From IMG/VR virus record IMGVR_UViG_3300021959_007005: a DNA stretch of 64,000 nt. One strand, given 5' to 3'. Every line of letters begins with the position of its first letter. The stretch's first letter is position 1. Below are positions 1 to 64,000 of this stretch, in pieces. The notes beneath the pieces are model-generated. The model saw only the letters and a list, made by a program, of their open reading frames with translations. It had not been told where the DNA came from and made no database searches. Position numbers and translations under genes: made by a program. This stretch comes from a virus. Taxonomy: Duplodnaviria > Caudoviricetes.

Positions 1-1
1 T

Positions 2-262
2 GTTGCTAACAACGGATACCCTAAACTTCATAAATGTCAGTTTAGTTGGTGGTGTGATGGTAAATCAGATATTCCAAAACCAGGCGATGCATGGATTGAA
101 GCACAAACAATTGCATTTAATTTATATAATTTCGCCAATTATAGAGGAATTACTGAAGGTTCAACACATTATCATGCTAATTATATTTCCAGTCCAGTAT
201 GGGTGAAAGAACTACAGCTAGTAGGTCGCATTGGTTCACACATATATTATAGGTGGGAATAG
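2..262 (+). CDS. SleB/Hydrolase_2 cell wall hydrolase, C-terminal part (truncated by window; not in ORF track)
   Basis: Frame +2 reads CQFSWWCDGKSD...GSTHYHANY...RIGSHIYY to TAG at 260-262; same motifs as the SleB at 41027. Confidence 0.85.
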   Translation, partial: VANNGYPKLHKCQFSWWCDGKSDIPKPGDAWIEAQTIAFNLYNFANYRGITEGSTHYHANYISSPVWVKELQLVGRIGSHIYYRWE

Positions 263-274
263 CTAAATACATAC

Positions 275-964
275 ATGAAAATAAATGAAATAGTATTATC
301 ACAGCTTGATGAGGGTCCACACGACCCTCATATTTTTAAAGCAATATTCCTTTCTGGTGGGCCAGGTAGCGGTAAAAGCTATGTGGCTCGACAAATCTTG
401 CAAGGCTATGGTCTTAAATTTGTAAACAGTGATGATATATATGAATACCTTGCTAACAAGAATGATTTGGACATGTCTGATCCGTCACAAATTATTAGTA
501 AACAAGGGCAAGAAATTAGAGGAAAAGCTAAAGATATAACCAACAATAAAAAAGGTAGTCATTTACGTGGCCGCTTAGGTATGGTGATTGACGGTACTGG
601 AAAAAATCTTAACACTGTTTCCAAACAAGTTATCGGTCTTAGAGCTATTGGATATGATTGTATGATGGTTATGGTTAATACAGATTTAGACGTGGCACAA
701 GGACGAAATGCAAAAAGAGCAAGACGTGTGCCAACAGAACTTGTAACTCAGATGTGGAATAAAGTCCAATCTAATTTAATGAAGTTTCAACAAGTATTTG
801 GTGCTAGTAATTTTCATATTGTTGATAACAGCGGTGGATTAGAAGATCCAGACCGAAAAGAAAATATTCTTAATGTAGAAAAAGCAGTTAGAAATTTTCT
901 TACAAAAAACCCCACACATAGAGCAGCAACTCAGTGGATTAACTCTCACAGAAAAAGTACTTAA
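275..964 (+). CDS. Zeta-toxin/AAA_33-like P-loop kinase
   Basis: Walker A GGPGSGKS, VNSDD, IDGTG; TAAATA at 264-269. Confidence 0.7.
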   Translation: MKINEIVLSQLDEGPHDPHIFKAIFLSGGPGSGKSYVARQILQGYGLKFVNSDDIYEYLANKNDLDMSDPSQIISKQGQEIRGKAKDITNNKKGSHLRGRLGMVIDGTGKNLNTVSKQVIGLRAIGYDCMMVMVNTDLDVAQGRNAKRARRVPTELVTQMWNKVQSNLMKFQQVFGASNFHIVDNSGGLEDPDRKENILNVEKAVRNFLTKNPTHRAATQWINSHRKST

Positions 965-990
965 CATCAGTGAGAAAAGGAATAACTGAA

Positions 991-1338
991 ATGCACACCT
1001 ATAAATGTCAAACAATAAGAGTGGTAGATGGAAATACTGTTGATGCTATCATTGATCTTGGATTTAATGTAACTATATCTCAGCGTATAAAGTTATATGG
1101 TGTTTATGTGGAAGATATTAAAAGCACTGACAGTGAAATTAAGAATATGGCAATTAAATCAAAAGAAAAATTGTCAGAAATATTAGGAAAAGAATTTGTA
1201 TGTGAAACTATTATGAATAAACGTGGCAGAGCAGGTAGAATTATGGGAAAAATTAATACTACTGATGCCAGTGGAAATAAGATAGATGTCAATGATATGC
1301 TAATTCAACAAGGCTTTGCAAAGCATTTTGGAGAATAG
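991..1338 (+). CDS. Thermonuclease (SNase)-like protein, degenerate active site
   Basis: RVVDGNTVDAIIDLGF resembles 21529 gene but lacks DGD and GIDTPE; start re-called at ATG 991. Confidence 0.6.
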   Translation: MHTYKCQTIRVVDGNTVDAIIDLGFNVTISQRIKLYGVYVEDIKSTDSEIKNMAIKSKEKLSEILGKEFVCETIMNKRGRAGRIMGKINTTDASGNKIDVNDMLIQQGFAKHFGE

Positions 1339-1341
1339 GAC

Positions 1342-3507
1342 ATGTTTTTAGGTATATTAACATTAATAATAGCACTAACTATTAGTGCAGTGGCTATCTA
1401 CTATAGTGTAGCAGGACTAGTTGCAATATTTGCCGCAGCCGCCCTACCAATTATAATTATGGGTGGTGCCCTTGAGATTGGTAAATTGGTAACAGCATTA
1501 TGGCTACATAAAAATTGGGCAAAAGCAAAATGGTGGCTTAAAGGTTATCTAAGTATTGCTGTATTTGTATTAATGTTTATCACAAGTATGGGAATTTTTG
1601 GATTCTTGTCTAAAGCACATATTGAACAAACTTCTGGTGCAGAAGAAGGGTTAGCACAAATTGAAAGAATCGATCAAGATGTACTGCGTCAAGAAGCTAT
1701 TATTGAACGAGCAGAAACTCGTATAATTAAAGCAGAAAATAATGCTGACAAACAAGATACAGGTATACAAGAAAAAATTGATAAAGAGCAAGAAAGAATT
1801 GATAGTGCTTATAATCGACGTGAACCTGCCATTGCAGAACAAAATGCAATAATTTTAGCACAAGCTACTGCATTAGAAGATCGTGTCACAGTATATGAAA
1901 ATGAAATTAAAGACTTAGGCGATGAATTAACAAGGTTAAATGAACTAGTTAATGAATATCGTACACAACTTGATAGTACAACTGTTGCAAGTGTAGAAGA
2001 ACAAATACAACCTTATCAAGATCAAATTGCACAACTAGATGTAGATTTAGAACGTATTAACACACAAGCAAATGAATATGAAGCTCGTATTAGTCAAGTA
2101 CAAGTGGATAATACCGCAATACAAAGTTTACAAGAACAAATTACAAATGTTGAAGAAGCAATTGTAGTAACTACAAATAAATTGCAAAGTACAGAACGAG
2201 ATCAAATTAAGGCCGGTCAGGCTGTTATTGGTGTAACTAGTGACGGACTATTTGGGGGCAATACTCGTCGAGCATTAGCAACTTGGGTAGAAGCACAACA
2301 AGAACGTATTGCACAACTACAAGCACAAGAGTCGGAATTAAGAACGCAAGCACAAAATACAGTTAATAATGAACGTGCAAGACTAACTGACCTTGTTAAA
2401 GACTTGCGTGGCACAAAAACTGAGCAAGCAAATAGTCGTAAGCAAGGCTTGCTCGACACCATTGCATCATTACGCAATGATGCGGCAAGTGGTTTACAAA
2501 CAACTCGTAATACCATTCAAGAAAAGATTGATTATATCCTTGCCACCGATATACCAGATGTTAGACAAGATAGAACAATTGCGCAAAATAAAATAACAGA
2601 ATTAAGAAATGCACCTAATGTTATTGTTGAATCAGCTCGAGAAGAAATTACTAGACAACGTAATAGTGCTGATAGTGAAATAGCCGCTGCACAAAGTATT
2701 ATTAACAAGTTACGTAATGAAATACAAATTGGTGATAATGTGGACTTAGACGATATTATCCGCCAACAAAATACAATCATACGTGATGCCAATGATGCAA
2801 CTGACATATTAATTGAACAAAAATATGAATTACAAGCAGAGTATAGAAAACTTGAGGCAGAAGTAGGGCCGATTAAATATCTAGCAGAGTTTGTTTATGG
2901 TGATGTAGCAGATCAAGACATCCTTGAACAAGCCGTACGATGGGTTATTTTAGTCATTATATTTGTATTTGATCCACTAGCGGTATTATTATTAATAGCA
3001 AGCCAATATACATTTGAATGGCGTAGACAAGAAAAGGTAACACACAATGTACACACAGATGATAGACCTATACCTCCAGAACCTAAAAACGATGGACCGG
3101 ATAATGGGGACAAACTACCAGAAGATATGCAAGATGATGATATGGGACATAATGAACGAGATAGAGAAACCGTTGATGAGGAAAGTTTATCAGGACGGAG
3201 CAAATTGGAATCTGCACAAGAACAAGTTCTTAACAGTGGAGAAGCCAAGGAGCAAACTGATACCGAACAGGACACCGGAGGAAGTTCTGGAGAGATACCA
3301 GAGCAAGAAGCGACCGATTTAATAGTTGACAAGAAAGCATATAACCCGTATACTGATGATAGACCTGACGAAGAATTAACAAAAATTCAATTATCAGCTA
3401 GACATGATATGAAACTATATAGCCCTAGTGGGGTGTTAGTTTCTAATAGAGGCAAGGCTATTAAAAAAGTAACCATTAAATCGAAAGAGGACAAGAACAC
3501 CCAATGA
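1342..3507 (+). CDS. Membrane-anchored long coiled-coil protein with internal PG-binding-like motif
   Basis: N-terminal TM helices, long Q/E-rich heptads, GVTSDGLFGGNTRRAL, late TM IFVFDPLAVLLLIA, acidic tail. Confidence 0.7.
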   Translation: MFLGILTLIIALTISAVAIYYSVAGLVAIFAAAALPIIIMGGALEIGKLVTALWLHKNWAKAKWWLKGYLSIAVFVLMFITSMGIFGFLSKAHIEQTSGAEEGLAQIERIDQDVLRQEAIIERAETRIIKAENNADKQDTGIQEKIDKEQERIDSAYNRREPAIAEQNAIILAQATALEDRVTVYENEIKDLGDELTRLNELVNEYRTQLDSTTVASVEEQIQPYQDQIAQLDVDLERINTQANEYEARISQVQVDNTAIQSLQEQITNVEEAIVVTTNKLQSTERDQIKAGQAVIGVTSDGLFGGNTRRALATWVEAQQERIAQLQAQESELRTQAQNTVNNERARLTDLVKDLRGTKTEQANSRKQGLLDTIASLRNDAASGLQTTRNTIQEKIDYILATDIPDVRQDRTIAQNKITELRNAPNVIVESAREEITRQRNSADSEIAAAQSIINKLRNEIQIGDNVDLDDIIRQQNTIIRDANDATDILIEQKYELQAEYRKLEAEVGPIKYLAEFVYGDVADQDILEQAVRWVILVIIFVFDPLAVLLLIASQYTFEWRRQEKVTHNVHTDDRPIPPEPKNDGPDNGDKLPEDMQDDDMGHNERDRETVDEESLSGRSKLESAQEQVLNSGEAKEQTDTEQDTGGSSGEIPEQEATDLIVDKKAYNPYTDDRPDEELTKIQLSARHDMKLYSPSGVLVSNRGKAIKKVTIKSKEDKNTQ

Positions 3508-3932
3508 GGGAAAATCCAATCTACACAGTAACTCCACCAGATATGATGCTACCTGATCGTGGACCGATTATTACATTATTAACCACAGAACAATCATTTG
3601 TTGATCAAGTAGAAACACTTTATGAGAACTTATTTAAAAGTGTTCCAATTACATTGTATCACCCTGGCGGCATTGTAAATGATTCAAACAGTGGGTGGCT
3701 AATGTCAATGGCTCGTTTTAGTGATACACTATACATTGATCTTGATAGTATAAATGAATTAGGTATAGTAGTAAGTTTAATGGCTAATACTAATAAAGTG
3801 TTTATTACTAAAACCAATAAGCGTAAAAGTATTGTAAAATTACTTAATACCAAACAGAGCTCTAAGTGTGCTGTTTTTGAAGACTTAAATGAATATGCAG
3901 AAATGATGCTGGATTCGATGCACTATGAATAG
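3504..3932 (+). CDS. Hypothetical protein
   Basis: 142-aa ORF overlapping both neighbours. Confidence 0.6.
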   Translation: MRENPIYTVTPPDMMLPDRGPIITLLTTEQSFVDQVETLYENLFKSVPITLYHPGGIVNDSNSGWLMSMARFSDTLYIDLDSINELGIVVSLMANTNKVFITKTNKRKSIVKLLNTKQSSKCAVFEDLNEYAEMMLDSMHYE

Positions 3933-4464
3933 ATCAGCATTTAAACAAGAAAATAAGACGGCACCCATTAACAATTATATACGTCAATCTAAGTTGAGAT
4001 TAATTGATCAAAATGGAATACAACATGGGATAATTGATAAGCATCGAGCATTACAAATGGCTGATGCAATTAATTTAGATTTAGTACTTATTAATGAAAA
4101 AGCAGATCCTCCTATTGCAAAATTGTTAGATGCGGGTAAATACTTTTACGAGCAAAAACGCAAAGAAAAAGACCTACAACGTAAGCAGCGTGAAAGCACA
4201 ACTGTAATTAAAGAAATGCAATTTAAATTAGGTATTGGAGATAATGATTTCAATACAAAATTAAGACATATTGAAAAATTTCTTAGTAAAGATTGTAAAG
4301 TTAAATGTGTTATCAAGTATCGTGGAAGAGAAAACGCTAATAAACAAATAGGATTTGAAATAATGGAACGCATTATTGAAAACACTACATCAACTGAATG
4401 GGACATTAAGCCTAGTTTAAATGGTAATAGACTAATAGGCATATTAAAAACGAGGAAAGAATGA
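3925..4464 (+). CDS. infC: Translation initiation factor IF-3
   Basis: INNYIR..LRLID, DLVLINEKADPPIAKLLDAGKYFYE, KEMQFKLGIGDNDFNTK, KYRGRE. Confidence 0.9.
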   Translation: MNRSAFKQENKTAPINNYIRQSKLRLIDQNGIQHGIIDKHRALQMADAINLDLVLINEKADPPIAKLLDAGKYFYEQKRKEKDLQRKQRESTTVIKEMQFKLGIGDNDFNTKLRHIEKFLSKDCKVKCVIKYRGRENANKQIGFEIMERIIENTTSTEWDIKPSLNGNRLIGILKTRKE

Positions 4465-4691
4465 GAGAACCTAAAAGAGAATATCAAAAACGTGGGCTTT
4501 ATGTTGAAGTTAGGAATAACGATGTAACTCGTGCTTTACGCAAGTTAAAAAAATTAGTGAATACTGAAGGGTTAGTTAAAGAACTTCGAGACAAAGAATA
4601 TTACGAAAAGCCTAGCTTAAAGAAAAAGAAAGCTAAAGCAGCCGCCAGAAAACGACACCTTAAAGAATTAGAAAAGAAAAAAGAAAAATAA
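4461..4691 (+). CDS. rpsU: 30S ribosomal protein bS21
   Basis: VEVRNNDVTRALRKLKK...KEYYEKPSLKKKK. Confidence 0.85.
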   Translation: MREPKREYQKRGLYVEVRNNDVTRALRKLKKLVNTEGLVKELRDKEYYEKPSLKKKKAKAAARKRHLKELEKKKEK

Positions 4692-4694
4692 CTC

Positions 4695-4723
4695 TTGACT
4701 TTGCAAGTGAAACGTACTATATT
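4695..4723 (+). promoter_or_regulatory. Sigma70-like promoter upstream of orphan RNA
   Basis: TTGACT-N17-TATATT. Confidence 0.6.
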
Positions 4724-4729
4724 ATATAC

Positions 4730-5062
4730 ATAGCTTGGGAGATATCCCAGAGTTAGATAGTGCAAGGAAATGTTGTTTTGTAAGGACAATAACTTGGCTA
4801 GTAGCCGTAGTGGCAGCGTATGAGCATGGAGACATGAAGATACGTATTTCGAACGTAACTGTTTGATACTAGGCGCAACTGAAGGTATGAAATACTTACT
4901 AGGTTGTTGGAGGTAGACTGCAATCCTCCCTATCACTTTATATCCTAACTGTAACAAGAAAGGATCCCACTAGATAAGAATTATAGTGTCACTACAAGAA
5001 AAACAACGTAGTAGGGGTTGCGCCATAATACGCACGTTAGGGACCACGGTTAGTCCCTAAAT
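4730..5062 (+). ncRNA. Unassigned structured ncRNA (~330 nt)
   Basis: No credible ORF; nested long-range pairs GGCGCAAC/GTTGCGCC and GCGTAT/ATACGC, several hairpins, terminal TTAGGGAC/GTCCCTAA stem. Confidence 0.55.
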
Positions 5063-5076
5063 TACTAAATAAACAT

Positions 5077-5126
5077 GTAGATGCCAATAGGGTCTACTTT
5101 TACCAATCTTGCTTTAAAAGGAGATT
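5077..5126 (+). promoter_or_regulatory. ROSE-like RNA thermometer leader
   Basis: Two hairpins; the second pairs UCUUGCUU (bulged G) with the AAGGAGA Shine-Dalgarno. Confidence 0.5.
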
Positions 5127-5129
5127 ATT

Positions 5130-5327
5130 ATGAAAGCAAATTATATCAACGGACTAGTGGACCAAATCCACACACAAACAAAAACTTTCCTCAACACAAT
5201 TGATCCAAGTGAACAGTACACAACGCCTCTACGGGCAATGGCTGACGCAAACACAGAGTTTGCTAAATCTTGGGCAACTGCAACAGAATCAATGACCACT
5301 GCTTATACAGCGGCATTGAAAGTGTAA
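5130..5327 (+). CDS. Small helical protein (phasin-like, tentative)
   Basis: 65 aa, strong AGGAG RBS, Ala/Thr-rich amphipathic helix. Confidence 0.6.
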   Translation: MKANYINGLVDQIHTQTKTFLNTIDPSEQYTTPLRAMADANTEFAKSWATATESMTTAYTAALKV

Positions 5328-5338
5328 GGGGGATGGAT

Positions 5339-5773
5339 ATGAATAGATTAACAACATTAGACATCAATAAACTTACTCCATATGCTGTTGGCTTTGATAG
5401 AGTATTTGACGATATGTTCAAATATGCAAATCATAACCAAAATAGTACAGGGGGATATCCACCTTACAACATTGTACGTGATGGTGAGAAGTTTCAAATT
5501 GAAATTGCACTAGCTGGTATTGCCAAAGAAGATTTGGATATTACAGTAGCAGAGGGTGTACTTACAGTTGAACACACACCGGAAGGCGAAGTAGAGTCTA
5601 GCGGATGGGAATGGTTACACAAAGGCATCAGCCAGCGTCATTTCAAACGCAACTTTACACTTAGCGACGACATTGTAGTAAATGGATCTAGAATGGAAAA
5701 TGGTATGCTATTCATCGAACTAGAGCGTATTATTCCAGAAGAGAAGAAACCACGCACTATTCAAATTAAATAA
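5339..5773 (+). CDS. ibpA: Small heat-shock protein Hsp20 (IbpA-like)
   Basis: GFDRVFD, YPPYNI, EIALAG, GISQRHFKRNFTL, NGMLFIELERIIPEEKKPRTIQI; start re-called. Confidence 0.95.
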   Translation: MNRLTTLDINKLTPYAVGFDRVFDDMFKYANHNQNSTGGYPPYNIVRDGEKFQIEIALAGIAKEDLDITVAEGVLTVEHTPEGEVESSGWEWLHKGISQRHFKRNFTLSDDIVVNGSRMENGMLFIELERIIPEEKKPRTIQIK

Positions 5774-5779
5774 GTAATA

Positions 5780-5803
5780 CTTGGGGAGGAATTCCTCCCC
5801 AAG
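5780..5803. other. Perfect 24-bp palindrome between hsp20 and clpS (hairpin; stabiliser or terminator)
   Basis: CTTGGGGAGGAATTCCTCCCCAAG; no clear U-tract. Confidence 0.6.
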
Positions 5804-5821
5804 AACTTTATAGGTAAATGT

Positions 5822-6121
5822 ATGAGCACTCAAGAAAATCTACAACAGAAAGAAAAGATAAACCTAGCAACCCCAAAAAAATACAAAGTTATAGTACATA
5901 ATGATGATGCTACTCCAATGGAGTTCGTTATCGAATTATTAGTAAACACATTTCAACACACAAGAGAAAGTGCAGAAAAAATTACATTATCTATACATGT
6001 AGAAGGTTCTGGTATAGCTGGTGTGTATTTTTATGAAATTGCTGAACAAAAAGTAGCAGAAGGTATTCTTGCAAGTAGATCCTTGGGATATCCATTAGTT
6101 CTTGAGATTGAAGAAACTTAG
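5822..6121 (+). CDS. clpS: ClpS adaptor
   Basis: [23 protein letters not shown]...[10 protein letters not shown]...YPL. Confidence 0.9.
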
Positions 6122-6132
6122 AAAGGAATTTT

Positions 6133-7266
6133 ATGCGAATCGATCCAGAAATTCGTCTTGACTATAAAGATGTTCTTATACGTCCAAAACGTAGTACACT
6201 ACAAAGCAGACGCCAAGTAAAACTAGAGCGTAAGTTTGAATTTAGAAATTATATTCCAGATCCGATGAGTATAGAGTTTATTAAGGGTAGACCATCTTAT
6301 GAGGGTATTCCTATTATGGCTGCTAACATGGATGGTGTTGGTACTATGCATATGGCCGATAAACTTACTGAACAAAAAATCTTTACCTGCCTAGTAAAGA
6401 CATACAGTGCAGAACAACTTTCAAAATTCTTTAACAGTGATTATCCAGACAGCAGACGTCGAGAAAATGTTGCTATGAGTATTGGTACAAGCGATGCTGA
6501 CTTTTTAAAATTAGTTGAAGTTCAAGCACAAGTTGGTAGCAACTTAAAATATGTATGTATGGATATTGCAAATGGTTATAGTGACCATTTTGCAGCAAGA
6601 GTACGTAAAGTACGTGACCAGTTTCCAAGACTGGTAATTATAGCAGGTAATGTAGTAACCGGAGAAATGACAGAGGAGTTAATTTTAAGTGGAGCAGATA
6701 TTATTAAAGTGGGCATTGGTCCCGGCTCTGTTTGCACTACTAGGATACAAACTGGTGTTGGATATCCGCAGTTATCTGCGGTTATCGAGTGTGCAGATGC
6801 CGCCCATGGACTTGGGGGTCACATTATTGCTGACGGTGGGTGTACTTGCCCTGGCGATGTCGCTAAGGCCTTTGCAGGTGGAGCAGATTTTGTTATGCTC
6901 GGTGGTATGCTTGCTGGCCATGATGAAGGCGGCGGCGAAGTAATTGAAAAATTTTATGAAACTAACCAGTTAGAAGATTTACATGGCAAACGTGTAATCG
7001 AAAGAAAACAGTTTGTACAATTCTACGGTATGAGTAGTGATGCGGCTAACACAAAACATTTTGGTGGACTTAAAGACTATCGTTCATCAGAAGGGCGTGA
7101 AGTACTTGTTCCTTATAGAGGGAATGTAGAAGCCACAATACAAGATTTACTTGGTGGTATTCGTAGTACATGTACATATGCTGGTGCCATGAAGTTAAAA
7201 CAACTTAGTAAGTGTACCACGTTTATTAGATGCACTCAACAATTTAATGCAATTTATGCAAAATAA
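6133..7266 (+). CDS. guaC: GMP reductase
   Basis: [57 protein letters not shown]. Confidence 0.95.
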
Positions 7267-7374
7267 CTGTTGACTATGATCTTTTAATACGCTACAACAG
7301 TCGTATAGCAACTATGCTAGAGCAGAGGTGTAACACACAGGCTTAAAATAGTATCACAACCCAGAGACGGCGTT

Positions 7375-7404
7375 AAGGGAGGACATTTTGTTCTCCCTTT
7401 TCTT
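7375..7404 (+). terminator. Intrinsic terminator
   Basis: AAGGGAGGAC-ATTTT-GTTCTCCCTT followed by TTCTT. Confidence 0.7.
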
Positions 7405-7513
7405 ATGTGCAGATACGCACAGTTGCACAAAACGCATATCGTCTTTGCGCATACAGCACTAGTAAACCATGGTTTTTAGTGTTATATTAAAATAAATAAA
7501 AGTACAACAACAA

Positions 7514-7612
7514 GCGTCCTCAGCTTGCAAAAAATGAGGGGCAGGCGCAGACTGCCATATCAAGCGAATGACGCCAGGAAAAGACCTGGGGTATTGCTTT
7601 CCTCAAGCATCC
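7514..7612 (+). promoter_or_regulatory. Structured 5' leader of small-protein operon
   Basis: GCGTC/GACGC closing CTCA/TGAG and GGCAG/CTGCC; then CAGG/CCTG and TGCTT-TCCTC-AAGCA hairpins. Confidence 0.45.
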
Positions 7613-7637
7613 ACAAAACTGAATATGGAGATTCAAA

Positions 7638-7808
7638 ATGGTTAATATACTATACAATAACCTTGCGAGCTTGTTTGCGAGGAAAAATAAGCACTCTGAT
7701 GATATGCGACTATACGCAAAAACAGAATACAAAAGTGATTGGCAGTTTGCTTATCACTATATGATGACACACAACGGCGCTGGGCCACGAATGGGAGTAC
7801 ACAACTAA
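7638..7808 (+). CDS. 56-aa protein (not in ORF track)
   Basis: GGAGA RBS; MVNILYNNLASLFARK...GVHN; TAATG overlap with next gene. Confidence 0.6.
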   Translation: MVNILYNNLASLFARKNKHSDDMRLYAKTEYKSDWQFAYHYMMTHNGAGPRMGVHN

Positions 7809-8068
7809 TGACACAAGCAATTTTAACAGCATCAACTATCTTAACAGACGCAGTACAAGGACTAATGGACCTTATACATGACATGAAAATTAAATCACAA
7901 AAACGTGCATTGGTACGTAAAACAAAAATTGAACTGTCAAGACTTTCAGACTATGAGTTAAAAGACTTGGGCATTGGTCGCAGTGATATTACTTCAATTG
8001 CTAATGGAACCTTTCACGATAACAGAAGTGTTGTAGAAGCAAACCGCAACTTGAGAGGTTGGGTATAA
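7808..8068 (+). CDS. DUF1127 (YjiS-like) protein
   Basis: RKTKIELSRLSDYELKDLGIGRSDI; start re-called. Confidence 0.8.
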   Translation: MTQAILTASTILTDAVQGLMDLIHDMKIKSQKRALVRKTKIELSRLSDYELKDLGIGRSDITSIANGTFHDNRSVVEANRNLRGWV

Positions 8069-8262
8069 TGGAAGCAGTAGGAAACACACCAGTAGAAACA
8101 CCAACATTTATCAAAACACTCAACAAGTACGCCGTTGCATTTGCTATGGGCGTATGGGCATTTGGTGAATCAGCAGGTAGAGCCAGGGCTGCCGCTGAAC
8201 TACATCGTCAAGGCTACTACAAAGAAGCCAAAGCACTTATGCTTGGAGATAAAGATGTTTAA
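8068..8262 (+). CDS. Small hypothetical protein
   Basis: Translationally coupled (TAATG); GRARAAAELHRQGY. Confidence 0.6.
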   Translation: MEAVGNTPVETPTFIKTLNKYAVAFAMGVWAFGESAGRARAAAELHRQGYYKEAKALMLGDKDV

Positions 8263-8389
8263 GAGATTTTTGAAAGCAATGGAATATCGTTCATACTGCA
8301 TGGCAATTCGTGAATTGCGCAACAAAGGTATGTTTAAAGAAGCTAATAAGATTTCTGAGTACAAGCATACCATGTACCCAACACACTAA
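8255..8389 (+). CDS. 44-aa hypothetical protein
   Basis: MFKRFLKAMEYRSY..AIRELRNKG; overlaps previous gene. Confidence 0.5.
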   Translation: MFKRFLKAMEYRSYCMAIRELRNKGMFKEANKISEYKHTMYPTH

Positions 8390-8479
8390 GACTGCTACGT
8401 TTTAGCGCACTAAAAAATACAATAGCAGGCTTGATTTTTGTTCAAAGCCTGCTATATACATTATATGGAGGCACTAATA

Positions 8480-8641
8480 ATGAGCGAACAAACTAACTAT
8501 TGTACTACAAAAGGATTAGGATTAGCTTTCTTGATTATTATTATCGGGATGGTAGGTATGCCTATTCTTGGATCGGCGATTGCTTATCCAGACAACTGTA
8601 AACAAAGTATACTAATTCCTTGCTTAGGATTAGGCGAATAA
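8480..8641 (+). CDS. Small single-TM protein
   Basis: GGAGG RBS; one hydrophobic span and three Cys. Confidence 0.55.
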   Translation: MSEQTNYCTTKGLGLAFLIIIIGMVGMPILGSAIAYPDNCKQSILIPCLGLGE

Positions 8642-8657
8642 ATTTTAAGGATAGAAA

Positions 8658-9077
8658 ATGAAAAAATTACTAGCTACTATAGCAGTACTAACTGCTTTCA
8701 CAACTACTGCCTTTGCCGCAGACACTACAGTCGAAATGTTAAACAAACGTGATGACGGCGCCAAAATGGTGTACTCAGAAGATATCACACGTATTGATGT
8801 AGGCGATACGATTACTTGGGTACCAACAGCAAAAGGTCACAATGTAGAATTCATTGCTGGTCCAGATGGCTGGGATGCACCACGTAAATCAAAACTCAAC
8901 AAAGAAGTTGCGATTACATTTGACACACCAGGCGTATATCTATATCAGTGTTCACCACACAAGTCAATGGGTATGATTGCTATTGTTGTCGTAGGTGACG
9001 GAGACAATGATGTATCCAAAGCCAAAGTAAAAGGCAAGTCAAAGAAAAAACTAAAGGCATTGTTGAAAGAGTTATAA
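8658..9077 (+). CDS. paz: Pseudoazurin (type-1 copper protein)
   Basis: Signal peptide; GHNVEF and YQCSPHKSMGM supply the His/Cys/His/Met ligands. Confidence 0.9.
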   Translation: MKKLLATIAVLTAFTTTAFAADTTVEMLNKRDDGAKMVYSEDITRIDVGDTITWVPTAKGHNVEFIAGPDGWDAPRKSKLNKEVAITFDTPGVYLYQCSPHKSMGMIAIVVVGDGDNDVSKAKVKGKSKKKLKALLKEL

Positions 9078-9080
9078 GTT

Positions 9081-9488
9081 ATGCTTAAAAACTTGGTAAA
9101 CAAAATCCCAGAGTTTTGTATGACTCATTGGTTGCTACGCTTACCGCTTATTGTTGTATTTGTACAGCAAGGAATGGACAAGTGGCCAATCGACGTAAAC
9201 GACTCACCAGTAGAATTAACTCTACTGGTGTGGTCAGTTGTTGTATTAGGTGAACTGGGCGCCGCATTAGGTTTAGTAGTTGGCGGTGTAATTGGACTGC
9301 AAAAGCGTATTAAAGAGCTTGGCGATATGATTACACGATTCTCGGGCATTACTATTGCCAGTATTATGACAGGTGTTATATGGACTGGCGAGCCTGAAAG
9401 TTTCACAGACGTTATACTATATGATCACTTTCATGTCCTACTATGGGTAGGTGGAATGTACTTCGCTCTGCGAGGAAACAGAACTTGA
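9081..9488 (+). CDS. DoxX-family membrane protein
   Basis: WLLRLPLIVVFVQQGMDKWP, GELGAALGL, TM pattern. Confidence 0.7.
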   Translation: MLKNLVNKIPEFCMTHWLLRLPLIVVFVQQGMDKWPIDVNDSPVELTLLVWSVVVLGELGAALGLVVGGVIGLQKRIKELGDMITRFSGITIASIMTGVIWTGEPESFTDVILYDHFHVLLWVGGMYFALRGNRT

Positions 9489-9655
9489 TTAAAAGATGGT
9501 GGCGGATATGGGCTAAAAGCCTTGGCGAAAAAGTTGGTGAAACTGATGCGCAAGCAAATGCAGTAGCAGCAATTCGAACGTTTTGGTGGGTAGTACACAT
9601 CCTCACTTGCTTTGCAATTATTATACACAACACCAAAAAATTAGGATGGTGGTAA
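9485..9655 (+). CDS. Small phage membrane protein
   Basis: WWRIWAKSLGEK...AIRT; TTG start re-called. Confidence 0.5.
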   Translation: MIKRWWRIWAKSLGEKVGETDAQANAVAAIRTFWWVVHILTCFAIIIHNTKKLGWW

Positions 9656-9671
9656 TGAGAGGAAACAGAAC

Positions 9672-9875
9672 ATGACCGACGAAGAAATGAGAGCCTCACT
9701 ACAAGCCGAAGCAGAGAAAACATTTGCTGGATTTATCTTGTGGAGTAAGCGAGGATCATATGCGGCAATTGCGGCTTTGTTGGTTGCAGCATCGTGTAAC
9801 TTCGGTGTCGACGAAAGTAAGTACTCGGGATACAATGGCGCACAGTATAACCCTTCAGGACTAAGTACAAAGTAA
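9672..9875 (+). CDS. aa3-type cytochrome c oxidase subunit IV-like
   Basis: EAEKTFAGFILWSKRG followed by a TM helix. Confidence 0.5.
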   Translation: MTDEEMRASLQAEAEKTFAGFILWSKRGSYAAIAALLVAASCNFGVDESKYSGYNGAQYNPSGLSTK

Positions 9876-9978
9876 TGCATGGCGACAGAGGCAATCCTAA
9901 AATAGTTATATTAATGCTTGCCTTATGCGTTGTATTACATATAGTCGTTATACCAATTTGGATGTGGAGTTTAGGATT

Positions 9979-10194
9979 ATGAAACCAAATAACAACTTTG
10001 ACTTATCAGTTCGTGACATTGAAGTCATTGAATCAGCACTAAGAGCAAAAGCTGGACGCAGAGGAATGGCTATTGCTCAAGGTGATACATCAACCCAACT
10101 CCATTCGGAGATGACAGAGATACAAGCACTACTCGGACGTATTCATGATCAAAAAGTATGGTACAGGCCTAAAGGTAAATTTGTAAGCGGTTAG
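9979..10194 (+). CDS. Hypothetical protein
   Basis: MKPNNNFDLSVRDIEVIESALR; start re-called. Confidence 0.55.
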   Translation: MKPNNNFDLSVRDIEVIESALRAKAGRRGMAIAQGDTSTQLHSEMTEIQALLGRIHDQKVWYRPKGKFVSG

Positions 10195-10952
10195 GCTTCG
10201 ATTTTATTTGATATGTGTTTAACATAGTGGGTCATACTATGATCACTTAAACTATCAAAAAATTGGCGCTGTTTCCACGCTGCACGATATCCCCTAAACC
10301 TGTCTTTAAATCGTTGCCATAACGTAGCATTACGAATATTTCCATATGTATTAATGTAATGTAAATTTCCAGCATGTTTAAAGAATAATGAAGCTGGAGG
10401 AACACGAGTTACAATATCATTATTGTTTACAAAACGATGTATTGTAAAATTTTTATTAACTTCCTTGACCCAACTTTTAGTGCCAGTTCTTGGACTTCCA
10501 AAGTTATAACATATTGTTCCAGCAGGCAGTCTACTAGTTGCAATAGTACTCATTGCTGCACCCAAACTATGCCCACAGGTATATGCTTGTTTATATGGTT
10601 TTTTCAATAACCATTTTTCAATTTCTGGCCAAAGATGATTTACTTGATTTTTAAATCCTTTATGTACTCTTCCTATACCTAGTTCGTTCTTTACATGAAA
10701 TGCTCTGAGATCTGCTTTTATATCACTAAACTGTGTGGGCTCAGTTCCTCTAAATGCTAATATAACATAATCCTTAAATCTTATACCATATGCTTGCGCA
10801 CCATTTTTGTCAAAAAACATAATATCTTTATATCCTAATGATTTGACACTTTTTGTAAAATTGACTTTGTCCTTGTATGCCCATTCGCTTAATTTTGCAA
10901 AATGAGCGGCGTTAGCATAACTAAAATTATTTGTTATGTTATAATTTGTCAT
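10191..10952 (-). CDS. Class 3 lipase
   Basis: AFRGTE, VHKGF, GHSLGAA nucleophile elbow, NNNDIVTRVPP, DHSM. Confidence 0.9.
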   Translation of the reverse strand: MTNYNITNNFSYANAAHFAKLSEWAYKDKVNFTKSVKSLGYKDIMFFDKNGAQAYGIRFKDYVILAFRGTEPTQFSDIKADLRAFHVKNELGIGRVHKGFKNQVNHLWPEIEKWLLKKPYKQAYTCGHSLGAAMSTIATSRLPAGTICYNFGSPRTGTKSWVKEVNKNFTIHRFVNNNDIVTRVPPASLFFKHAGNLHYINTYGNIRNATLWQRFKDRFRGYRAAWKQRQFFDSLSDHSMTHYVKHISNKIEA

Positions 10953-11034
10953 CTTAGACTCCCTGTATTACTCTCTCATACTATATTTATTGGTAAACTG
11001 GGTAAATATATTAAAGTACCTAAAGGGATAGTAT

Positions 11035-11583
11035 ATGAATTTAAGTAAAGACTTTTTAATTAGTTTGCCTACCATGGCAACTAAAAAATTCAGTAATAGT
11101 TTGATTTATATGCATGAACATAATGGTAACGGAGCAGCTGGATGGATAATTAATAAGCCGCTTGATGATAAGAGTAGTGCTAGTGTATCACAAGAAATGG
11201 GGCTAAAGGAAAAAAACCAACCTATTTATTTCGGTGGTCCAGTTAATGTAGAGCAAGCATATGTGTTGCATACTCCTGATTTAAGGCTTAGTAACACTAT
11301 TGAATTAACTGAAAATTTGTGCCTAACTAGAGAAAAGCATATAATCAATATGCTTAATTTAGGAAATTTCCCATCTAAATGGAAGATTGTAATTGGTCAA
11401 AGTCAATGGGGACCTGGTCAATTAGAAAGTGAAATTTATGGAAGTAGAACACAGGGTAAAAGTTTATGGACAAATATACCGTATAGAGAAGATCTTATGT
11501 GGAATACTATCAGTAGTTACCAATGGAGTACTGGATTAAAAGCCAGTGCATCTAATAAAGTAAAGAGCTTGATTACTTTTTAG
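11035..11583 (+). CDS. YqgE/AlgH (UPF0301) family protein
   Basis: GAAGWIINKP, YFGGPV, LHT, WGPGQLESE. Confidence 0.8.
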   Translation: MNLSKDFLISLPTMATKKFSNSLIYMHEHNGNGAAGWIINKPLDDKSSASVSQEMGLKEKNQPIYFGGPVNVEQAYVLHTPDLRLSNTIELTENLCLTREKHIINMLNLGNFPSKWKIVIGQSQWGPGQLESEIYGSRTQGKSLWTNIPYREDLMWNTISSYQWSTGLKASASNKVKSLITF

Positions 11584-11602
11584 TAGTGTTAGCGCACAAC
11601 AT

Positions 11603-11881
11603 TTGAGGTACAGATTAAATAGACTTATGAAACATTTCATCAATTCTTATAGTGCATATTTACCAGTTACTATCAAAGAAGCCAATTGGATGTTTTGGAA
11701 AGTTAATGGTCATCTAATACCTGAAAACTGGAACAACACGGACATTATAAATATGTACGATACATATTTCGCTGAAACATGGGGAAATGAAGACATATCA
11801 TCAATCAGTGAAGATAATTTTGTAATAGCATGGGAAACCAAAAATGGTAATAAGCAACAAAATACAATCTCTATCCAATGA
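11603..11881 (+). CDS. Hypothetical protein
   Basis: ORF in tandem array; start uncertain. Confidence 0.5.
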   Translation: MRYRLNRLMKHFINSYSAYLPVTIKEANWMFWKVNGHLIPENWNNTDIINMYDTYFAETWGNEDISSISEDNFVIAWETKNGNKQQNTISIQ

Positions 11882-12068
11882 AGAACTTAAATTTATTGAA
11901 AAATTAGCAAGATCACAAATGGCATTAGAGGCGGATAAACGTAAAACATATAGTGGATTTTTAACCAAAGGTATGGTCGATAATTCACCAGTAGATACAT
12001 GTCGTAAAATTATCGATGCTGTTCAAAGTCAACAACAACTTAATGTTACAATGTCAACCAAGTGGTAG
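11844..12068 (+). CDS. Hypothetical protein
   Basis: ORF in tandem array. Confidence 0.5.
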   Translation: MVISNKIQSLSNEELKFIEKLARSQMALEADKRKTYSGFLTKGMVDNSPVDTCRKIIDAVQSQQQLNVTMSTKW

Positions 12069-12073
12069 TTAGT

Positions 12074-12289
12074 TTACTTTATATATTTTTTTAATAATAG
12101 ATAAGCAGTATAACACACAAACAAATATATTGTTGCTACTCCTACGTCTACTAGATGTTCTCGCATATGATAGATGAACTCTATTCCTGCTTGAACATCA
12201 CCCATAGACGATGGATCGACGGTAATTGCTTCGACTGTGCCATCTGCACTAAACTCTATAGCAGTTCTTTCTGTTTCATTTGGTTCCAT
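12074..12289 (-). CDS. Small protein with C-terminal TM
   Basis: Coupled to upstream minus-strand gene. Confidence 0.55.
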   Translation of the reverse strand: MEPNETERTAIEFSADGTVEAITVDPSSMGDVQAGIEFIYHMREHLVDVGVATIYLFVCYTAYLLLKKYIK

Positions 12290-12627
12290 TATAAGTTACT
12301 CCCCCAACCTTGACCCCATTCTTCCATTACAAATTCTCCAAACGCCTGACCAAAGATCCATATTAATACAAGTATACATGCTGCCACACATATTGTAAGC
12401 GTCCATATCCAAATTTGTAGTACTGGATGTTTTCCCATTGTCCAATATATTAATTTTTTTATTTTACTCTTTAATCCGTCCAATATATATTTTCCCACAG
12501 TCCATCTCAGTAATCGCATCACTATTAATATTGGTGATGATACAACTTCAATCAGTAGTAAAAATAAGTCAACAGATAGATCCACAACATGGTCTATATT
12601 CAACCATTTGCGAAACCGTTGCCACAT
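12289..12627 (-). CDS. Membrane protein
   Basis: Two hydrophobic spans. Confidence 0.55.
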   Translation of the reverse strand: MWQRFRKWLNIDHVVDLSVDLFLLLIEVVSSPILIVMRLLRWTVGKYILDGLKSKIKKLIYWTMGKHPVLQIWIWTLTICVAACILVLIWIFGQAFGEFVMEEWGQGWGSNL

Positions 12628-12761
12628 TAGTTCTTTCTGTTATGATTTATTTTATCAATCATTTCCTTCTGCTGTTTGATTAATTCTCGCTGTTTATCTA
12701 AAATAATAAATTGTTTGTCCAGCTCACTTAGTTCTGGAAATTTTAATACATTGTCTGACAT
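12627..12761 (-). CDS. 44-aa coiled-coil protein (not in ORF track)
   Basis: MSDNVLKFPELSELDKQ...; AAGGG RBS; minus-strand TAAATA at 12783-12788. Confidence 0.5.
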   Translation of the reverse strand: MSDNVLKFPELSELDKQFIILDKQRELIKQQKEMIDKINHNRKN

Positions 12762-12799
12762 TTATTTTCCCTTACATATTAATATTTATTTAATAAAGA

Positions 12800-12830
12800 T
12801 TGACATCGTTATATACTACTGTTATAAATA
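12800..12830 (+). promoter_or_regulatory. ssrA promoter (sigma70 consensus whose -10 also matches T4-late TATAAATA)
   Basis: TTGACA-N17-TATAAA(TA). Confidence 0.75.
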
Positions 12831-12834
12831 ATAT

Positions 12835-12897
12835 TGTAAACGTTGAAGCAACGTGAACGCATACTGGACCGCGGGGCAGTACCGCGCATCTCCACCA
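12835..12897 (+). ncRNA. ssrA: tmRNA acceptor piece (permuted two-piece ssrA)
   Basis: T-arm CGCGG-GGCAGTA-CCGCG then CATCTCC-A-CCA; 5' end approximate. Confidence 0.92.
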
Positions 12898-12911
12898 TAA
12901 GGACATTGAGA

Positions 12912-13100
12912 ATGGAAATTATCTGGCACATACTATTAACAGTTTGTTCTGGCACAACCTGCTTAGAACAAGATGTACAACAGTTTGAAACTAAAGCACA
13001 GTGTAAAACTATGCTTGTAGAATATACAGAAATGCCAGCGGACGGACATTGGGATACAGTTGAATATATCTGTAAACCTTTAGATTCAGTGTCTTTATGA
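12912..13100 (+). CDS. 62-aa Cys-containing protein inside the tmRNA intervening segment
   Basis: AAGGA RBS directly after CCA; MEIIWHILLTVCSGTTC...C...ICKPLDSVSL; TGA ends 1 nt before the coding piece. Confidence 0.75.
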   Translation: MEIIWHILLTVCSGTTCLEQDVQQFETKAQCKTMLVEYTEMPADGHWDTVEYICKPLDSVSL

Positions 13101-13101
13101 T

Positions 13102-13268
13102 GGGGATGAAATAGGATCGACAGGTGTGGTAGTGAAGTGGAGTTTACCGGATGACTGCGTTATTGGTCAACATTTCTAAATGCAAACGCAAATAGAGCGC
13201 CAGAAATGGCATTAGCAGCCTAAGGGTATGTGGGGGCGGGTACTGCCTAGCAACAGAAGTGCCACTCT
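13102..13268 (+). ncRNA. ssrA: tmRNA coding piece (permuted two-piece ssrA), tag ANANRAPEMALAA at 13182-13223
   Basis: GGGGATGAAATAGGATCGAC pairs with CATCTCC with G3:U70; TAAAT-GCA resume; 3' GCAACAGAA motif; 3' end approximate. Confidence 0.93.
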
Positions 13269-13285
13269 AATGTAAAGGACATCTA

Positions 13286-14071
13286 ATGACAGAGAAATAT
13301 AAAATACAAATCGTTGCACCTGGTCGAACTGGCAGTACTTTTCTTCATCAAGTTTTAAGTGATGAATTGGTGGGCGATAGTGTATATCGTTTCAATGAGC
13401 CAATTGGAGTACCTTATGACGATCTACTATTAGGAGGAGAACTTTTCGACGAAGAGGATTTATCTGATGCACAATATGTTATTGAAAATTCAAAATTTTT
13501 CGATTCGTTAAACAGTGACAATGTAGTGGTAAAGAATGTAGTAGTGCCACTAAAAGAAATGAAAGACTCCCATCCTATTTTATGGGAAGAATACATAAAA
13601 CATAATTGGAATACTGTAATACTATATAGACAAGATCTTTTTTCTACAATAATTAGTTACTGTATAGCAGAATATAAAAATAAAAATGATGATGACATTA
13701 ATCATTTTCAAACTCATACTGCTAAACTAAGCAACCAACTTACATTTGATCAAGAATACTTTACTGAAAAGTTTATGTTCTATGTAGAACAATATAAGAT
13801 TCTTGTAGAGTTTATGAATGAATTTAAAAACCACATTGTATTAGCATATGAAGACTTTTCAGATGATCATGTTGATATTAAACGTAAAGTGCATGGGTTT
13901 GCAGATTTAAATAACGAAGATCAAGTACAACATGTTTTGACAAAAAATATTGATAATAAAGATATGATAGAGAACTATGAAGAATTACATACTTTATTTT
14001 TAACTTTAGTAGAAGAATTTATTGTTGATGGAATTGAAATATCTGAAGATGGAATGTTAAGTATAGACTAG
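13286..14071 (+). CDS. Sulfotransferase-like (Stf0-type) P-loop protein
   Basis: APGRTGSTFL, LYRQDLFSTIISY, LAYEDF. Confidence 0.5.
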   Translation: MTEKYKIQIVAPGRTGSTFLHQVLSDELVGDSVYRFNEPIGVPYDDLLLGGELFDEEDLSDAQYVIENSKFFDSLNSDNVVVKNVVVPLKEMKDSHPILWEEYIKHNWNTVILYRQDLFSTIISYCIAEYKNKNDDDINHFQTHTAKLSNQLTFDQEYFTEKFMFYVEQYKILVEFMNEFKNHIVLAYEDFSDDHVDIKRKVHGFADLNNEDQVQHVLTKNIDNKDMIENYEELHTLFLTLVEEFIVDGIEISEDGMLSID

Positions 14072-14073
14072 AC

Positions 14074-14997
14074 ATGAGTAAAGATATGACTTCTAAAAAA
14101 CAATGTGTTTTTTCTTGCTTTATAGATATATTTCAAGAGAACAGTGGCTTTTTCCTTCAGCAGCCTGTACGTTTTCCAGGTGAGTTTTTTCCTTATCAAG
14201 AAGAAACTTCTACTCAAGGATATAGAGGTAAACATACAGATTACGTATGTGCAAAACAAAATGCGTATGCAGACCATGTAGGAGCAGACTACAAGTTTTT
14301 TAACGATATAGATTTCTTAAACAGCCTTTGGGAAAAACATAATTTAAAAAGAACTGGATTTGAAGATGTGTATCATTATGCATTTTTGCTGATAGATTAT
14401 CTTTTTAATGAACTGGGTTATGACCAAGTAGCTTATTTAGACATAGACGTAGTTCCGTTTATTTTTAAAAAAGATTCTTATAAATCTATTTTTACAGATA
14501 GTTATAAATTACAAGTAACTTATGACAAACCGAGATCTCCTAAATATGATTTACTTAATCAGTATTATAAAAGTAGGTATGAAGAACACTCTAGATATAA
14601 ACAGATCAGTAATTGTGTACAGTGTAATACAGGTGTGGTTTCATTTGACAAAACATTTTGGAACAAAACTAAATTTTTGTTAAGATATATACAATGTCAG
14701 CAACATGGATTTAAAGCAGATGACGAAGTATTATTTTGTGAAGTAATTTCACAATTAGCAGAATACGATTCTCTCCCAGAGTTACTTAACTGGTCTAGTA
14801 ATATCATAGTAAGAAATAATTCTGAATTGGACCATGCGATATTTGATAAATCAAAATATGATTGGTTACCAATTAGCTTCATCCATTTCACAACATCAGT
14901 GGGTAAAGATTTTTTATGTTCTATTGCTGACAATACAGATAATACAATGGAAAATAGAATAGATCGTGTAATAGATTTTTATAAAAAAATAAGTTAG
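14074..14997 (+). CDS. Glycosyltransferase-like protein
   Basis: AYLDIDVV DxD motif, NTGVV, DDEVLF, FIHF. Confidence 0.5.
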   Translation: MSKDMTSKKQCVFSCFIDIFQENSGFFLQQPVRFPGEFFPYQEETSTQGYRGKHTDYVCAKQNAYADHVGADYKFFNDIDFLNSLWEKHNLKRTGFEDVYHYAFLLIDYLFNELGYDQVAYLDIDVVPFIFKKDSYKSIFTDSYKLQVTYDKPRSPKYDLLNQYYKSRYEEHSRYKQISNCVQCNTGVVSFDKTFWNKTKFLLRYIQCQQHGFKADDEVLFCEVISQLAEYDSLPELLNWSSNIIVRNNSELDHAIFDKSKYDWLPISFIHFTTSVGKDFLCSIADNTDNTMENRIDRVIDFYKKIS

Positions 14998-15148
14998 TGA
15001 TAATTGGTAATGTATCAGTAACACAGGCGTTGCATATTTGCAACAAACTTTAGTTAACTTACTATGAAAGTTGACTTTTAACCAAGAAAGTGTTAAATAT
15101 ATATGAAGCAACTGATTACCAGTTGTTTTTTTTACGAACAGGGAAAAT

Positions 15149-15919
15149 ATGATGAATCGTGTATTAGCAATTTTAACAGCAGGCACAATGGTACTCAGTA
15201 CTAATGTATTTGCACAAGATGCTACAATCGGCGGAGAAGTTTCACTAGACTTTAGTGAACAGACTTCAGGCGACTGGGGCGGAAAAATGGGAGTCGACGT
15301 TGATGTTGACTCAGCATTAGGCGGCGTAGCACTGGACTTTAGTGCTACAGATGGCGGCAACCTAAAACTTGACAACTGGACAGTTGGAACGTCAGTAAGT
15401 GGCGTATCAATGGCATTTGGTGATGACAATAGTCTTATGCCAGGTGCAGAAGGCGAACAAACACTAGCAGCGCCAGCAATGACTGAATCACTACAATTAT
15501 CAGTAGGTGCAGCAAGTGTAGCAATTGGTTTTACTGACTGGACAAGCGATATCACAGATATCAGCAACGTTCAAGGTGCTTACACATTAGGCGATGTAGT
15601 AACAGCAAGTGTTGATATGAATCTCGATACAGATAATGTTGTACTAGGTGCGGAAGTTGCAGACCAAGATCTTGGTGTAGCATTAATCGGCGGCGCTGCA
15701 ACATATGACATGGATGCAGAAATGTTTGGCTTTGAAACAGTAGCAAAAACAGGTAGCATCGAATCTTACCTAAATGGTGATCAAGATGACCTATTACAGA
15801 ACATTGGTGCTGAGTATACATATACTATGTCTGAAGGTGTAGAATTTTCAGCAGGCACAAACTACAATTTGGATAGTGAAGATTTAACTCCAACAGTTGG
15901 ACTTAGCTTTAACTTCTAA
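15149..15919 (+). CDS. Alphaproteobacterial-type porin / outer-membrane beta-barrel
   Basis: Signal peptide (VFA-Q), alternating beta pattern, C-terminal VGLSFNF. Confidence 0.75.
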   Translation: MMNRVLAILTAGTMVLSTNVFAQDATIGGEVSLDFSEQTSGDWGGKMGVDVDVDSALGGVALDFSATDGGNLKLDNWTVGTSVSGVSMAFGDDNSLMPGAEGEQTLAAPAMTESLQLSVGAASVAIGFTDWTSDITDISNVQGAYTLGDVVTASVDMNLDTDNVVLGAEVADQDLGVALIGGAATYDMDAEMFGFETVAKTGSIESYLNGDQDDLLQNIGAEYTYTMSEGVEFSAGTNYNLDSEDLTPTVGLSFNF

Positions 15920-15940
15920 GTTAAAAACATAAAATAAATT

Positions 15941-15963
15941 AAGGCTCTTCGGAGCCTTTTTTT
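15941..15963 (+). terminator. Intrinsic terminator
   Basis: AAGGCTC-TTCG-GAGCCTT-TTTTT. Confidence 0.85.
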
Positions 15964-16042
15964 ACGGCTATCTCTTGACTTATACGGATAAGTATACTAT
16001 ATTAGATGTATAACAAATAACATAATGAGTTAGGATGATTAA

Positions 16043-16216
16043 ATGGCTGGATATGAACCATATATTGGATGTGCATTGGCATTATTAATATGTTACATGG
16101 GTTACCGAAAAGGAATTCGTGACGGCATTGAAGCTGCTATTGATGGGATGATAGCACAAAATGTATTAGCTATTGATAATAACGGTGAAATTACAGCTGG
16201 ATCTAAAATTAAATAG
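16043..16216 (+). CDS. 57-aa TM protein (not in ORF track)
   Basis: MAGYEPYIGCALALLICYMGYRKG...; sigma70-like promoter near 15977. Confidence 0.55.
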   Translation: MAGYEPYIGCALALLICYMGYRKGIRDGIEAAIDGMIAQNVLAIDNNGEITAGSKIK

Positions 16217-16238
16217 TAAATCAGAACTACTCGACTAC

Positions 16239-16268
16239 AAGGCATTACTTCGGTAATGTCTTTTTTTT
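16239..16268 (+). terminator. Intrinsic terminator
   Basis: AAGGCATTAC-TTCG-GTAATGTC-T8. Confidence 0.85.
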
Positions 16269-16293
16269 GAGTAAATTTTAAATAAATACGATT

Positions 16294-16581
16294 ATGTTCA
16301 ACTGGTTTAAACCTACCCCAATTGATAGGAGTGATATTGATAGACTGGAACAGCGAGTACGTGATATACGAGGACGCATCTGGGAAGCACAAAATCCCCA
16401 GAAGCCAGTTCTTCCCACACCGAGGATGGACGAAACCAAAGAAATCCAAAGACTCCGTATCAAAAGTGCTGACCTCAGAAGAAGCCTTACTCAAGGACCA
16501 ACGGTATCTAAAGAGTCTCAAATCAAATCAGAAATCACAGAAGCAGAGAGACTCAAAGCAAAGCTCCTTGGAAAAACCTGA
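16294..16581 (+). CDS. Hypothetical helical protein (overlapped by next ORF)
   Basis: TAAATA at 16283; MFNWFKP...RLKAKLLGK. Confidence 0.55.
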   Translation: MFNWFKPTPIDRSDIDRLEQRVRDIRGRIWEAQNPQKPVLPTPRMDETKEIQRLRIKSADLRRSLTQGPTVSKESQIKSEITEAERLKAKLLGKT

Positions 16582-16642
16582 ACCAAAACAGCCAGAGCCT
16601 GCCAAGCCCAAAAAAGAAAAGTATAGCAGTCCTTGGGATTAG
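16337..16642 (+). CDS. Hypothetical protein in a different frame over the previous ORF
   Basis: AGGAG at 16327-16331, TTG start; IDWNSEYVIYEDASGKHKIPRSQF. Confidence 0.45.
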   Translation: MIDWNSEYVIYEDASGKHKIPRSQFFPHRGWTKPKKSKDSVSKVLTSEEALLKDQRYLKSLKSNQKSQKQRDSKQSSLEKPEPKQPEPAKPKKEKYSSPWD

Positions 16643-16670
16643 AAACTAATGAAAGATAAGTTAAAGAAAT

Positions 16671-17030
16671 TTACAAAGCCACAATAACATAAAACAAGTA
16701 ACAGACCATATGTGCAATTTGATCAATACTTTGCAAAGTCCAAAATTTCTGAGATTTCATTGTTAATTTCTTACGGTTTATGTAAGTTGTTTTTGCATAG
16801 TCTATAACAAAATGTAACACAAAATCTAGTAAAGAAAGGGCAATAGCAGTGGGCAGCCCTACTAGAACTAGTACTACTAATCCGGTCAGTACTGCATGGT
16901 CCAGAGCATGTAGATAATTTCTACTATCTTTAAGTGACCCCTTGTCTCCTTTATTATAATGTCGATGTTGTAATGCTAAGTCTGCTATTGCATGCTTTAT
17001 CATTAAGAGGAATAATAATATTGTACTCAT
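16671..17030 (-). CDS. DUF3307 membrane protein
   Basis: KHAIADLALQ, HALDHA, HFVIDYAK, IDQIAH. Confidence 0.75.
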   Translation of the reverse strand: MSTILLFLLMIKHAIADLALQHRHYNKGDKGSLKDSRNYLHALDHAVLTGLVVLVLVGLPTAIALSLLDFVLHFVIDYAKTTYINRKKLTMKSQKFWTLQSIDQIAHMVCYLFYVIVAL

Positions 17031-17197
17031 ATATAACTTTCTATTGACTATTTAATTATAGTAGTGTATTACTATATGTCTATTTAACATTAAATAAAGA
17101 ACGATGAATCGTGATAGTGAGGACTACATAATTACTGATAAAAATTGGCGAGATGATCCGTGCGATGACTGCACACACTGGATTACAGGGTTATGAA

Positions 17198-17395
17198 ATG
17201 TTTGATATATATCAAATAAAACAAACTTCAACAAGCAAAATTTTATATGAGTGTTTGCCGGATAAGGATACTGCATTAGCGATAATGGAGAAACTAATTT
17301 CCCGGAATAGCAGCCTTGCGGACGATTTAGAAATTACCACTGATTTTCAAGAGCCTGTGTATAATAAAACAAAATATGTTGACAAAGACTTATAG
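17198..17395 (+). CDS. Hypothetical protein
   Basis: Start re-called at MFDIYQ. Confidence 0.45.
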   Translation: MFDIYQIKQTSTSKILYECLPDKDTALAIMEKLISRNSSLADDLEITTDFQEPVYNKTKYVDKDL

Positions 17396-17425
17396 TAGTG
17401 TTAAGTTAGTTTTATAGGAGAAAAA

Positions 17426-17599
17426 ATGTATAGTGTTGTTGATACCTCAAACAAAGTATTTGCTATGGCTAGTGAATTACATGATGCTATTGCATTATGT
17501 CAAGGTCCATTTAAAATTGATGAACCTCTACGACATGTTATTGACGATACTGGTAAGATGGTGTATCCAATTCAAGGAGAAGAAAATGAAAGTAGTTAA
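17426..17599 (+). CDS. 57-aa hypothetical protein (not in ORF track)
   Basis: AGGAG RBS; MYSVVDTSNKVFAMASELHDAIALC. Confidence 0.55.
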   Translation: MYSVVDTSNKVFAMASELHDAIALCQGPFKIDEPLRHVIDDTGKMVYPIQGEENESS

Positions 17600-18131
17600 A
17601 ACATTATTAGCAATGTCATTTTTGACAGTAGCAGGATGTACAACAATGCCATTGTCTGCAATGGCAAATAGTAGTTATCAAACACAGGGTATTGTAAAAC
17701 ATATTACACCAGTATATACTCAAGTACGACAACAACAGCCACAACAAAGTTGTCAAAATGTTGATGTACCAATTTACGGTCAAGCTGGCGGCGGTGATGC
17801 TGGTGCCAATGCACTTGCAGGCATGATTATTGGTGGATTACTTGGTAAAGGTGTTACTGGAAAAGATAAAGGCGCCGCTGCAGGTGCAGTAATTGGTGGT
17901 ATTGTAGGGGCCAATAATTCACAAGGACAGCGTGTAATTACTGGATATCGTACGCAGAGACAATGTAATACTACCTATCAATATGTTAGTACCAGGGTTA
18001 TTAATGAGTATGATATCACTTATAATATTGACGGTAGAAATGTTAGCTTTCGTGTTAACCGAGCACAAGGTGAACGGTTACGTGTAGGGCAATGGAAAAC
18101 CTTTCGTATTCGCTATCAAATGTTAAATTAA
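17586..18131 (+). CDS. Glycine-zipper outer-membrane lipoprotein (YcfJ/17-kDa-like)
   Basis: Lipobox VAGC; AGMIIGGLLG...GAAAGAVIGGIVG; start re-called. Confidence 0.8.
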   Translation: MKVVKTLLAMSFLTVAGCTTMPLSAMANSSYQTQGIVKHITPVYTQVRQQQPQQSCQNVDVPIYGQAGGGDAGANALAGMIIGGLLGKGVTGKDKGAAAGAVIGGIVGANNSQGQRVITGYRTQRQCNTTYQYVSTRVINEYDITYNIDGRNVSFRVNRAQGERLRVGQWKTFRIRYQMLN

Positions 18132-18179
18132 CATTTACGCTATACCGTAAGAAACAATAATTTACGCTGGAGAGTAAAC

Positions 18180-18530
18180 ATGAGTATGCATTTAGTTGGT
18201 CCATACATGACCACTACACAGTACAATCGTAAAAAGAAAAAAGTCAACGCCAAAACAATAAAGGCAAACGCAGAGCATGAAAAATGGTTAGCTAAAATGG
18301 GCGTGGGTAAATCTAAAACCAAACACACTAACGAAATACCTGATTACAGTACTACACAAGAAGTAGAGCTTAGTAATCAGATTGCTGGACATGGTCCTGC
18401 TAAAGAAAGTATGACATACAGTGGAGAGAGACAGTTACTTGGTATTGCCACGATGCATAAATCAAATATGGTTCCTATCTTCGCCGATAAAAAAGAAGAT
18501 GCAAAAGATATTGCGAGTATGAGACGATAA
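18180..18530 (+). CDS. Conserved phage hypothetical protein
   Basis: MHLVGPYMTT...GIATMHKSNMVPIF. Confidence 0.6.
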   Translation: MSMHLVGPYMTTTQYNRKKKKVNAKTIKANAEHEKWLAKMGVGKSKTKHTNEIPDYSTTQEVELSNQIAGHGPAKESMTYSGERQLLGIATMHKSNMVPIFADKKEDAKDIASMRR

Positions 18531-18659
18531 TGAAATGGTGGGACTATCCAGTTTGCATATTCTTTGCCTTTAATCTTTGGATAAGTTTGTTATCTTTTAA
18601 CTTGCTTTCTTTAGCAATACATTGTATACTATGGATACAATATGAAAACTGGAGGAAAA

Positions 18660-19202
18660 ATGCCAATTCACGCAATGATTGATTTAGAAACATTGGCAAC
18701 CGACCCACACTGTACAGTGCTGACAGTTGGCGGTGTTAAGTTTAATCCGAATAACGATAATGAACCATATGACGAGTTTTACTATAAATTAGATATTGAC
18801 GAACAAGACGCTCTTGGTCGAACAGTTACCGACTCAACAATTGAATGGTGGGGTAAACAAGATCCCAAAGTAAAAGAAGAAGCATTTGGTGATAATGGTG
18901 ACCGAGTTAGTATGGAGGCAATGTTAACTGCTCTTAGTAAATGGCTTGTTGGTGCTGATACAATCTGGGGGTGGGGATATGGATTTGATTTAACTATTAT
19001 TGAAGATATGTACCGATCAAAAGGTATTCCAATTCCTTATAACTTCTGGCAAGTAAAAGATGCAAGAACATTTATCAGTATATTGCCAAGTGATCCACGT
19101 AAAACTATGCAACAAGATTTACATAATGCACTTGCTGATAGTTACTATCAAGCAAAAGCAATTCAAATAGCACATCAAAAACTACTATGTGTACAGCAAT
19201 AA
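18660..19202 (+). CDS. DEDDh 3'-5' exonuclease (Rv2179c-like)
   Basis: MIDLETL, FDLTII, HNALADSYYQA; GGAGG RBS. Confidence 0.85.
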   Translation: MPIHAMIDLETLATDPHCTVLTVGGVKFNPNNDNEPYDEFYYKLDIDEQDALGRTVTDSTIEWWGKQDPKVKEEAFGDNGDRVSMEAMLTALSKWLVGADTIWGWGYGFDLTIIEDMYRSKGIPIPYNFWQVKDARTFISILPSDPRKTMQQDLHNALADSYYQAKAIQIAHQKLLCVQQ

Positions 19203-19276
19203 ATATAGTACAGTGGACTAAAAAAGGATCGACCCACTATAAAGACTCCGCTCCTAACACATCATAAGGAGAAATT

Positions 19277-19729
19277 ATGGCTTATTATAGCACAAAAACA
19301 TACGGACACAACATTGGACTAAGTGCAGTATTCCGTCAACCACATGCAGATCATTCACATTGCAAGTTTTTACATGGATATAGTTTGGCATTCAAGTTTA
19401 CGTTTGGATGCGACGAACTAGATAACAAAAACTGGGCTGTTGACTTCGGTGGATTGAAGCCACTCAAGAAGTGGTTGGAAGATACATTTGATCACAAGAC
19501 AGTAATTGATCGTGAAGATCCATACTTATATAAGTTTTCTGAACTTGAGAGTATGGGGTTATGTGAAGTTACGGTTCTAGATGGAGTTGGTGCAGAAAAG
19601 TTTGCAGAACACGCATGTAAATTTGCAGATAAATTAATACGTGAAGCCACAGACAATCGTTGTTATTGTGTGAGTGCTGAATGTAGTGAACACGGCGCAA
19701 ACTCAGCAATTTATGAAATGGAGAAATAA
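19277..19729 (+). CDS. queD: 6-carboxytetrahydropterin synthase
   Basis: HSHCKFLHGYS, WAVDFGGLK, FDHKT, GAEKFA, EHGANSAIY. Confidence 0.9.
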   Translation: MAYYSTKTYGHNIGLSAVFRQPHADHSHCKFLHGYSLAFKFTFGCDELDNKNWAVDFGGLKPLKKWLEDTFDHKTVIDREDPYLYKFSELESMGLCEVTVLDGVGAEKFAEHACKFADKLIREATDNRCYCVSAECSEHGANSAIYEMEK

Positions 19730-20178
19730 TGCCACATTTTCAAGTTAAAACTTATGGTGATGAGTATAATTTGTCAGTTGCATTTCGAGTATTCGAAAAT
19801 ATGGAAACTGAAAATCCAAAAAGACACCTAACTGGTCACACTTTAAACTTTAAAATTACAATTGCATGCCATGATGTTGATGAAAATCTTGAAGTTATAA
19901 GCAGTTTTAACTGGTTGGAAGACTGGTTATTCACCAGATGGCGTAACACTGTAATAGTAGACATAGCAGATCCTTATCTTGACGAGTTTCGAAATATGGA
20001 AAAGTTAGACCTGCTAAAACTTTTTGAAGTAGACGGCACTGGTGTACATGCGTTTGCAAAAGAAGTTCTGAGTTATGGAAGCATCTATATTAAAAGAAAT
20101 ACTGATAATCGTTGTTGGATTGCATCTGTAGAATGTACTGTTGGTAATGAAACTGGCGTATACATGGGCGATATATAA
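19729..20178 (+). CDS. Degenerate QueD paralogue
   Basis: Colinear with QueD but HLTGHT / WRNT / TVGNE replace catalytic motifs. Confidence 0.7.
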   Translation: MPHFQVKTYGDEYNLSVAFRVFENMETENPKRHLTGHTLNFKITIACHDVDENLEVISSFNWLEDWLFTRWRNTVIVDIADPYLDEFRNMEKLDLLKLFEVDGTGVHAFAKEVLSYGSIYIKRNTDNRCWIASVECTVGNETGVYMGDI

Positions 20179-20190
20179 AGGAAAAATATT

Positions 20191-20484
20191 ATGAAATGGA
20201 TTAACAAACTCTTTGGTTATAATTCAACAGAATCTAATCAAAAAGAAGCAATGGATGAAGTAGTTAATGTATTTAAAAATGCCACGGCTACTAACGCATT
20301 GGTTATTAGTCCAAGAGAAAAAATTACTAACGAATCTAACAAACATACTGTACGTAGCTTAAATAAGTTAAATAAAAAACAGCTAATTGATCTAGCTACA
20401 GATGAATTGGGAATAGAAATAGATCAAAGAAATAAAAAAGTTGATATTATAAATCAGTTTTTAGCAGAAGCAAGTAAGGATTAA
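20191..20484 (+). CDS. Hypothetical protein, C-terminal Rho-N-like helical motif
   Basis: LNKLNKKQLIDLA...KKVDII. Confidence 0.5.
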   Translation: MKWINKLFGYNSTESNQKEAMDEVVNVFKNATATNALVISPREKITNESNKHTVRSLNKLNKKQLIDLATDELGIEIDQRNKKVDIINQFLAEASKD

Positions 20485-20490
20485 ACTTAA

Positions 20491-20847
20491 TTGACGTATA
20501 TTGTTAACGATGCTTGTATTTTGTGTAAGCATACAGATTGTGTAGAGGTTTGTCCTGTAGACTGCTTTTACGAAGGCGAAAACACTCTTGTAATTAATCC
20601 AGTTGAATGTATCGACTGTGGGGTATGTGAGCCAGAATGCCCAGAGGGTGCAATATTTCCAGATACTGCACCAGAATCTGAAGGATGGGTTGAAATTAAT
20701 CAAAGATATGCTGATATATGGCCAGTAATTACTGAAAAAAGAGAACCACTACCTGACCACAAATACTATGGTCCCAAAGGTGGTACATGGGATCCATTAA
20801 AATCAAAACTACATTTGTTCAGTAAAAATCCAGGAGAAGGCAGTTGA
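20491..20847 (+). CDS. fdxA: 7Fe ferredoxin (FdxA type)
   Basis: [30 protein letters not shown]. Confidence 0.92.
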
Positions 20848-21506
20848 GTAAAATTATTGTCGCATTAGATTATACTAATCCATTAGATGCATTAGAAATG
20901 GCGGCAAAATTAAGACACCATGTAGACGGATTTAAAACTAATCACACACTGTGGAGTCAAAGTGTTTACATTAAAGATTATACAGAAGGTAAAGAACTAT
21001 TTGTTGACTGTAAACTATGGGACACACCAAATACTGTAAAGCAAGTTGTACAGAAAATTGTAGACAAGGGCGCTACAATGACAACTATATGCACACACAA
21101 TAATGAAGCAGTATTTGAAGAACTTAAACAATTTTCAAATCAAATTAAACTACTGGGCGTTACATATCTCACCAGTTGGAGCGGCAGTGACTTGTTAAAC
21201 ATATTGCACTATTTGCCTAAAGGTGTAGACGCAATGTGGAGAGACAACATCGAACGAGTACAAAAGCACGGTTTTAGTGGTATGATATGTAGCCCTGCAG
21301 ACTTAGCAATAGTAAAGCCCTTAGCACAAGATATGATAACAGTCTGTCCTGGCATTGGAAGCAATAAAGGACAAGTGAGAGCAGTTACGGCCCAAGAAGC
21401 ATATAACATGGGCGCTGACTATTTGGTTATTGGTAGAACTATTACTGAAAGTGACGATCCTATTAGGGCTATTGAACAAATTAAGGAAAGCATGAGTTGC
21501 TCATAA
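20844..21506 (+). CDS. pyrF: Orotidine-5'-phosphate decarboxylase
   Basis: [31 protein letters not shown]. Confidence 0.9.
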
Positions 21507-21528
21507 ATACTCCATAGAGGAGTACACA

Positions 21529-21975
21529 ATGAGTAAAGAAATTGAATTATATAACTTTCGGGTTAAACAAGTAACAAGAGTGGTTGACGGTGACACATTT
21601 GACTGTATACTAGATTTAGGATTCGACGTATTACTAGCAGGAAGAGTTAGGATGTTGGGTATAGATACTCCGGAGAGCCGTACACGAGATTTAGAAGAAA
21701 AAGCATACGGATTACTTGCAAAAGACTGGTTATATGAAAACATTAAAGGCGAAGAAATTATTGTGCAAACTGTAGTAGACAATGAAAAAGGTAAGTTCGG
21801 ACGTATATTAGGAACAGTACTAGTAGACGGAGTAGACATTAATGCTAAGATGATTACTGAAGGACATGCAACAGCATATCATGGACAGTCAAAAGATGAT
21901 ATTGCACAAGCACACTTAAATAACAGAGCAATGCTAACAGAGCGTGGCATTATACCAGAACCAATAGAGAAGTAA
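21529..21975 (+). CDS. Thermonuclease (SNase) family protein
   Basis: VVDGDT, RMLGIDTPESRT, GKFGRILG. Confidence 0.85.
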   Translation: MSKEIELYNFRVKQVTRVVDGDTFDCILDLGFDVLLAGRVRMLGIDTPESRTRDLEEKAYGLLAKDWLYENIKGEEIIVQTVVDNEKGKFGRILGTVLVDGVDINAKMITEGHATAYHGQSKDDIAQAHLNNRAMLTERGIIPEPIEK

Positions 21976-21976
21976 A

Positions 21977-22288
21977 ATGCAGATACCATTAACAGTTACC
22001 GAATCAGCTAAAAGTTACTTGCAAGAAATGTTGCTACAAAACAAAAAGCAATATGTAAGGTTGGCAGTTCAAGGCGGCGGCTGTAGTGGATTTAAGTATG
22101 ATTGGGACTTTACAGATGAGCCAGAAGGAAAAGTAATAGACGATATTCTAGAACTTGATCCAATGAGCGAAATGTTTGTTTTCGGTTGTACAGTTGATTA
22201 TATAAGAGAACTTGGCGGCAACTATCTAGTTGTCAAAAATCCAAACGCGACAGCTTCATGTGGCTGTGGCGAAAGTTTTAACGTTTAA
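21977..22288 (+). CDS. A-type Fe-S carrier (IscA/HesB)
   Basis: GGGCSGFKY, NPNATASCGCGESF. Confidence 0.9.
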   Translation: MQIPLTVTESAKSYLQEMLLQNKKQYVRLAVQGGGCSGFKYDWDFTDEPEGKVIDDILELDPMSEMFVFGCTVDYIRELGGNYLVVKNPNATASCGCGESFNV

Positions 22289-22303
22289 CCATAAGAGGAA
22301 ATA

Positions 22304-23236
22304 ATGACTGTAAAAATCTTGAGCGGTAATAGTAATTTACCTTTTGCTACTAATGTAGCCACCCACTGTTTTACCGATTTGGTACCATCCAATATTAAAC
22401 AATTTGCAGACGGAGAAATATGTACAGAAGTACTTGAAAATATCCGTGGAAAAGATTTATTTTTAATTCAAAGCACTTGTACTCCAGTTAATGATAACTT
22501 AATGGAATTATTAATTATGATAGACACTGCAAAACGATCAAGTGCAAAAAGAATTACCGCAGTTATTCCTTATTTTGGTTATGCGAGACAAGATCGTAAA
22601 AGTGCAAGTCGTACACCTATTACTGCAAAACTAGTAGCAGATTTACTAACAACAGCAGGTGCAGATAGAGTCCTTACAATGGATCTACATGCAGGACAGA
22701 TACAAGGATTTTTTGATATTCCAGTAGATGATTTAACAAGCCGTGTAGTATTTGCTAAAGACATTGAACAACATATTAATGTAAGTGAAGGGACAGTATT
22801 TGTATCTCCAGACGCAGGTGGTGTTGTGAGAGCTCGTAAATTTGCTGATACATTTGCTGGTGATATTGCTATCGTAGACAAGGTTCGTCCAGAAGCAGGA
22901 AAATCTGAAGTAATGAATTTAATTGGGGAGGTAAAAAACAAACACGCAATTTTAGTAGATGATATCGTAGACAGCGGAGGAACGTTATGTAATGCAGCTC
23001 AAGCAATTATAGATGCAGGTGCATTAAGTGTTCGTGCTTATATTACACATGGGGTGTTAAGTGGTACAGCTAGTGAAAAGATTCAAAAAAGTGTATTGGA
23101 AGAACTTGTTATTAGTGATACAATTCAATATACTGGAAAAACCAAAAAGATTAGAACTGTAACAGTAAGCAAACTATTTGGTGAAGCTATTAGACGCATC
23201 ACTAATGAAGAATCAGTCTCAAGTCTATTTCAATGA
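22304..23236 (+). CDS. prs: Ribose-phosphate pyrophosphokinase
   Basis: FADGE, PYFGYARQDRK, DLHAGQIQGFF, SPDAGG, VDDIVDSGGT. Confidence 0.95.
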   Translation: MTVKILSGNSNLPFATNVATHCFTDLVPSNIKQFADGEICTEVLENIRGKDLFLIQSTCTPVNDNLMELLIMIDTAKRSSAKRITAVIPYFGYARQDRKSASRTPITAKLVADLLTTAGADRVLTMDLHAGQIQGFFDIPVDDLTSRVVFAKDIEQHINVSEGTVFVSPDAGGVVRARKFADTFAGDIAIVDKVRPEAGKSEVMNLIGEVKNKHAILVDDIVDSGGTLCNAAQAIIDAGALSVRAYITHGVLSGTASEKIQKSVLEELVISDTIQYTGKTKKIRTVTVSKLFGEAIRRITNEESVSSLFQ

Positions 23237-24198
23237 CAGTTAAAGTAGGCATTAATGGATTTGGAAGAATAGGTCGGTGCGTAGCTCGTCATATACTTGA
23301 CGAGAGAGATGATCTGACTCTAGTAAAAATAAACGCAAGTGGTGATGTTGAATCTAATATCCATTTGTTACATTACGATAGTATTCACGGTCGTTGGGCC
23401 GGACAACTAAGCGACAAGCTAAAATGGAGTCATACTAGGGACATAGAAATGATAGATTGGTCCGGTGTTGATGTTGTACTGGAATGTACAGGCGCATTTA
23501 ACGATGGAGAAGTATCAAAAGTACACATTGAGAACGGAGCAAAGAAAGTTCTTATTAGTGCGCCTGCTAAGAATGTAGACAAAACAATTGTATATGGAGT
23601 TAACCATGAAGAAGCCACCAGTAGTGACAAAATTATCAGCAATGCAAGTTGCACAACAAATTGTCTTGGGCCAATGGCAAAGATATTGCATCAAGAGTTT
23701 GGGATTAAAAGGGGAATAATGACAACAGTACACAGTTACACTGGTGACCAAAGTACAGTTGACCGACGACATAAAGATCCCTATCGTGCTAGAACAGCAG
23801 GCATGAGTATGATACCCACCAGCACAGGTGCAACAAAAAACATAGGATTAATTATTCCCGAATTAGAAGGAAAATTAACAGGCAGTGCAATTAGAGTACC
23901 AACCGCAAATGTAAGTTGTGTTGATTTTACTTTTGAAAGTGATACAGATACTTCAGTTGATGATATTAATACGGCATTATACAATGCAAGTGTGAATGAT
24001 ATGAACGGAGTACTTGGATATGAAATTGCACCATTAGTTAGTATAGATTATAACCATACTAGTGAAAGCTGTATTGTTGCAGCCGACCAAACAAAAGTAG
24101 TAGACAAAAGGATGGTTCGTGTGTTAGGATGGTATGATAATGAATGGGGGTTTTCATGTCGCATGGCTGATAATGCCGCACATATAGCTAAACTATGA
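23233..24198 (+). CDS. gap: Type I glyceraldehyde-3-phosphate dehydrogenase
   Basis: GINGFGRIGR, SNASCTTNCL, PTSTGA, WYDNEWGFS; INAS instead of IND. Confidence 0.95.
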   Translation: MTVKVGINGFGRIGRCVARHILDERDDLTLVKINASGDVESNIHLLHYDSIHGRWAGQLSDKLKWSHTRDIEMIDWSGVDVVLECTGAFNDGEVSKVHIENGAKKVLISAPAKNVDKTIVYGVNHEEATSSDKIISNASCTTNCLGPMAKILHQEFGIKRGIMTTVHSYTGDQSTVDRRHKDPYRARTAGMSMIPTSTGATKNIGLIIPELEGKLTGSAIRVPTANVSCVDFTFESDTDTSVDDINTALYNASVNDMNGVLGYEIAPLVSIDYNHTSESCIVAADQTKVVDKRMVRVLGWYDNEWGFSCRMADNAAHIAKL

Positions 24199-24557
24199 AC
24201 TGCATATGTCGCAACAGAGAACTTGTAATGGAGTTACCTAGTAGCGCATTTTCAGTACGATGCGCCGGCTGTCATGGAACAGTATACGGCTTAGAGAAAG
24301 AAGATTGTAGGCAAGTTAGGTTACCAAATATGTACAAAGCAGTAATAACATTAAAATTGGGTATACTAGATAATGCAGGAAATGCTGTTACCCATGCACT
24401 AAAATATTTAGGATTTCCAGAAGTAAACAGTGTACGTATTGGAAAGATATTAGAATACAATGCAGACAGTCTAGAACAGGCTTGTGCAATTGCTGAAAGT
24501 CAAACTAACGAAGTAATGGAAGACTATGAAGTTAGTGAAATAACGGAAAACAATTAG
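24195..24557 (+). CDS. purS: PurS with a Cys-rich N-terminal extension
   Basis: ITLKLGILDNAGNAV..AL..LGF...VRIGK...NEVMEDY; upstream CxC/CxxC segment in frame. Confidence 0.75.
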   Translation: MNCICRNRELVMELPSSAFSVRCAGCHGTVYGLEKEDCRQVRLPNMYKAVITLKLGILDNAGNAVTHALKYLGFPEVNSVRIGKILEYNADSLEQACAIAESQTNEVMEDYEVSEITENN

Positions 24558-25421
24558 ATGGCAGTGGGTAGACATTTATCATCAATGAATAAACATAGGA
24601 GTAAATGGAAAGATATGACATTTATCGCAGCAATGGATCACAGTGGTGGTTCAACAGGTGGCGTACTAGAACGCTACGGACAAGAATATACTGAAGAAAA
24701 TAAAATGGATCTTGTGCATGATATGAGATTGCGCATGATTAACAATCATAATTTTAATAGTAGTTACATTCAGGCGGCTATTGTATATAAAGATAGTGTT
24801 GATCGGGGAATTGTTAACGTACTAGAAAGAAAGGGTATTAAAACATATCTTAAAATAGATAGTGGATGCAATGAAGACGGAACACTTAAACAGTTTCCAG
24901 TAAAACAGATGATTTCATATGCTAAAAACTATGGATGCATTGGAACAAAGATGCGTAGTATTGTAAAAACTACAGAAATATTGGATAAGGTGTTAGAGCA
25001 ACAATTTACACTTGCTACTACTATCTACAAGGCAGGACTAATGCCAATTATTGAACCTGAAATTCCAATTGATCATCCAAAAAAAGATCTATTAGAAAAA
25101 TTATTAGACGCTAGACTTAGAGCATTTTTAGAAAAGTATACTGGAATGTGTATTCTTAAATTAACACTTCCTGAAGAGTCTAACCAGTATTTACATACAT
25201 CCAAGTCTCCTAAAGTACACAAACTAGTAGGGTTATCTGGCGGATACGATAATAAAGAAGCATGTGAGAGACTTTCAAAAAATAGCAATATGACAGCAAG
25301 TTTTAGTAGAGCACTTAGTGAACATCTTTATTATACTGACAGCGAAGAATATTTTGATGTTGCTATTACAAAAAATATAACCAATATTTATAAAGCAGCG
25401 AATTCAGGAAATGAAAGTTAA
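24558..25421 (+). CDS. fda: Class I fructose-bisphosphate aldolase (bacterial Fda type); start uncertain
   Basis: FIAAMDHSGGST, LKIDSG, GTKMRS, PIIEPE, LKLTLP, VGLSGGY, ASFSRAL. Confidence 0.88.
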   Translation: MAVGRHLSSMNKHRSKWKDMTFIAAMDHSGGSTGGVLERYGQEYTEENKMDLVHDMRLRMINNHNFNSSYIQAAIVYKDSVDRGIVNVLERKGIKTYLKIDSGCNEDGTLKQFPVKQMISYAKNYGCIGTKMRSIVKTTEILDKVLEQQFTLATTIYKAGLMPIIEPEIPIDHPKKDLLEKLLDARLRAFLEKYTGMCILKLTLPEESNQYLHTSKSPKVHKLVGLSGGYDNKEACERLSKNSNMTASFSRALSEHLYYTDSEEYFDVAITKNITNIYKAANSGNES

Positions 25422-25434
25422 AAGGAAATCATGT

Positions 25435-25716
25435 ATGACTGAAATTAAACAAGCGATACAAGCAAGTCAATACGGACACCCTAATGTATATCCTAACAGC
25501 GAACACATTAAACCGCCGATGGAAAAAGAACGTATTCGAGTTATAGAAGCAGCTACACGAGCAGATCTAAAATTAGATCAAACTAGGAAAGTTGAAGAAC
25601 GAATGTTAGAGATTCAACAACTAAGAGATCAAGCTGCTACTCGCTACGACCGAAGCGGTAAAACTGTAAGCCCAGGAGAAACTCAAGGGCAGTTTATAGA
25701 TTTAGAAGTAAAATGA
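25435..25716 (+). CDS. Hypothetical protein
   Basis: Ends GQFIDLEVK; start re-called. Confidence 0.5.
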   Translation: MTEIKQAIQASQYGHPNVYPNSEHIKPPMEKERIRVIEAATRADLKLDQTRKVEERMLEIQQLRDQAATRYDRSGKTVSPGETQGQFIDLEVK

Positions 25717-26423
25717 GTACTAAACAAGAATGGTCTTTTATACACGGCTTAATTAAACTACAACGTCCTAGAATAGCAATAGAAATAGGAGTTGCTGAAG
25801 GACGTATGGCTAATGCAATATACAGTGCATTAAATGAAAACACACAAGATACAGATATTGAATCTTGGTATACAGGATTTGATATTTGGGATACACATGG
25901 CGTAAGTGGTCAATTTTCACAAATGGGATCATTTGAACACGTCGATGAAAAATTAAAACATATTGGAGATCGTTATTCACTTGTCAAATTAGACACACAA
26001 AAAGATCAAGACACATTTAGGAAAGAACTTACTAGTCGTTTTACACTTGGTATTGATTTTGCATTTATAGATGGCTGTCATAGTTATGAAGGAATTAAAA
26101 ATGATTTCTTTAATGTATGGACGCATATGAATCCACAAGGTATAATAGTATTTCATGATACCGCAGTAATAGATGGATGTAGAGAATTTATTGCAGATCT
26201 ACGCATACATAATAATGGAAGTTATGATATTAGCGACTATCCATACGGAACAGACGAACGTAATTGTGGCATTACATTAATAACAACCCCAGGATTTGGT
26301 GATGTTAAAATAGATGAAATATGTACAAGTATTAGTACTCCATCTGAAATATATGAGAAAGAAAAAAATCCATTAACACCAACTAGTCAATGGTGGCTAG
26401 ATAATTTAAAAGAAAGAATATAA
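25713..26423 (+). CDS. Class I SAM methyltransferase (Methyltransf_24-like)
   Basis: IEIGVAEG, FAFIDGCHSYE, IIVFHD. Confidence 0.8.
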   Translation: MSTKQEWSFIHGLIKLQRPRIAIEIGVAEGRMANAIYSALNENTQDTDIESWYTGFDIWDTHGVSGQFSQMGSFEHVDEKLKHIGDRYSLVKLDTQKDQDTFRKELTSRFTLGIDFAFIDGCHSYEGIKNDFFNVWTHMNPQGIIVFHDTAVIDGCREFIADLRIHNNGSYDISDYPYGTDERNCGITLITTPGFGDVKIDEICTSISTPSEIYEKEKNPLTPTSQWWLDNLKERI

Positions 26424-26780
26424 ATGACAAACCCATTTAAAGATATTGAAACATTTGGCACAGCATGTGACCAACCACCCAGTGAAGCAAATTACAAGAT
26501 GTATCTAAGTCTTGTAGATGAAGAAATGGATGAGCTATTAGAAGCTGTTGCTGCAAATGATAAAGTAGAACAACTAGATGCACTAATTGATATTCTTGTT
26601 GTTACTATGGGTGCTATTCGTGCCGCAGGTTGGGATGGCGAAGCGGCCTGGAAAGAAGTAATGGACACAAACTTTGCTAAGATTGATCCAGACACAGGCA
26701 AAGTACGCAAACGTGAAGACGGAAAAGTACTAAAGCCAGAAGGTTGGAAAGCACCACAACTAGCACAGTTTGTTGAGTAA
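26424..26780 (+). CDS. MazG-like NTP pyrophosphohydrolase
   Basis: EEMDEL, DALIDILVV, VMDTNFAK, REDGKVLKPEGW. Confidence 0.8.
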   Translation: MTNPFKDIETFGTACDQPPSEANYKMYLSLVDEEMDELLEAVAANDKVEQLDALIDILVVTMGAIRAAGWDGEAAWKEVMDTNFAKIDPDTGKVRKREDGKVLKPEGWKAPQLAQFVE

Positions 26781-26854
26781 TAAATAATTTTTGTAATACA
26801 AAAGTATTATATTTGTGAGCGACGGGGTAAAGCCGTCAAGCAAAGGAGATTATT

Positions 26855-27826
26855 ATGGACGCACTCACTTTATGGAGCCTACTTGGCTTCTTATTAGCTG
26901 CCTATGCAGTTATAGCAAACGATTCAGTACAAACGCTCGGTACTTGGATGGCATCAAACAATGAGCGATTCAACTACAAAGTATTATGGGGAGCCGCAAG
27001 TGCAGTGTTACTTGCAACCTTATGGTACGGTTGGACAGTAAATGGTGGGGACATCAGTTACGGAAGACTAAACAAAATACCGTGGCAAGAAGTACAATGG
27101 TATCACGCAGCCGCACCTGCTATTCTTGTAGCACTTACAAGGATGGGTGTACCAGTTAGCACAAGTTTCTTGGTGCTAAGTGTATTCGCAAGTACCTTTG
27201 TACTAGAGAAGATGCTGATGAAATCAATCATGGGCTACGGCGTTGCGGCGGGTTTTGCATATGTAGTATGGTTTGCAATACACAAGTACTTTGGACGCTG
27301 GTATGATGAAACTGCTCCAGTCACTGAAAGCAATAAGAAGTTCTGGCGCATCGCACAATGGGTAGCCACAGGTGGCTTATGGTGGACTTGGTTGTCACAT
27401 GATATGGCTAACATAGCTGTGTTCCTTCCAAGAGTCATTCCAGTTGATCTAATGTTAATGATCAGCGTAGTATTTGTTGCTGGTCTATTCTTTATGTTCA
27501 GAGAGCGTGGTGGTAAGATTCAACAGATTGTTTTAGAAAAACATAACACAAGATATGTTCGATCAGCAACATTGATTGACTTGTTCTATTGGTTGTGTCT
27601 TTACTTCTTCAAAGAGTTGAATGACATTCCTATGAGTACTACTTGGGTGTTTGTAGGCTTGTTAGCAGGACGTGAGTTGGCTATGGCGACATACTTTGGT
27701 AAGAAGAAAACTAAGTCTGTATTCCCATTGGTAGCAAAGGACTTTGGTAAGATGATGGTAGGCCTAGGTGCAAGTGTTGCACTAGTGCTGATGATCCATT
27801 ATATTATTGTACCTAACGGATTATAA
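26855..27826 (+). CDS. Multi-pass transporter, PiT/PHO4-like
   Basis: ANDSVQTLGT and SHDMAN signature-like repeats, PVSTS, PMSTT. Confidence 0.6.
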   Translation: MDALTLWSLLGFLLAAYAVIANDSVQTLGTWMASNNERFNYKVLWGAASAVLLATLWYGWTVNGGDISYGRLNKIPWQEVQWYHAAAPAILVALTRMGVPVSTSFLVLSVFASTFVLEKMLMKSIMGYGVAAGFAYVVWFAIHKYFGRWYDETAPVTESNKKFWRIAQWVATGGLWWTWLSHDMANIAVFLPRVIPVDLMLMISVVFVAGLFFMFRERGGKIQQIVLEKHNTRYVRSATLIDLFYWLCLYFFKELNDIPMSTTWVFVGLLAGRELAMATYFGKKKTKSVFPLVAKDFGKMMVGLGASVALVLMIHYIIVPNGL

Positions 27827-27842
27827 TTAATAAACATAGACT

Positions 27843-27870
27843 AAAAAGGCTCTTTAATAGGGCCTTTTTT
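27843..27870 (+). terminator. Intrinsic terminator
   Basis: AAAAAGGCTCT-TTAAT-AGGGCCTTTTTT. Confidence 0.75.
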
Positions 27871-27928
27871 CTTGACTTACGGTTATTATAGCGTATAATA
27901 AAAGTTGTTAATACTAGTAGGAATATGA

Positions 27929-28675
27929 ATGAAAATTGGAATAGCAGGTTATGGATTTGTTGGTAAAGCACACCATAATGTTTTAAAATCTCACCATGAT
28001 ATTGAAATATATGACCCAGCATTAAAGTATAAGAATTTTAATCAACCTGATGCAGTAATTATATGTGTGAGTACACCACAAGGTTCACATGGCGGCTGTC
28101 ATATGGACAATGTATATGATGTGGTTAGACTTGCACCTAATGTTCCAATACTGATTAAAAGTACAATTAGTTTAGAAGGTTGGCAAACACTAAAACATAT
28201 GTTTCCAAACAACAATTTTACATTTAGTCCAGAATTTCTTCGTGCAGATACTGCATTACAAGATTTCGCAAATACTAAAGAAATAATGATGGGTGGTGAC
28301 GATGTTACGTTTTGGGCAAACCTGTTTACAGGTGCCATGGATGTTAACGTTAATATTTTTAAACCTGAAGAGCTTATTCTTATAAAATACTTCCGCAACA
28401 GTTTCTTAGCAACTAAAGTTGCATTCTTTAATCAGATATCTGATTTGTGTAAAGTAACTAATATTGATTATAAAATAGTATCAGAATATATTGGAGCAGA
28501 TGAAAGAATTGGCAAAAGCCATACACAAGTAACATCAGAACGTGGATTTGGTGGACATTGTTTTCCTAAAGATACATTTGCTTTAGTAACTACAGCTAAA
28601 AAGAATGGATATAATTTATCTATCTTACAAGAAGCAATCAACTATAACAATAGCATACGAAAGGATGATACTTGA
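27929..28675 (+). CDS. Short UDP-glucose/GDP-mannose dehydrogenase family protein
   Basis: GYGFVG, SPEFLR, KYFRNSFLATKV, GFGGHCFPKD; no C-terminal UDP-binding domain. Confidence 0.85.
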   Translation: MKIGIAGYGFVGKAHHNVLKSHHDIEIYDPALKYKNFNQPDAVIICVSTPQGSHGGCHMDNVYDVVRLAPNVPILIKSTISLEGWQTLKHMFPNNNFTFSPEFLRADTALQDFANTKEIMMGGDDVTFWANLFTGAMDVNVNIFKPEELILIKYFRNSFLATKVAFFNQISDLCKVTNIDYKIVSEYIGADERIGKSHTQVTSERGFGGHCFPKDTFALVTTAKKNGYNLSILQEAINYNNSIRKDDT

Positions 28676-28705
28676 CAAATTTATGTCATAGTGTTATATT
28701 TAAAC

Positions 28706-28942
28706 ATGTTTACAGATTATACAGGAATGTCACAAGATCAACTAACAGAGAAATTATTAGAACTTCGAAAAAAACATAGTATAGCATACCAGACTGGTAT
28801 GTCACAGGATGTTGTAGATCAAATTCAGAATATGATAGATTATTTGCAGATACATATGAGATCTGAATTAGCAAGTGATGATTTACGCAAAGCACAAGAC
28901 GATGGTAAAGACCCTGATGAAGATGTGTTAAATATAGGATGA
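28706..28942 (+). CDS. Hypothetical protein
   Basis: Helical; start re-called. Confidence 0.55.
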   Translation: MFTDYTGMSQDQLTEKLLELRKKHSIAYQTGMSQDVVDQIQNMIDYLQIHMRSELASDDLRKAQDDGKDPDEDVLNIG

Positions 28943-29448
28943 AATTGAATAACTATAATGAAATTGTTGTTAAGGAAAATGATCTAGTGGAAGCAATGCT
29001 AGAAGGAAAAACCTTTGAAAAGGTTATAACTTATAACCCTGAAATTATTGACCAATTTAATCATTTTAGTACCTTATTTAAATTTGGTGATGAAATTGAA
29101 GTATCTAATCCTAGTAGAAATGGTGAGGATAAGTATAGTTATAAAAATGCTGACAATTGGTGGATACCAGAAGAATTTAAACAACTAAACATCGTGGATT
29201 ATATACTAGGACTAAGTCCTAGAGAAAATTATGACAGATGCGTTGAGGAACTTGAAGAATTTAAAAAGCGTGATATGTTTCCTGTACTAAAGTTTCTAGT
29301 ATATATGGTAGCTGAATTAAAAAGTAACAATATCTTGTGGGGTGTTGGCAGAGGAAGTAGCGTTTCAAGCTATATCTTGTATTTAATTGGTGTACATAAA
29401 GTTGATAGTATTAAATACGATTTAGACTATAAGGAGTTTTTAAGATGA
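28939..29448 (+). CDS. Stand-alone fragment of DNA polymerase III alpha (DnaE)
   Basis: WGVGRGSSVSSYILYLIGVHKVDSIKYDLDYKEFLR matches the GxGRGS...FERFL block. Confidence 0.8.
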   Translation: MKLNNYNEIVVKENDLVEAMLEGKTFEKVITYNPEIIDQFNHFSTLFKFGDEIEVSNPSRNGEDKYSYKNADNWWIPEEFKQLNIVDYILGLSPRENYDRCVEELEEFKKRDMFPVLKFLVYMVAELKSNNILWGVGRGSSVSSYILYLIGVHKVDSIKYDLDYKEFLR

Positions 29449-29870
29449 GTAGAGGAGTTAAAACAGCCCGTGGCAGAATTATTGACATGGCTAGTATGGC
29501 TATGAAGCATGAACAAACTAGAGCAGTGAGTAATGTTCTTATGAATGCTCGTGGTGACCGTCTTAATAATGACGGTAGTGTTAAAGTTAAAGTAGAAGAT
29601 ATTGCAGTAGCTCATCAAAATATGGTAGAGCCACCGCAACAACAACCCATTAGTGATACAAAGCCAATTGTACAAAAGACTACCCCACAGCCTGAACCAG
29701 AAGTAGAAACACCAACTATGCCTGATTTAGATGAAGAATTTGAACAAGAAAATATTCCAGAACCCGTAAGTAAAATTACTAGAACTAGACAAGACGGAAC
29801 AAAGTATGTCGAAATTGAATTCGATGACGGAAGCATCGAAACTTTAGAAATATCATTAGATGAGGAATAA
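29445..29870 (+). CDS. Conserved phage hypothetical protein
   Basis: KTARGRIIDM...MNARGD. Confidence 0.6.
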   Translation: MSRGVKTARGRIIDMASMAMKHEQTRAVSNVLMNARGDRLNNDGSVKVKVEDIAVAHQNMVEPPQQQPISDTKPIVQKTTPQPEPEVETPTMPDLDEEFEQENIPEPVSKITRTRQDGTKYVEIEFDDGSIETLEISLDEE

Positions 29871-31063
29871 TGACCAACATTAGCATAACCACCAGTCCAA
29901 CTGGTCGCAGTCCTGAGAACAAATACTTCTTTGGACATAAAACAAAATACTTAGACATGTCGAGGCCTAAGTATAATAAAATTGGTAAAGAACAAGACTT
30001 CAAAGACTTTCATAACGAAATGTATGAACTAGAATATAATCATAATCTTGTGTTTTATACATGTGGAATATGCTTTAGAGTAGAAACAAATGATGACAGA
30101 CATGCACAGTTTGTACGCAACATGTTTACTGTAGAGGAAAACGGATTAGAACACACAGCTGACTGGACAATACTACATAACACAGACCTAGTAGTTACTG
30201 AGCCCAAGATACATGTACACTTAAATGAACAAGTGATGCTTATTGCAGGCACTACTTTCTTAGGTGAGATTAAAAAAGGTGTGTTTGGTATTATTAGTTT
30301 TATGTTACCCGACAGTGGCTCACTTCCTATGCATTGTAGTGCATTTACCTACAATGATACAACAAACTTAATGTTTGGACTTAGTGGCACAGGCAAAACA
30401 ACACTTAGTAGTGATCCTGATTATCAGCTTATTAGTGATGACGAAGTTGCATGGGAACAAGACGGCATTCAAATGATTGAAACAGGATGCTATGCAAAGT
30501 CAGAAGGCCTTACACCAGAAACGCATCCAACTATTTTTAATGCAGTAGAACTTGCCCGTGAACGTGATACATTGGTTGTAGAAAACCCAGGTGTGTCAAA
30601 TGCTAGACTAAGTTATCCAATTGACTGTGTAGAAAATGCATATCACACATCAAAAATGTTCGACCATCCAACTAATATTTTCTTTTTAACAATGGATGCT
30701 AAAGGTGTATTTCCACCAGTAAGTAAAATTACAAACGGAACTATTAGACGTTTCTTTGAAACAGGATATACCAGTCAAATGCCAGGTACAGAAGCAGGAA
30801 CAGATGAAATTAAACCTTTGTTCTCACCTTGCTATGGTTCGCCATTTATGCCAAGAGCAGTAAAAGAGTATAGTGATTTATTAATACAAAAAGTACATGC
30901 CAACGACTGTAATGTGTATTTGATTAATACAGGCATGGATAGAGACGGTGTACGTTTTCCATTAGACTTTACTAGAGAATGTGTTAAAATGGCTATTAAC
31001 GAAGGTGCGCCTGATAATAGCAGTGCATGTTTAGAAATATTAGAAGAATTAATTAAGGAGTAA
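29870..31063 (+). CDS. pckA: ATP-dependent PEP carboxykinase, short form
   Basis: TGRSPENK, EIKKG, MHCSA, FGLSGTGKTTLS, SDDE, GCYAK, FSPCYGSPF, YLINTG. Confidence 0.9.
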   Translation: MTNISITTSPTGRSPENKYFFGHKTKYLDMSRPKYNKIGKEQDFKDFHNEMYELEYNHNLVFYTCGICFRVETNDDRHAQFVRNMFTVEENGLEHTADWTILHNTDLVVTEPKIHVHLNEQVMLIAGTTFLGEIKKGVFGIISFMLPDSGSLPMHCSAFTYNDTTNLMFGLSGTGKTTLSSDPDYQLISDDEVAWEQDGIQMIETGCYAKSEGLTPETHPTIFNAVELARERDTLVVENPGVSNARLSYPIDCVENAYHTSKMFDHPTNIFFLTMDAKGVFPPVSKITNGTIRRFFETGYTSQMPGTEAGTDEIKPLFSPCYGSPFMPRAVKEYSDLLIQKVHANDCNVYLINTGMDRDGVRFPLDFTRECVKMAINEGAPDNSSACLEILEELIKE

Positions 31064-31066
31064 ACG

Positions 31067-31390
31067 ATGAAAAATATTAGAGCAATTAGACATAGTGTGT
31101 TAGGATTTTTTGTTAACAAGCCAGGAGAATCAACAACAAAAGGCGGGGTTATTGTTTTAGACGATGACGGAAAAACTAGAGGAATTAAAAGCAGGTACTT
31201 TATTGTTCATAGTGTAGGTGACGACAACATAGTAACAAATGACATCAAAGAAGGTGATATTATTTGTGTAGCGCACGGACGTTGGACTCGTGGATTTGAT
31301 ATAGATCATCCTGAAGGTAAAAAGTTATACGGAATCGATCCCAAAGATATTATGGGAGTATATCACGGAAGTGTGGACGAGATTTATTAA
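31067..31390 (+). CDS. groES: GroES-like co-chaperonin
   Basis: GESTTKGGVIV mobile loop, VHSVG, IKEGDII. Confidence 0.7.
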   Translation: MKNIRAIRHSVLGFFVNKPGESTTKGGVIVLDDDGKTRGIKSRYFIVHSVGDDNIVTNDIKEGDIICVAHGRWTRGFDIDHPEGKKLYGIDPKDIMGVYHGSVDEIY

Positions 31391-31624
31391 ATGATAACTG
31401 CCGAACAGCTCGCTGATTTAGCTTTGGAAATTGACAAACGTGACCAAATTGATTGGGGCGAACTAGCTATTGACGAGCATACGGCATTTAAACTAATGGC
31501 AATGCATGTGCTTGATATGGATAATTGTCCATTGACAAATAAAGCAGTCATTGTTAAACTGTTAGTTGAAAACTTTGTTTTAAATCTTAAACTATTACAA
31601 AATTCTAAAAATTTAAGGCTATAA
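31391..31624 (+). CDS. Hypothetical protein
   Basis: IDWGEL...VKLLVENFVLNLKL. Confidence 0.55.
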   Translation: MITAEQLADLALEIDKRDQIDWGELAIDEHTAFKLMAMHVLDMDNCPLTNKAVIVKLLVENFVLNLKLLQNSKNLRL

Positions 31625-31625
31625 T

Positions 31626-32540
31626 ATGAAAGACATTTGGGTAGAAAAGTATCGCCCCGATACAGTTGAAGATTATGTATTTAAAGATAATGCACAAAAA
31701 AATCAAGTAAAGAGCTGGATTGCAGATGGGGGAATACCACATCTATTGTTTAGTGGCAGTGCTGGCACAGGTAAAACAACATTAGCAAAAGTGCTTATTA
31801 ATGACTTGGACGTACAGCCTGCTGATGTGCTTGTTATTAACGCAAGTCGCACAAATAGTGTTGATGATGTTAGAGAATCGATTATCAATTTTATACAAAC
31901 CATGCCTTGGGGTGACTTTAAGGTTGTGTTGCTTGATGAAGCTGATTATCTGTCACACCAAGCACAGGCAGCATTACGTGGAGTAATGGAAGAATACCAT
32001 TCAACAGCACGTTTTATTCTCACATGCAATTATCCCAACAAGATTATTCCAGCTATTCATAGTAGATGCCAAGGGTTTCATATTACTAGTTTGGATGAAA
32101 CAGACTTTACAGTACGTATTGCAGAAATACTTGTTGAAAATAAAGTACAATTTGAAATTGAAACACTTGATAGTTTTGTAAGAGCAACATATCCAGATAT
32201 GCGTAAAACTATTAATAATGTACAGATGGCAGTTGTTGATAATATACTAAACATTGGTGATGTATCTGAACAAGATACTGGTTGGCGCATTACTATGGTA
32301 GATTTGTTTAAGTCAGGTAAGATTTCTGAAGCACGTAAACTTATTGTTGCAAATGCTAGACAAGATGAGTATGAGGATATGTATCGTTGGCTTTATCGTA
32401 ATGTTAACTTTTTTGGTGATACTGATGATAAACATGACGAAGCGATTGTGGTGATCCGCAACAGTATGGTTAAACATACACAAGTTGCGGATCCTGAAAT
32501 TAATCTTAGTGCTACATTAATTGAGCTAGCTCAATTGTAA
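31626..32540 (+). CDS. Clamp-loader AAA+ subunit (gp44/RFC small-like)
   Basis: WVEKYRP, GSAGTGKTT, LLDEADYL, SRC. Confidence 0.92.
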   Translation: MKDIWVEKYRPDTVEDYVFKDNAQKNQVKSWIADGGIPHLLFSGSAGTGKTTLAKVLINDLDVQPADVLVINASRTNSVDDVRESIINFIQTMPWGDFKVVLLDEADYLSHQAQAALRGVMEEYHSTARFILTCNYPNKIIPAIHSRCQGFHITSLDETDFTVRIAEILVENKVQFEIETLDSFVRATYPDMRKTINNVQMAVVDNILNIGDVSEQDTGWRITMVDLFKSGKISEARKLIVANARQDEYEDMYRWLYRNVNFFGDTDDKHDEAIVVIRNSMVKHTQVADPEINLSATLIELAQL

Positions 32541-32541
32541 C

Positions 32542-32946
32542 CTACCAATCGTCATCCTTTGCGGCTTTTTTGGCTACTGGTTTAGATACTGCTTTAGCGG
32601 TGTACGCCTGTGATCCATAAAATGCAGCAACAATAGCAGCAACTGATACAAAATACACACTCGCCATATCTCCTAAAATTTCACTTGCTTGCACTAAGTT
32701 TAGTGCTACACCAATAACAACCGCAAATGGATACAACAACATTCCAGCTAGTGCAAACCATGCCATGTTACGCTGTGCATCTTGCTTTTTATCTTCATTC
32801 TCCATTGTTACTTTACGAAATTCAAGTTCCATAATTGCCTCAGCCTGTGCCATTTCATCGTCTGTAATAATACCATCGCCATCAGCATCTAATTGGTTAT
32901 ATTTAGATGATGATTCTAGTGTTTTAGCTTTTTTCGCTGCCGCCAT
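32542..32946 (-). CDS. EF-hand-like motif plus two TM helices (holin-like)
   Basis: LDADGDGIITDDE; two hydrophobic spans. Confidence 0.55.
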   Translation of the reverse strand: MAAAKKAKTLESSSKYNQLDADGDGIITDDEMAQAEAIMELEFRKVTMENEDKKQDAQRNMAWFALAGMLLYPFAVVIGVALNLVQASEILGDMASVYFVSVAAIVAAFYGSQAYTAKAVSKPVAKKAAKDDDW

Positions 32947-32987
32947 CGAGTTCTCCTTTGTCTTCTCTCAGGAGTATTTATTGCTAA

Positions 32988-34124
32988 TTACCAAAATTTA
33001 AGTTTCTTAGCTGCATGTTTTACTGCATTTTCTGCATCCCTTGCTGCTTTAGCTGCGGCATCTGCTTGTCTTTGAGCTTCTGCTGCAACACGTTTAGCTT
33101 CTTGTTCCGCCGCACGTTGTGCCGCAGCCGCTTGTTCTGCTGCCTGTTGAGCTGCAACCTGTGCTGCTTTCTGAGCAGCTCGGCGTTGAGATTCAGCCTC
33201 GGCTGCAACACGTTTTGCTTCTGCTTGTAATTCTCTATTATGACGTGCAAGAGCTTCAGCTGCTTCTCTAGCAGCCGCCTCGGCTTCTTTTTGTTGTTGC
33301 TTTATCATAGCAGCGGCACGATCTGCTTCTACTTGTGCGGCTTCCGCAGCCGCATCTGCTTGTTCTTTTGCTAATTTAGCAGTGTCATATGCTGCTTGAT
33401 GTGATGCTTCTGCAACTGCCTTTGAGGTTTGGGTGACTGCCTCTACTGCTGGTTTTGTATCCACACTAACACTAGCATCAATTTCAACACCTGCAAGTAA
33501 TTCAACTTCTCCACTAACACCGATAGTTGCAACACCATCTTCCATTGTTGCACCACCACCAACATCAGCACCTACTTGAGCACCAATACTTACACCAGCC
33601 CCAATGCTTCCGCCATTCCCTGCGTCATCATATGCACTAGTTGAGTTTTCAACCCCTACACCAACACCAGCATGAGCACCAGCCTCACCAGAAATACCAT
33701 CCATTCCAGCCTGTGCATGGGCACCTGCATCAGCTTCTGCAAAAGCGGTTGCTGATGACTCATTAGTAATAGTCACATCACCTACGTCTGCACTAGTACT
33801 TGTGCCAGCTTCAACACTGGCACCAGTTTCGGCACCAATATCAGCATATGCATTTCTATCATCTACACCAGCTTGTGCTTCTGCGGTTGCATGTACTTCT
33901 GCACCAACATGTGCTTCGTTTGTAATTTCAACATCACCAACAGTATCTGTTCTACTTGCACTTGCTCCAGTTTCGGCATGTGCTTCAGCAGTTGCCGCAA
34001 CACTTGAATCAGTTACTTCAGCACTTGCACTTGCTCCAGCTTCAGCATGTGCTTCTACATCAGCCCCTGCTACAAATGCCTCCGCTTTTTCCTGTTTACT
34101 CAACTCGACTTTATCTTCGCTCAT
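32988..34124 (-). CDS. Ala/Gly-rich beta-repeat protein with Ala/Glu/Gln coiled-coil tail
   Basis: AEAHAE.GASAS-type strands; KRVAAEA repeats. Confidence 0.65.
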   Translation of the reverse strand: MSEDKVELSKQEKAEAFVAGADVEAHAEAGASASAEVTDSSVAATAEAHAETGASASRTDTVGDVEITNEAHVGAEVHATAEAQAGVDDRNAYADIGAETGASVEAGTSTSADVGDVTITNESSATAFAEADAGAHAQAGMDGISGEAGAHAGVGVGVENSTSAYDDAGNGGSIGAGVSIGAQVGADVGGGATMEDGVATIGVSGEVELLAGVEIDASVSVDTKPAVEAVTQTSKAVAEASHQAAYDTAKLAKEQADAAAEAAQVEADRAAAMIKQQQKEAEAAAREAAEALARHNRELQAEAKRVAAEAESQRRAAQKAAQVAAQQAAEQAAAAQRAAEQEAKRVAAEAQRQADAAAKAARDAENAVKHAAKKLKFW

Positions 34125-34160
34125 AAATCTTCTCCTATAATAAGTTTATTATGTATGTAG

Positions 34161-34820
34161 TTATTTATTCATATCATTGAGAGGATTATCAAGTGCTTCG
34201 TCTATTCTTTCATTAACCTTGCTATCTAATTTACTCATTTCCTTATCAATACGTTCTTCGGTTTCACGCATATTATCCCTAACATCTTTTTCTGACTCTC
34301 TAACAGTATTTTCAATTTCACGTAGTGTTGCACTAGTCTCAACTCTAATGACATCCATTTGTGTTCTAATAATTTCTAATGTATTATTAATTTCTTGTTG
34401 TGTTGCTTTAAGTCTGGATTCACTTGCTTCTAATTGGTTCTCAATATTATCTTCTGTTTTCTTAACTCTCAATTCAGTACTATCAGTTGCCGCTTCTAGA
34501 CTTTGTATGTCAGCTTTAAGTTGGTTTCTAATATCTCTTGTATAGTCCAGAGCCTTAATTACTGAATCATCAATTGCAATTAACTTAGTTGCATTTGTTT
34601 GTTCAACTCTTTCTAATTGAGAATTTAACACACTTAGTTGCTCCTGCAATCCACTAAGATCTGGAGCAACATATTCTTGTATCTGTTCTTTCATATTTCT
34701 ATAATCGTTATAAAATTCAAACCCACCCCATGCAACTCCACCCAATGTGCTGAGTGCAGTTATAACAGCAAACATCTTGCCACCTGTAAATTTTACTCCA
34801 CCTACTTCTACTTCGGCCAT
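34161..34820 (-). CDS. Membrane-anchored coiled-coil protein
   Basis: N-terminal TM LSTLGGVAWGGFEFY then heptads. Confidence 0.65.
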   Translation of the reverse strand: MAEVEVGGVKFTGGKMFAVITALSTLGGVAWGGFEFYNDYRNMKEQIQEYVAPDLSGLQEQLSVLNSQLERVEQTNATKLIAIDDSVIKALDYTRDIRNQLKADIQSLEAATDSTELRVKKTEDNIENQLEASESRLKATQQEINNTLEIIRTQMDVIRVETSATLREIENTVRESEKDVRDNMRETEERIDKEMSKLDSKVNERIDEALDNPLNDMNK

Positions 34821-34822
34821 AT

Positions 34823-35143
34823 TTAATCTCCTATTGGTATTTCTAATCCAAAAACAATTCCTACTTGTCTGCCATTTTCAATCCCAGGCATAACAAACCA
34901 ATTGTCTTTCTTCCATCTTATCATTGGCGTAATTTTGTAATCAGTATAGCCAGTAATCATTCCTACTTCTATATTTTCAAAAATATTTACCCCAGTGTAT
35001 ATACTTACTTTATTTTCGCTGTTTAAAAACACTCCAGCAAATATTTGTTCTTGTGTACATCTAAAATTTGGATGTATTTGGTTATAATCATATTCAAACC
35101 CCACATGCATACTCAATCCTAAACTAATTAGACATTCAATCAT
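34823..35143 (-). CDS. Small predicted beta-barrel/outer-membrane protein
   Basis: Alternating beta pattern; FLNSE, GMITGY. Confidence 0.45.
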   Translation of the reverse strand: MIECLISLGLSMHVGFEYDYNQIHPNFRCTQEQIFAGVFLNSENKVSIYTGVNIFENIEVGMITGYTDYKITPMIRWKKDNWFVMPGIENGRQVGIVFGLEIPIGD

Positions 35144-37976
35144 TGTATTGTTCCCTTACCATTTTTTTATGTAGTTCATCACTTGCACCATTAAAAAATC
35201 TAGCACTAGGGTTATCCCAAACCTTCTGGTCAGTGTATATCCCTTCAGAACTATACCAATCGTTATTAGTTGGCATTTGCGGCTGTATGTATTGACGGAA
35301 GCTAGGATTGTACCCTAGTAGTGCTGCCTGTGCATCTTCACTGTCATCACCTGCTAGTGCTTTTTCAACTAGATCGTCTTCTAGTTGCTGTTGTTCTAAC
35401 AAATCTTCTGGACTAACTTCGTCTAACGGTTCTCCCATTTCATTTGCTTCTTCTAATGCTCGCTTTGTCATATCAATTATAAATGCGTTTATTTCTGCTG
35501 CAATTATACTTGATATCTCCGCTGCTACAGTTGCATCTATATTGCCGCCAAAGGAATATGTTGACTCCTGAGTTTGTCCGTAATCAGCTGCGCCTGTAAC
35601 ATCTACTGTAGAAACCCCTGTGCCTGCAAGCATTTCTGTAGATGTTCCAGAATTGAGAGCAGCGATGCCGCTGTCTCCCTGTTGTAGTGTTGTTTGTCCT
35701 GTGCTAAAGTTTTGCATAGAACTATTACTACCTGTTGTGAATGATGTTTGTGATCCTGTTGACCCTCCTTCGCTTGTTGACCCTCCTCCGTTATTGTTAG
35801 CAAAGTCGCTACTACTTTGTCCTGTATCTTGTCCTGTATCTTGACTAGCGCCACTATTGTTAGCACTTGAACCTGCATTTCCTGTATTACTATTTTCAGT
35901 ACTTCCAGTATTCTGTGCTGTACTATTTGCACTGTTGCCTGCACTATATCCACCTGTGCTAGATTGTGTACTCTGTTGTGCTTGTGTTGACGCCACTTGT
36001 TCTGCTGCTTTAGTTGTGGTACTTGCAATATTAAGTGCTCTAGTTTTTACACTTGATCGTTTTGCAACAGTTGCAATTGGAGATTCTACTGTTTCTTCTT
36101 CAATTACTTCTTCTTCAATTACTTCTTCTGTAATTTCCTCAATAGTTTCTTCTACTAATTCTTCTTCAATAACTTCTTCTATAGTTTCTTCAACTGTAGC
36201 TTCTGTTTCCTCTACAATTGGCTCTTCTACAATTGACTCTTCAAACGCTTCAACTGTCTCTGTAAACGTTTCTACTTCAGTAAATTCTTCTACAGGATCT
36301 GTAAATATTTCTACAGGCTCTGTAAATTCTTCTTGCGTGTCAACTACACCTGTTGACTGTTCTACGTCAACACCCGTTGACTGTTCTACATCAACACCTG
36401 TAGTTGCTTGTACATCTTCGCCTGTGCTTATATCAACAATAGGATCTTCGTATGTTTCTTCTGGAACAGGCGGCTCACTAAAATCTTGTTGTCCTGTTTG
36501 TTCTTCAATGTCAATACCAGTAGTTGCTTCTAGGTCAACACCGGTGGCTGCTTCAACATCAATACCTGTTGTGTTTTGAATGTCTACTCCTGAATTAGTA
36601 TCTACCATTCCGGTGCTTTGATCTACTGGATCGCTTGTCCCTGTAAATGTTTCTGGTTCAGGGTTTCCTGCATCTGACCCGTCATCCTGTCCGTCACTAG
36701 ACTGTGTACTTGGATCATCATAAGTCTCAGGAGTTGGTTCAATATATCCTGGACACATATTACTACTCTGTGCATCCATTCTACATTGTTCATCAAACTG
36801 TTGCTGTTGATATGCATCATCATAACCGTCACAACTTGAGTCATACAACGGATCTGCTGAACACTGTTGTTGTGTGTATGCTTGTTGATATCCAGCACAC
36901 GATTCGTCATACAATGGATCGTTTGCACACTGTTGATCAGTATATGCTTGTTGATATCCGCTACAACTTGAATCGTATAACGGATCTTGTGAACACTGCT
37001 GATCAGTATATGCCTGTTCATAGCCACTGCAACTTGAATCATACAATGGATCGTTTGCACACTGTTGGTTTGTGTATGCTTGTTCATAACCACTGCAACT
37101 CGAATCGTAAAGAGGATCGTTCGAACATTGTTGGTCAGTATATGCTTGTTGATAGCCCGGACATTGATCTGAACTTAACGGGTCTGAATTACAAGCTGCC
37201 GCAAAGTCATCAGCTGCACCGTAATCGTAGTTAGGATCAAATGGATCTGCTCCTTCTCTGATTGCATATGCGAATGTCATTTTCATTCCACGCACACCAC
37301 TGCCTTCGCCGTTGCCTTCCATAGTCATTTCTACATACCAGTCATCTTCCACTGTAAAAAATCCTGGTGGAGGATGATCTACATCAAAGCCTGTCCAGTC
37401 TGCAAAAGATTGATTAGCATAGCTGTATTCAGAACTATATATTAATCCGTCTTCCCAATCGCCTTCATGTGTTTGACCTGTGGTGCCATTATTACTAGGA
37501 CCCCAAATTTTAACAGTAAGTATTAAGTTACTACTAGCATCAGGTTTCTTAACTTCCCATTCGTAACCAAAGCCTCTAAATTGTGTTGTAAGGCCAGCTT
37601 GCTGTAGTGCTTCATTAATAGCAAATGTAGATTTAATAATTTTATTACTAAGAGTGTCTGCGGAAAATGTATAGGAACCGTCTGTTGAAGAATATACTGC
37701 TACAGGATTACCATCTGAGTCGTAGCTCATAGTTTCATCAACGATATAACCTACGTTGCCATTCATGTCAAGTGTTGTACACTCTAATGTATCGCTTTCT
37801 GTGTTTTGGTATTTTCTGCCGTCGCGGTTTGATATCATTGCTGAGCCGCTGCCTGTGCCTGTGTAAGTTGTTACAGCACAGTTAGATGCTGGTGTAGGAT
37901 CTGCTAGGCTTTCGTTAGAGTAAAAGAAGAAGCAAGATGCCAGCGCCAGCGCCTTTAAGCATGTTGTTAGTTGCAC
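35136..37976 (-). CDS. 946-aa secreted acidic protein with Cys-repeat domain
   Basis: Signal peptide; C-x2-DPLYDSSC-x-GY repeats; E-rich and S/T-rich linkers. Confidence 0.75.
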   Translation of the reverse strand: MQLTTCLKALALASCFFFYSNESLADPTPASNCAVTTYTGTGSGSAMISNRDGRKYQNTESDTLECTTLDMNGNVGYIVDETMSYDSDGNPVAVYSSTDGSYTFSADTLSNKIIKSTFAINEALQQAGLTTQFRGFGYEWEVKKPDASSNLILTVKIWGPSNNGTTGQTHEGDWEDGLIYSSEYSYANQSFADWTGFDVDHPPPGFFTVEDDWYVEMTMEGNGEGSGVRGMKMTFAYAIREGADPFDPNYDYGAADDFAAACNSDPLSSDQCPGYQQAYTDQQCSNDPLYDSSCSGYEQAYTNQQCANDPLYDSSCSGYEQAYTDQQCSQDPLYDSSCSGYQQAYTDQQCANDPLYDESCAGYQQAYTQQQCSADPLYDSSCDGYDDAYQQQQFDEQCRMDAQSSNMCPGYIEPTPETYDDPSTQSSDGQDDGSDAGNPEPETFTGTSDPVDQSTGMVDTNSGVDIQNTTGIDVEAATGVDLEATTGIDIEEQTGQQDFSEPPVPEETYEDPIVDISTGEDVQATTGVDVEQSTGVDVEQSTGVVDTQEEFTEPVEIFTDPVEEFTEVETFTETVEAFEESIVEEPIVEETEATVEETIEEVIEEELVEETIEEITEEVIEEEVIEEETVESPIATVAKRSSVKTRALNIASTTTKAAEQVASTQAQQSTQSSTGGYSAGNSANSTAQNTGSTENSNTGNAGSSANNSGASQDTGQDTGQSSSDFANNNGGGSTSEGGSTGSQTSFTTGSNSSMQNFSTGQTTLQQGDSGIAALNSGTSTEMLAGTGVSTVDVTGAADYGQTQESTYSFGGNIDATVAAEISSIIAAEINAFIIDMTKRALEEANEMGEPLDEVSPEDLLEQQQLEDDLVEKALAGDDSEDAQAALLGYNPSFRQYIQPQMPTNNDWYSSEGIYTDQKVWDNPSARFFNGASDELHKKMVREQYND
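36742..37193 (-). repeat. Coding tandem repeat, 66-bp / 22-aa period, 7 units including degenerate ends
   Basis: QQAYTDQQCANDPLYDSSCSGY with synonymous divergence between units. Confidence 0.9.
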
Positions 37977-39147
37977 GTTCTTTGTCCTCTTCAGTCTGCA
38001 CTGCTACAGGTTGTTTTTCTGGATTAGCTGCCCATTTGTCTTTTGCTTCTTGACCTATTGAGCCATCGAATGGGCAAGGTGTTCCTGCCATTTCCATTGA
38101 ACGATAAACCCGTTCGTCTTGACAGAGTAAGCTAACTGCCGCGACCTTCATGCCCATGTTATATAATGTCTTAGAAAGTTTTAAAGCTTCACAGTTCATA
38201 TCTCTTACATGTGTTCCGCCTGCAATACCTACAATTTGTGTTTGCACTGCACCACTAATACTAGTTGTACAAGTGTCATTGCCGCCAGCATTTACTGTAG
38301 GAGCAATAGCACTCGGGGGAGGAGCTTCTATCTTTTGTGTAATAGTGCTGTTGTTATTGTTATTGTTTGTATTAGTGTTGTCACTAGTACTGTCAACAGT
38401 AGTTTCATTTGTATTGTTATTTGTATTGTTGTTTGTATTGGTGTTGGTATTTGTGTTAGTATTGTTATTCGTGTTTGTATTATTACTAGTACTATTAACA
38501 GTTTGGTCTACAGTACTATTATTAGTGCTGTTTACAGTTTGATTAACAGTGCTTGTATTCGTGTTGGTATTATTGTTAGTGTTCGTATTGTTCGTACCAC
38601 CACTTATAACATTGTTATTAGTATTAGTTGCTGTACTATTAACAGTTGTATTGTTGGTATTGTTGTTTGTATTGGTATTCGTGCTTGTGTTCGTATTAGT
38701 ATTGTTCGTGCCACCGCTTAAAACATTATTATTAGTGTTCGTATTTGTATTATTGGTACCACCGCTTAAAACATTATTATTAGTGTTCGTATTTGTATTA
38801 GTACCAGTATACGTTGTGGTGTTGTTGTTGGTATTTGTGTTGGTGTTGTTATTCGTATTTGTATTAGTACCAGTATACGTTGTGGTGTTGTTGTTTGTAT
38901 TCGTATTGGTATTTGTATTATTATTAGTATTTGTGTTAGTTGTTCCACCACTCATAACTGTATTGTTATTATTTGTATTAGTATTTGTACTATTCACAGT
39001 GCTAGTGCTAGTAGTTGTACTATCAGTTTCTACGTAACTTGTATCATCAAAGTTACCATCAGCATCGTTTGCCACTTGTGCTGATACACTCGATGCTATC
39101 ATCCACAGTAACGCCGCTAAGATGGTGGTCTTTAAAAAAAACTTCAT
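37915..39147 (-). CDS. Secreted Asn/Thr-repeat protein with Cys-rich C-terminal domain and TM tail
   Basis: Signal peptide from ATG 39147; NTNTNNN tracts; APPPSAIAP...C...C...C...CP. Confidence 0.75.
   Translation of the reverse strand: MKFFLKTTILAALLWMIASSVSAQVANDADGNFDDTSYVETDSTTTSTSTVNSTNTNTNNNNTVMSGGTTNTNTNNNTNTNTNTNNNTTTYTGTNTNTNNNTNTNTNNNTTTYTGTNTNTNTNNNVLSGGTNNTNTNTNNNVLSGGTNNTNTNTSTNTNTNNNTNNTTVNSTATNTNNNVISGGTNNTNTNNNTNTNTSTVNQTVNSTNNSTVDQTVNSTSNNTNTNNNTNTNTNTNTNNNTNNNTNETTVDSTSDNTNTNNNNNNSTITQKIEAPPPSAIAPTVNAGGNDTCTTSISGAVQTQIVGIAGGTHVRDMNCEALKLSKTLYNMGMKVAAVSLLCQDERVYRSMEMAGTPCPFDGSIGQEAKDKWAANPEKQPVAVQTEEDKERATNNMLKGAGAGILLLLLL
38340..39010 (-). repeat. Low-complexity coding repeat (NTNTNNN); ends approximate
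   Basis: Repeated gtatt/gttgtt units. Confidence 0.85.
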
Positions 39148-39204
39148 GAATTTCCCCAGTTGTATGTATCTAGCACATATTCTCACTACAGTATTTATCG
39201 ATCA

Positions 39205-39224
39205 GGTGTTAAAATTTTAACACC
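39205..39224. promoter_or_regulatory. Perfect 20-bp palindrome between divergent late promoters
   Basis: GGTGTTAAAATTTTAACACC; TAAATA on minus 39192-39197, TATAAATA on plus 39236-39243. Confidence 0.6.
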
Positions 39225-39248
39225 AGTTAACTATGTATAAATAGTTTT

Positions 39249-39491
39249 ATGAAATCACAACAAATGGAAGAACAAGATACATTTTTTGAATTGTTTGAGA
39301 CTTGGACAGAAGCATTACCTGTACCAGAAGAATATTGTTTAGACAATGATGTTGATGATTTTATTATTGATAAAATAAAAGATGCATTATTGGAGCATAA
39401 TGGAAATCAAACAAAAGCAAGCAAGTGCTTGGGTATTAAGCGTACTACACTAATTGCTAAGTGTAAAAAATTAAATATTTTTAGCCTTTAA
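39249..39491 (+). CDS. Fis-family HTH protein
   Basis: IKDALLEHNGNQTKASKCLGIKRTTLIAKCKK. Confidence 0.85.
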   Translation: MKSQQMEEQDTFFELFETWTEALPVPEEYCLDNDVDDFIIDKIKDALLEHNGNQTKASKCLGIKRTTLIAKCKKLNIFSL

Positions 39492-39651
39492 TATCTACAT
39501 AAACGCATTCTATTGTTTCAGATTTGTCGTTTACCATAACTGATGCTTTTTTTAAGTTTACTGTACACAGTGTTTCAGCTGTAAACGTATCTAAATGATG
39601 ATACCTTACACCTTGATCTTCCATGAATACAAACCACATTAATAACCACAT
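39481..39651 (-). CDS. 56-aa protein with hydrophobic N-terminus and Cys pair (not in ORF track)
   Basis: MWLLMWFVFM...FTAETLC...IECVYV. Confidence 0.55.
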   Translation of the reverse strand: MWLLMWFVFMEDQGVRYHHLDTFTAETLCTVNLKKASVMVNDKSETIECVYVDIKG

Positions 39652-39652
39652 A

Positions 39653-40135
39653 TTACCATTTCCCTGTTCCCATACCTATTAACCAAAAAATAACAGCTAA
39701 TACGCCTGCGCCTACTGCTGCTATAGATCCTCCGACTATCCATTCAAGAATCATTTGTTTGCGTTCTTCAGCTGCATAAACTTCTGCTGCACGTTTCTTG
39801 CGCATTTGACCTTCCATGCGTACAATTTCATCCCAAGCACTCGGGCCGTAATAAAAGCTGATGTGCGTTTTCATTTCTTCACGCATTTCTTTTGCTTTTT
39901 GTTTATGTCCCCAAATTTCTAGAGCATTTTGCTCTATTTGACTTGCACCAAACAGTTTTTTGAACATTGGTGGATTTTGTGCTTGTTTGTGTGAAAAGTC
40001 TAAATCACTCATAGCAGTTGACCACTGAGAAAGTGTGCCTGCCATATCGTGCAGTTCTTTTCCTGTGTCTATTGCTGACTTAATTCCGCGATATGCGGCG
40101 GCCGCCATGCCAATGGCGCTTACTGGATCTATCAT
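39653..40135 (-). CDS. Conserved phage protein with C-terminal TM
   Basis: MIDPVSAIG...; GAGGAG RBS; minus-strand TAAATA at 40188-40193. Confidence 0.65.
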   Translation of the reverse strand: MIDPVSAIGMAAAAYRGIKSAIDTGKELHDMAGTLSQWSTAMSDLDFSHKQAQNPPMFKKLFGASQIEQNALEIWGHKQKAKEMREEMKTHISFYYGPSAWDEIVRMEGQMRKKRAAEVYAAEERKQMILEWIVGGSIAAVGAGVLAVIFWLIGMGTGKW

Positions 40136-40216
40136 GTGTTAGATCGAACTCCTCTGTTTAAAACTTATTACTCTGTACTCTCATTACTATTTATTCATTT
40201 TATTGTAAAAAAGTAC

Positions 40217-40243
40217 TTGACACTAATATGCATTGGTGCTATA
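40217..40243 (+). promoter_or_regulatory. Palindrome-spacer promoter, degenerate copy
   Basis: TTGACACTAATATGCATTGGTGCTATA. Confidence 0.65.
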
Positions 40244-40277
40244 CGTTACGTATCTTAAACACAAATGGAGAAATAAA

Positions 40278-40466
40278 ATGGACTTTAATACACTACAAAA
40301 CATCCAAGTCGAGGATGTCGACATGAAAGACTATCCAAAATTTTGTGATGCTTATATCGCGTCTGCTGAACATGCAGATGGAACAGAACTTACTGATGCT
40401 GAATTAGAGCTAGTAAACAGTGACTCTTCTTTCGTCTACCAAGAAATTCAAAATTTTATTTGGTAA
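40278..40466 (+). CDS. Early hypothetical protein
   Basis: GGAGA RBS; DYPKFCDAYI; start re-called. Confidence 0.6.
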   Translation: MDFNTLQNIQVEDVDMKDYPKFCDAYIASAEHADGTELTDAELELVNSDSSFVYQEIQNFIW

Positions 40467-40534
40467 AACGAAAAAAGTGTTTGACAATGGTTGCACCATT
40501 TGCTATAGATAGTGCAACCAACGGAGATGATGAA

Positions 40535-40714
40535 ATGACAAAGTTTAACATTATTTTAAACGGAACAACTACACTACCAACTGGTGAAGTTAAAACTTTT
40601 GTGAATGAAGTTGAAACTACAGAAGATTGTTATGGCAATGCAGCTGAGTTTGTTTGCCTTTATCAAGAGTTTTATCCAGAAATTGACTTTAAAATAGAAG
40701 AGGTAACTGTATAA
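40535..40714 (+). CDS. Early hypothetical protein
   Basis: Own TTGACA promoter at 40481; start re-called. Confidence 0.55.
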   Translation: MTKFNIILNGTTTLPTGEVKTFVNEVETTEDCYGNAAEFVCLYQEFYPEIDFKIEEVTV

Positions 40715-40802
40715 TGTTGGAAGCAATTAATAATTGGGCTATTAATACATTGAGTACTACAATGAGTTTAATTGTAGTGGCTGGTATATTGAGCATAATG
40801 TC

Positions 40803-41033
40803 ATGATATCAATTCCAGGGATTACACAGCAACAGAAAAAGTTGTTGGATATTATGTGGGATCTTGATAATCAAGAAGATTTATTAACTTGGTTTGACAC
40901 ACTTGATGACGATGAATTCCAACAAGCGGTTACACTTCATGAAATGATACTCATTGCAATGATGGAACACGATGATCGTGACAATTTAAACTTAGCACAA
41001 AAAATGTTAGCAGATATTGGAGTAGTATGTTGA
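40803..41033 (+). CDS. Hypothetical protein
   Basis: QQQKKLLDIMWDLD. Confidence 0.55.
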   Translation: MISIPGITQQQKKLLDIMWDLDNQEDLLTWFDTLDDDEFQQAVTLHEMILIAMMEHDDRDNLNLAQKMLADIGVVC

Positions 41034-41554
41034 GCCGTTTGAAACTTATACTTGGTATATTTGCATTATCTATTAATGTGATGATACTGATAACTGTAAC
41101 TGCAATAGTGTCACTTCAGTGGAATGAAGCACGAGCTGAACAACGATTAAAGCATGTTACTTCTGATGACGTATTTTGTTTACAACAAAATATTTATTTT
41201 GAAGCCCGTAATCAGAGTGTGTTGGGACAAGTTGCGGTTGCTTGGGTTACTCTCAATCGAATGACCGATACGTCTTACCCTAACAGTGTTTGTAAAGTAG
41301 TTTGGCAAAATAAGCAATTCAGCTGGACCCATGACGGTAAAAGCGATAAGCCAGGTAAAACTAAACTAGAGCAACGTGCTTGGGAAGATGCTGGGCTTGT
41401 GGCACAGATTGTACTTCTTGATTGGGCTCGAGCAAATAATAGTCCTATTTCAGAAGCTATTATGTATCACGCTAATTATGTTGATCCATATTGGACAGAT
41501 TCTTACGTTGAAGTAATCGTTATTGATGATCATATTTTTTATGAAAAAGGCTAA
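41027..41554 (+). CDS. SleB/Hydrolase_2 cell wall hydrolase with N-terminal TM
   Basis: CLQQNIYFEARNQ, VTLNR, KQFSW, YHANYV, DHIFY. Confidence 0.9.
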   Translation: MLSRLKLILGIFALSINVMILITVTAIVSLQWNEARAEQRLKHVTSDDVFCLQQNIYFEARNQSVLGQVAVAWVTLNRMTDTSYPNSVCKVVWQNKQFSWTHDGKSDKPGKTKLEQRAWEDAGLVAQIVLLDWARANNSPISEAIMYHANYVDPYWTDSYVEVIVIDDHIFYEKG

Positions 41555-41664
41555 CCTTTATTTTATTTACAAACTTATTATATAATAATCCATACTTTTG
41601 CTAGATTGCATTCTATGACTTCTTACTATATAACGTAAGAGTAACTTAACAAAAAGGAAAGACA

Positions 41665-41853
41665 ATGCAAATTAACCCATTATGGATTATGTTCGCAGTA
41701 GTATTTGGTGGTCTGGGTATTTGGCTTATTGCATTAGATGCACTAATGCCAGGTTTCTTAATGTGCTCCGGTGTATTAGGTTGGTTGTTTATAGCAAACA
41801 ACACAGGTCAACTATGGATCGAAGATGAAGACGAGGAGTATGAAGATGACTAA
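41665..41853 (+). CDS. Small 2-TM protein with acidic tail
   Basis: Hydropathy pattern. Confidence 0.5.
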   Translation: MQINPLWIMFAVVFGGLGIWLIALDALMPGFLMCSGVLGWLFIANNTGQLWIEDEDEEYEDD

Positions 41854-42064
41854 TGAAATTATTATCTTAATGGTTGCAATCCCGGTAGTAGTTGCTATTA
41901 TAGCAATGTGCATAGATGTAGGAGACAGGTAATGGAATATCTAACATATGAATTGTTGCAAAGAGTTGCAATAGGGTTTCTTGTAGGAGTAGGACTAGGA
42001 TGTATGATAATGCAAGTGTCCGCACTAGTGTGGATGTATTGGGATATGTTTAAGAGTAAACGCA

Positions 42065-42295
42065 ATGGATCTTAATATCGCACTATCTAACCTAGCAGAA
42101 ATTGTAGTTTTAATTGTTGGTTTTGGAGTATGTGGCATAGTTTTTGCACATATGATGTCACTAGCAGATGTATCAACCAGACATGAAGATGATTATGAAG
42201 ATGAAGATGATTATGAAGATGATGATCTGTTTGAAGACGACGAGTTTACTGAAATGGATCGAGAAGACGAAGCTGAACTACAACGTATAGCATAA
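42065..42295 (+). CDS. Small TM protein with very acidic tail
   Basis: TM then D/E repeats; terminator at about 42303-42329. Confidence 0.5.
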   Translation: MDLNIALSNLAEIVVLIVGFGVCGIVFAHMMSLADVSTRHEDDYEDEDDYEDDDLFEDDEFTEMDREDEAELQRIA

Positions 42296-42363
42296 AGTAA
42301 TCAAAGGCACATCACTTGTGCCTTTTTTATTGACAATAATTATCTTTATGTTACAATTTATAT

Positions 42364-43083
42364 ATGCTTATGAAAAATAAAGAAACAATATTAACATTCT
42401 ACCAAAAAGATAATCCAGTATTCGCTGAAGTATTTGCTCCTCGAACTAAACTTTATCCAGATTGGTGGCGATCATTAAAAGAATCCAAATCAGACACAAG
42501 TCGAAGTTTACATGATATTGTACCAACTATGAAAACGTGTCCAGGGTTTGTTGACTTATTAAGTACTGCTATTGCTATACCTATGTGGAGAGAAATAAAA
42601 ATCACATATGACACTCGAATTAGGAAAATAGAGATAGCTGGTGTTAATACTGACCAAGAACTAAGTGAACAGGCTGAAACTCATCCAAGTGTACAGTATG
42701 GAAATAATTTTAGTGATAGTATACATTTAAAATTAAAAAGTCCTTGGCTGACAGTCTGTAATGATAGAACAGAGTTTTTATTGCTGGATGCAACTTGGCA
42801 TCGGAATGAATTTTCTAATTATACAGTATTGCCTGGGAAATTAGAATTTAAATTTCAACACTCAGCGCATGTTAATCTATTCATACCAAAAAGTAAAGAA
42901 ACTAAGACATTCACAATAGAGCCAGGAACTCCAATTTGTTATCTATTACCATTAACAGATAAAGATATAAATATTGAGATTAAAACAGTTACTTGGGAAG
43001 AATGGCGCAGATTATTTCGACCTTGGATATGGTTCAGAGGCGGCTATACAAAACTAAAAAAATTATTTGATAAAGGAATTTAA
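42364..43083 (+). CDS. Hypothetical beta-fold protein
   Basis: TMKTCPGF, LKLKSPW, PGTPI. Confidence 0.55.
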   Translation: MLMKNKETILTFYQKDNPVFAEVFAPRTKLYPDWWRSLKESKSDTSRSLHDIVPTMKTCPGFVDLLSTAIAIPMWREIKITYDTRIRKIEIAGVNTDQELSEQAETHPSVQYGNNFSDSIHLKLKSPWLTVCNDRTEFLLLDATWHRNEFSNYTVLPGKLEFKFQHSAHVNLFIPKSKETKTFTIEPGTPICYLLPLTDKDINIEIKTVTWEEWRRLFRPWIWFRGGYTKLKKLFDKGI

Positions 43084-43084
43084 T

Positions 43085-43666
43085 ATGCATCTATTTCCAA
43101 TACTAATTTATGACCATGTTGTTGGGTTCGAGGAAGGTCAAAATATACAGACTGAGGCAGAATGGTTATACGAGAAAGCCCTACAAACTGGATTTTCAAA
43201 ACATCCTGGCTGGGAGAAAAATACTCACAGTCTCAGTGATCCTACCTTTGAAGAAAATATATTACATAAGCATCGATGTTATCATTTAATAGATAAAATT
43301 AATGAGTGTGTTAAAGAATATACTGATCAGTTACAGTCAGTACATAATGGATGGAAAATTACATCCAGTTGGTTAACTAGTACTGCACCTGGTGAGTATG
43401 CTAGACTGCATGACCATGGAACATCAGATATTTCTGGCGTCTATTATATTAAAACTCATACTGATACAGCTGGTAACATTTATTTTATAAGTCCTCTCGC
43501 AGTTACAAGAGCAACAAATTTAATGGTCAATTCACCAAGCCAACACGATATGCCGCCAGGAGTGCAATCTTTGTATCTATTTCCAGGATGGTTACAACAT
43601 GGTACACGTATAAACCAATGGGATCAAGATAGAATTAGTTTAAGTTTTAATGTAGATTTTCTTTAA
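43085..43666 (+). CDS. 2OG-Fe(II) oxygenase-like protein
   Basis: LHDH..SDISGVYY, LFPGWLQHGT, RISLSFN. Confidence 0.8.
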   Translation: MHLFPILIYDHVVGFEEGQNIQTEAEWLYEKALQTGFSKHPGWEKNTHSLSDPTFEENILHKHRCYHLIDKINECVKEYTDQLQSVHNGWKITSSWLTSTAPGEYARLHDHGTSDISGVYYIKTHTDTAGNIYFISPLAVTRATNLMVNSPSQHDMPPGVQSLYLFPGWLQHGTRINQWDQDRISLSFNVDFL

Positions 43667-43672
43667 TAGTTG

Positions 43673-43699
43673 TTGACACCAAGACGTATTGGTGTTAGA
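43673..43699 (+). promoter_or_regulatory. Palindrome-spacer promoter
   Basis: TTGACACCAAGACGTATTGGTGTTAGA. Confidence 0.8.
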
Positions 43700-43738
43700 A
43701 CATGTATATAGAAACAACGTAACACGGAGAAGATCAAA

Positions 43739-44146
43739 ATGGCATATGTATCACAAGCGATGAAAAAAGAATTAGCACCAGGCATTAAAGCTGTACTGAA
43801 AAAGTACAAAACCAAAGCCAGCATTAGTGTTAATAATCACTCAACAATTTGTGTAAACATTAAGAGCGGTCCAATTGACTTTATTGGCGAAGCTAATAAA
43901 AAGAATATGGAGATCGCAGAACGCCGTGGAACACCATACTATGAAAATGATGGATACATTCAAGTCAATGATTGCTATCCTGAAACATACGGTGCCGCTA
44001 GTGACTTCCTAGTAGAGCTTGTAGCTGCTATGAAAGGTCCAAAGTACTTTAATAATGACGACACAATGACTGATTATTTTAGTCGTTCACATTACACTGA
44101 CATTAATGTTGGTAAGTGGAACAAGCCATACGAGTGTGTGGCTTAA
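43739..44146 (+). CDS. Early hypothetical protein
   Basis: MAYVSQAMKKELAPGIKAVLKKY...IN.GKWNKPY. Confidence 0.65.
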   Translation: MAYVSQAMKKELAPGIKAVLKKYKTKASISVNNHSTICVNIKSGPIDFIGEANKKNMEIAERRGTPYYENDGYIQVNDCYPETYGAASDFLVELVAAMKGPKYFNNDDTMTDYFSRSHYTDINVGKWNKPYECVA

Positions 44147-44159
44147 TAAGGAAAATTAA

Positions 44160-44375
44160 ATGAATCCCGAAGATAGAAAAGACTTTACAGTAGAAGAAAT
44201 ACAAAACAGACATGGTAAAACTAAATGGGCAGTAATGATAGCTAGTAAGTATACTCATAGTATCTGTCATACTTTAGATGATGCAAATAAAATGGCTAGT
44301 AACTTAAATCTAGATCCGTATCACTATGATCGTATAGTTAACAATCATCGTTCTAAGACTTATTATAATAGTTGA
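44160..44375 (+). CDS. Hypothetical protein
   Basis: AAGGA RBS. Confidence 0.5.
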   Translation: MNPEDRKDFTVEEIQNRHGKTKWAVMIASKYTHSICHTLDDANKMASNLNLDPYHYDRIVNNHRSKTYYNS

Positions 44376-44425
44376 AAAATAAAAAGGCTGATTTCCTACC
44401 AGGGTTTTCAGTCTTTTATTTCATG

Positions 44426-44656
44426 TTATTTGCGTTCCCAGATTTGATATAACACCCAGATTGCGATTAAGCCCATTAGGCCTTCCGCTCCAAGTGAACC
44501 GAGCATACTACTAACATTTGCAATAACACTCACTTCTGGAAAAAATGGGATCGCACCAACGCCAAGTACTTCTACTATGATCATTAATGCCGCGATGCTG
44601 ATACCAAGATCAGCTAGTCCTCCGGCCCACGCTCTTACTTTATTCAGTATATCCAT
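44426..44656 (-). CDS. Small membrane protein
   Basis: GGAGG RBS; 2 TM; minus-strand TAAATA at 44702-44707; convergent hairpin at about 44375-44422. Confidence 0.65.
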   Translation of the reverse strand: MDILNKVRAWAGGLADLGISIAALMIIVEVLGVGAIPFFPEVSVIANVSSMLGSLGAEGLMGLIAIWVLYQIWERK

Positions 44657-44740
44657 TATATACCTCCTTTTTCAGTTAGATAGGTTTTAAACCTACAAGT
44701 ATATTTACATAAAAAAGGTGAAAAAAAGTGAAAAAACTGC

Positions 44741-44767
44741 TTGACGCCAAAACGTCTTGGTGCTATA
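44741..44767 (+). promoter_or_regulatory. Palindrome-spacer promoter
   Basis: TTGACGCCAAAACGTCTTGGTGCTATA. Confidence 0.8.
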
Positions 44768-44801
44768 AAGTGTGAGTAAGTTAAACAAATGAGGTACTAA
44801 A

Positions 44802-45143
44802 ATGCAAGAACAGATTCAAACATTGATCCAAAAAGCCAAAGCAGACTACACAAAATTTGCTACTGCTGGCGGACGTGGTGAACCAGAAGCAGGTAGCTAC
44901 TTTGCTAAAGAACTTGCTAACTTTGAAAATAGTTTTACTGTTAAAGAAGGCAGTAAGTATATCAAACTAATCCGAGGCGGAGGTGTTTGGGGCTTTATTG
45001 TTAACACAGACAACGATAAAAAGTTTGTTAAAGGTGATATCCTTAAAGCCGCAGGTTATAATGCTCCAGCTCGTAACGCTGCACGTGGCAATGTTTTTGG
45101 TGAATACAATGTAGCATGGACTGGCCCACATTATTTGAAATAA
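44802..45143 (+). CDS. Early conserved phage protein
   Basis: KYIKL...VWGFIV...GDILKAAGYNAPARN. Confidence 0.65.
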   Translation: MQEQIQTLIQKAKADYTKFATAGGRGEPEAGSYFAKELANFENSFTVKEGSKYIKLIRGGGVWGFIVNTDNDKKFVKGDILKAAGYNAPARNAARGNVFGEYNVAWTGPHYLK

Positions 45144-45251
45144 GGAAATAAAATGACTCAAGTAGCGTTATGGAGAACAATACATTGTGCAATAATTGGT
45201 ATGTTAGGTATTACACCAATTATTGCACTACTTTTAATATTATAAAAACAG

Positions 45252-45278
45252 TTGACACCAATACGTATTGGTGTTAAA
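45252..45278 (+). promoter_or_regulatory. Palindrome-spacer promoter (perfect palindrome 45256-45273)
   Basis: TTGACACCAATACGTATTGGTGTTAAA. Confidence 0.8.
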
Positions 45279-45311
45279 ACATGTATATAAATTAAACAAA
45301 CGGAGTTGAAA

Positions 45312-45815
45312 ATGTCTGTAATTGATAAAGCATTTGCATTTGCCACCGCAGCACACGCCGCAGTTGGACAAAAAAGAAAGTATGATGGTGCACCTTACAT
45401 TGTTCATCCTCAGAGAGTTGCTGATATTGTTAGAACATATGGAGGCAGTGACGATCAGATTGCCGCCGCTTACCTACATGATGTTGTGGAGGATACACAA
45501 GTTGACATTGATACTATTCGTGACATGTTTGGCGATACTATCGCTGATTTGGTTTCAGACCTTACAGATGTGTCTTGTTCCTATGATGGCAATAGAGCAA
45601 CCAGAAAATCAATAGACATGGAGCACACACTCTGTGGCAGTGTTGATGCACAGTTTGTTAAACTGGCTGATATATTGGATAACAGTCAGGACATCAAAGA
45701 AAATGATCCTAGTTTTTGGAAAGTATACCAAAAGGAAATGCTTGCACTATTAGAAGGAATGACAGATTGTACTATGTTCCCTCTATATGCTAAAGCATTG
45801 GACAGTGTTAGTTAA
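45312..45815 (+). CDS. HD-domain hydrolase, RelA/SpoT hydrolase (SAH/Mesh1)-like
   Basis: AH..GQKRK...PYIVHP, AAYLHDVVEDT, VKLADILDN. Confidence 0.85.
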   Translation: MSVIDKAFAFATAAHAAVGQKRKYDGAPYIVHPQRVADIVRTYGGSDDQIAAAYLHDVVEDTQVDIDTIRDMFGDTIADLVSDLTDVSCSYDGNRATRKSIDMEHTLCGSVDAQFVKLADILDNSQDIKENDPSFWKVYQKEMLALLEGMTDCTMFPLYAKALDSVS

Positions 45816-45818
45816 TAA

Positions 45819-46589
45819 TTAACTTGGTTTAATTCCAGATAATGTTTTGAGATCGTCAATTGAAGAATCATCAGAACCCATTCTTTTTCCTTGCGTAGCA
45901 CTAGTGTTTGCTGGAAATTTATCAGTGGGTTCTGATTTAGCTTTTTCTGCTTCAGCGGCCTTTAATTCAGATAATCTTGGAAGGTCTGCATATCCACCCT
46001 TTGCATTAATTTTTTTAACTTCATCATCTGATAGTACTCTATTAATCATCATGTTACCAGAAATAATCCAATTTCCTGTCATGTTATTATTTGTTTTAAA
46101 TCTATAATGTCCGCCCAATGGTATTTGGTCAGTAATAGCTTTACTTTTTGCACTGATTTGACCTTTAAACGGTCCACTTTTTAATACAGTACCTTTTGCA
46201 TCAGCTCTCGCCTGCCAATCAACTTCGTCACTCATTAATACTTCTGCCCATACTTGGTTATCTGGTCTGTAATCTGGCTCTGCTTGACCTTTGCCTTTAC
46301 TCTTACCACCAATATGTGTTGCCATTGGATAATCACCTGCATGCCAACCTGGACGATATGCTAAATCACCTAATTTAGATTTAACCATTCTTCCACCACT
46401 TTTATTATCTTTAGCACGTTCACCTTCTTCAGCAGTTTTCCATACACCCATTTCTACTGGTATATTTTTATTCACATATAATGGATATAATTTTCCACCT
46501 TTTGTATTGAATAATTTGTATGCTTTAATGGTTTTACCTTCAAATTCATTAATTTGGGTTTCCTTAAGGTACTCTTTTAAATTTTTCAT
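45819..46589 (-). CDS. Late protein of unknown function
   Basis: LAYRPGWHAG, PDNQVWAEV, YRFKTN; minus-strand TAAATA at 46610-46615; ends LKTLSGIKPS. Confidence 0.65.
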   Translation of the reverse strand: MKNLKEYLKETQINEFEGKTIKAYKLFNTKGGKLYPLYVNKNIPVEMGVWKTAEEGERAKDNKSGGRMVKSKLGDLAYRPGWHAGDYPMATHIGGKSKGKGQAEPDYRPDNQVWAEVLMSDEVDWQARADAKGTVLKSGPFKGQISAKSKAITDQIPLGGHYRFKTNNNMTGNWIISGNMMINRVLSDDEVKKINAKGGYADLPRLSELKAAEAEKAKSEPTDKFPANTSATQGKRMGSDDSSIDDLKTLSGIKPS

Positions 46590-46686
46590 GACGATATCCT
46601 TGTTATGTTTATTTATTCTTTTATTGACAACTATTATAAAATAGTATATTGATAGTTAGAGAGTTTAAATAAAAGAGGTGAGAATA

Positions 46687-47793
46687 ATGCAGAATATAGT
46701 TAGTTTAAACAGCCTTTACAAAAGAGATTCAAAAGGCAAAGTTCGTATTTGGACTATAGAGTTTGGATACGACAATGAAGATACAGCAGGTATCCGCAGT
46801 ATTAGCGGGTTAGTTGATGGCGAGAAGATCACAAGTGTTTGGAACATAAGTGAAGCAAAGAACGTAGGACGTTCAAATGCCACTACTGCAAGAGAGCAAG
46901 CACAAGATGAAGCACATGCACAGTGGACTAAAAAAGCTGACAAAGAATATTTTGCAGACGTAAACAAAATCGATACGTATGAAAAGTTCAAGCCAATGCT
47001 TGCACATGATTATACCAAGCGTCCACAAAGCGAAGGTTACAGTCAACCTAAACTAGATGGTATCCGTTGTGTAGCAGATGCTAACGGACTATGGACACGT
47101 AGCGGCAAAGCCATTACAAGTTGTCCGCATGTTTGGGAAAGTGTAAAGCCATTTATTGACGCTAATCCAGGCATTGTACTGGATGGTGAGCTTTACAATC
47201 ACGACCTTAAAGCAGACTTTCAAAAGATTGTTAGCCTTGTGCGTAAAGTAAAATGTCGTCCAGAAGAGATTGCAGAAAGTGCAGAGCTTGTGCAGTATCA
47301 CGTATATGATTGCTATATCCCAGACATGGAGTTCGCAGACCGTATCAAAATTGCCAAAGGTGCAAAAAGTGATGTTGTACATATTGTACAAACAGATTAT
47401 GCTAGTTTCCAGGAGGAACTAGATGCACTGTACAGCGATTATATGGAACGTGGATATGAAGGACAAATGATCCGCAATAACACACCATACGAATGTAAAC
47501 GTAGCAAAAATCTACTCAAGCGTAAAGAGTTTATCACAGAAGAGTTTGACGTAGTAGAGGTAATAGAAGGACAAGGTGCATGGACTGGATATGCAAAACG
47601 TTTTGTTCTTGCAATGCCAGATGGCACACAGTTTGGCAGTGGAGTACGTGGCACTCAAGCACAACTCAAAGAGCTGTTGGAAACGGAAGTAAAACCCAAT
47701 TGGGTTACTTGTAGATTCTTCGAATACAGCAACGACGGTGTACCTCGCTTTCCAGTAGTAATTGATTATGGTGTAGGAGTACGTAATGATTGA
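46687..47793 (+). CDS. lig: ATP-dependent DNA ligase
   Basis: QPKLDGIRC, LDGELY, YHVYD, EGQMIR, LLKRKEF, PRFP. Confidence 0.92.
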   Translation: MQNIVSLNSLYKRDSKGKVRIWTIEFGYDNEDTAGIRSISGLVDGEKITSVWNISEAKNVGRSNATTAREQAQDEAHAQWTKKADKEYFADVNKIDTYEKFKPMLAHDYTKRPQSEGYSQPKLDGIRCVADANGLWTRSGKAITSCPHVWESVKPFIDANPGIVLDGELYNHDLKADFQKIVSLVRKVKCRPEEIAESAELVQYHVYDCYIPDMEFADRIKIAKGAKSDVVHIVQTDYASFQEELDALYSDYMERGYEGQMIRNNTPYECKRSKNLLKRKEFITEEFDVVEVIEGQGAWTGYAKRFVLAMPDGTQFGSGVRGTQAQLKELLETEVKPNWVTCRFFEYSNDGVPRFPVVIDYGVGVRND

Positions 47794-48070
47794 ATCAGTT
47801 AAACAATTTTTTAAAGATAGTTATACACTGTCACCATTGGCATTTTACTGTGAACTAGTTGAGGCAGTAATGCTAATAGGTGCTAGTGCAGTACTAACAT
47901 TTACTGTGCTAGATCCAGCAACTAAAATCTTCATTCCAATGTATTTGGTAGGCAGTATACTTGGTGTGATTAGTACTTGGATTAGGCGGGCTGGATTTGC
48001 TATTGTTCTGACACTTTGGTTTGTTGTAATGAATAGCATTGCTATGGTGCAATTATTTGTATTAAGCTAA
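47786..48070 (+). CDS. 3-TM membrane protein
   Basis: Hydropathy pattern. Confidence 0.55.
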   Translation: MIESVKQFFKDSYTLSPLAFYCELVEAVMLIGASAVLTFTVLDPATKIFIPMYLVGSILGVISTWIRRAGFAIVLTLWFVVMNSIAMVQLFVLS

Positions 48071-48101
48071 ATAATGATATACATGTATTAAAGGAAAAAT
48101 A

Positions 48102-48575
48102 ATGGACGATTTAAATAGAGTAAGAGAACTGGCAGGAGTGCCATTATTAGAGTCTCACGTTAGTTCAGAAATTGAGTCAGCAGAAGTAGTAGAAAAAGAA
48201 ACTACTGAAGAAGAAGCAGTCGACGAAGCGGGTGATTATTATACTAAAGGTGTTTGGAAATTAATTGATGCACATGGTGCCGATGCAGTACTAAGAGAAA
48301 TGCTGCGATTTTTACATGCTGATGTGATTCAAGATTTTACAAACCATGTGCATGATGCAGATGCTATGTCATTTGAATCAACAGCTAATGAAGGCGAGAC
48401 AAAACCCAAATTTGTGTTTACAGTAATTAATTCTAATACGTTGCTAATTGTTAACGATAACACAGGGGAGCAACGTTATGCAAACAATGTTACGCTGCCG
48501 TCGCTGTATGATGTAACACAAGCACAACTTGCAAAATTATTTAAAACTGGAACACATTCAGACGCTCGGTCTTAG
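48102..48575 (+). CDS. Late protein with RELAGV N-terminal motif
   Basis: TAAATA at 48068; MDDLNRVRELAGVPLLES. Confidence 0.6.
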   Translation: MDDLNRVRELAGVPLLESHVSSEIESAEVVEKETTEEEAVDEAGDYYTKGVWKLIDAHGADAVLREMLRFLHADVIQDFTNHVHDADAMSFESTANEGETKPKFVFTVINSNTLLIVNDNTGEQRYANNVTLPSLYDVTQAQLAKLFKTGTHSDARS

Positions 48576-48670
48576 TAACTTTTGCCACTAATATCCTCAG
48601 TTGACCCATGGAAAAGGTCACTACGGCAAGAAGAAAAAGTAATATAAACAAGAAGTCAACGACGAAGATA

Positions 48671-48696
48671 GCGAAGGATTAAACCTTCGCTTTTTT
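48671..48696 (+). terminator. Terminator immediately before a palindrome promoter
   Basis: GCGAAGG-ATTAAA-CCTTCGC-TTTTTT. Confidence 0.8.
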
Positions 48697-48697
48697 C

Positions 48698-48724
48698 TTG
48701 ACATCAATACGTCTTGGTGCTATT
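48698..48724 (+). promoter_or_regulatory. Palindrome-spacer promoter
   Basis: TTGACATCAATACGTCTTGGTGCTATT. Confidence 0.8.
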
Positions 48725-48757
48725 GTGAAGATAAGTTAAACAAAGCGAGGTGCCAAA

Positions 48758-48901
48758 ATGTATACAGTAGAATATGGATACTATAACTACCCAAAAAAGA
48801 TACGCACTTTCAAAACATATGAAAGCGCCAAAAAGTTTTTTTACTACATCGGAAAACAAAACGGTGTGAAAAAAGCAGAACTCACAGTACCAGGATCATA
48901 A
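48758..48901 (+). CDS. 47-aa early protein (not in ORF track)
   Basis: GAGG RBS; MYTVEYGYYNYPKKIRTFKTYESAKKFF. Confidence 0.6.
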   Translation: MYTVEYGYYNYPKKIRTFKTYESAKKFFYYIGKQNGVKKAELTVPGS

Positions 48902-48903
48902 TA

Positions 48904-49179
48904 ATGGAAGACATCATGCCAATTCAAGAACTCAAAGAACTTTTGAGTAATGAAATCGTAACTGTAACATTTACAAAACTTAATGGTGAAGAGCGTACTA
49001 TGCCCTGTACATTAATGGAAACTTATTTGCCTGAAGCAAAAAAAGAAGATCCATTAACACAGAAGAAAATTAGAACTCTTAATGAAAACGTACAAGTTGT
49101 ATGGGCTTTAGAGAGTAATGGCTTTCGTAGTTTTCGTTATGACCGTGTAACTAAAATTGAGGTTAAAAATGACTCGTAA
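48904..49179 (+). CDS. WYL_2 / SH3-like phage protein
   Basis: VTVTFTKLNGEERTMPCTL...VWALESNGFRSFR. Confidence 0.75.
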   Translation: MEDIMPIQELKELLSNEIVTVTFTKLNGEERTMPCTLMETYLPEAKKEDPLTQKKIRTLNENVQVVWALESNGFRSFRYDRVTKIEVKNDS

Positions 49180-49387
49180 TGAAATAATAGATGATGCCAT
49201 TGGTGTTATGTTGCTTGCTGTATTTGCTTTTGGGTGGATGGATACTCTTTGGATTTTTGGTGTGGAAAATAGTCAACAATACACTTGGTGGAATTTAATT
49301 CAGTATTTTGCCAATTAATACATTGACAAACTATTGTAATAGTAGTATAACGTATGAATAAAGTTAAGTAGATCAGGAGATAATAAA

Positions 49388-49579
49388 ATGAGTGCTACAA
49401 AAAATTGGATGATGGCAGTAGAAGAAACTTTTTGGGACTGTGTTAACGATATTATGAAGCAATCTTCAACTTTAAATGAGGCTATTGAAAGATCAGTTTC
49501 ATTAGGTAAACCAATGGTTCCACATATTAGCGAATCTCAGATTGACGAAGCAGTTTCAGAAATGTATACACATGGATGA
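49388..49579 (+). CDS. Hypothetical protein
   Basis: AGGAG RBS; TTGACA promoter at about 49324. Confidence 0.55.
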   Translation: MSATKNWMMAVEETFWDCVNDIMKQSSTLNEAIERSVSLGKPMVPHISESQIDEAVSEMYTHG

Positions 49580-49814
49580 GAACCAAATGTTAGAAACACT
49601 TAAACAGGAGTACCTAGGTATGAAGTTTGTAGTTGAATTTAAAAAGCATATGACAACTGGCATTTTGCAAGGTCTTACTTTCGATGAAAAGATGAACTTT
49701 GTAGACTGGAGCGATGCTTGTGATTGGGCAAGTAAAGTTACTGCCAGTGCAAAAGTACCGTTTAATATTCTTGAAATGCATAACCCTTTAACTGGTGAAA
49801 TGGAGACATTTTAA
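49572..49814 (+). CDS. Hypothetical protein
   Basis: Start re-called at MDENQ. Confidence 0.5.
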   Translation: MDENQMLETLKQEYLGMKFVVEFKKHMTTGILQGLTFDEKMNFVDWSDACDWASKVTASAKVPFNILEMHNPLTGEMETF

Positions 49815-50222
49815 TGAACGATCTATTAGAAGATATCGCAGTAATGGAAAGCGTACTTATTGCAATGGCAGAAGGTGCTAGTGATGAACGCCGAATGGCA
49901 CTTGGTTATATGGAAAACTTAGTTGCTAAAAAACAATTAATAGTAGAGGAATTTGAGAAACAAGCAGAATAATTAATATTACAAAAAAGGAGCAGGTAAT
50001 ATTTTGAGTAATAAAGAGGTTGATTTTGAAGATGCAATGTCGGATGATGACTATGGTATTATTATTAGTAGAACTGGAGAGCTAAAAGGTCTATTTGTTC
50101 CAAAAATTATCAATAATAATGAAAACGTGCCAGATAGTATTGTTGCAATCATTACTGACATTTTTGGATTAGAACTTGATGGAAATGAAGAAAATAATAT
50201 AACAATACACTGAGGAGTTTAA

Positions 50223-50468
50223 ATGACAATACCTAATGCTTTTGAAGTAACTAATGATCGTCGGGAAGCAACAAAGCTCGCTGAGTTTATCGCGAACCTA
50301 ACTTATTCGACTGGAGAAGATTATAAACTAGCAAACACGTTGAGTGAAATTTCACGAAATTTACAATCATTTAATGAAATATTTGGATATAGATGGAATG
50401 ATTTTAGTCAGGAACATCAACGTATTATAGTTCAATGCAAAAAATTAATGGAAAAAGAAGTGAAATAA
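50223..50468 (+). CDS. Hypothetical protein
   Basis: GAGGAG RBS. Confidence 0.55.
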   Translation: MTIPNAFEVTNDRREATKLAEFIANLTYSTGEDYKLANTLSEISRNLQSFNEIFGYRWNDFSQEHQRIIVQCKKLMEKEVK

Positions 50469-50469
50469 A

Positions 50470-50646
50470 ATGGGAAGATTTAGTGTAACTGATGAAGATC
50501 AGAAATTAATTGACGAGTATTTAAAAAAAGGTGGCGAGGTAACAATTTGTAAGAAATTTGCTCGTACAGAAGAAGAAGACATTCGTTATCTATGGAAAAA
50601 GAAAGCATTCAATCCTCCAAAAAAAGTTGACACTGATGACAAATAG
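50470..50646 (+). CDS. 58-aa protein (not in ORF track)
   Basis: LIDEYLKKGGEVTIC. Confidence 0.55.
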   Translation: MGRFSVTDEDQKLIDEYLKKGGEVTICKKFARTEEEDIRYLWKKKAFNPPKKVDTDDK

Positions 50647-50685
50647 TGTTAGATATATTATGAATTAGAAATAAAGGATGAAGAA

Positions 50686-51270
50686 ATGAAATTTAGAAAA
50701 GATATAATTTTAACTGATGTAGATGGTGTCTTACTTGATTGGGAAAGTAAATTTACTCAATGGATGGAAACCAAAGGGTTTCGACCAGAACCTGAGCAAT
50801 ATAGTTATGAAATGAACCTTCGTTTTGGTTTAAAAAAACCACACGTTAAAGAGCTAATACGTCAGTTCAATGAAAGTGCCTGGATTGGATTCTTACAACC
50901 ATTACGTGATTCAGTAGAAGGGGTTCGTATATTACACCAAGAAAAAAAATGGAGGTTCGGCGCTATTACAAGTTTATCCGAAGATCCATTTGCTACACAG
51001 TTACGTAAAAATAATTTAGAACTAATTTTCGGAGAAGACACGTTTGACTTTGTAAAATGTATCGATACTGGTGCAGATAAAGACAATGAGCTTTTGCCAT
51101 ATAAAGACAGTGGTCTTTATTGGCTAGAAGATAAGCCTGAGAATGCACTACTAGGTGCAGACCTAGGATTAAACACAATTCTAATGCGGCATAAACATAA
51201 CGCAAATTTTTATGATGAACGTATCAAAGTTGTGGACAATTGGACTCAAATTGTTAATACTATAACTTAG
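50686..51270 (+). CDS. HAD-family 5'(3')-nucleotidase-like protein
   Basis: LTDVDGVLLDW, WLEDKPEN. Confidence 0.8.
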   Translation: MKFRKDIILTDVDGVLLDWESKFTQWMETKGFRPEPEQYSYEMNLRFGLKKPHVKELIRQFNESAWIGFLQPLRDSVEGVRILHQEKKWRFGAITSLSEDPFATQLRKNNLELIFGEDTFDFVKCIDTGADKDNELLPYKDSGLYWLEDKPENALLGADLGLNTILMRHKHNANFYDERIKVVDNWTQIVNTIT

Positions 51271-51989
51271 TTATTTTCACCGTAAATATTCAGTATGTCT
51301 ATCACAGCGGGATGTCTTTCGACATCCCGTTTTGTAAAATGCACATGTCCTATAGACGCAGGAGAATGTGATCTATATCTTTCTAAAAAGTCTTTTAAAC
51401 CATTATTTGTAAATCCTCTATCATGTTGAGCAAGGTCACCTGTCACAACAACCTTTGATCCAACACCGATACGAGTTAATAACATTTTAGTTTGTTCTTG
51501 AGTTGCGTTTTGCATTTCGTCTGCAACAATCCAAGATTTTTTAAATGTTCGTCCTCGCATATATGCTAATGGGGAAATTTCAATGTCTTTGTTTTCTAAC
51601 ATTGCTGCTATCTGTTTGATAGTATAAAATTCCTCAAGGAAATCAAATATTGGTCGTGTCCAAGGCGCCATCTTGGCGTTTAAATCACCGGGTAAGAATC
51701 CATGTTGTTCGTCAACACTTACAGCGGGCCGTGTAACAACGATTTTGTCTACACTTCCTGCCTCCATTTGTTTAATTCCCATTTGGACAGCCATCATGGT
51801 TTTGCCTGTACCCGCAGGTCCAGTTGCAAAGCATATATGTTTATGGGTGTCTTCTAGGATATCAAGATATTCTTCTTGATTTAAATTACGAGGTAGGATT
51901 TGTAGTTTGGTTTTTTTAGAACGCTCTAGTTCTGATACCATATCGTTAAACGATCCTTTTTGTTTTGTTTGTCTTGCTCTTTTAGCCAT
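51267..51989 (-). CDS. phoH: PhoH-family ATPase
   Basis: GPAGTGKT, TRPAV, GFLPG, AYMRGRT, DEMQN, TGDLAQHD, RHP. Confidence 0.95.
   Translation of the reverse strand: MAKRARQTKQKGSFNDMVSELERSKKTKLQILPRNLNQEEYLDILEDTHKHICFATGPAGTGKTMMAVQMGIKQMEAGSVDKIVVTRPAVSVDEQHGFLPGDLNAKMAPWTRPIFDFLEEFYTIKQIAAMLENKDIEISPLAYMRGRTFKKSWIVADEMQNATQEQTKMLLTRIGVGSKVVVTGDLAQHDRGFTNNGLKDFLERYRSHSPASIGHVHFTKRDVERHPAVIDILNIYGENN
51308..51333 (+). terminator. Plus-strand terminator embedded in antisense phoH coding sequence
   Basis: CGGGATGTC-TTTC-GACATCCCG-TTTT. Confidence 0.6.
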
Positions 51990-52090
51990 TTGTAGAACTC
52001 CATTGTTGAGTTAGTCTTTGCCGAGTCCAATGTGTCCACACTATTACTTATTACCAAACTGCTAAATAACTGTATAAAAGAGATGTAAAA

Positions 52091-52636
52091 ATGCGTGAAA
52101 TTGAAGAATTAAAACAAACATTAGACCAACTAGTCGATTCTAGTAGCGATTTAAATATCCTATTAGAGTTTGAAGAAGTATTGGATAATCTAAACATATA
52201 TGCATATAAGAATTGGGAGTATGGAGAAGTACTTGCTGGTCCTGATATTAGTAAGTATTGGATTACTTGTTCATTGATGTGGCCTCGAAATCTTATGCCA
52301 GATCCAGATGGTGCATTACGATTAACTAAACACGGTGCAAGAGTATCTTTTAAGAAAGACACTCTTATTGAACCAATTAAGATTGTAACACAAGACGATT
52401 TAGAGATTGCGCCTGGCACAGACGGAAAAAGCAGAGCAAAAAAGAAAAACACTCCAATTTGGATAGTAAATGTTGAAATGCCACGACAGTTTGTTGATGA
52501 ATTTGAAAGCAGTAAGATTACTATTAACGGAACAGACATTGATTTAAGTGAAGTTGATGGAGCATATGATAGTGATCAAAATCTTGATTTAACACCAGAA
52601 AAATCAGATGTATTAGACAATATTGGAGAACAATAA
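52091..52636 (+). CDS. Conserved late hypothetical protein
   Basis: TAAATA at 52063; YAYKNW...MPDPDGALRL. Confidence 0.65.
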   Translation: MREIEELKQTLDQLVDSSSDLNILLEFEEVLDNLNIYAYKNWEYGEVLAGPDISKYWITCSLMWPRNLMPDPDGALRLTKHGARVSFKKDTLIEPIKIVTQDDLEIAPGTDGKSRAKKKNTPIWIVNVEMPRQFVDEFESSKITINGTDIDLSEVDGAYDSDQNLDLTPEKSDVLDNIGEQ

Positions 52637-53109
52637 TGAGTGTAAAATTTAATGAAATGGCAAACCTAGTTAATCCAACAATTAGTATTGATCAATATAA
52701 GCCTAAAATTGGCGAAGCTAGTGAAACAGTTGTAGTAGCATTTGAAGTTGACTCAGAACAACCAGCAAGTGATTTAGCAAATTTATTAGAAACTGATGTT
52801 GTTGAAATGTTAGATGTGGATGTTTCCCAAGGTCCAAATAAGGATGGCAAGCATCTTGTATTTGTTGAATTTGCTAGAGATAATAGATTACACAGTAATA
52901 TCTTAGATATTATGCATGCTGTATCGAGTGCAACTGGTATATCAGAATGGCAGTTTGATGGATACAAATCTGAAGCATCTTCACAATTAGATGAAGACAA
53001 TCTGTCTTCTTTGGTACTTGACAATCCGCAAGATTATGTGTTAAAGTATGCGGACAAGATGGAAGAATCTTCAGAATTATTAAGGCTAAAAACCTTATCT
53101 GGAATTTAA
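52636..53109 (+). CDS. Hypothetical protein ending LKTLSGI
   Basis: ISIDQYKPKIG. Confidence 0.6.
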   Translation: MSVKFNEMANLVNPTISIDQYKPKIGEASETVVVAFEVDSEQPASDLANLLETDVVEMLDVDVSQGPNKDGKHLVFVEFARDNRLHSNILDIMHAVSSATGISEWQFDGYKSEASSQLDEDNLSSLVLDNPQDYVLKYADKMEESSELLRLKTLSGI

Positions 53110-53125
53110 AAATCGAGGTATAATA

Positions 53126-53587
53126 ATGGGAGCAAAATTAGCAGGTGTTATGTTTATAATACTGATTGCCGCAAGTGGTGTCGGTTACTGGTACTATAAT
53201 GACACCCAGCAACGTATTGCAATCTTAAATGAAAATAATGCTAAACTAAACGTAGCAATAAATTTAAATGAAGAAACTATAACTTCTTTGGAATCAGATT
53301 ACAGAAGAGTTAATGAAGAACTAACAACTATTAATCAACAATTTGCTAATGTTCGGAAACAAAATAATAGATTAAATGAAAAACTTGCAACGATTGATCT
53401 TGGACTAGCGGCAGTTAATAATCCCGATGGGATTGGCAGAGCAGTCAATAGAGGTACAGAAAATGCAGGAAGATGTTTCGAATTATTAAGTGGTGCTGAT
53501 TTAAATGAAAAGGAAAAGGGAGCCACCAATGGCATACAATTTAACAAAGAGTGTCCTTGGCTTTGGCCTGGTAATGACACTCCTTAG
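53126..53587 (+). CDS. Putative i-spanin (Rz-like)
   Basis: N-terminal TM, periplasmic coiled coil, C-terminal Cys. Confidence 0.55.
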   Translation: MGAKLAGVMFIILIAASGVGYWYYNDTQQRIAILNENNAKLNVAINLNEETITSLESDYRRVNEELTTINQQFANVRKQNNRLNEKLATIDLGLAAVNNPDGIGRAVNRGTENAGRCFELLSGADLNEKEKGATNGIQFNKECPWLWPGNDTP

Positions 53588-53918
53588 TGGGTGCAGTAGT
53601 TTACCAAGCACCTTAAATGTATCAACAAAACCAGTTACAAAGCCAATATTGGTATTGCCTGATGTTGACGAAGTATCAATGCGCCGCATTGAATGGATTG
53701 TTATTAATGAAGAAAATGTAGATGATGAGTTAGCTAAACTTAAAGAAAAAAACATTCCAACTGGTTTGTATGCATTAACTGGTCAAGGTTATGAAAATTT
53801 AGGTCTGAACTTTAGTGACATACGTGCTCTAGTACAACAACAGCAAGCAATTATTGTAGCATATAAAAATTATTATATTGAAGCAGAAGAAACTCTAGAC
53901 AACTCAGTAGCAAAGTAA
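53529..53918 (+). CDS. Putative o-spanin lipoprotein (Rz1-like)
   Basis: Lipobox LSGC; overlaps 3' end of previous gene; start re-called. Confidence 0.55.
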   Translation: MAYNLTKSVLGFGLVMTLLSGCSSLPSTLNVSTKPVTKPILVLPDVDEVSMRRIEWIVINEENVDDELAKLKEKNIPTGLYALTGQGYENLGLNFSDIRALVQQQQAIIVAYKNYYIEAEETLDNSVAK

Positions 53919-54769
53919 TGTCAACAAAACCATATAAAAATTCAGATCCATATGATCTATTAGGTGTTGACAAAACTGCTACTGATAGTGATATTAAAAG
54001 TGCGTATAGAAAATTAGCAAAAAAATGGCATCCTGATACTCCTAATGGAGATGCTAAAAAGTTTAATGAAGTAAATACTGCATATGAATCAATTAAAGAT
54101 GTCGATGCTAGGTTCCAACAAGAACAACAACAGCATACATCTAACCCACATAACTGGCAACATAAAGCAGAGTCTAATCCATTCAATAATCACAACACTC
54201 CTCCTGGATTTGATAGTATGTTTGATAGTATGTTTGGAAGACAGCAAAAATACCACCAACGTAATCAGGATGTAGAAATAACTGCACATGTAACATTAGA
54301 AGAAGTATTAAACGAATCTCAAAAAAACTTAAATATAAATCTTATGAATGGTAATTTTAGAACTGTTACTATACACATTCCACGTGGTGTACATGAAGGA
54401 TCTAAGATAAGATACAATAGTATGGGTGATGATTCCGTTCCTGGACCACCTGGTAATTTAATCGTAACTTATCGATTAAAAAAACATAATAGGTTTTGGA
54501 CAGATGGTTACAATTTAAATGAAAAAATTAATATAAGTTTAAAAACTGCATTATTTGGTGGTGACATCCCTATTAGCGGAATAGACGGAAGTCAATTTAA
54601 ATTAAATATAAAGGCGGGTACTAGCCCAAATACAAAACTTAGAATACCACAACATGGGTTACCACAACCCAATCAACCAAATGGTGATTTAATATTACAT
54701 ATTGATGTTTCTATACCACCATTAACAGTCGACAATTTAAATACCCCAATTGGGGAATTATTAGAATAA
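53918..54769 (+). CDS. dnaJ: DnaJ/CbpA-type co-chaperone (no zinc finger)
   Basis: PYDLLGV, AYRKLAKKWHPD, C-terminal DnaJ domain, GDLIL. Confidence 0.9.
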   Translation: MSTKPYKNSDPYDLLGVDKTATDSDIKSAYRKLAKKWHPDTPNGDAKKFNEVNTAYESIKDVDARFQQEQQQHTSNPHNWQHKAESNPFNNHNTPPGFDSMFDSMFGRQQKYHQRNQDVEITAHVTLEEVLNESQKNLNINLMNGNFRTVTIHIPRGVHEGSKIRYNSMGDDSVPGPPGNLIVTYRLKKHNRFWTDGYNLNEKINISLKTALFGGDIPISGIDGSQFKLNIKAGTSPNTKLRIPQHGLPQPNQPNGDLILHIDVSIPPLTVDNLNTPIGELLE

Positions 54770-54788
54770 AGTAATAGGAGTAAGTTTA

Positions 54789-57032
54789 TTGTCTAATGAA
54801 GATAAGATTGAAAAAATCGTAAACAAGACATTTATGTTGAGTAAAGATTACCGTCACCACTATGTAACTATTGAGCATTTACTAGCTATTATTCTTGATT
54901 TAGATGAAGTGAAGGATATTGTTTCTGATTTTAGTGTAGATCCATCTGATATAAGCAGAGAAGTATACGATCATTTAGCAGATTCAGTTGATAGTTATCC
55001 AGATGCTACAGAACAAGAACCCAAAAAGACTGTCATGTTGGAGCGAGTATTCCATAGAGCATTTACGCAAGCATTGTTCAATGGCCGTAATAACTTAGAC
55101 CCCAGAGATTTACTGATTAGTATTTTATCAGAGCAACAAACGCCAAGTGCTTTTATTTTACAAAAATACGGTATTGACAGAGATGCAGTTAGTAACTATC
55201 TTCAGGATATTAATCGTATTCGAGAGCAAAATATTAATCAAGATTCATCACCAACAATTACAAAAGCTGACAAGATATTACGTAAATTTTGTGAAAATTT
55301 AAATGAATCAGCAGCTAGTGGTAAAATAGATGCTATTGTTGGTAGAGAAGAAGAATTAGCCGAAACAGTACAGACCCTTGCTCGTCGTAAAAAGAATAAT
55401 GTTGTACTTGTTGGTGATAGTGGTGTTGGCAAAACTGCCATTGCCGAAGGACTTGCTTATTTAATCAATGAAGGAAGTGTTCCTGATCTAATACAAGGAC
55501 ATATTGTTTATAGTTTAGATTTAAGTGCTTTATTAGCTGGTACTAAATTTAGAGGAGACTTTGAAGACCGACTTAAAGAAGTACTAGATGTATTAGAAAA
55601 AAGAGACGATGCTATTTTGTTTATTGATGAAATACATATGATTATGGGAGCAGGCAATAGTGGATCCGGTGCAATGGATGTTGCTAATATGTTAAAGCCA
55701 GCACTACAAAAAGGAAAGTTGCGTTGTCTTGGTAGTACAACCTATGATGAATACCGCCAACATTTTGAAAAAGATAAGGCACTTGTACGTAGATTTCACA
55801 AAGTAGACGTACCTGAGCCAAGTGTGGCAGATGCAAAGCGTATAATTAATAACAGCATATATCCATATGAAGCACACCACGAGATTGCATTTACTAAGAA
55901 CGCACTTGATGGTGCAGTAGACTTAACTGCACAATATTGGCATAATAAATTTCTTCCAGATAAAGCATTTGATGTAATTGATAGTGCGGCGGCTCGTCAA
56001 CGGTTACTTCCCAAAGACGATCGTAAGAGTATTATTGACTTAGATGAAATTAGATTTGAGGTTGCTAAACTAACAAGGATACCAATTGACCAATTAGTAT
56101 TAACCAAAGATAGTGAGTACAAAAAAGAAAAGCCTGTAGATATTGAAAAGCAATTAAATCTTAAAGTGTTTGGCCAATCAGAAGCTATCACTAAGTTAGC
56201 TGATAGTATTTACATTGCGAAAGCAGGTCTTAAAGCAGAAGATAAACCAATTGGTAGTTACTTGTTTAGTGGACCAACGGGTGTTGGTAAAACAGAAACA
56301 GCAAAGCAGCTCAGTAATACCATGGGAATGGAATTATTACGTTTTGATATGAGTGAATATCAAGAAAGACATACAGTATCAAAACTTATCGGCAGTCCTC
56401 CAGGCTACGTTGGATTTAGTGAAGGCGGTTCAGGTAGTGGTCTGTTAATTAATAAACTAGAAGAAAATCCAAATAGTATTTTACTATTAGATGAGATTGA
56501 AAAGGCTCATCCAGACGTTAGTAACGTATTGTTACAACTAATGGATAATGGAATGGTTACATCAAGTGACGGCAAAACAGTCAGTGCTAGAAATTGTATT
56601 ATTATACTTACAAGTAATTTAGGTGCTGCTGATAGCGAAAAGAACTTAATTGGCTTTGGTGCTGGAAAAAATGAGTCAGCAGCAGGTGAGGCAGTTAAAA
56701 GTTTCTTTAGTCCAGAGTTTAGAAATAGACTTGATGCAATTGTGCAATTTAAAAAATTAGACAGAACATTGATGAAAAATGTTACAGTTAAGTTTATTAC
56801 TGAACTAGAAGCAATGTTAACTCCACGGGAGATTGTACTATTATATGATGATAAAGTAATTGAATGGCTAACTGACAATGGATTCAGTGAAACAATGGGC
56901 GCAAGGCCGATGGCACGTGTCATTAATCAACAAATCAAAAAACCGCTTGCTAAAGAATTATTATTTGGTAGTGACATTAAAACAGTAACACTGGAAATAT
57001 TAGATGGCAGTATTAACATTACAACAAATTAA
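54789..57032 (+). CDS. clpA: ClpA-type AAA+ unfoldase
   Basis: Clp N-domain, GDSGVGKT, FIDEIH, GPTGVGKT, RFDMSEYQE, LLDEIEKAH, GARP. Confidence 0.92.
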   Translation: MSNEDKIEKIVNKTFMLSKDYRHHYVTIEHLLAIILDLDEVKDIVSDFSVDPSDISREVYDHLADSVDSYPDATEQEPKKTVMLERVFHRAFTQALFNGRNNLDPRDLLISILSEQQTPSAFILQKYGIDRDAVSNYLQDINRIREQNINQDSSPTITKADKILRKFCENLNESAASGKIDAIVGREEELAETVQTLARRKKNNVVLVGDSGVGKTAIAEGLAYLINEGSVPDLIQGHIVYSLDLSALLAGTKFRGDFEDRLKEVLDVLEKRDDAILFIDEIHMIMGAGNSGSGAMDVANMLKPALQKGKLRCLGSTTYDEYRQHFEKDKALVRRFHKVDVPEPSVADAKRIINNSIYPYEAHHEIAFTKNALDGAVDLTAQYWHNKFLPDKAFDVIDSAAARQRLLPKDDRKSIIDLDEIRFEVAKLTRIPIDQLVLTKDSEYKKEKPVDIEKQLNLKVFGQSEAITKLADSIYIAKAGLKAEDKPIGSYLFSGPTGVGKTETAKQLSNTMGMELLRFDMSEYQERHTVSKLIGSPPGYVGFSEGGSGSGLLINKLEENPNSILLLDEIEKAHPDVSNVLLQLMDNGMVTSSDGKTVSARNCIIILTSNLGAADSEKNLIGFGAGKNESAAGEAVKSFFSPEFRNRLDAIVQFKKLDRTLMKNVTVKFITELEAMLTPREIVLLYDDKVIEWLTDNGFSETMGARPMARVINQQIKKPLAKELLFGSDIKTVTLEILDGSINITTN

Positions 57033-57681
57033 AAATTTACCAGAATTTACCTATGCTACTGGAATATATTATAAAAAGTTTCCTTGGCGTATTCAGTTTT
57101 GGCAACCAGAGTTCTTTAGACGTGGATTTTATAAAGATCTAGAGCATGAGAATGCATGGAGAACTTGTATGATACGTAATATGGACATCAACTCACTTTT
57201 AAAAAATCAATTAGGATATGAACGTTGGAAGGTTAGGCGAGACAGAAAGTTTTTTGTATATCTGACTGAACATAATTTAATATCTAAATTAGTAGATCGT
57301 TGGGGTGAAGATATATTGCAAATACAAGGGCCTATTAACCAAAAACATCAAGAGCTTATGATTGATAATTTAGACTTGGTAACAAAAAAAGAACTTTGGT
57401 ATAATAAATTTAGATATAAGGTTAGCTTTACTAGACATGGTAGACAACCACTCGACATACTGTCTGAAATTTTTGAGTTTGTTGATGAAACATTTGACGC
57501 AAATAATTATCAGATGAATCATATTATGAAGCGGTCTATTAGGCACAAGACAATGCACGATCCTTATACTAACACTGGTACTATATTTTTAAAAGAATAT
57601 GATGATGTTGCCACATTGCATCTGATGTTTAAGAAACACATAACATCAACCAAAAAATGTGTTCTAATAAATGAACTGTAA
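57004..57681 (+). CDS. Hypothetical protein
   Basis: 225-aa ORF overlapping clpA end. Confidence 0.6.
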   Translation: MAVLTLQQIKNLPEFTYATGIYYKKFPWRIQFWQPEFFRRGFYKDLEHENAWRTCMIRNMDINSLLKNQLGYERWKVRRDRKFFVYLTEHNLISKLVDRWGEDILQIQGPINQKHQELMIDNLDLVTKKELWYNKFRYKVSFTRHGRQPLDILSEIFEFVDETFDANNYQMNHIMKRSIRHKTMHDPYTNTGTIFLKEYDDVATLHLMFKKHITSTKKCVLINEL

Positions 57682-57712
57682 TAAATACATGTAACTAATA
57701 GGATATTGTGCT

Positions 57713-57883
57713 ATGGCAAAGATGAATGAAGATATGGTCGTTATTAAAGTAAGCGAACTAATTCGAGACGATCAATCAGCATCAGAGATACTTAACGGAG
57801 AAATAATCTCCACTATAGAAGAAGCAGTACAAGCTCTAGTCGGCGCTGGTAAATTAGTGGAGATTATTAAAGATGAAAGCTAA
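57713..57883 (+). CDS. 56-aa late protein (not in ORF track)
   Basis: TAAATA at 57682; VVIKVSELIRDD. Confidence 0.6.
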   Translation: MAKMNEDMVVIKVSELIRDDQSASEILNGEIISTIEEAVQALVGAGKLVEIIKDES

Positions 57884-58199
57884 AGAATTTACAATTAACG
57901 TACCAATTAATATTAAGATTAATGGTGACGGCGATCCTGAAATTGATATGGGACAAAATGATGATGGTTATGAAAAGTCTGATGGACTTGACCCAGATCC
58001 ATTAATGGTTCCACCATTACAGCAAAACTTAGAACTTAAAAAAGCTGCATTAGGTAAAGATAGTGAAGCAATTGATAAAATTACATCTGATGATATCCCA
58101 TCAGATGAACAAGAACAAATTGATAATGACAGTATGGATAATTTTCGCAAGGCGTTGGGTTTAGTACAGGATGGTGGCAACGGCGCAGAGGTGGAATAA
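57873..58199 (+). CDS. Acidic hypothetical protein
   Basis: MVPPLQQNLELKK. Confidence 0.6.
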   Translation: MKAKEFTINVPINIKINGDGDPEIDMGQNDDGYEKSDGLDPDPLMVPPLQQNLELKKAALGKDSEAIDKITSDDIPSDEQEQIDNDSMDNFRKALGLVQDGGNGAEVE

Positions 58200-58865
58200 A
58201 TGTCTGTTCAAAAATTAGTTACTAGTCTTAATAAAAAACTTGATGGTCCTGATTATGTAGGCGAAAAGAATAGACTATTTTTTGATCTTGCAACTAGATC
58301 ATTTAGACTCAGTGACGGCGTGACACCAGGCGGTATAGTATTACAAGGCGGTGGTGGCGGAGGCGGTGGTGGTTTAACTGGTATTACTGATTTTGCAACT
58401 AGCAGTGTTGTTGAGCTTACTGATACTCAAATAACAATTACAGGTGCTGCACTATTAGAATCTGACGAGACTATTGATCCTGTTACAAAATATGAATATG
58501 TGTTATACGGCACAACAGTTAATAACACAGTATCAGAACTTTATAGAGATTCACTCAATAATAAAATTATCTTAGATAATAATACAACTTATTTTTATGA
58601 AATTGATGTAATAGGCAGAGGTAATGCAGGAACTAATCATGCCGCCATACAATTTACTGGTGCAATCAATGTTGACAATTATGGTAGTATGAGTAAAATT
58701 AATGAACAAAAAACTACTATTTCATCTGGACCAGGATTTGATTTAGATGCTATAATCGGCCTAACCTCTAATGATACTTCACTAAATGTTTCAGGCAGTG
58801 GAAGAGCTTCAAGTACTATTAGATGGACGGCACTTGTAAAATTAATTGAAGTTAAACAGATTTAA
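58200..58865 (+). CDS. Virion fibre/structural protein, Mtd-N-like N-terminus with poly-Gly hinge
   Basis: GEKNRLFFD...LSDGVTPGG, GGGGGGGGG. Confidence 0.6.
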   Translation: MSVQKLVTSLNKKLDGPDYVGEKNRLFFDLATRSFRLSDGVTPGGIVLQGGGGGGGGGLTGITDFATSSVVELTDTQITITGAALLESDETIDPVTKYEYVLYGTTVNNTVSELYRDSLNNKIILDNNTTYFYEIDVIGRGNAGTNHAAIQFTGAINVDNYGSMSKINEQKTTISSGPGFDLDAIIGLTSNDTSLNVSGSGRASSTIRWTALVKLIEVKQI

Positions 58866-58935
58866 ACACATAAAATAGATAAATAAATATATAGGTACAC
58901 AATATAGTGTAATGAATTTTTAGAGGAGACCAGAA

Positions 58936-59190
58936 ATGGCTTTAACAACAAACGCAGCAACCAAAGCAGGCAACGGCTTAGGTTCAGTAACACAAATCGT
59001 TTCAGCAGCACCATCAGATCAAGCGGCATTAGATGCATTTGAAAAAGCAGTAGGCGCAGCAGGACACACAATTGCAGGCGTCGACGGCGCACACGGCGGA
59101 ACAATGCACTTTGCAATCCAAGGTGGCGGTGCAGTAGCTAACCCAACAGGCGCAGAAGCAACAGCAATTGTTGCAACATTTGAAGACTAA
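58936..59190 (+). CDS. Small Ala/Gly-rich late (likely virion) protein
   Basis: TAAATA, GAGGAG RBS, own terminator at about 59211-59238. Confidence 0.65.
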   Translation: MALTTNAATKAGNGLGSVTQIVSAAPSDQAALDAFEKAVGAAGHTIAGVDGAHGGTMHFAIQGGGAVANPTGAEATAIVATFED

Positions 59191-59274
59191 GTTTTAGTAA
59201 TACTAAAATAAAAGCAGTGTTTCGGCACTGCTTTTTTTATGACTAAATACAGGTAGAGTATATAGGAGATTAAA

Positions 59275-59622
59275 ATGGTAGCAAGAGCAACAAACAATTT
59301 AAATGCATTTAGCCACACAAATGGAATTGCCGAAGATGTAGAAATGTTTACAATTGATGGTGGTGCAACACTGGCAAATGAAACTAATCCAGGCGAAGCT
59401 ATGGACGCAATTACAAGATGTATTGAAGAATTTTCAAATATTATTGCAGTAGGAGTAGAAGATACTGCTGGTGCATTTCGTATTATGTTACATGGTGGTA
59501 AATGGAAAGCGGCGACATTACAGGACGCACTAAGGGTATTAGGACCAACAGCAAACGGACTAAACGTTGGATCAAATAATTATGACTTATCAGGTGCAAC
59601 AGTAGTCGATTTTGAATTCTAA
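59275..59622 (+). CDS. Late (likely virion) protein
   Basis: TAAATA at 59244, AGGAG RBS, terminator at about 59646-59672. Confidence 0.65.
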   Translation: MVARATNNLNAFSHTNGIAEDVEMFTIDGGATLANETNPGEAMDAITRCIEEFSNIIAVGVEDTAGAFRIMLHGGKWKAATLQDALRVLGPTANGLNVGSNNYDLSGATVVDFEF

Positions 59623-59693
59623 ATTATAAAGAATATCCCCAGAAGAAGGCGCATTTCGATGCGTCTTTTTTTATGATTTCTTACAATTAAGTG

Positions 59694-59720
59694 TTGACAC
59701 CAAGACGTATTGGTGCTATA
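59694..59720 (+). promoter_or_regulatory. Palindrome-spacer promoter
   Basis: TTGACACCAAGACGTATTGGTGCTATA. Confidence 0.8.
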
Positions 59721-59761
59721 TGTAGTACATAGAAAACAACATAACAAAGAAGGAAGACAAA

Positions 59762-60106
59762 ATGCAAACTCAGTTAAGCACAGCAGAAACCGGATTTGGA
59801 ATTTGGAACCGTTACGTTAATAAGTCAGGCTCTAATAAATCAATACGTTTTAGCTTTGAGCGTGAAACTCAAAACGGTGAGTGGGCATATGATCTTCCAA
59901 TTTGGAATATCAAATATACAGAAGATGGCTTTCATTATACTACAGTTGGTTGTGTTACAGCGTTTCCAGGAGATGGTGTACAAGCTACTATAAGAGGTTA
60001 TGATACGGTCAAAGGTGTAGATCCGTTTACAGTGTTTGAAGATGCAGTTGAAGCCGCCGCAGATTTTGATTTAGAAGAGTTTTATAGAGCAAAAGAAAGT
60101 GATTGA
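59762..60106 (+). CDS. Early hypothetical protein
   Basis: Stop codon lies inside the next TTGACA. Confidence 0.6.
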   Translation: MQTQLSTAETGFGIWNRYVNKSGSNKSIRFSFERETQNGEWAYDLPIWNIKYTEDGFHYTTVGCVTAFPGDGVQATIRGYDTVKGVDPFTVFEDAVEAAADFDLEEFYRAKESD

Positions 60107-60129
60107 CACCAAGACGTCTTGGTGCTATG
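60103..60129 (+). promoter_or_regulatory. Palindrome-spacer promoter (perfect palindrome 60107-60124)
   Basis: TTGACACCAAGACGTCTTGGTGCTATG. Confidence 0.8.
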
Positions 60130-60163
60130 GTATGTGTATAAGTTAAACAAAAAGGAACACACA

Positions 60164-60493
60164 ATGAGCTATATGATCAATAAATTCAATAACGGTGAAG
60201 TTAAAATGCAAAATGGCGCCGCAGGTTGGTTGTTTGATAGTGGTGAGTTTCGTCCGCTTATGGCAGATGCAATGGCAGAGCTTTTAGAAGCAGGACTTGT
60301 AGATACCGCTATTGTTAATGCAACTGCAGATGCCCGTAAAGAGCATCTTAAAGAAATATTTGCAGAATATAGAACAGCACAAGCAAATCGCAGTCCAGAA
60401 CAAATTGCAGAAGAACGTATGATGGCAGCTGGTGCAATGGGACCAGGTGTTGATATGGTAAATATATTCACAGGTGAAACTTACACTACATAA
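60164..60493 (+). CDS. Early hypothetical protein
   Basis: AAGGA RBS; start re-called. Confidence 0.6.
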   Translation: MSYMINKFNNGEVKMQNGAAGWLFDSGEFRPLMADAMAELLEAGLVDTAIVNATADARKEHLKEIFAEYRTAQANRSPEQIAEERMMAAGAMGPGVDMVNIFTGETYTT

Positions 60494-60504
60494 GGATTAA
60501 TAAA

Positions 60505-60768
60505 ATGAAACGTAATTATAGAACAGCATTCAATGCACTGAAGAAAATGGGGGTGCCAGTAATCGAAGGCGGTTATAATGGCGAAGATACATTTCGTATT
60601 AGCGGTGAAGATAACGATACAGTTGTTTGGGCCGACTACTATGGTGAGTACATGAATGAGCCAGAATACTTGTTTGGTGTTAAGCGTGAAATTAATGATG
60701 TGCTGGACACATGTGGATTGTTTGCAGAGTGGATTAATCCAGGTGTGTTAGGTGTGTGCGAAGCATAA
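60505..60768 (+). CDS. Hypothetical protein
   Basis: FRISGE...WADYY...FAEWINPG. Confidence 0.6.
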   Translation: MKRNYRTAFNALKKMGVPVIEGGYNGEDTFRISGEDNDTVVWADYYGEYMNEPEYLFGVKREINDVLDTCGLFAEWINPGVLGVCEA

Positions 60769-60794
60769 ATATTGTTAATACAAAGGACAATGTT

Positions 60795-61037
60795 ATGAAC
60801 GAATTAGATTTATTAAAACGCAATGCTGGTATCTCAGAAGATTCGCAAATGATTCAAGTTAGAGTAATAAACAGTGGATTCGGATCTGATCGAGGTATGA
60901 TGGATGCACAGATTATTAGTCAAGAATTAGACCATAGAATGATGCCTATTCTCAAAGTTAAAATTAAAGATGTTAATATGGGTGACCCTGTTGTTGCGGA
61001 TTTCCGTGACGGTGGATGGGTTGTGGACATGGACTAA
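60795..61037 (+). CDS. Late protein with LKRNAGI N-terminal motif
   Basis: TAAATA at 60766; start re-called. Confidence 0.6.
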   Translation: MNELDLLKRNAGISEDSQMIQVRVINSGFGSDRGMMDAQIISQELDHRMMPILKVKIKDVNMGDPVVADFRDGGWVVDMD

Positions 61038-61595
61038 ATGCAAGATTTTTATATACTACAAAGAACAGATAAGCCACTTAATGCTGAAGTAATTCAGCGT
61101 TGGTACTTAACTGTTGACATGCTTACACCAGAAGATGTTATTATGAGTGATGACGAAACTAATAGTTTTGTTATGGCTACACAAGCTGATTCGTATTTGT
61201 ACTTAATACCGCTAGTAAGACATCTTACTGCTAACGAAGCAGAAGTAATTGTTGAAGGGTATATGAGAATTGCAGATCATGATTTTCAAATAGAATCAAG
61301 TAACGTATATCGTGTAGATGCAGACTTTGGTCATCCTTTTGATTATGACATTGATTTAGACGAAGGTGCTCGTAGTATATTAGAAGATACATATTCAAGA
61401 CAGCAACATAATGCTTGGATACAAGACAAGCAACACAAAGGCTGGCGCTACGGGTTAAATTTAAGTATGCAAGAAAAAACTCATCCAGCAATGCGTCCCT
61501 GGGACGATTTACCAGAGTCTTACAGAAAACAGCCAAGTGCAGATAATAAACAACTAGTTGATTTTTATGCTAGTAATGTAAGCAAATTTAAATAA
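61038..61595 (+). CDS. Protein with C-terminal RyR domain
   Basis: HNAWIQDKQHKGWRYG...KTHPAMRPWDDLPE. Confidence 0.75.
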   Translation: MQDFYILQRTDKPLNAEVIQRWYLTVDMLTPEDVIMSDDETNSFVMATQADSYLYLIPLVRHLTANEAEVIVEGYMRIADHDFQIESSNVYRVDADFGHPFDYDIDLDEGARSILEDTYSRQQHNAWIQDKQHKGWRYGLNLSMQEKTHPAMRPWDDLPESYRKQPSADNKQLVDFYASNVSKFK

Positions 61596-61605
61596 CAATC
61601 TCCAC

Positions 61606-61703
61606 TAAATACGTGTGTCCAATAGTACTCATGAGAGGACTTATGCTGCACCACAGCGTAGCCCATAGAACGGGCGTAGGACTTCTTTTTAAGGAGAAAA
61701 CAA
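61606..61703 (+). promoter_or_regulatory. Late promoter plus structured leader, copy 1
   Basis: Near-identical to 62084-62182, with covarying stem. Confidence 0.8.
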
Positions 61704-62075
61704 ATGGGAAGACCACTAAACAAAAGACACTTTGGCAATCCAGGTAATGATGGGTTCCAGATCAGGGTAACAGCAGACGTAGGTGCTGGCGCAAGCGCAG
61801 GTCATATTGTAAAGCAAACAGGCAGCAAGCGTTTTCTATGTGATGTAGGCGGAAGTGAAGCAGTTTGTTCATTAGGAGCAGGCGCACCAGGCGTAGGCGA
61901 AGTGAGAATTAACGTAACAGACAGTGCAGCAGGTACTTATGATGTTACTAAAATCTCAGGTAGAACATGTACAGTTAAACCACAGACAGGTACACAATTT
62001 GCTCAAGGCGATAAAGTTCCTTGGAACAAAATTGGCGCCGTGGTTAATGAAAGTGTTGTAATCGACTTTCTATAA
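61704..62075 (+). CDS. MGRPLNKR-family late protein, paralogue 1
   Basis: Shares KQ.GSKRFL and V.KISGRTCTV...GTQFA with paralogue 2. Confidence 0.75.
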   Translation: MGRPLNKRHFGNPGNDGFQIRVTADVGAGASAGHIVKQTGSKRFLCDVGGSEAVCSLGAGAPGVGEVRINVTDSAAGTYDVTKISGRTCTVKPQTGTQFAQGDKVPWNKIGAVVNESVVIDFL

Positions 62076-62083
62076 TTGCAGCA

Positions 62084-62182
62084 TAAATACGTATGTCCAA
62101 TAGTACTCATGAGAGGACTTATGCTGTACCCACAGCGTAGCGACTAGAACTCGCATAGGACTTCTTTTTAAGGAGAAAACAA
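62084..62182 (+). promoter_or_regulatory. Late promoter plus structured leader, copy 2
   Basis: See copy 1. Confidence 0.8.
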
Positions 62183-62572
62183 ATGGGAAGACCACTAAAC
62201 AAGAGAAATTTCGGCGCACGAGCAGACGCTGGTGCCCAAATTGCACCAGCCGCATACACTACCCAACTATTTGGTAATGCTCATATAATCAAGCAAAAAG
62301 GTAGTAAGCGTTTTCTAGTAGCAACTGCGCTGTCTGGGGTCGATCAACCAGACCAAATTTGCAAACTAGTAACGGATGTACCAGCTGCTACTGGTGAAAT
62401 GGTTATCAAATGTAAAGATAGTGTGAACGGAACTTACTTTGTAAGTAAAATTTCTGGTAGAACTTGCACAGTAGTAGCAGATTCAGGAACACAGTTTGCA
62501 TCAAAAACAAAAGTACAGTGGAACCTCAGTGCCGCTGAAGCTGGCGTATCAGTTATACTAGACCTAGCATAA
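62183..62572 (+). CDS. MGRPLNKR-family late protein, paralogue 2
   Basis: See paralogue 1. Confidence 0.75.
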   Translation: MGRPLNKRNFGARADAGAQIAPAAYTTQLFGNAHIIKQKGSKRFLVATALSGVDQPDQICKLVTDVPAATGEMVIKCKDSVNGTYFVSKISGRTCTVVADSGTQFASKTKVQWNLSAAEAGVSVILDLA

Positions 62573-62590
62573 TAAAATTATAAAACTCTT

Positions 62591-62637
62591 CCCTTAGTAA
62601 ACACATAAATACTTTAAAGTTTACTAAGGGTTTTTTT
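62591..62637 (+). terminator. Terminator whose loop contains a TAAATA late-promoter motif
   Basis: CCCTTAGTAAAC-N16-GTTTACTAAGGG-T7. Confidence 0.7.
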
Positions 62638-62686
62638 ATGGAAGATCCAAACTAATGAGAATAAATACATTTGATAGGAAGTTAAT

Positions 62687-63289
62687 ATGGATAACATGAG
62701 AAATTTAATTAATTTAGTAGAGGGCCGTATTGAAGGCAATCCAGAAGTTAGTTACACAGATAGCGAAGGTGCATCTGCTACCAAAGTTGTAGCACAATTA
62801 AACAGTTATAAAAGCGGCGTGTATACTAAGTTAGCTATGAAATTAACAAGGCTAGAAGAAATTAAACAAGAAGCTAAAGAACTAACTGCTGAAATTAAGC
62901 AACAATCAAGAGAAAATGTTGCAGATTTATTTGATGCAGAAGATGCAGCAAGTACGAGAGTTGTAGACACATTACAATTTATTTTTACTATGACTAAAGA
63001 TCCAAAAGCAACTGAAAGTCCACAATATAAAAAGATACTAGAAACACTCGAAAAACAATTTACACCAGAGTTAACAGAAGTATATACTAGATTAAAATCA
63101 GAAATGGTTACAGTAACACAAAAAGCACCAGCCTTAAAAGTTGCAAAAAAAGAAGAATCAATACAAGAAATGTTAAATCTACGTGAGGGCATTGCTTCTA
63201 TGTTTACTAAAATTAAAAATGCAGTTATGAGATGGGGACAAAAATATGACGCCAAACTTGATGCATTAAAGGCACAAGTAGGGATGTAA
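62687..63289 (+). CDS. Late hypothetical protein
   Basis: TAAATA at 62662; MDNMRNLINLVEG. Confidence 0.65.
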   Translation: MDNMRNLINLVEGRIEGNPEVSYTDSEGASATKVVAQLNSYKSGVYTKLAMKLTRLEEIKQEAKELTAEIKQQSRENVADLFDAEDAASTRVVDTLQFIFTMTKDPKATESPQYKKILETLEKQFTPELTEVYTRLKSEMVTVTQKAPALKVAKKEESIQEMLNLREGIASMFTKIKNAVMRWGQKYDAKLDALKAQVGM

Positions 63290-63291
63290 TA

Positions 63292-63666
63292 ATGAAAATT
63301 AATGAAGTGATACAAATAGTAGAAGAAGTTACGCTAGAAGATGATCAAGACTTCCATGAAGAATATGGCTATCTAGCATACAGCATTGATGAAAGTGATT
63401 TGTTCGAAGCAGAGTATCAAGGACGTAAAGTTAAACTAAACAAGCCAATGCGTGGCGATGTTAAAAAGTTTAAAGTATATGTTAAGAATAAAAAAGGCAA
63501 TGTTATCAAAGTTAACTTTGGACACGGTGGTACTAGTGCCAAACGTCCAACAATGCGTATACGCAAAAGCAATCCAAAAGCACGTAAGAGTTTTAGAGCA
63601 AGACATAATTGCGATAACCCAGGGCCAAAGACTAAGGCACGTTACTGGTCATGTAGAAAGTGGTGA
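63292..63666 (+). CDS. Conserved T4-like marine phage protein with basic C-terminal domain
   Basis: EAEYQGRKVKLNKP...KSFRARHNC...RYWSCRKW. Confidence 0.7.
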   Translation: MKINEVIQIVEEVTLEDDQDFHEEYGYLAYSIDESDLFEAEYQGRKVKLNKPMRGDVKKFKVYVKNKKGNVIKVNFGHGGTSAKRPTMRIRKSNPKARKSFRARHNCDNPGPKTKARYWSCRKW

Positions 63667-63667
63667 T

Positions 63668-64000
63668 ATGAAAGCTGAAGATTTAAGGTTACCTGCAGCC
63701 GCAGCAGGATTAAGAACAGGTACTTCATTTAAAAAAGGTGCTAAAGCGAGTGGACCAGTGAGTCAAGCTACTTACAATCGTGAAATGGGAGCTTTAGCAA
63801 GAAGTAAAACAGCCGTAAAACCAACAAAACAGATTCCAATGCCAGGGCGTGGTGTAAATGAACTTAAAATAGTTAAGCCTAATCCTAAGGATACCAAAGG
63901 TATTAAACGTAGTGATATGCCACAAGTGTCCAAAAAAGATTATCCAGAATTTTTTGAATACTTAAAATCTAACGGTGCTACTTTTGAGATGCAAAGAGAT
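63668..64000 (+). CDS. Hypothetical protein, truncated by window end (not in ORF track)
   Basis: Open frame from ATG 63668 to end; RSDMPQV. Confidence 0.6.
   Translation, partial: MKAEDLRLPAAAAGLRTGTSFKKGAKASGPVSQATYNREMGALARSKTAVKPTKQIPMPGRGVNELKIVKPNPKDTKGIKRSDMPQVSKKDYPEFFEYLKSNGATFEMQRD

What the first reader, a model, noticed from the sequence alone, without database searches (positions are those of the whole stretch)
61606..62572. Duplicated ~100-nt late leader with compensatory mutations: candidate new cis-regulatory RNA
Seen: two paralogous genes with clearly diverged proteins keep almost identical leaders running from TAAATA to ATG. The differences fall in loops or are compensatory: GCCC-ATAGAAC-GGGC versus GCGA-CTAGAAC-TCGC (two double changes, TAGAAC loop kept). 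TATGCTG/CAGCGTA has a variable loop. CTTATGC can alternatively pair with GCGTAGG or GCATAGG. CTTCTT-TTT-AAGGAG sequesters the Shine-Dalgarno. Inference: this is a selected, possibly two-state RNA (riboswitch or protein-binding translational operator) controlling late, likely structural, proteins. I do not recognise it as a named motif.
Basis: partly seen in the sequence, partly recalled or inferred. Interest (0 to 1): 0.85.

Follow-up and report, generated by a model that had tools for sequence, protein, structure and literature searches.

The report
Known phage leader RNA, start-codon pseudoknot
The two near-identical leaders are copies of an already named but functionally unexplained RNA motif (Rfam freshwater-2), sitting in front of two virion-protein genes of an uncultured marine giant phage, and comparison of about 180 relatives suggests that a loop of the motif pairs with the start codon.

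Summary
Two leaders are 91% identical in front of genes that are only 62% identical (proteins 47%), and stem P3 carries two compensatory double changes.

The motif is not new. Both copies match Rfam RF02980, freshwater-2 RNA, at 66 and 72 bits against a cut-off of 49.9. Its function has not been established as far as I could find.

- The motif is phage-borne.
- It begins just after a conserved TAAATA box that resembles a T4 late promoter.
- In every real copy examined it precedes one protein family, starting MGRP or MAR. The family is two small beta-barrels and is homologous to a mass-spectrometry-confirmed virion protein of Pseudomonas phage PA5oct.
- In 22 of 58 sampled loci the gene directly follows the major head protein gene.
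- The P2 loop carries YCCA, complementary to UGGX (the UG of AUG plus two bases). When codon 2 is GGN, Y is C or U and never G. When it is GCN, Y is mostly G and never C.

This points to a 4-bp pseudoknot that occludes the start codon, so probably translational control.

The effector is unknown; I think the encoded protein most likely.

The parts
61606..61611 (+). TAAATA box of leader 1, a promoter-like element resembling the T4 late promoter
   Evidence: TAAATA lies within 50 nt upstream in 115 of 117 homologous leaders, 12-42 nt before UUAUGC. It is also upstream of family genes that lack the RNA motif, in PA5oct, Atu_ph07, Phosso and L011/L015/L026. Promoter function is inferred.
61625..61640 (+). 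P1 hairpin of leader 1: GUACUC-AUGA-GAGGAC, with one A.G mismatch
   Evidence: Rfam alignment. P1 is present in 93 of 99 leaders that have at least 18 nt between the box and P2, against 32% of shuffles. Counting all 115 leaders with a box, 95 have such a hairpin, in 80 distinct sequences. P1 is absent when the box is 12-16 nt from P2.
61642..61660 (+). P2 hairpin of leader 1: UAUGCUG / CAGCGUA with loop CACCA. Loop bases CCA (61651-61653) are the 5' half of the candidate pseudoknot
   Evidence: P2 99.7% paired; the sixth pair occurs as GC 45, AU 29, UA 14. Pseudoknot evidence. In this copy only 3 of the 4 pairs can form (ACCA against UGGG).
61661..61675 (+). P3 hairpin of leader 1: GCCC / GGGC with conserved loop AUAGAAC
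   Evidence: 97.9% paired; all four pairs show changes on both sides.
61676..61696 (+). Optional tail GUAGGACUUCUUUUU followed by the Shine-Dalgarno sequence AAGGAG (61691-61696). GGAC (61679-61682) can pair with GUCC (61617-61620). CUUCUU (61682-61687) can pair with AAGGAG
   Evidence: Minimum-energy folds. The tail is present in 40 of 117 homologues. Neither helix is supported by comparison across homologues.
61705..61708 (+). UGGG: the U and G of the start codon plus the first two bases of codon 2. This is the 3' half of the candidate pseudoknot of leader 1
   Evidence: Covariation of the second base of codon 2 with the loop base Y across 181 leaders.
61704..62075 (+). Gene 1, 123 aa, MGRPLNKR... 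Two small beta-barrels; virion-associated family
   Evidence: (pLDDT 90.8).
62084..62089 (+). TAAATA box of leader 2, beginning 9 nt after the stop codon of gene 1 (eight bases between)
62103..62118 (+). P1 hairpin of leader 2
   Evidence: Rfam match 62103-62185, 71.7 bits.
62120..62139 (+). P2 hairpin of leader 2 with loop UACCCA. CCCA (62129-62132) is the 5' half of the candidate pseudoknot
62140..62154 (+). P3 hairpin of leader 2: GCGA / UCGC with loop CUAGAAC
62155..62175 (+). Tail AUAGGACUUCUUUUU and Shine-Dalgarno sequence AAGGAG of leader 2
62184..62187 (+). UGGG, the 3' half of the candidate pseudoknot of leader 2. All four pairs to CCCA can form
62183..62572 (+). Gene 2, 129 aa, MGRPLNKR..., a paralogue of gene 1 (47% identical)
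62591..62637 (+). Terminator-like hairpin after gene 2: a 12-bp stem followed by U7
   Evidence: -18 kcal/mol, z -3.6. The consensus scan missed it because its loop is 16 nt.

Best explanation
**Shown**
- Both leaders are copies of the known freshwater-2 RNA (Rfam RF02980).
- They fill the 5' untranslated regions of two tandem paralogous genes in an uncultured marine jumbo phage.
- Each leader starts a few bases after a conserved TAAATA box.
- The downstream protein family begins MGRP or MAR, is modelled as two small beta-barrels, and is homologous to a virion protein of phage PA5oct.

**Inferred from covariation**
- Besides the Rfam hairpins P1 to P3, the 3' part of the P2 loop (5'-YCCR-3') pairs with 5'-UGGX-3'. 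That is the U and G of the start codon plus the first two bases of codon 2. The result is a 4-bp pseudoknot that covers the start codon.

**Inferred mechanism**
- The folded leader lowers or gates translation initiation of a late virion protein. A trans-acting factor probably stabilises or releases the pseudoknot.
- My preferred candidate is the encoded protein itself when it is not assembled into capsids. Its synthesis would then track capsid assembly. This would work like the S15 and S4 leader pseudoknots, or like phage coat-protein operators.
For: **Family membership.** Rfam matches of 66.4 and 71.7 bits, cut-off 49.9, full model length 1-84.

**Structure.** P2 and P3 covary on 114 and on 93 leaders. 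P1 is present in 93 of 99 long leaders, against 32% of shuffles.

**Pseudoknot.**
- With codon 2 = GGN (134 leaders), the loop base Y is C 97, U 7, A 14, G 0, none 16.
- With codon 2 = GCN (47 leaders), Y is G 32, U 3, A 4, C 0, none 8. Fisher p = 2e-28, not corrected for relatedness.
- Of 18 edge-disjoint pairs on the protein tree, 11 change in the same direction, 0 in the opposite direction and 7 show no change. Sign test p = 0.001.
- No real copy has codon 2 starting with A, C or U.

**Promoter box.** Present in 115 of 117 leaders, and also at family genes that lack the motif.

**Protein.**
- AlphaFold2 model with pLDDT 90.8 shows two SH3/Tudor-like barrels.
- Profile comparison with the N-terminus of PA5oct EST35_0383 (annotated 'structural protein, ESI-MS/MS') gives probability 95.8%, E 7e-9.
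- The upstream neighbour is the major head protein in 22 of 58 loci.

**Single gene family.** Every real copy of the motif examined precedes this family.
Against: - The pseudoknot is only 4 bp and does not extend further.
- 30 of 134 GGN leaders and 15 of 47 GCN leaders lack a full complement. Window leader 1 has only 3 pairs. L010 has GCCA facing UGGG.
- On well-supported tree branches there are only 5 independent pairs (about 3 to 4 in the same direction, 0 opposite), which is not significant.
- The column-based count on the MAFFT alignment gives only 78% pairing for the pseudoknot, because the alignment splits it across two registers.
- UGG never varies, so three of the four pairs carry no covariation.
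- No experiment exists. Binding of the protein to its own mRNA is pure inference.
- Members of the family in isolated phages do without the motif.
- I could not check whether the original description already drew this pseudoknot, because the supplement is not held.
Confidence: 0.55

Rival explanations
1. Constitutive leader with no dedicated effector. The 5'-terminal hairpins protect a strongly expressed late mRNA from 5'-end-dependent decay. The weak pseudoknot simply sets a fixed translation rate, or makes it depend on temperature or folding kinetics.
For: P1 (or P2 where P1 is absent) begins within a few bases of the presumed transcript start. P1 and the tail are optional modules. Family genes work without the motif in PA5oct, Atu_ph07 and Phosso. 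The Shine-Dalgarno sequence and spacing are near-optimal in all copies.
Against: The paired bases UAUGC/GCGUA and the P3 loop UAGAAC are conserved in sequence in the Rfam consensus. Mere hairpin stability does not require that. In my own sets these bases were fixed by the search patterns, so those sets cannot test the point. Strict restriction to one protein family is not expected for a general stabiliser.
Confidence: 0.2
2. Operator for another protein, either a phage-encoded translational regulator or nuclease, or a host protein, rather than for the product of the downstream gene.
For: Sequence-conserved stem and loop bases suggest a protein contact surface. The motif occurs in phages of very different genome sizes, from contigs of tens of kilobases to over 300 kb. 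That would fit a widely shared partner.
Against: No co-occurring regulator gene was identified. Neighbouring genes are mostly the major head protein and unknown families. The only gene invariably linked to the motif is the one it precedes.
Confidence: 0.13
3. Metabolite-binding riboswitch in which the ligand stabilises or breaks the start-codon pseudoknot.
For: It is a compact, highly conserved junction with a pseudoknot onto the ribosome-binding region, as in the SAM-II and preQ1 classes (established knowledge). In related phages, glutamine riboswitches and manA RNAs lie in the same late region.
Against: Only one downstream gene family is involved, and it is a virion protein with no metabolic link. 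Known riboswitch classes usually control several gene families of one pathway. P1 is dispensable and the core is only two short hairpins.
Confidence: 0.1
4. No function. The similarity of the two leaders reflects only a recent duplication or gene conversion.
For: The first 24 coding nucleotides are also identical between the copies. Gene conversion of the 5' region cannot be excluded for this pair.
Against: The same motif with covarying stems stands upstream of about 180 distinct homologous genes on different phage contigs. It reaches the Rfam cut-off.
Confidence: 0.02

Closest known systems
freshwater-2 RNA motif (Rfam RF02980; from the 224-motif survey, Weinberg et al. 2017, PMC5737381)
   Same: Same family. 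Both window copies match the full model: P1, P2 with UUAUGC/GCGUA, P3 with the UAGAAC loop, AAGGAG and AUG. Both score above the curated cut-off.
   Different: - The Rfam model ends at the G of AUG, so it cannot hold the four-pair loop-to-UGGX pseudoknot proposed here.
- The copies here come from a marine or estuarine jumbo phage, not fresh water.
I could not read the original supplement.
Autogenous translational operators with a pseudoknot over the start site: E. coli rpsO (S15) leader and alpha-operon (S4) leader. This is my knowledge of the literature, not tested here
   Same: A leader pseudoknot includes the initiation codon region. One leader type is tied to one protein family. The encoded protein is a structural component that is consumed by assembly.
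   Different: There is no sequence or structural homology. Protein binding has not been shown. Here the pseudoknot is 4 bp and formed by a hairpin loop.
Phage structural or DNA-binding proteins that repress translation by binding an RNA element: MS2/PP7 coat-protein operator hairpin, T4 gene 32 leader pseudoknot, P22 scaffolding-protein autoregulation. Literature knowledge
   Same: A virion or assembly protein doubles as a translational repressor. The RNA element lies at or near a start codon.
   Different: The MS2 coat protein represses another gene, the replicase. The gene 32 pseudoknot lies far upstream of the ribosome-binding site. No relation in fold or sequence.
T4-type late promoter TATAAATA, recognised by gp55 (literature knowledge)
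   Same: A TAAATA core, usually (G/C)ATAAATAC, with no -35 element, upstream of virion genes. It is also present at homologous genes of the T4-core-bearing jumbo phage Atu_ph07 (PMC6102473).
   Different: The first T of TATAAATA is not conserved. No gp55 homologue was looked for and no transcript start was mapped.
PA5oct EST35_0383 (326 aa structural protein confirmed by ESI-MS/MS), with Atu_ph07 AUZ95257 and the Phosso XYS97586 homologue
   Same: The N-terminal ~110 residues are homologous to the window proteins (profile probability 95.8%). They share the MGRP start and a TAAATA box upstream.
   Different: They carry long C-terminal extensions and short unstructured leaders without freshwater-2.

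Membership tests
Rfam RF02980 freshwater-2 RNA | Covariance-model score at or above the curated gathering score (49.9 bits) over the full model | tested here: met
   66.4 bits (61625-61706) and 71.7 bits (62103-62185), model positions 1-84 of 84.
Rfam RF02980 freshwater-2 RNA | Three consecutive hairpins with conserved UUAUGC...GCGUA in P2 and a UAGAAC loop in P3, followed by AAGGAG and AUG | tested here: met
   All are present in both copies. P2 and P3 covary in homologues.
Rfam RF02980 freshwater-2 RNA | Position directly upstream of a protein-coding gene (cis-regulatory type) | tested here: met
   Both copies end at the ATG of MGRPLNKR genes. Nearly all of 144 pattern matches do likewise.
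Metabolite riboswitch | Specific binding of a small molecule that changes the fold | not testable with these tools
   Needs in-line probing or ITC.
Metabolite riboswitch | Association with genes of one metabolic or transport pathway, usually several families | tested here: not met
   Only one downstream family, a virion-associated beta-barrel protein.
Autogenous translational operator (S15, S4 or gp32 type) | RNA structure that includes or occludes the initiation region | tested here: met
   The candidate pseudoknot YCCR:UGGX covers the UG of AUG and is supported by covariation. It has not been probed experimentally.
Autogenous translational operator (S15, S4 or gp32 type) | The encoded protein binds its own leader and represses translation | not testable with these tools
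   The only support is strict linkage of the motif to one family, plus conserved basic residues (R3, K42 nearly invariant; K7, R8, K37, R43, R87 in the consensus; K83 invariant).
T4-type late promoter | TATAAATA-like -10 element without a -35 element, upstream of late or virion genes | tested here: inconclusive
   TAAATA is in 115 of 117 leaders at 12-42 nt from P2. The exact octamer ATAAATAC is not enriched in the window overall (8 found, 6.1 expected).
T4-type late promoter | A gp55-type sigma factor in the genome, and late timing of the transcript | not tested
   No whole genome is held for the window. The RNA runs are contigs only.
MGRP virion-protein family (PA5oct EST35_0383 N-terminal domain) | Detectable homology of the ~110-residue N-terminal two-barrel domain | tested here: met
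   Profile comparison probability 95.8%, E 7.4e-9, 107 columns. Structural matches to Atu_ph07 proteins.
MGRP virion-protein family (PA5oct EST35_0383 N-terminal domain) | Presence in the virion | not testable with these tools
   Shown by ESI-MS/MS only for the PA5oct homologue, according to the GenBank note (PMC7318152).

The most novel reading that the evidence does not exclude
Freshwater-2 is a self-regulating translational operator of a capsid-associated protein. Unassembled MGRP protein, made of two small beta-barrels with conserved basic residues, would bind the P2/P3 core. That binding would lock the loop-to-start-codon pseudoknot, so that synthesis of this decoration-type protein is matched to capsid production. 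The pseudoknot itself would be a structural feature missing from the Rfam model, which stops at the AUG.
Probability: 0.25. Interest if true: 0.7.

Novelty: new member of a known kind. Interest (0 to 1): 0.45.

Why it matters
As far as I could find, freshwater-2 has no assigned function, host or gene context in the literature I could search. This window and its relatives give it all of that context.
- It is phage-borne.
- It fills the 5' UTR behind a promoter-like box that resembles a late promoter.
- It is tied to one virion-protein family that often sits next to the major head protein gene.
- It probably folds onto its own start codon.

Together these turn an unexplained motif into a testable case of translational control of a phage structural protein. 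A few reporter constructs and one binding assay would test it. For genome annotation it also matters that gene callers sometimes extend these genes upstream through the leader.

Tried and rejected
**Close relatives among isolated phages.** Megablast of 10 kb, tblastn of both proteins, and blastn of three different leaders against 50,697 GenBank phage records found none. The only real protein hits were distant homologues without the motif (Phosso, then Atu_ph07 and PA5oct via Phosso). A 20-nt match in Synechococcus phage ACG-2014i is a chance match inside purM.

**Shine-Dalgarno sequestration.** Predicted pairing of GGAG is 0.48 in tail-bearing leaders, 0.48 with the tail shuffled, and 0.37 in tail-less leaders. 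There is no evidence that the tail was selected for this.

It is not conserved.

**Outer helix GUCC/GGAC closing the junction.** It is in the minimum-energy fold of both window copies. In 38 tail-bearing homologues that have a clear GGAC or GGGC, it is 4 bp in 7, 3 bp in 25 and absent in 6, with no covariation. It remains undecided.

**Extending the pseudoknot to a fifth pair.** No.

**Other second codons.** None were found.

**Transcript ends from metatranscriptomes.** The runs are held only as contigs, and those contigs break at the duplicated leader. They give no information on 5' ends.

**Fold of the protein.** There is no significant match in the PDB: Foldseek best E 0.03, VIA-align Z at most 4.7, and only a generic SH3/Tudor/KOW barrel. 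Atlas leads to cement and head-fibre families are below a trustworthy score.

**Leaderless transcripts.** The idea that TAAATA boxes 4-5 nt before an ATG mark leaderless mRNAs was dropped after reading the sequence.

**Literature.** A text search for 'freshwater-2' found no RNA paper. The 2017 paper does not name the motif in its main text, and its supplement is not held.
Full report
**1. What is there**

Two tandem genes lie on the + strand:
- 61704-62075, 123 aa
- 62183-62572, 129 aa

Both begin MGRPLNKR. Each is preceded by a leader of about 98 nt that starts with TAAATA (61606-61611 and 62084-62089).

The leaders are far more alike than the genes:
- Leaders: 89/98 identical (91%).
- Coding sequence beyond the first 30 nt: 62% identical.
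- The 60 nt upstream of the boxes: 60% identical.
- Proteins: 47% identical.

- One base lies before the hairpins.
- The P2 loop is CACCA versus UACCCA.
- Two P3 pairs are changed on both sides, GCCC/GGGC versus GCGA/UCGC.
- The first loop base of P3 differs.
- One base after P3 differs.

A 12-bp hairpin with a U7 tail follows gene 2 at 62591-62637. There is no terminator between gene 1 and leader 2. The second TAAATA box begins 9 nt after the stop codon of gene 1.

**2. It is a named motif**

A scan of Rfam matches both leaders to RF02980, freshwater-2 RNA. This is a cis-regulatory candidate from the 224-motif survey (PMC5737381).
- Scores are 66.4 bits (61625-61706) and 71.7 bits (62103-62185). 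The gathering score is 49.9. Both cover the full model, positions 1-84.
- The model has three hairpins: P1; P2 with UUAUGC...GCGUA; and P3 with loop UAGAAC.
- These are followed by an unpaired stretch ending in AAGGAGAAAACAAAUG.

The claim that the motif is new therefore fails. I found no paper that assigns it a function. A full-text search for the name found nothing on RNA. The 2017 paper does not name the motif in its main text, and its supplement is not held.

**3. Source of the window**

No whole genome is held for the window. The window's own protein is recorded on a 305,533-bp contig. Other features of the window:
- about 36% G+C and many small open reading frames
- a permuted alpha-type tmRNA
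- a DnaJ protein and a ClpB-like ATPase
- an ATP-dependent DNA ligase and a ribose-phosphate pyrophosphokinase

It has no close relative among 50,697 GenBank phage records. I read it as an uncultured jumbo phage.

Its sequence is held by marine, estuary and seawater metagenomes and by metatranscriptomes, 18 studies in all. The RNA runs are contigs that break at the duplicated leader. They say nothing about transcript ends.

**4. Comparative set**

Two searches of IMG/VR supplied the first set:
- A protein-based search gave 27 loci.
- A DNA pattern for the conserved core gave 120 more stretches.

Together they gave 144 pattern matches. Nine had no ATGGG start within 90 nt. Six of those are chance matches, one runs off its contig, and two are real copies in front of family genes that start MAR. 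All the other matches are followed by a gene starting MGRP, or MGN in one case. After removing duplicates and matches too close to a contig end, 117 distinct leaders remained.

A scan of one genome for each of 185,579 prokaryote species found only three real copies. All three are on contigs of metagenome-assembled genomes: Haliscomenobacter EUL_031 (two copies) and Rickettsiales MED657. The motif behaves as a phage element.

**5. The hairpins are supported**
- On 114 leaders, RNAalifold recovers P2 and P3. The variable P2 pair occurs as GC 57, AU 29, UA 27. The three predicted P3 pairs occur in four to six pair types each.
- On a second set of 93 leaders, 93.3% of cells pair against 77.6% in shuffles, with 0 of 500 shuffles as high. 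P2 is 99.7% paired and P3 97.9%. All four P3 pairs change on both sides.
- The five conserved P2 pairs were fixed by my search pattern, but natural variants exist. UACGC replaces the U.G wobble with C-G in 7 rows. UAUGG.../...CCGUA swaps C-G for G-C in L010 and L013.
- MAFFT aligns P1 poorly, so I folded each sequence separately. A hairpin of at least 4 bp abutting P2 occurs in 93 of 99 leaders that have at least 18 nt between box and P2. Only 32% of shuffles meet the same criterion. Counting all 115 leaders with a box, 95 have such a hairpin, in 80 distinct sequences.
- Where the box is only 12-16 nt from P2, there is no P1. P1 is therefore optional.

**6. The TAAATA box**
- It is present within 50 nt upstream in 115 of 117 leaders, most often as GATAAATAC.
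- P1 usually starts 4-9 nt after it.
- It also stands upstream of family genes that have no freshwater-2 leader. Examples are L011, L015/L016 and L026/L027. Others are the isolated jumbo phages PA5oct, Atu_ph07 and Phosso.

By its likeness to the T4 late promoter TATAAATA (established knowledge), I read it as the promoter of these virion genes. Atu_ph07 carries homologues of 16 T4 core proteins (PMC6102473). On this reading the motif occupies essentially the whole 5' UTR. This is an inference: no transcript start was mapped and no gp55 homologue was sought. The octamer ATAAATAC is not enriched in the window as a whole.

**7. A pseudoknot onto the start codon**

The 3' part of the P2 loop nearly always reads YCCA or YCCG. 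This is complementary to UGGX, meaning the U and G of AUG plus the first two bases of codon 2.

A second pattern scan targeted leaders whose gene starts AUGGCA, that is Met-Ala. Over 181 distinct leaders:

| Codon 2 | n | Y = C | Y = U | Y = A | Y = G | no CCR |
|---|---|---|---|---|---|---|
| GGN | 134 | 97 | 7 | 14 | 0 | 16 |
| GCN | 47 | 0 | 3 | 4 | 32 | 8 |

- Fisher p = 2e-28, not corrected for relatedness.
- The switch recurs in several protein subfamilies. One example is MARPLKIAKAQA with loop UAAGCCA against MGRPLKIAKAQA with loop UCCCCG. Another is MASNLNKKYFGN with UAAGCCA against MGRPLNKKYFGN with AACCCCA, where the proteins are 87% identical.
- On a FastTree tree of residues 5-115, the codon base changes at least 18 times and the loop base 15 times. 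On well-supported branches there are only 5 independent pairs (about 3 to 4 in the same direction, 0 opposite), which is not significant.
- Using all branches, 18 edge-disjoint pairs give 11 changes in the same direction, 0 opposite and 7 unchanged. Sign test p = 0.001.
- No real copy has codon 2 beginning with A, C or U.
- The helix does not extend to a fifth pair.
- The tool's column-based count gives CG 50 and GC 10 at the Y-X pair. Overall pairing there is only 78%, because MAFFT puts CCAAC loops one column out of register.

The Rfam model ends at the G of AUG, so it cannot contain this four-pair helix.

In the window:
- Leader 2 can form all four pairs (CCCA 62129-62132 with UGGG 62184-62187).
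- Leader 1 can form only three (CCA 61651-61653 with UGG 61705-61707).

I put the reality of the pseudoknot at about 0.75.

**8.
- A pyrimidine-rich tail (AUNGGACUYCU) between P3 and the Shine-Dalgarno sequence is present in 40 of 117 leaders, including both window copies.
- The CUUCUU/AAGGAG hairpin is in the minimum-energy fold of both copies.
- Predicted Shine-Dalgarno pairing in tail-bearing leaders (0.48) equals that with the tail shuffled (0.48). Tail-less leaders give 0.37.
- The alternative helix CUUAUGC/GCRUAGG keeps all seven pairs in 9 of 40 tail-bearing leaders. Its central position pairs in 18 of 40.
- The outer helix GUCC/GGAC, which closes a multi-stem junction in the folds, was checked in 38 tail-bearing homologues that have a clear GGAC or GGGC. 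It is 4 bp in 7, 3 bp in 25 and absent in 6, with no covariation.

None of these is refuted for this phage. None is supported by comparison across homologues.

**9. The downstream protein**
- There is no trustworthy Pfam match and no PHROG match. The only Pfam row is far below its cut-off.
- There are 68 homologues in metagenome protein collections, all unnamed.
- AlphaFold2 on a 45-sequence alignment gives pLDDT 90.8. The model shows two small beta-barrels, roughly residues 4-69 and 69-123.
- PDB matches are generic Tudor/SH3/KOW barrels (Foldseek E 0.03; Z at most 4.7).
- Predicted viral structures match well, including two Atu_ph07 proteins.
- A weak tblastn hit led to Sinorhizobium phage Phosso. 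From there it led to Atu_ph07 and to PA5oct EST35_0383, which is annotated 'structural protein, ESI-MS/MS' (PMC7318152).
- A profile comparison of the window family with the PA5oct N-terminus gives probability 95.8%, E 7.4e-9, over 107 columns.
- In 22 of 58 sampled loci the gene directly upstream is a major head protein (phrog_138). Tail and baseplate genes also occur there.
- Downstream neighbours are mostly unknown families, with some virion proteins.

I conclude that these are late, virion-associated proteins, probably capsid-associated. That last step is an inference.

Conserved basic residues are compatible with nucleic-acid binding but prove nothing. In the alignment, R3 and K42 are nearly invariant and K83 is invariant. 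K7, R8, K37, R43 and R87 stand in the consensus.

**10. Mechanism**

Shown:
- membership of the known RNA family
- the covarying hairpins
- the conserved box
- the exclusive link to one virion-protein family

Inferred from covariation:
- a 4-bp pseudoknot over the start codon

Inferred beyond that:
- The folded leader limits initiation.
- A factor modulates it.

Because the motif is tied to a single protein family, I favour autogenous control by the encoded protein. The closest analogues are the S15 and S4 leader pseudoknots, and phage coat or scaffolding proteins that repress translation. I give this part about 0.25-0.3.

The rivals are:
- a constitutive stabilising and tuning leader (0.2)
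- another protein as effector (0.13)
- a metabolite riboswitch (0.1)
- no function (0.02)

**11. Verdict**
- The motif is already in Rfam. These are new members of a known family, not a new class.
- The added value is the biological context and a testable start-codon pseudoknot.

Noticed in passing
window 12785-13314 (+): A permuted, two-piece alpha-type tmRNA gene inside this phage window (Rfam RF01849 106 bits, RF04321 110 bits; ARAGORN tag peptide ANANRAPEMALAA). Related viral loci L011, L015 and L016 also carry such a tmRNA about 2 kb upstream of an MGRP gene that lacks the RNA motif. This hints at an alphaproteobacterial host.
   Followed up: partly
window 53918-57032 (+): The phage encodes a full DnaJ protein (J domain plus C-terminal domain) directly followed by a 747-aa ClpB/ClpA-like double AAA+ ATPase (phrog_4871, E 1e-249). 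The Atu_ph07 paper discusses phage-encoded Clp proteins.
   Followed up: no
window 61038-61595 (+): The gene just upstream of leader 1 encodes a 185-aa protein with a RyR domain (PF02026, E 6e-10).
   Followed up: no
L001 1855-1901 and 2139-2344; also L003, L004, L005: In related phage contigs, a glutamine riboswitch (in front of a 50-codon ORF) and a manA RNA lie between the major head protein gene and the freshwater-2/MGRP gene. That makes three different structured RNAs in a row within one late region.
   Followed up: partly
window 58870-59622 (+): Further small genes encode Ala/Gly-rich proteins (84 aa at 58936-59190; 115 aa at 59275-59622). Each has its own TAAATA box and they are separated by a terminator hairpin. 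They have different short leaders and do not match freshwater-2.
   Followed up: no
window 58200-58865 (+): A 221-aa protein with a run of nine glycines matches phrog_5449 'virion structural protein' (E 5e-9) and, weakly, the Sf6-type tail needle knob.
   Followed up: no
proteins P0017, P0031, P0054: Public gene calls for some family members start 15-20 codons too early (for example MLSYGDPNPVDLERQRRNK-MGRPLNKR). They translate the freshwater-2 leader as protein.
   Followed up: no
L404, L406 (Haliscomenobacter sp. EUL_031 MAG) and L405 (Rickettsiales MED657 MAG): The only copies of the motif found among species-representative prokaryote genomes lie on 54-183 kb contigs of metagenome-assembled genomes. 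These are probably phage contigs binned with the cells.
   Followed up: no
leaders, 4-6 nt after the TAAATA box: A conserved GU(U)C lies just downstream of the box. GUUC is complementary to GAAC of the invariant P3 loop. GUCC, as in the window, is complementary to the tail GGAC. It may simply be the transcription start region. No covariation is available to decide.
   Followed up: partly
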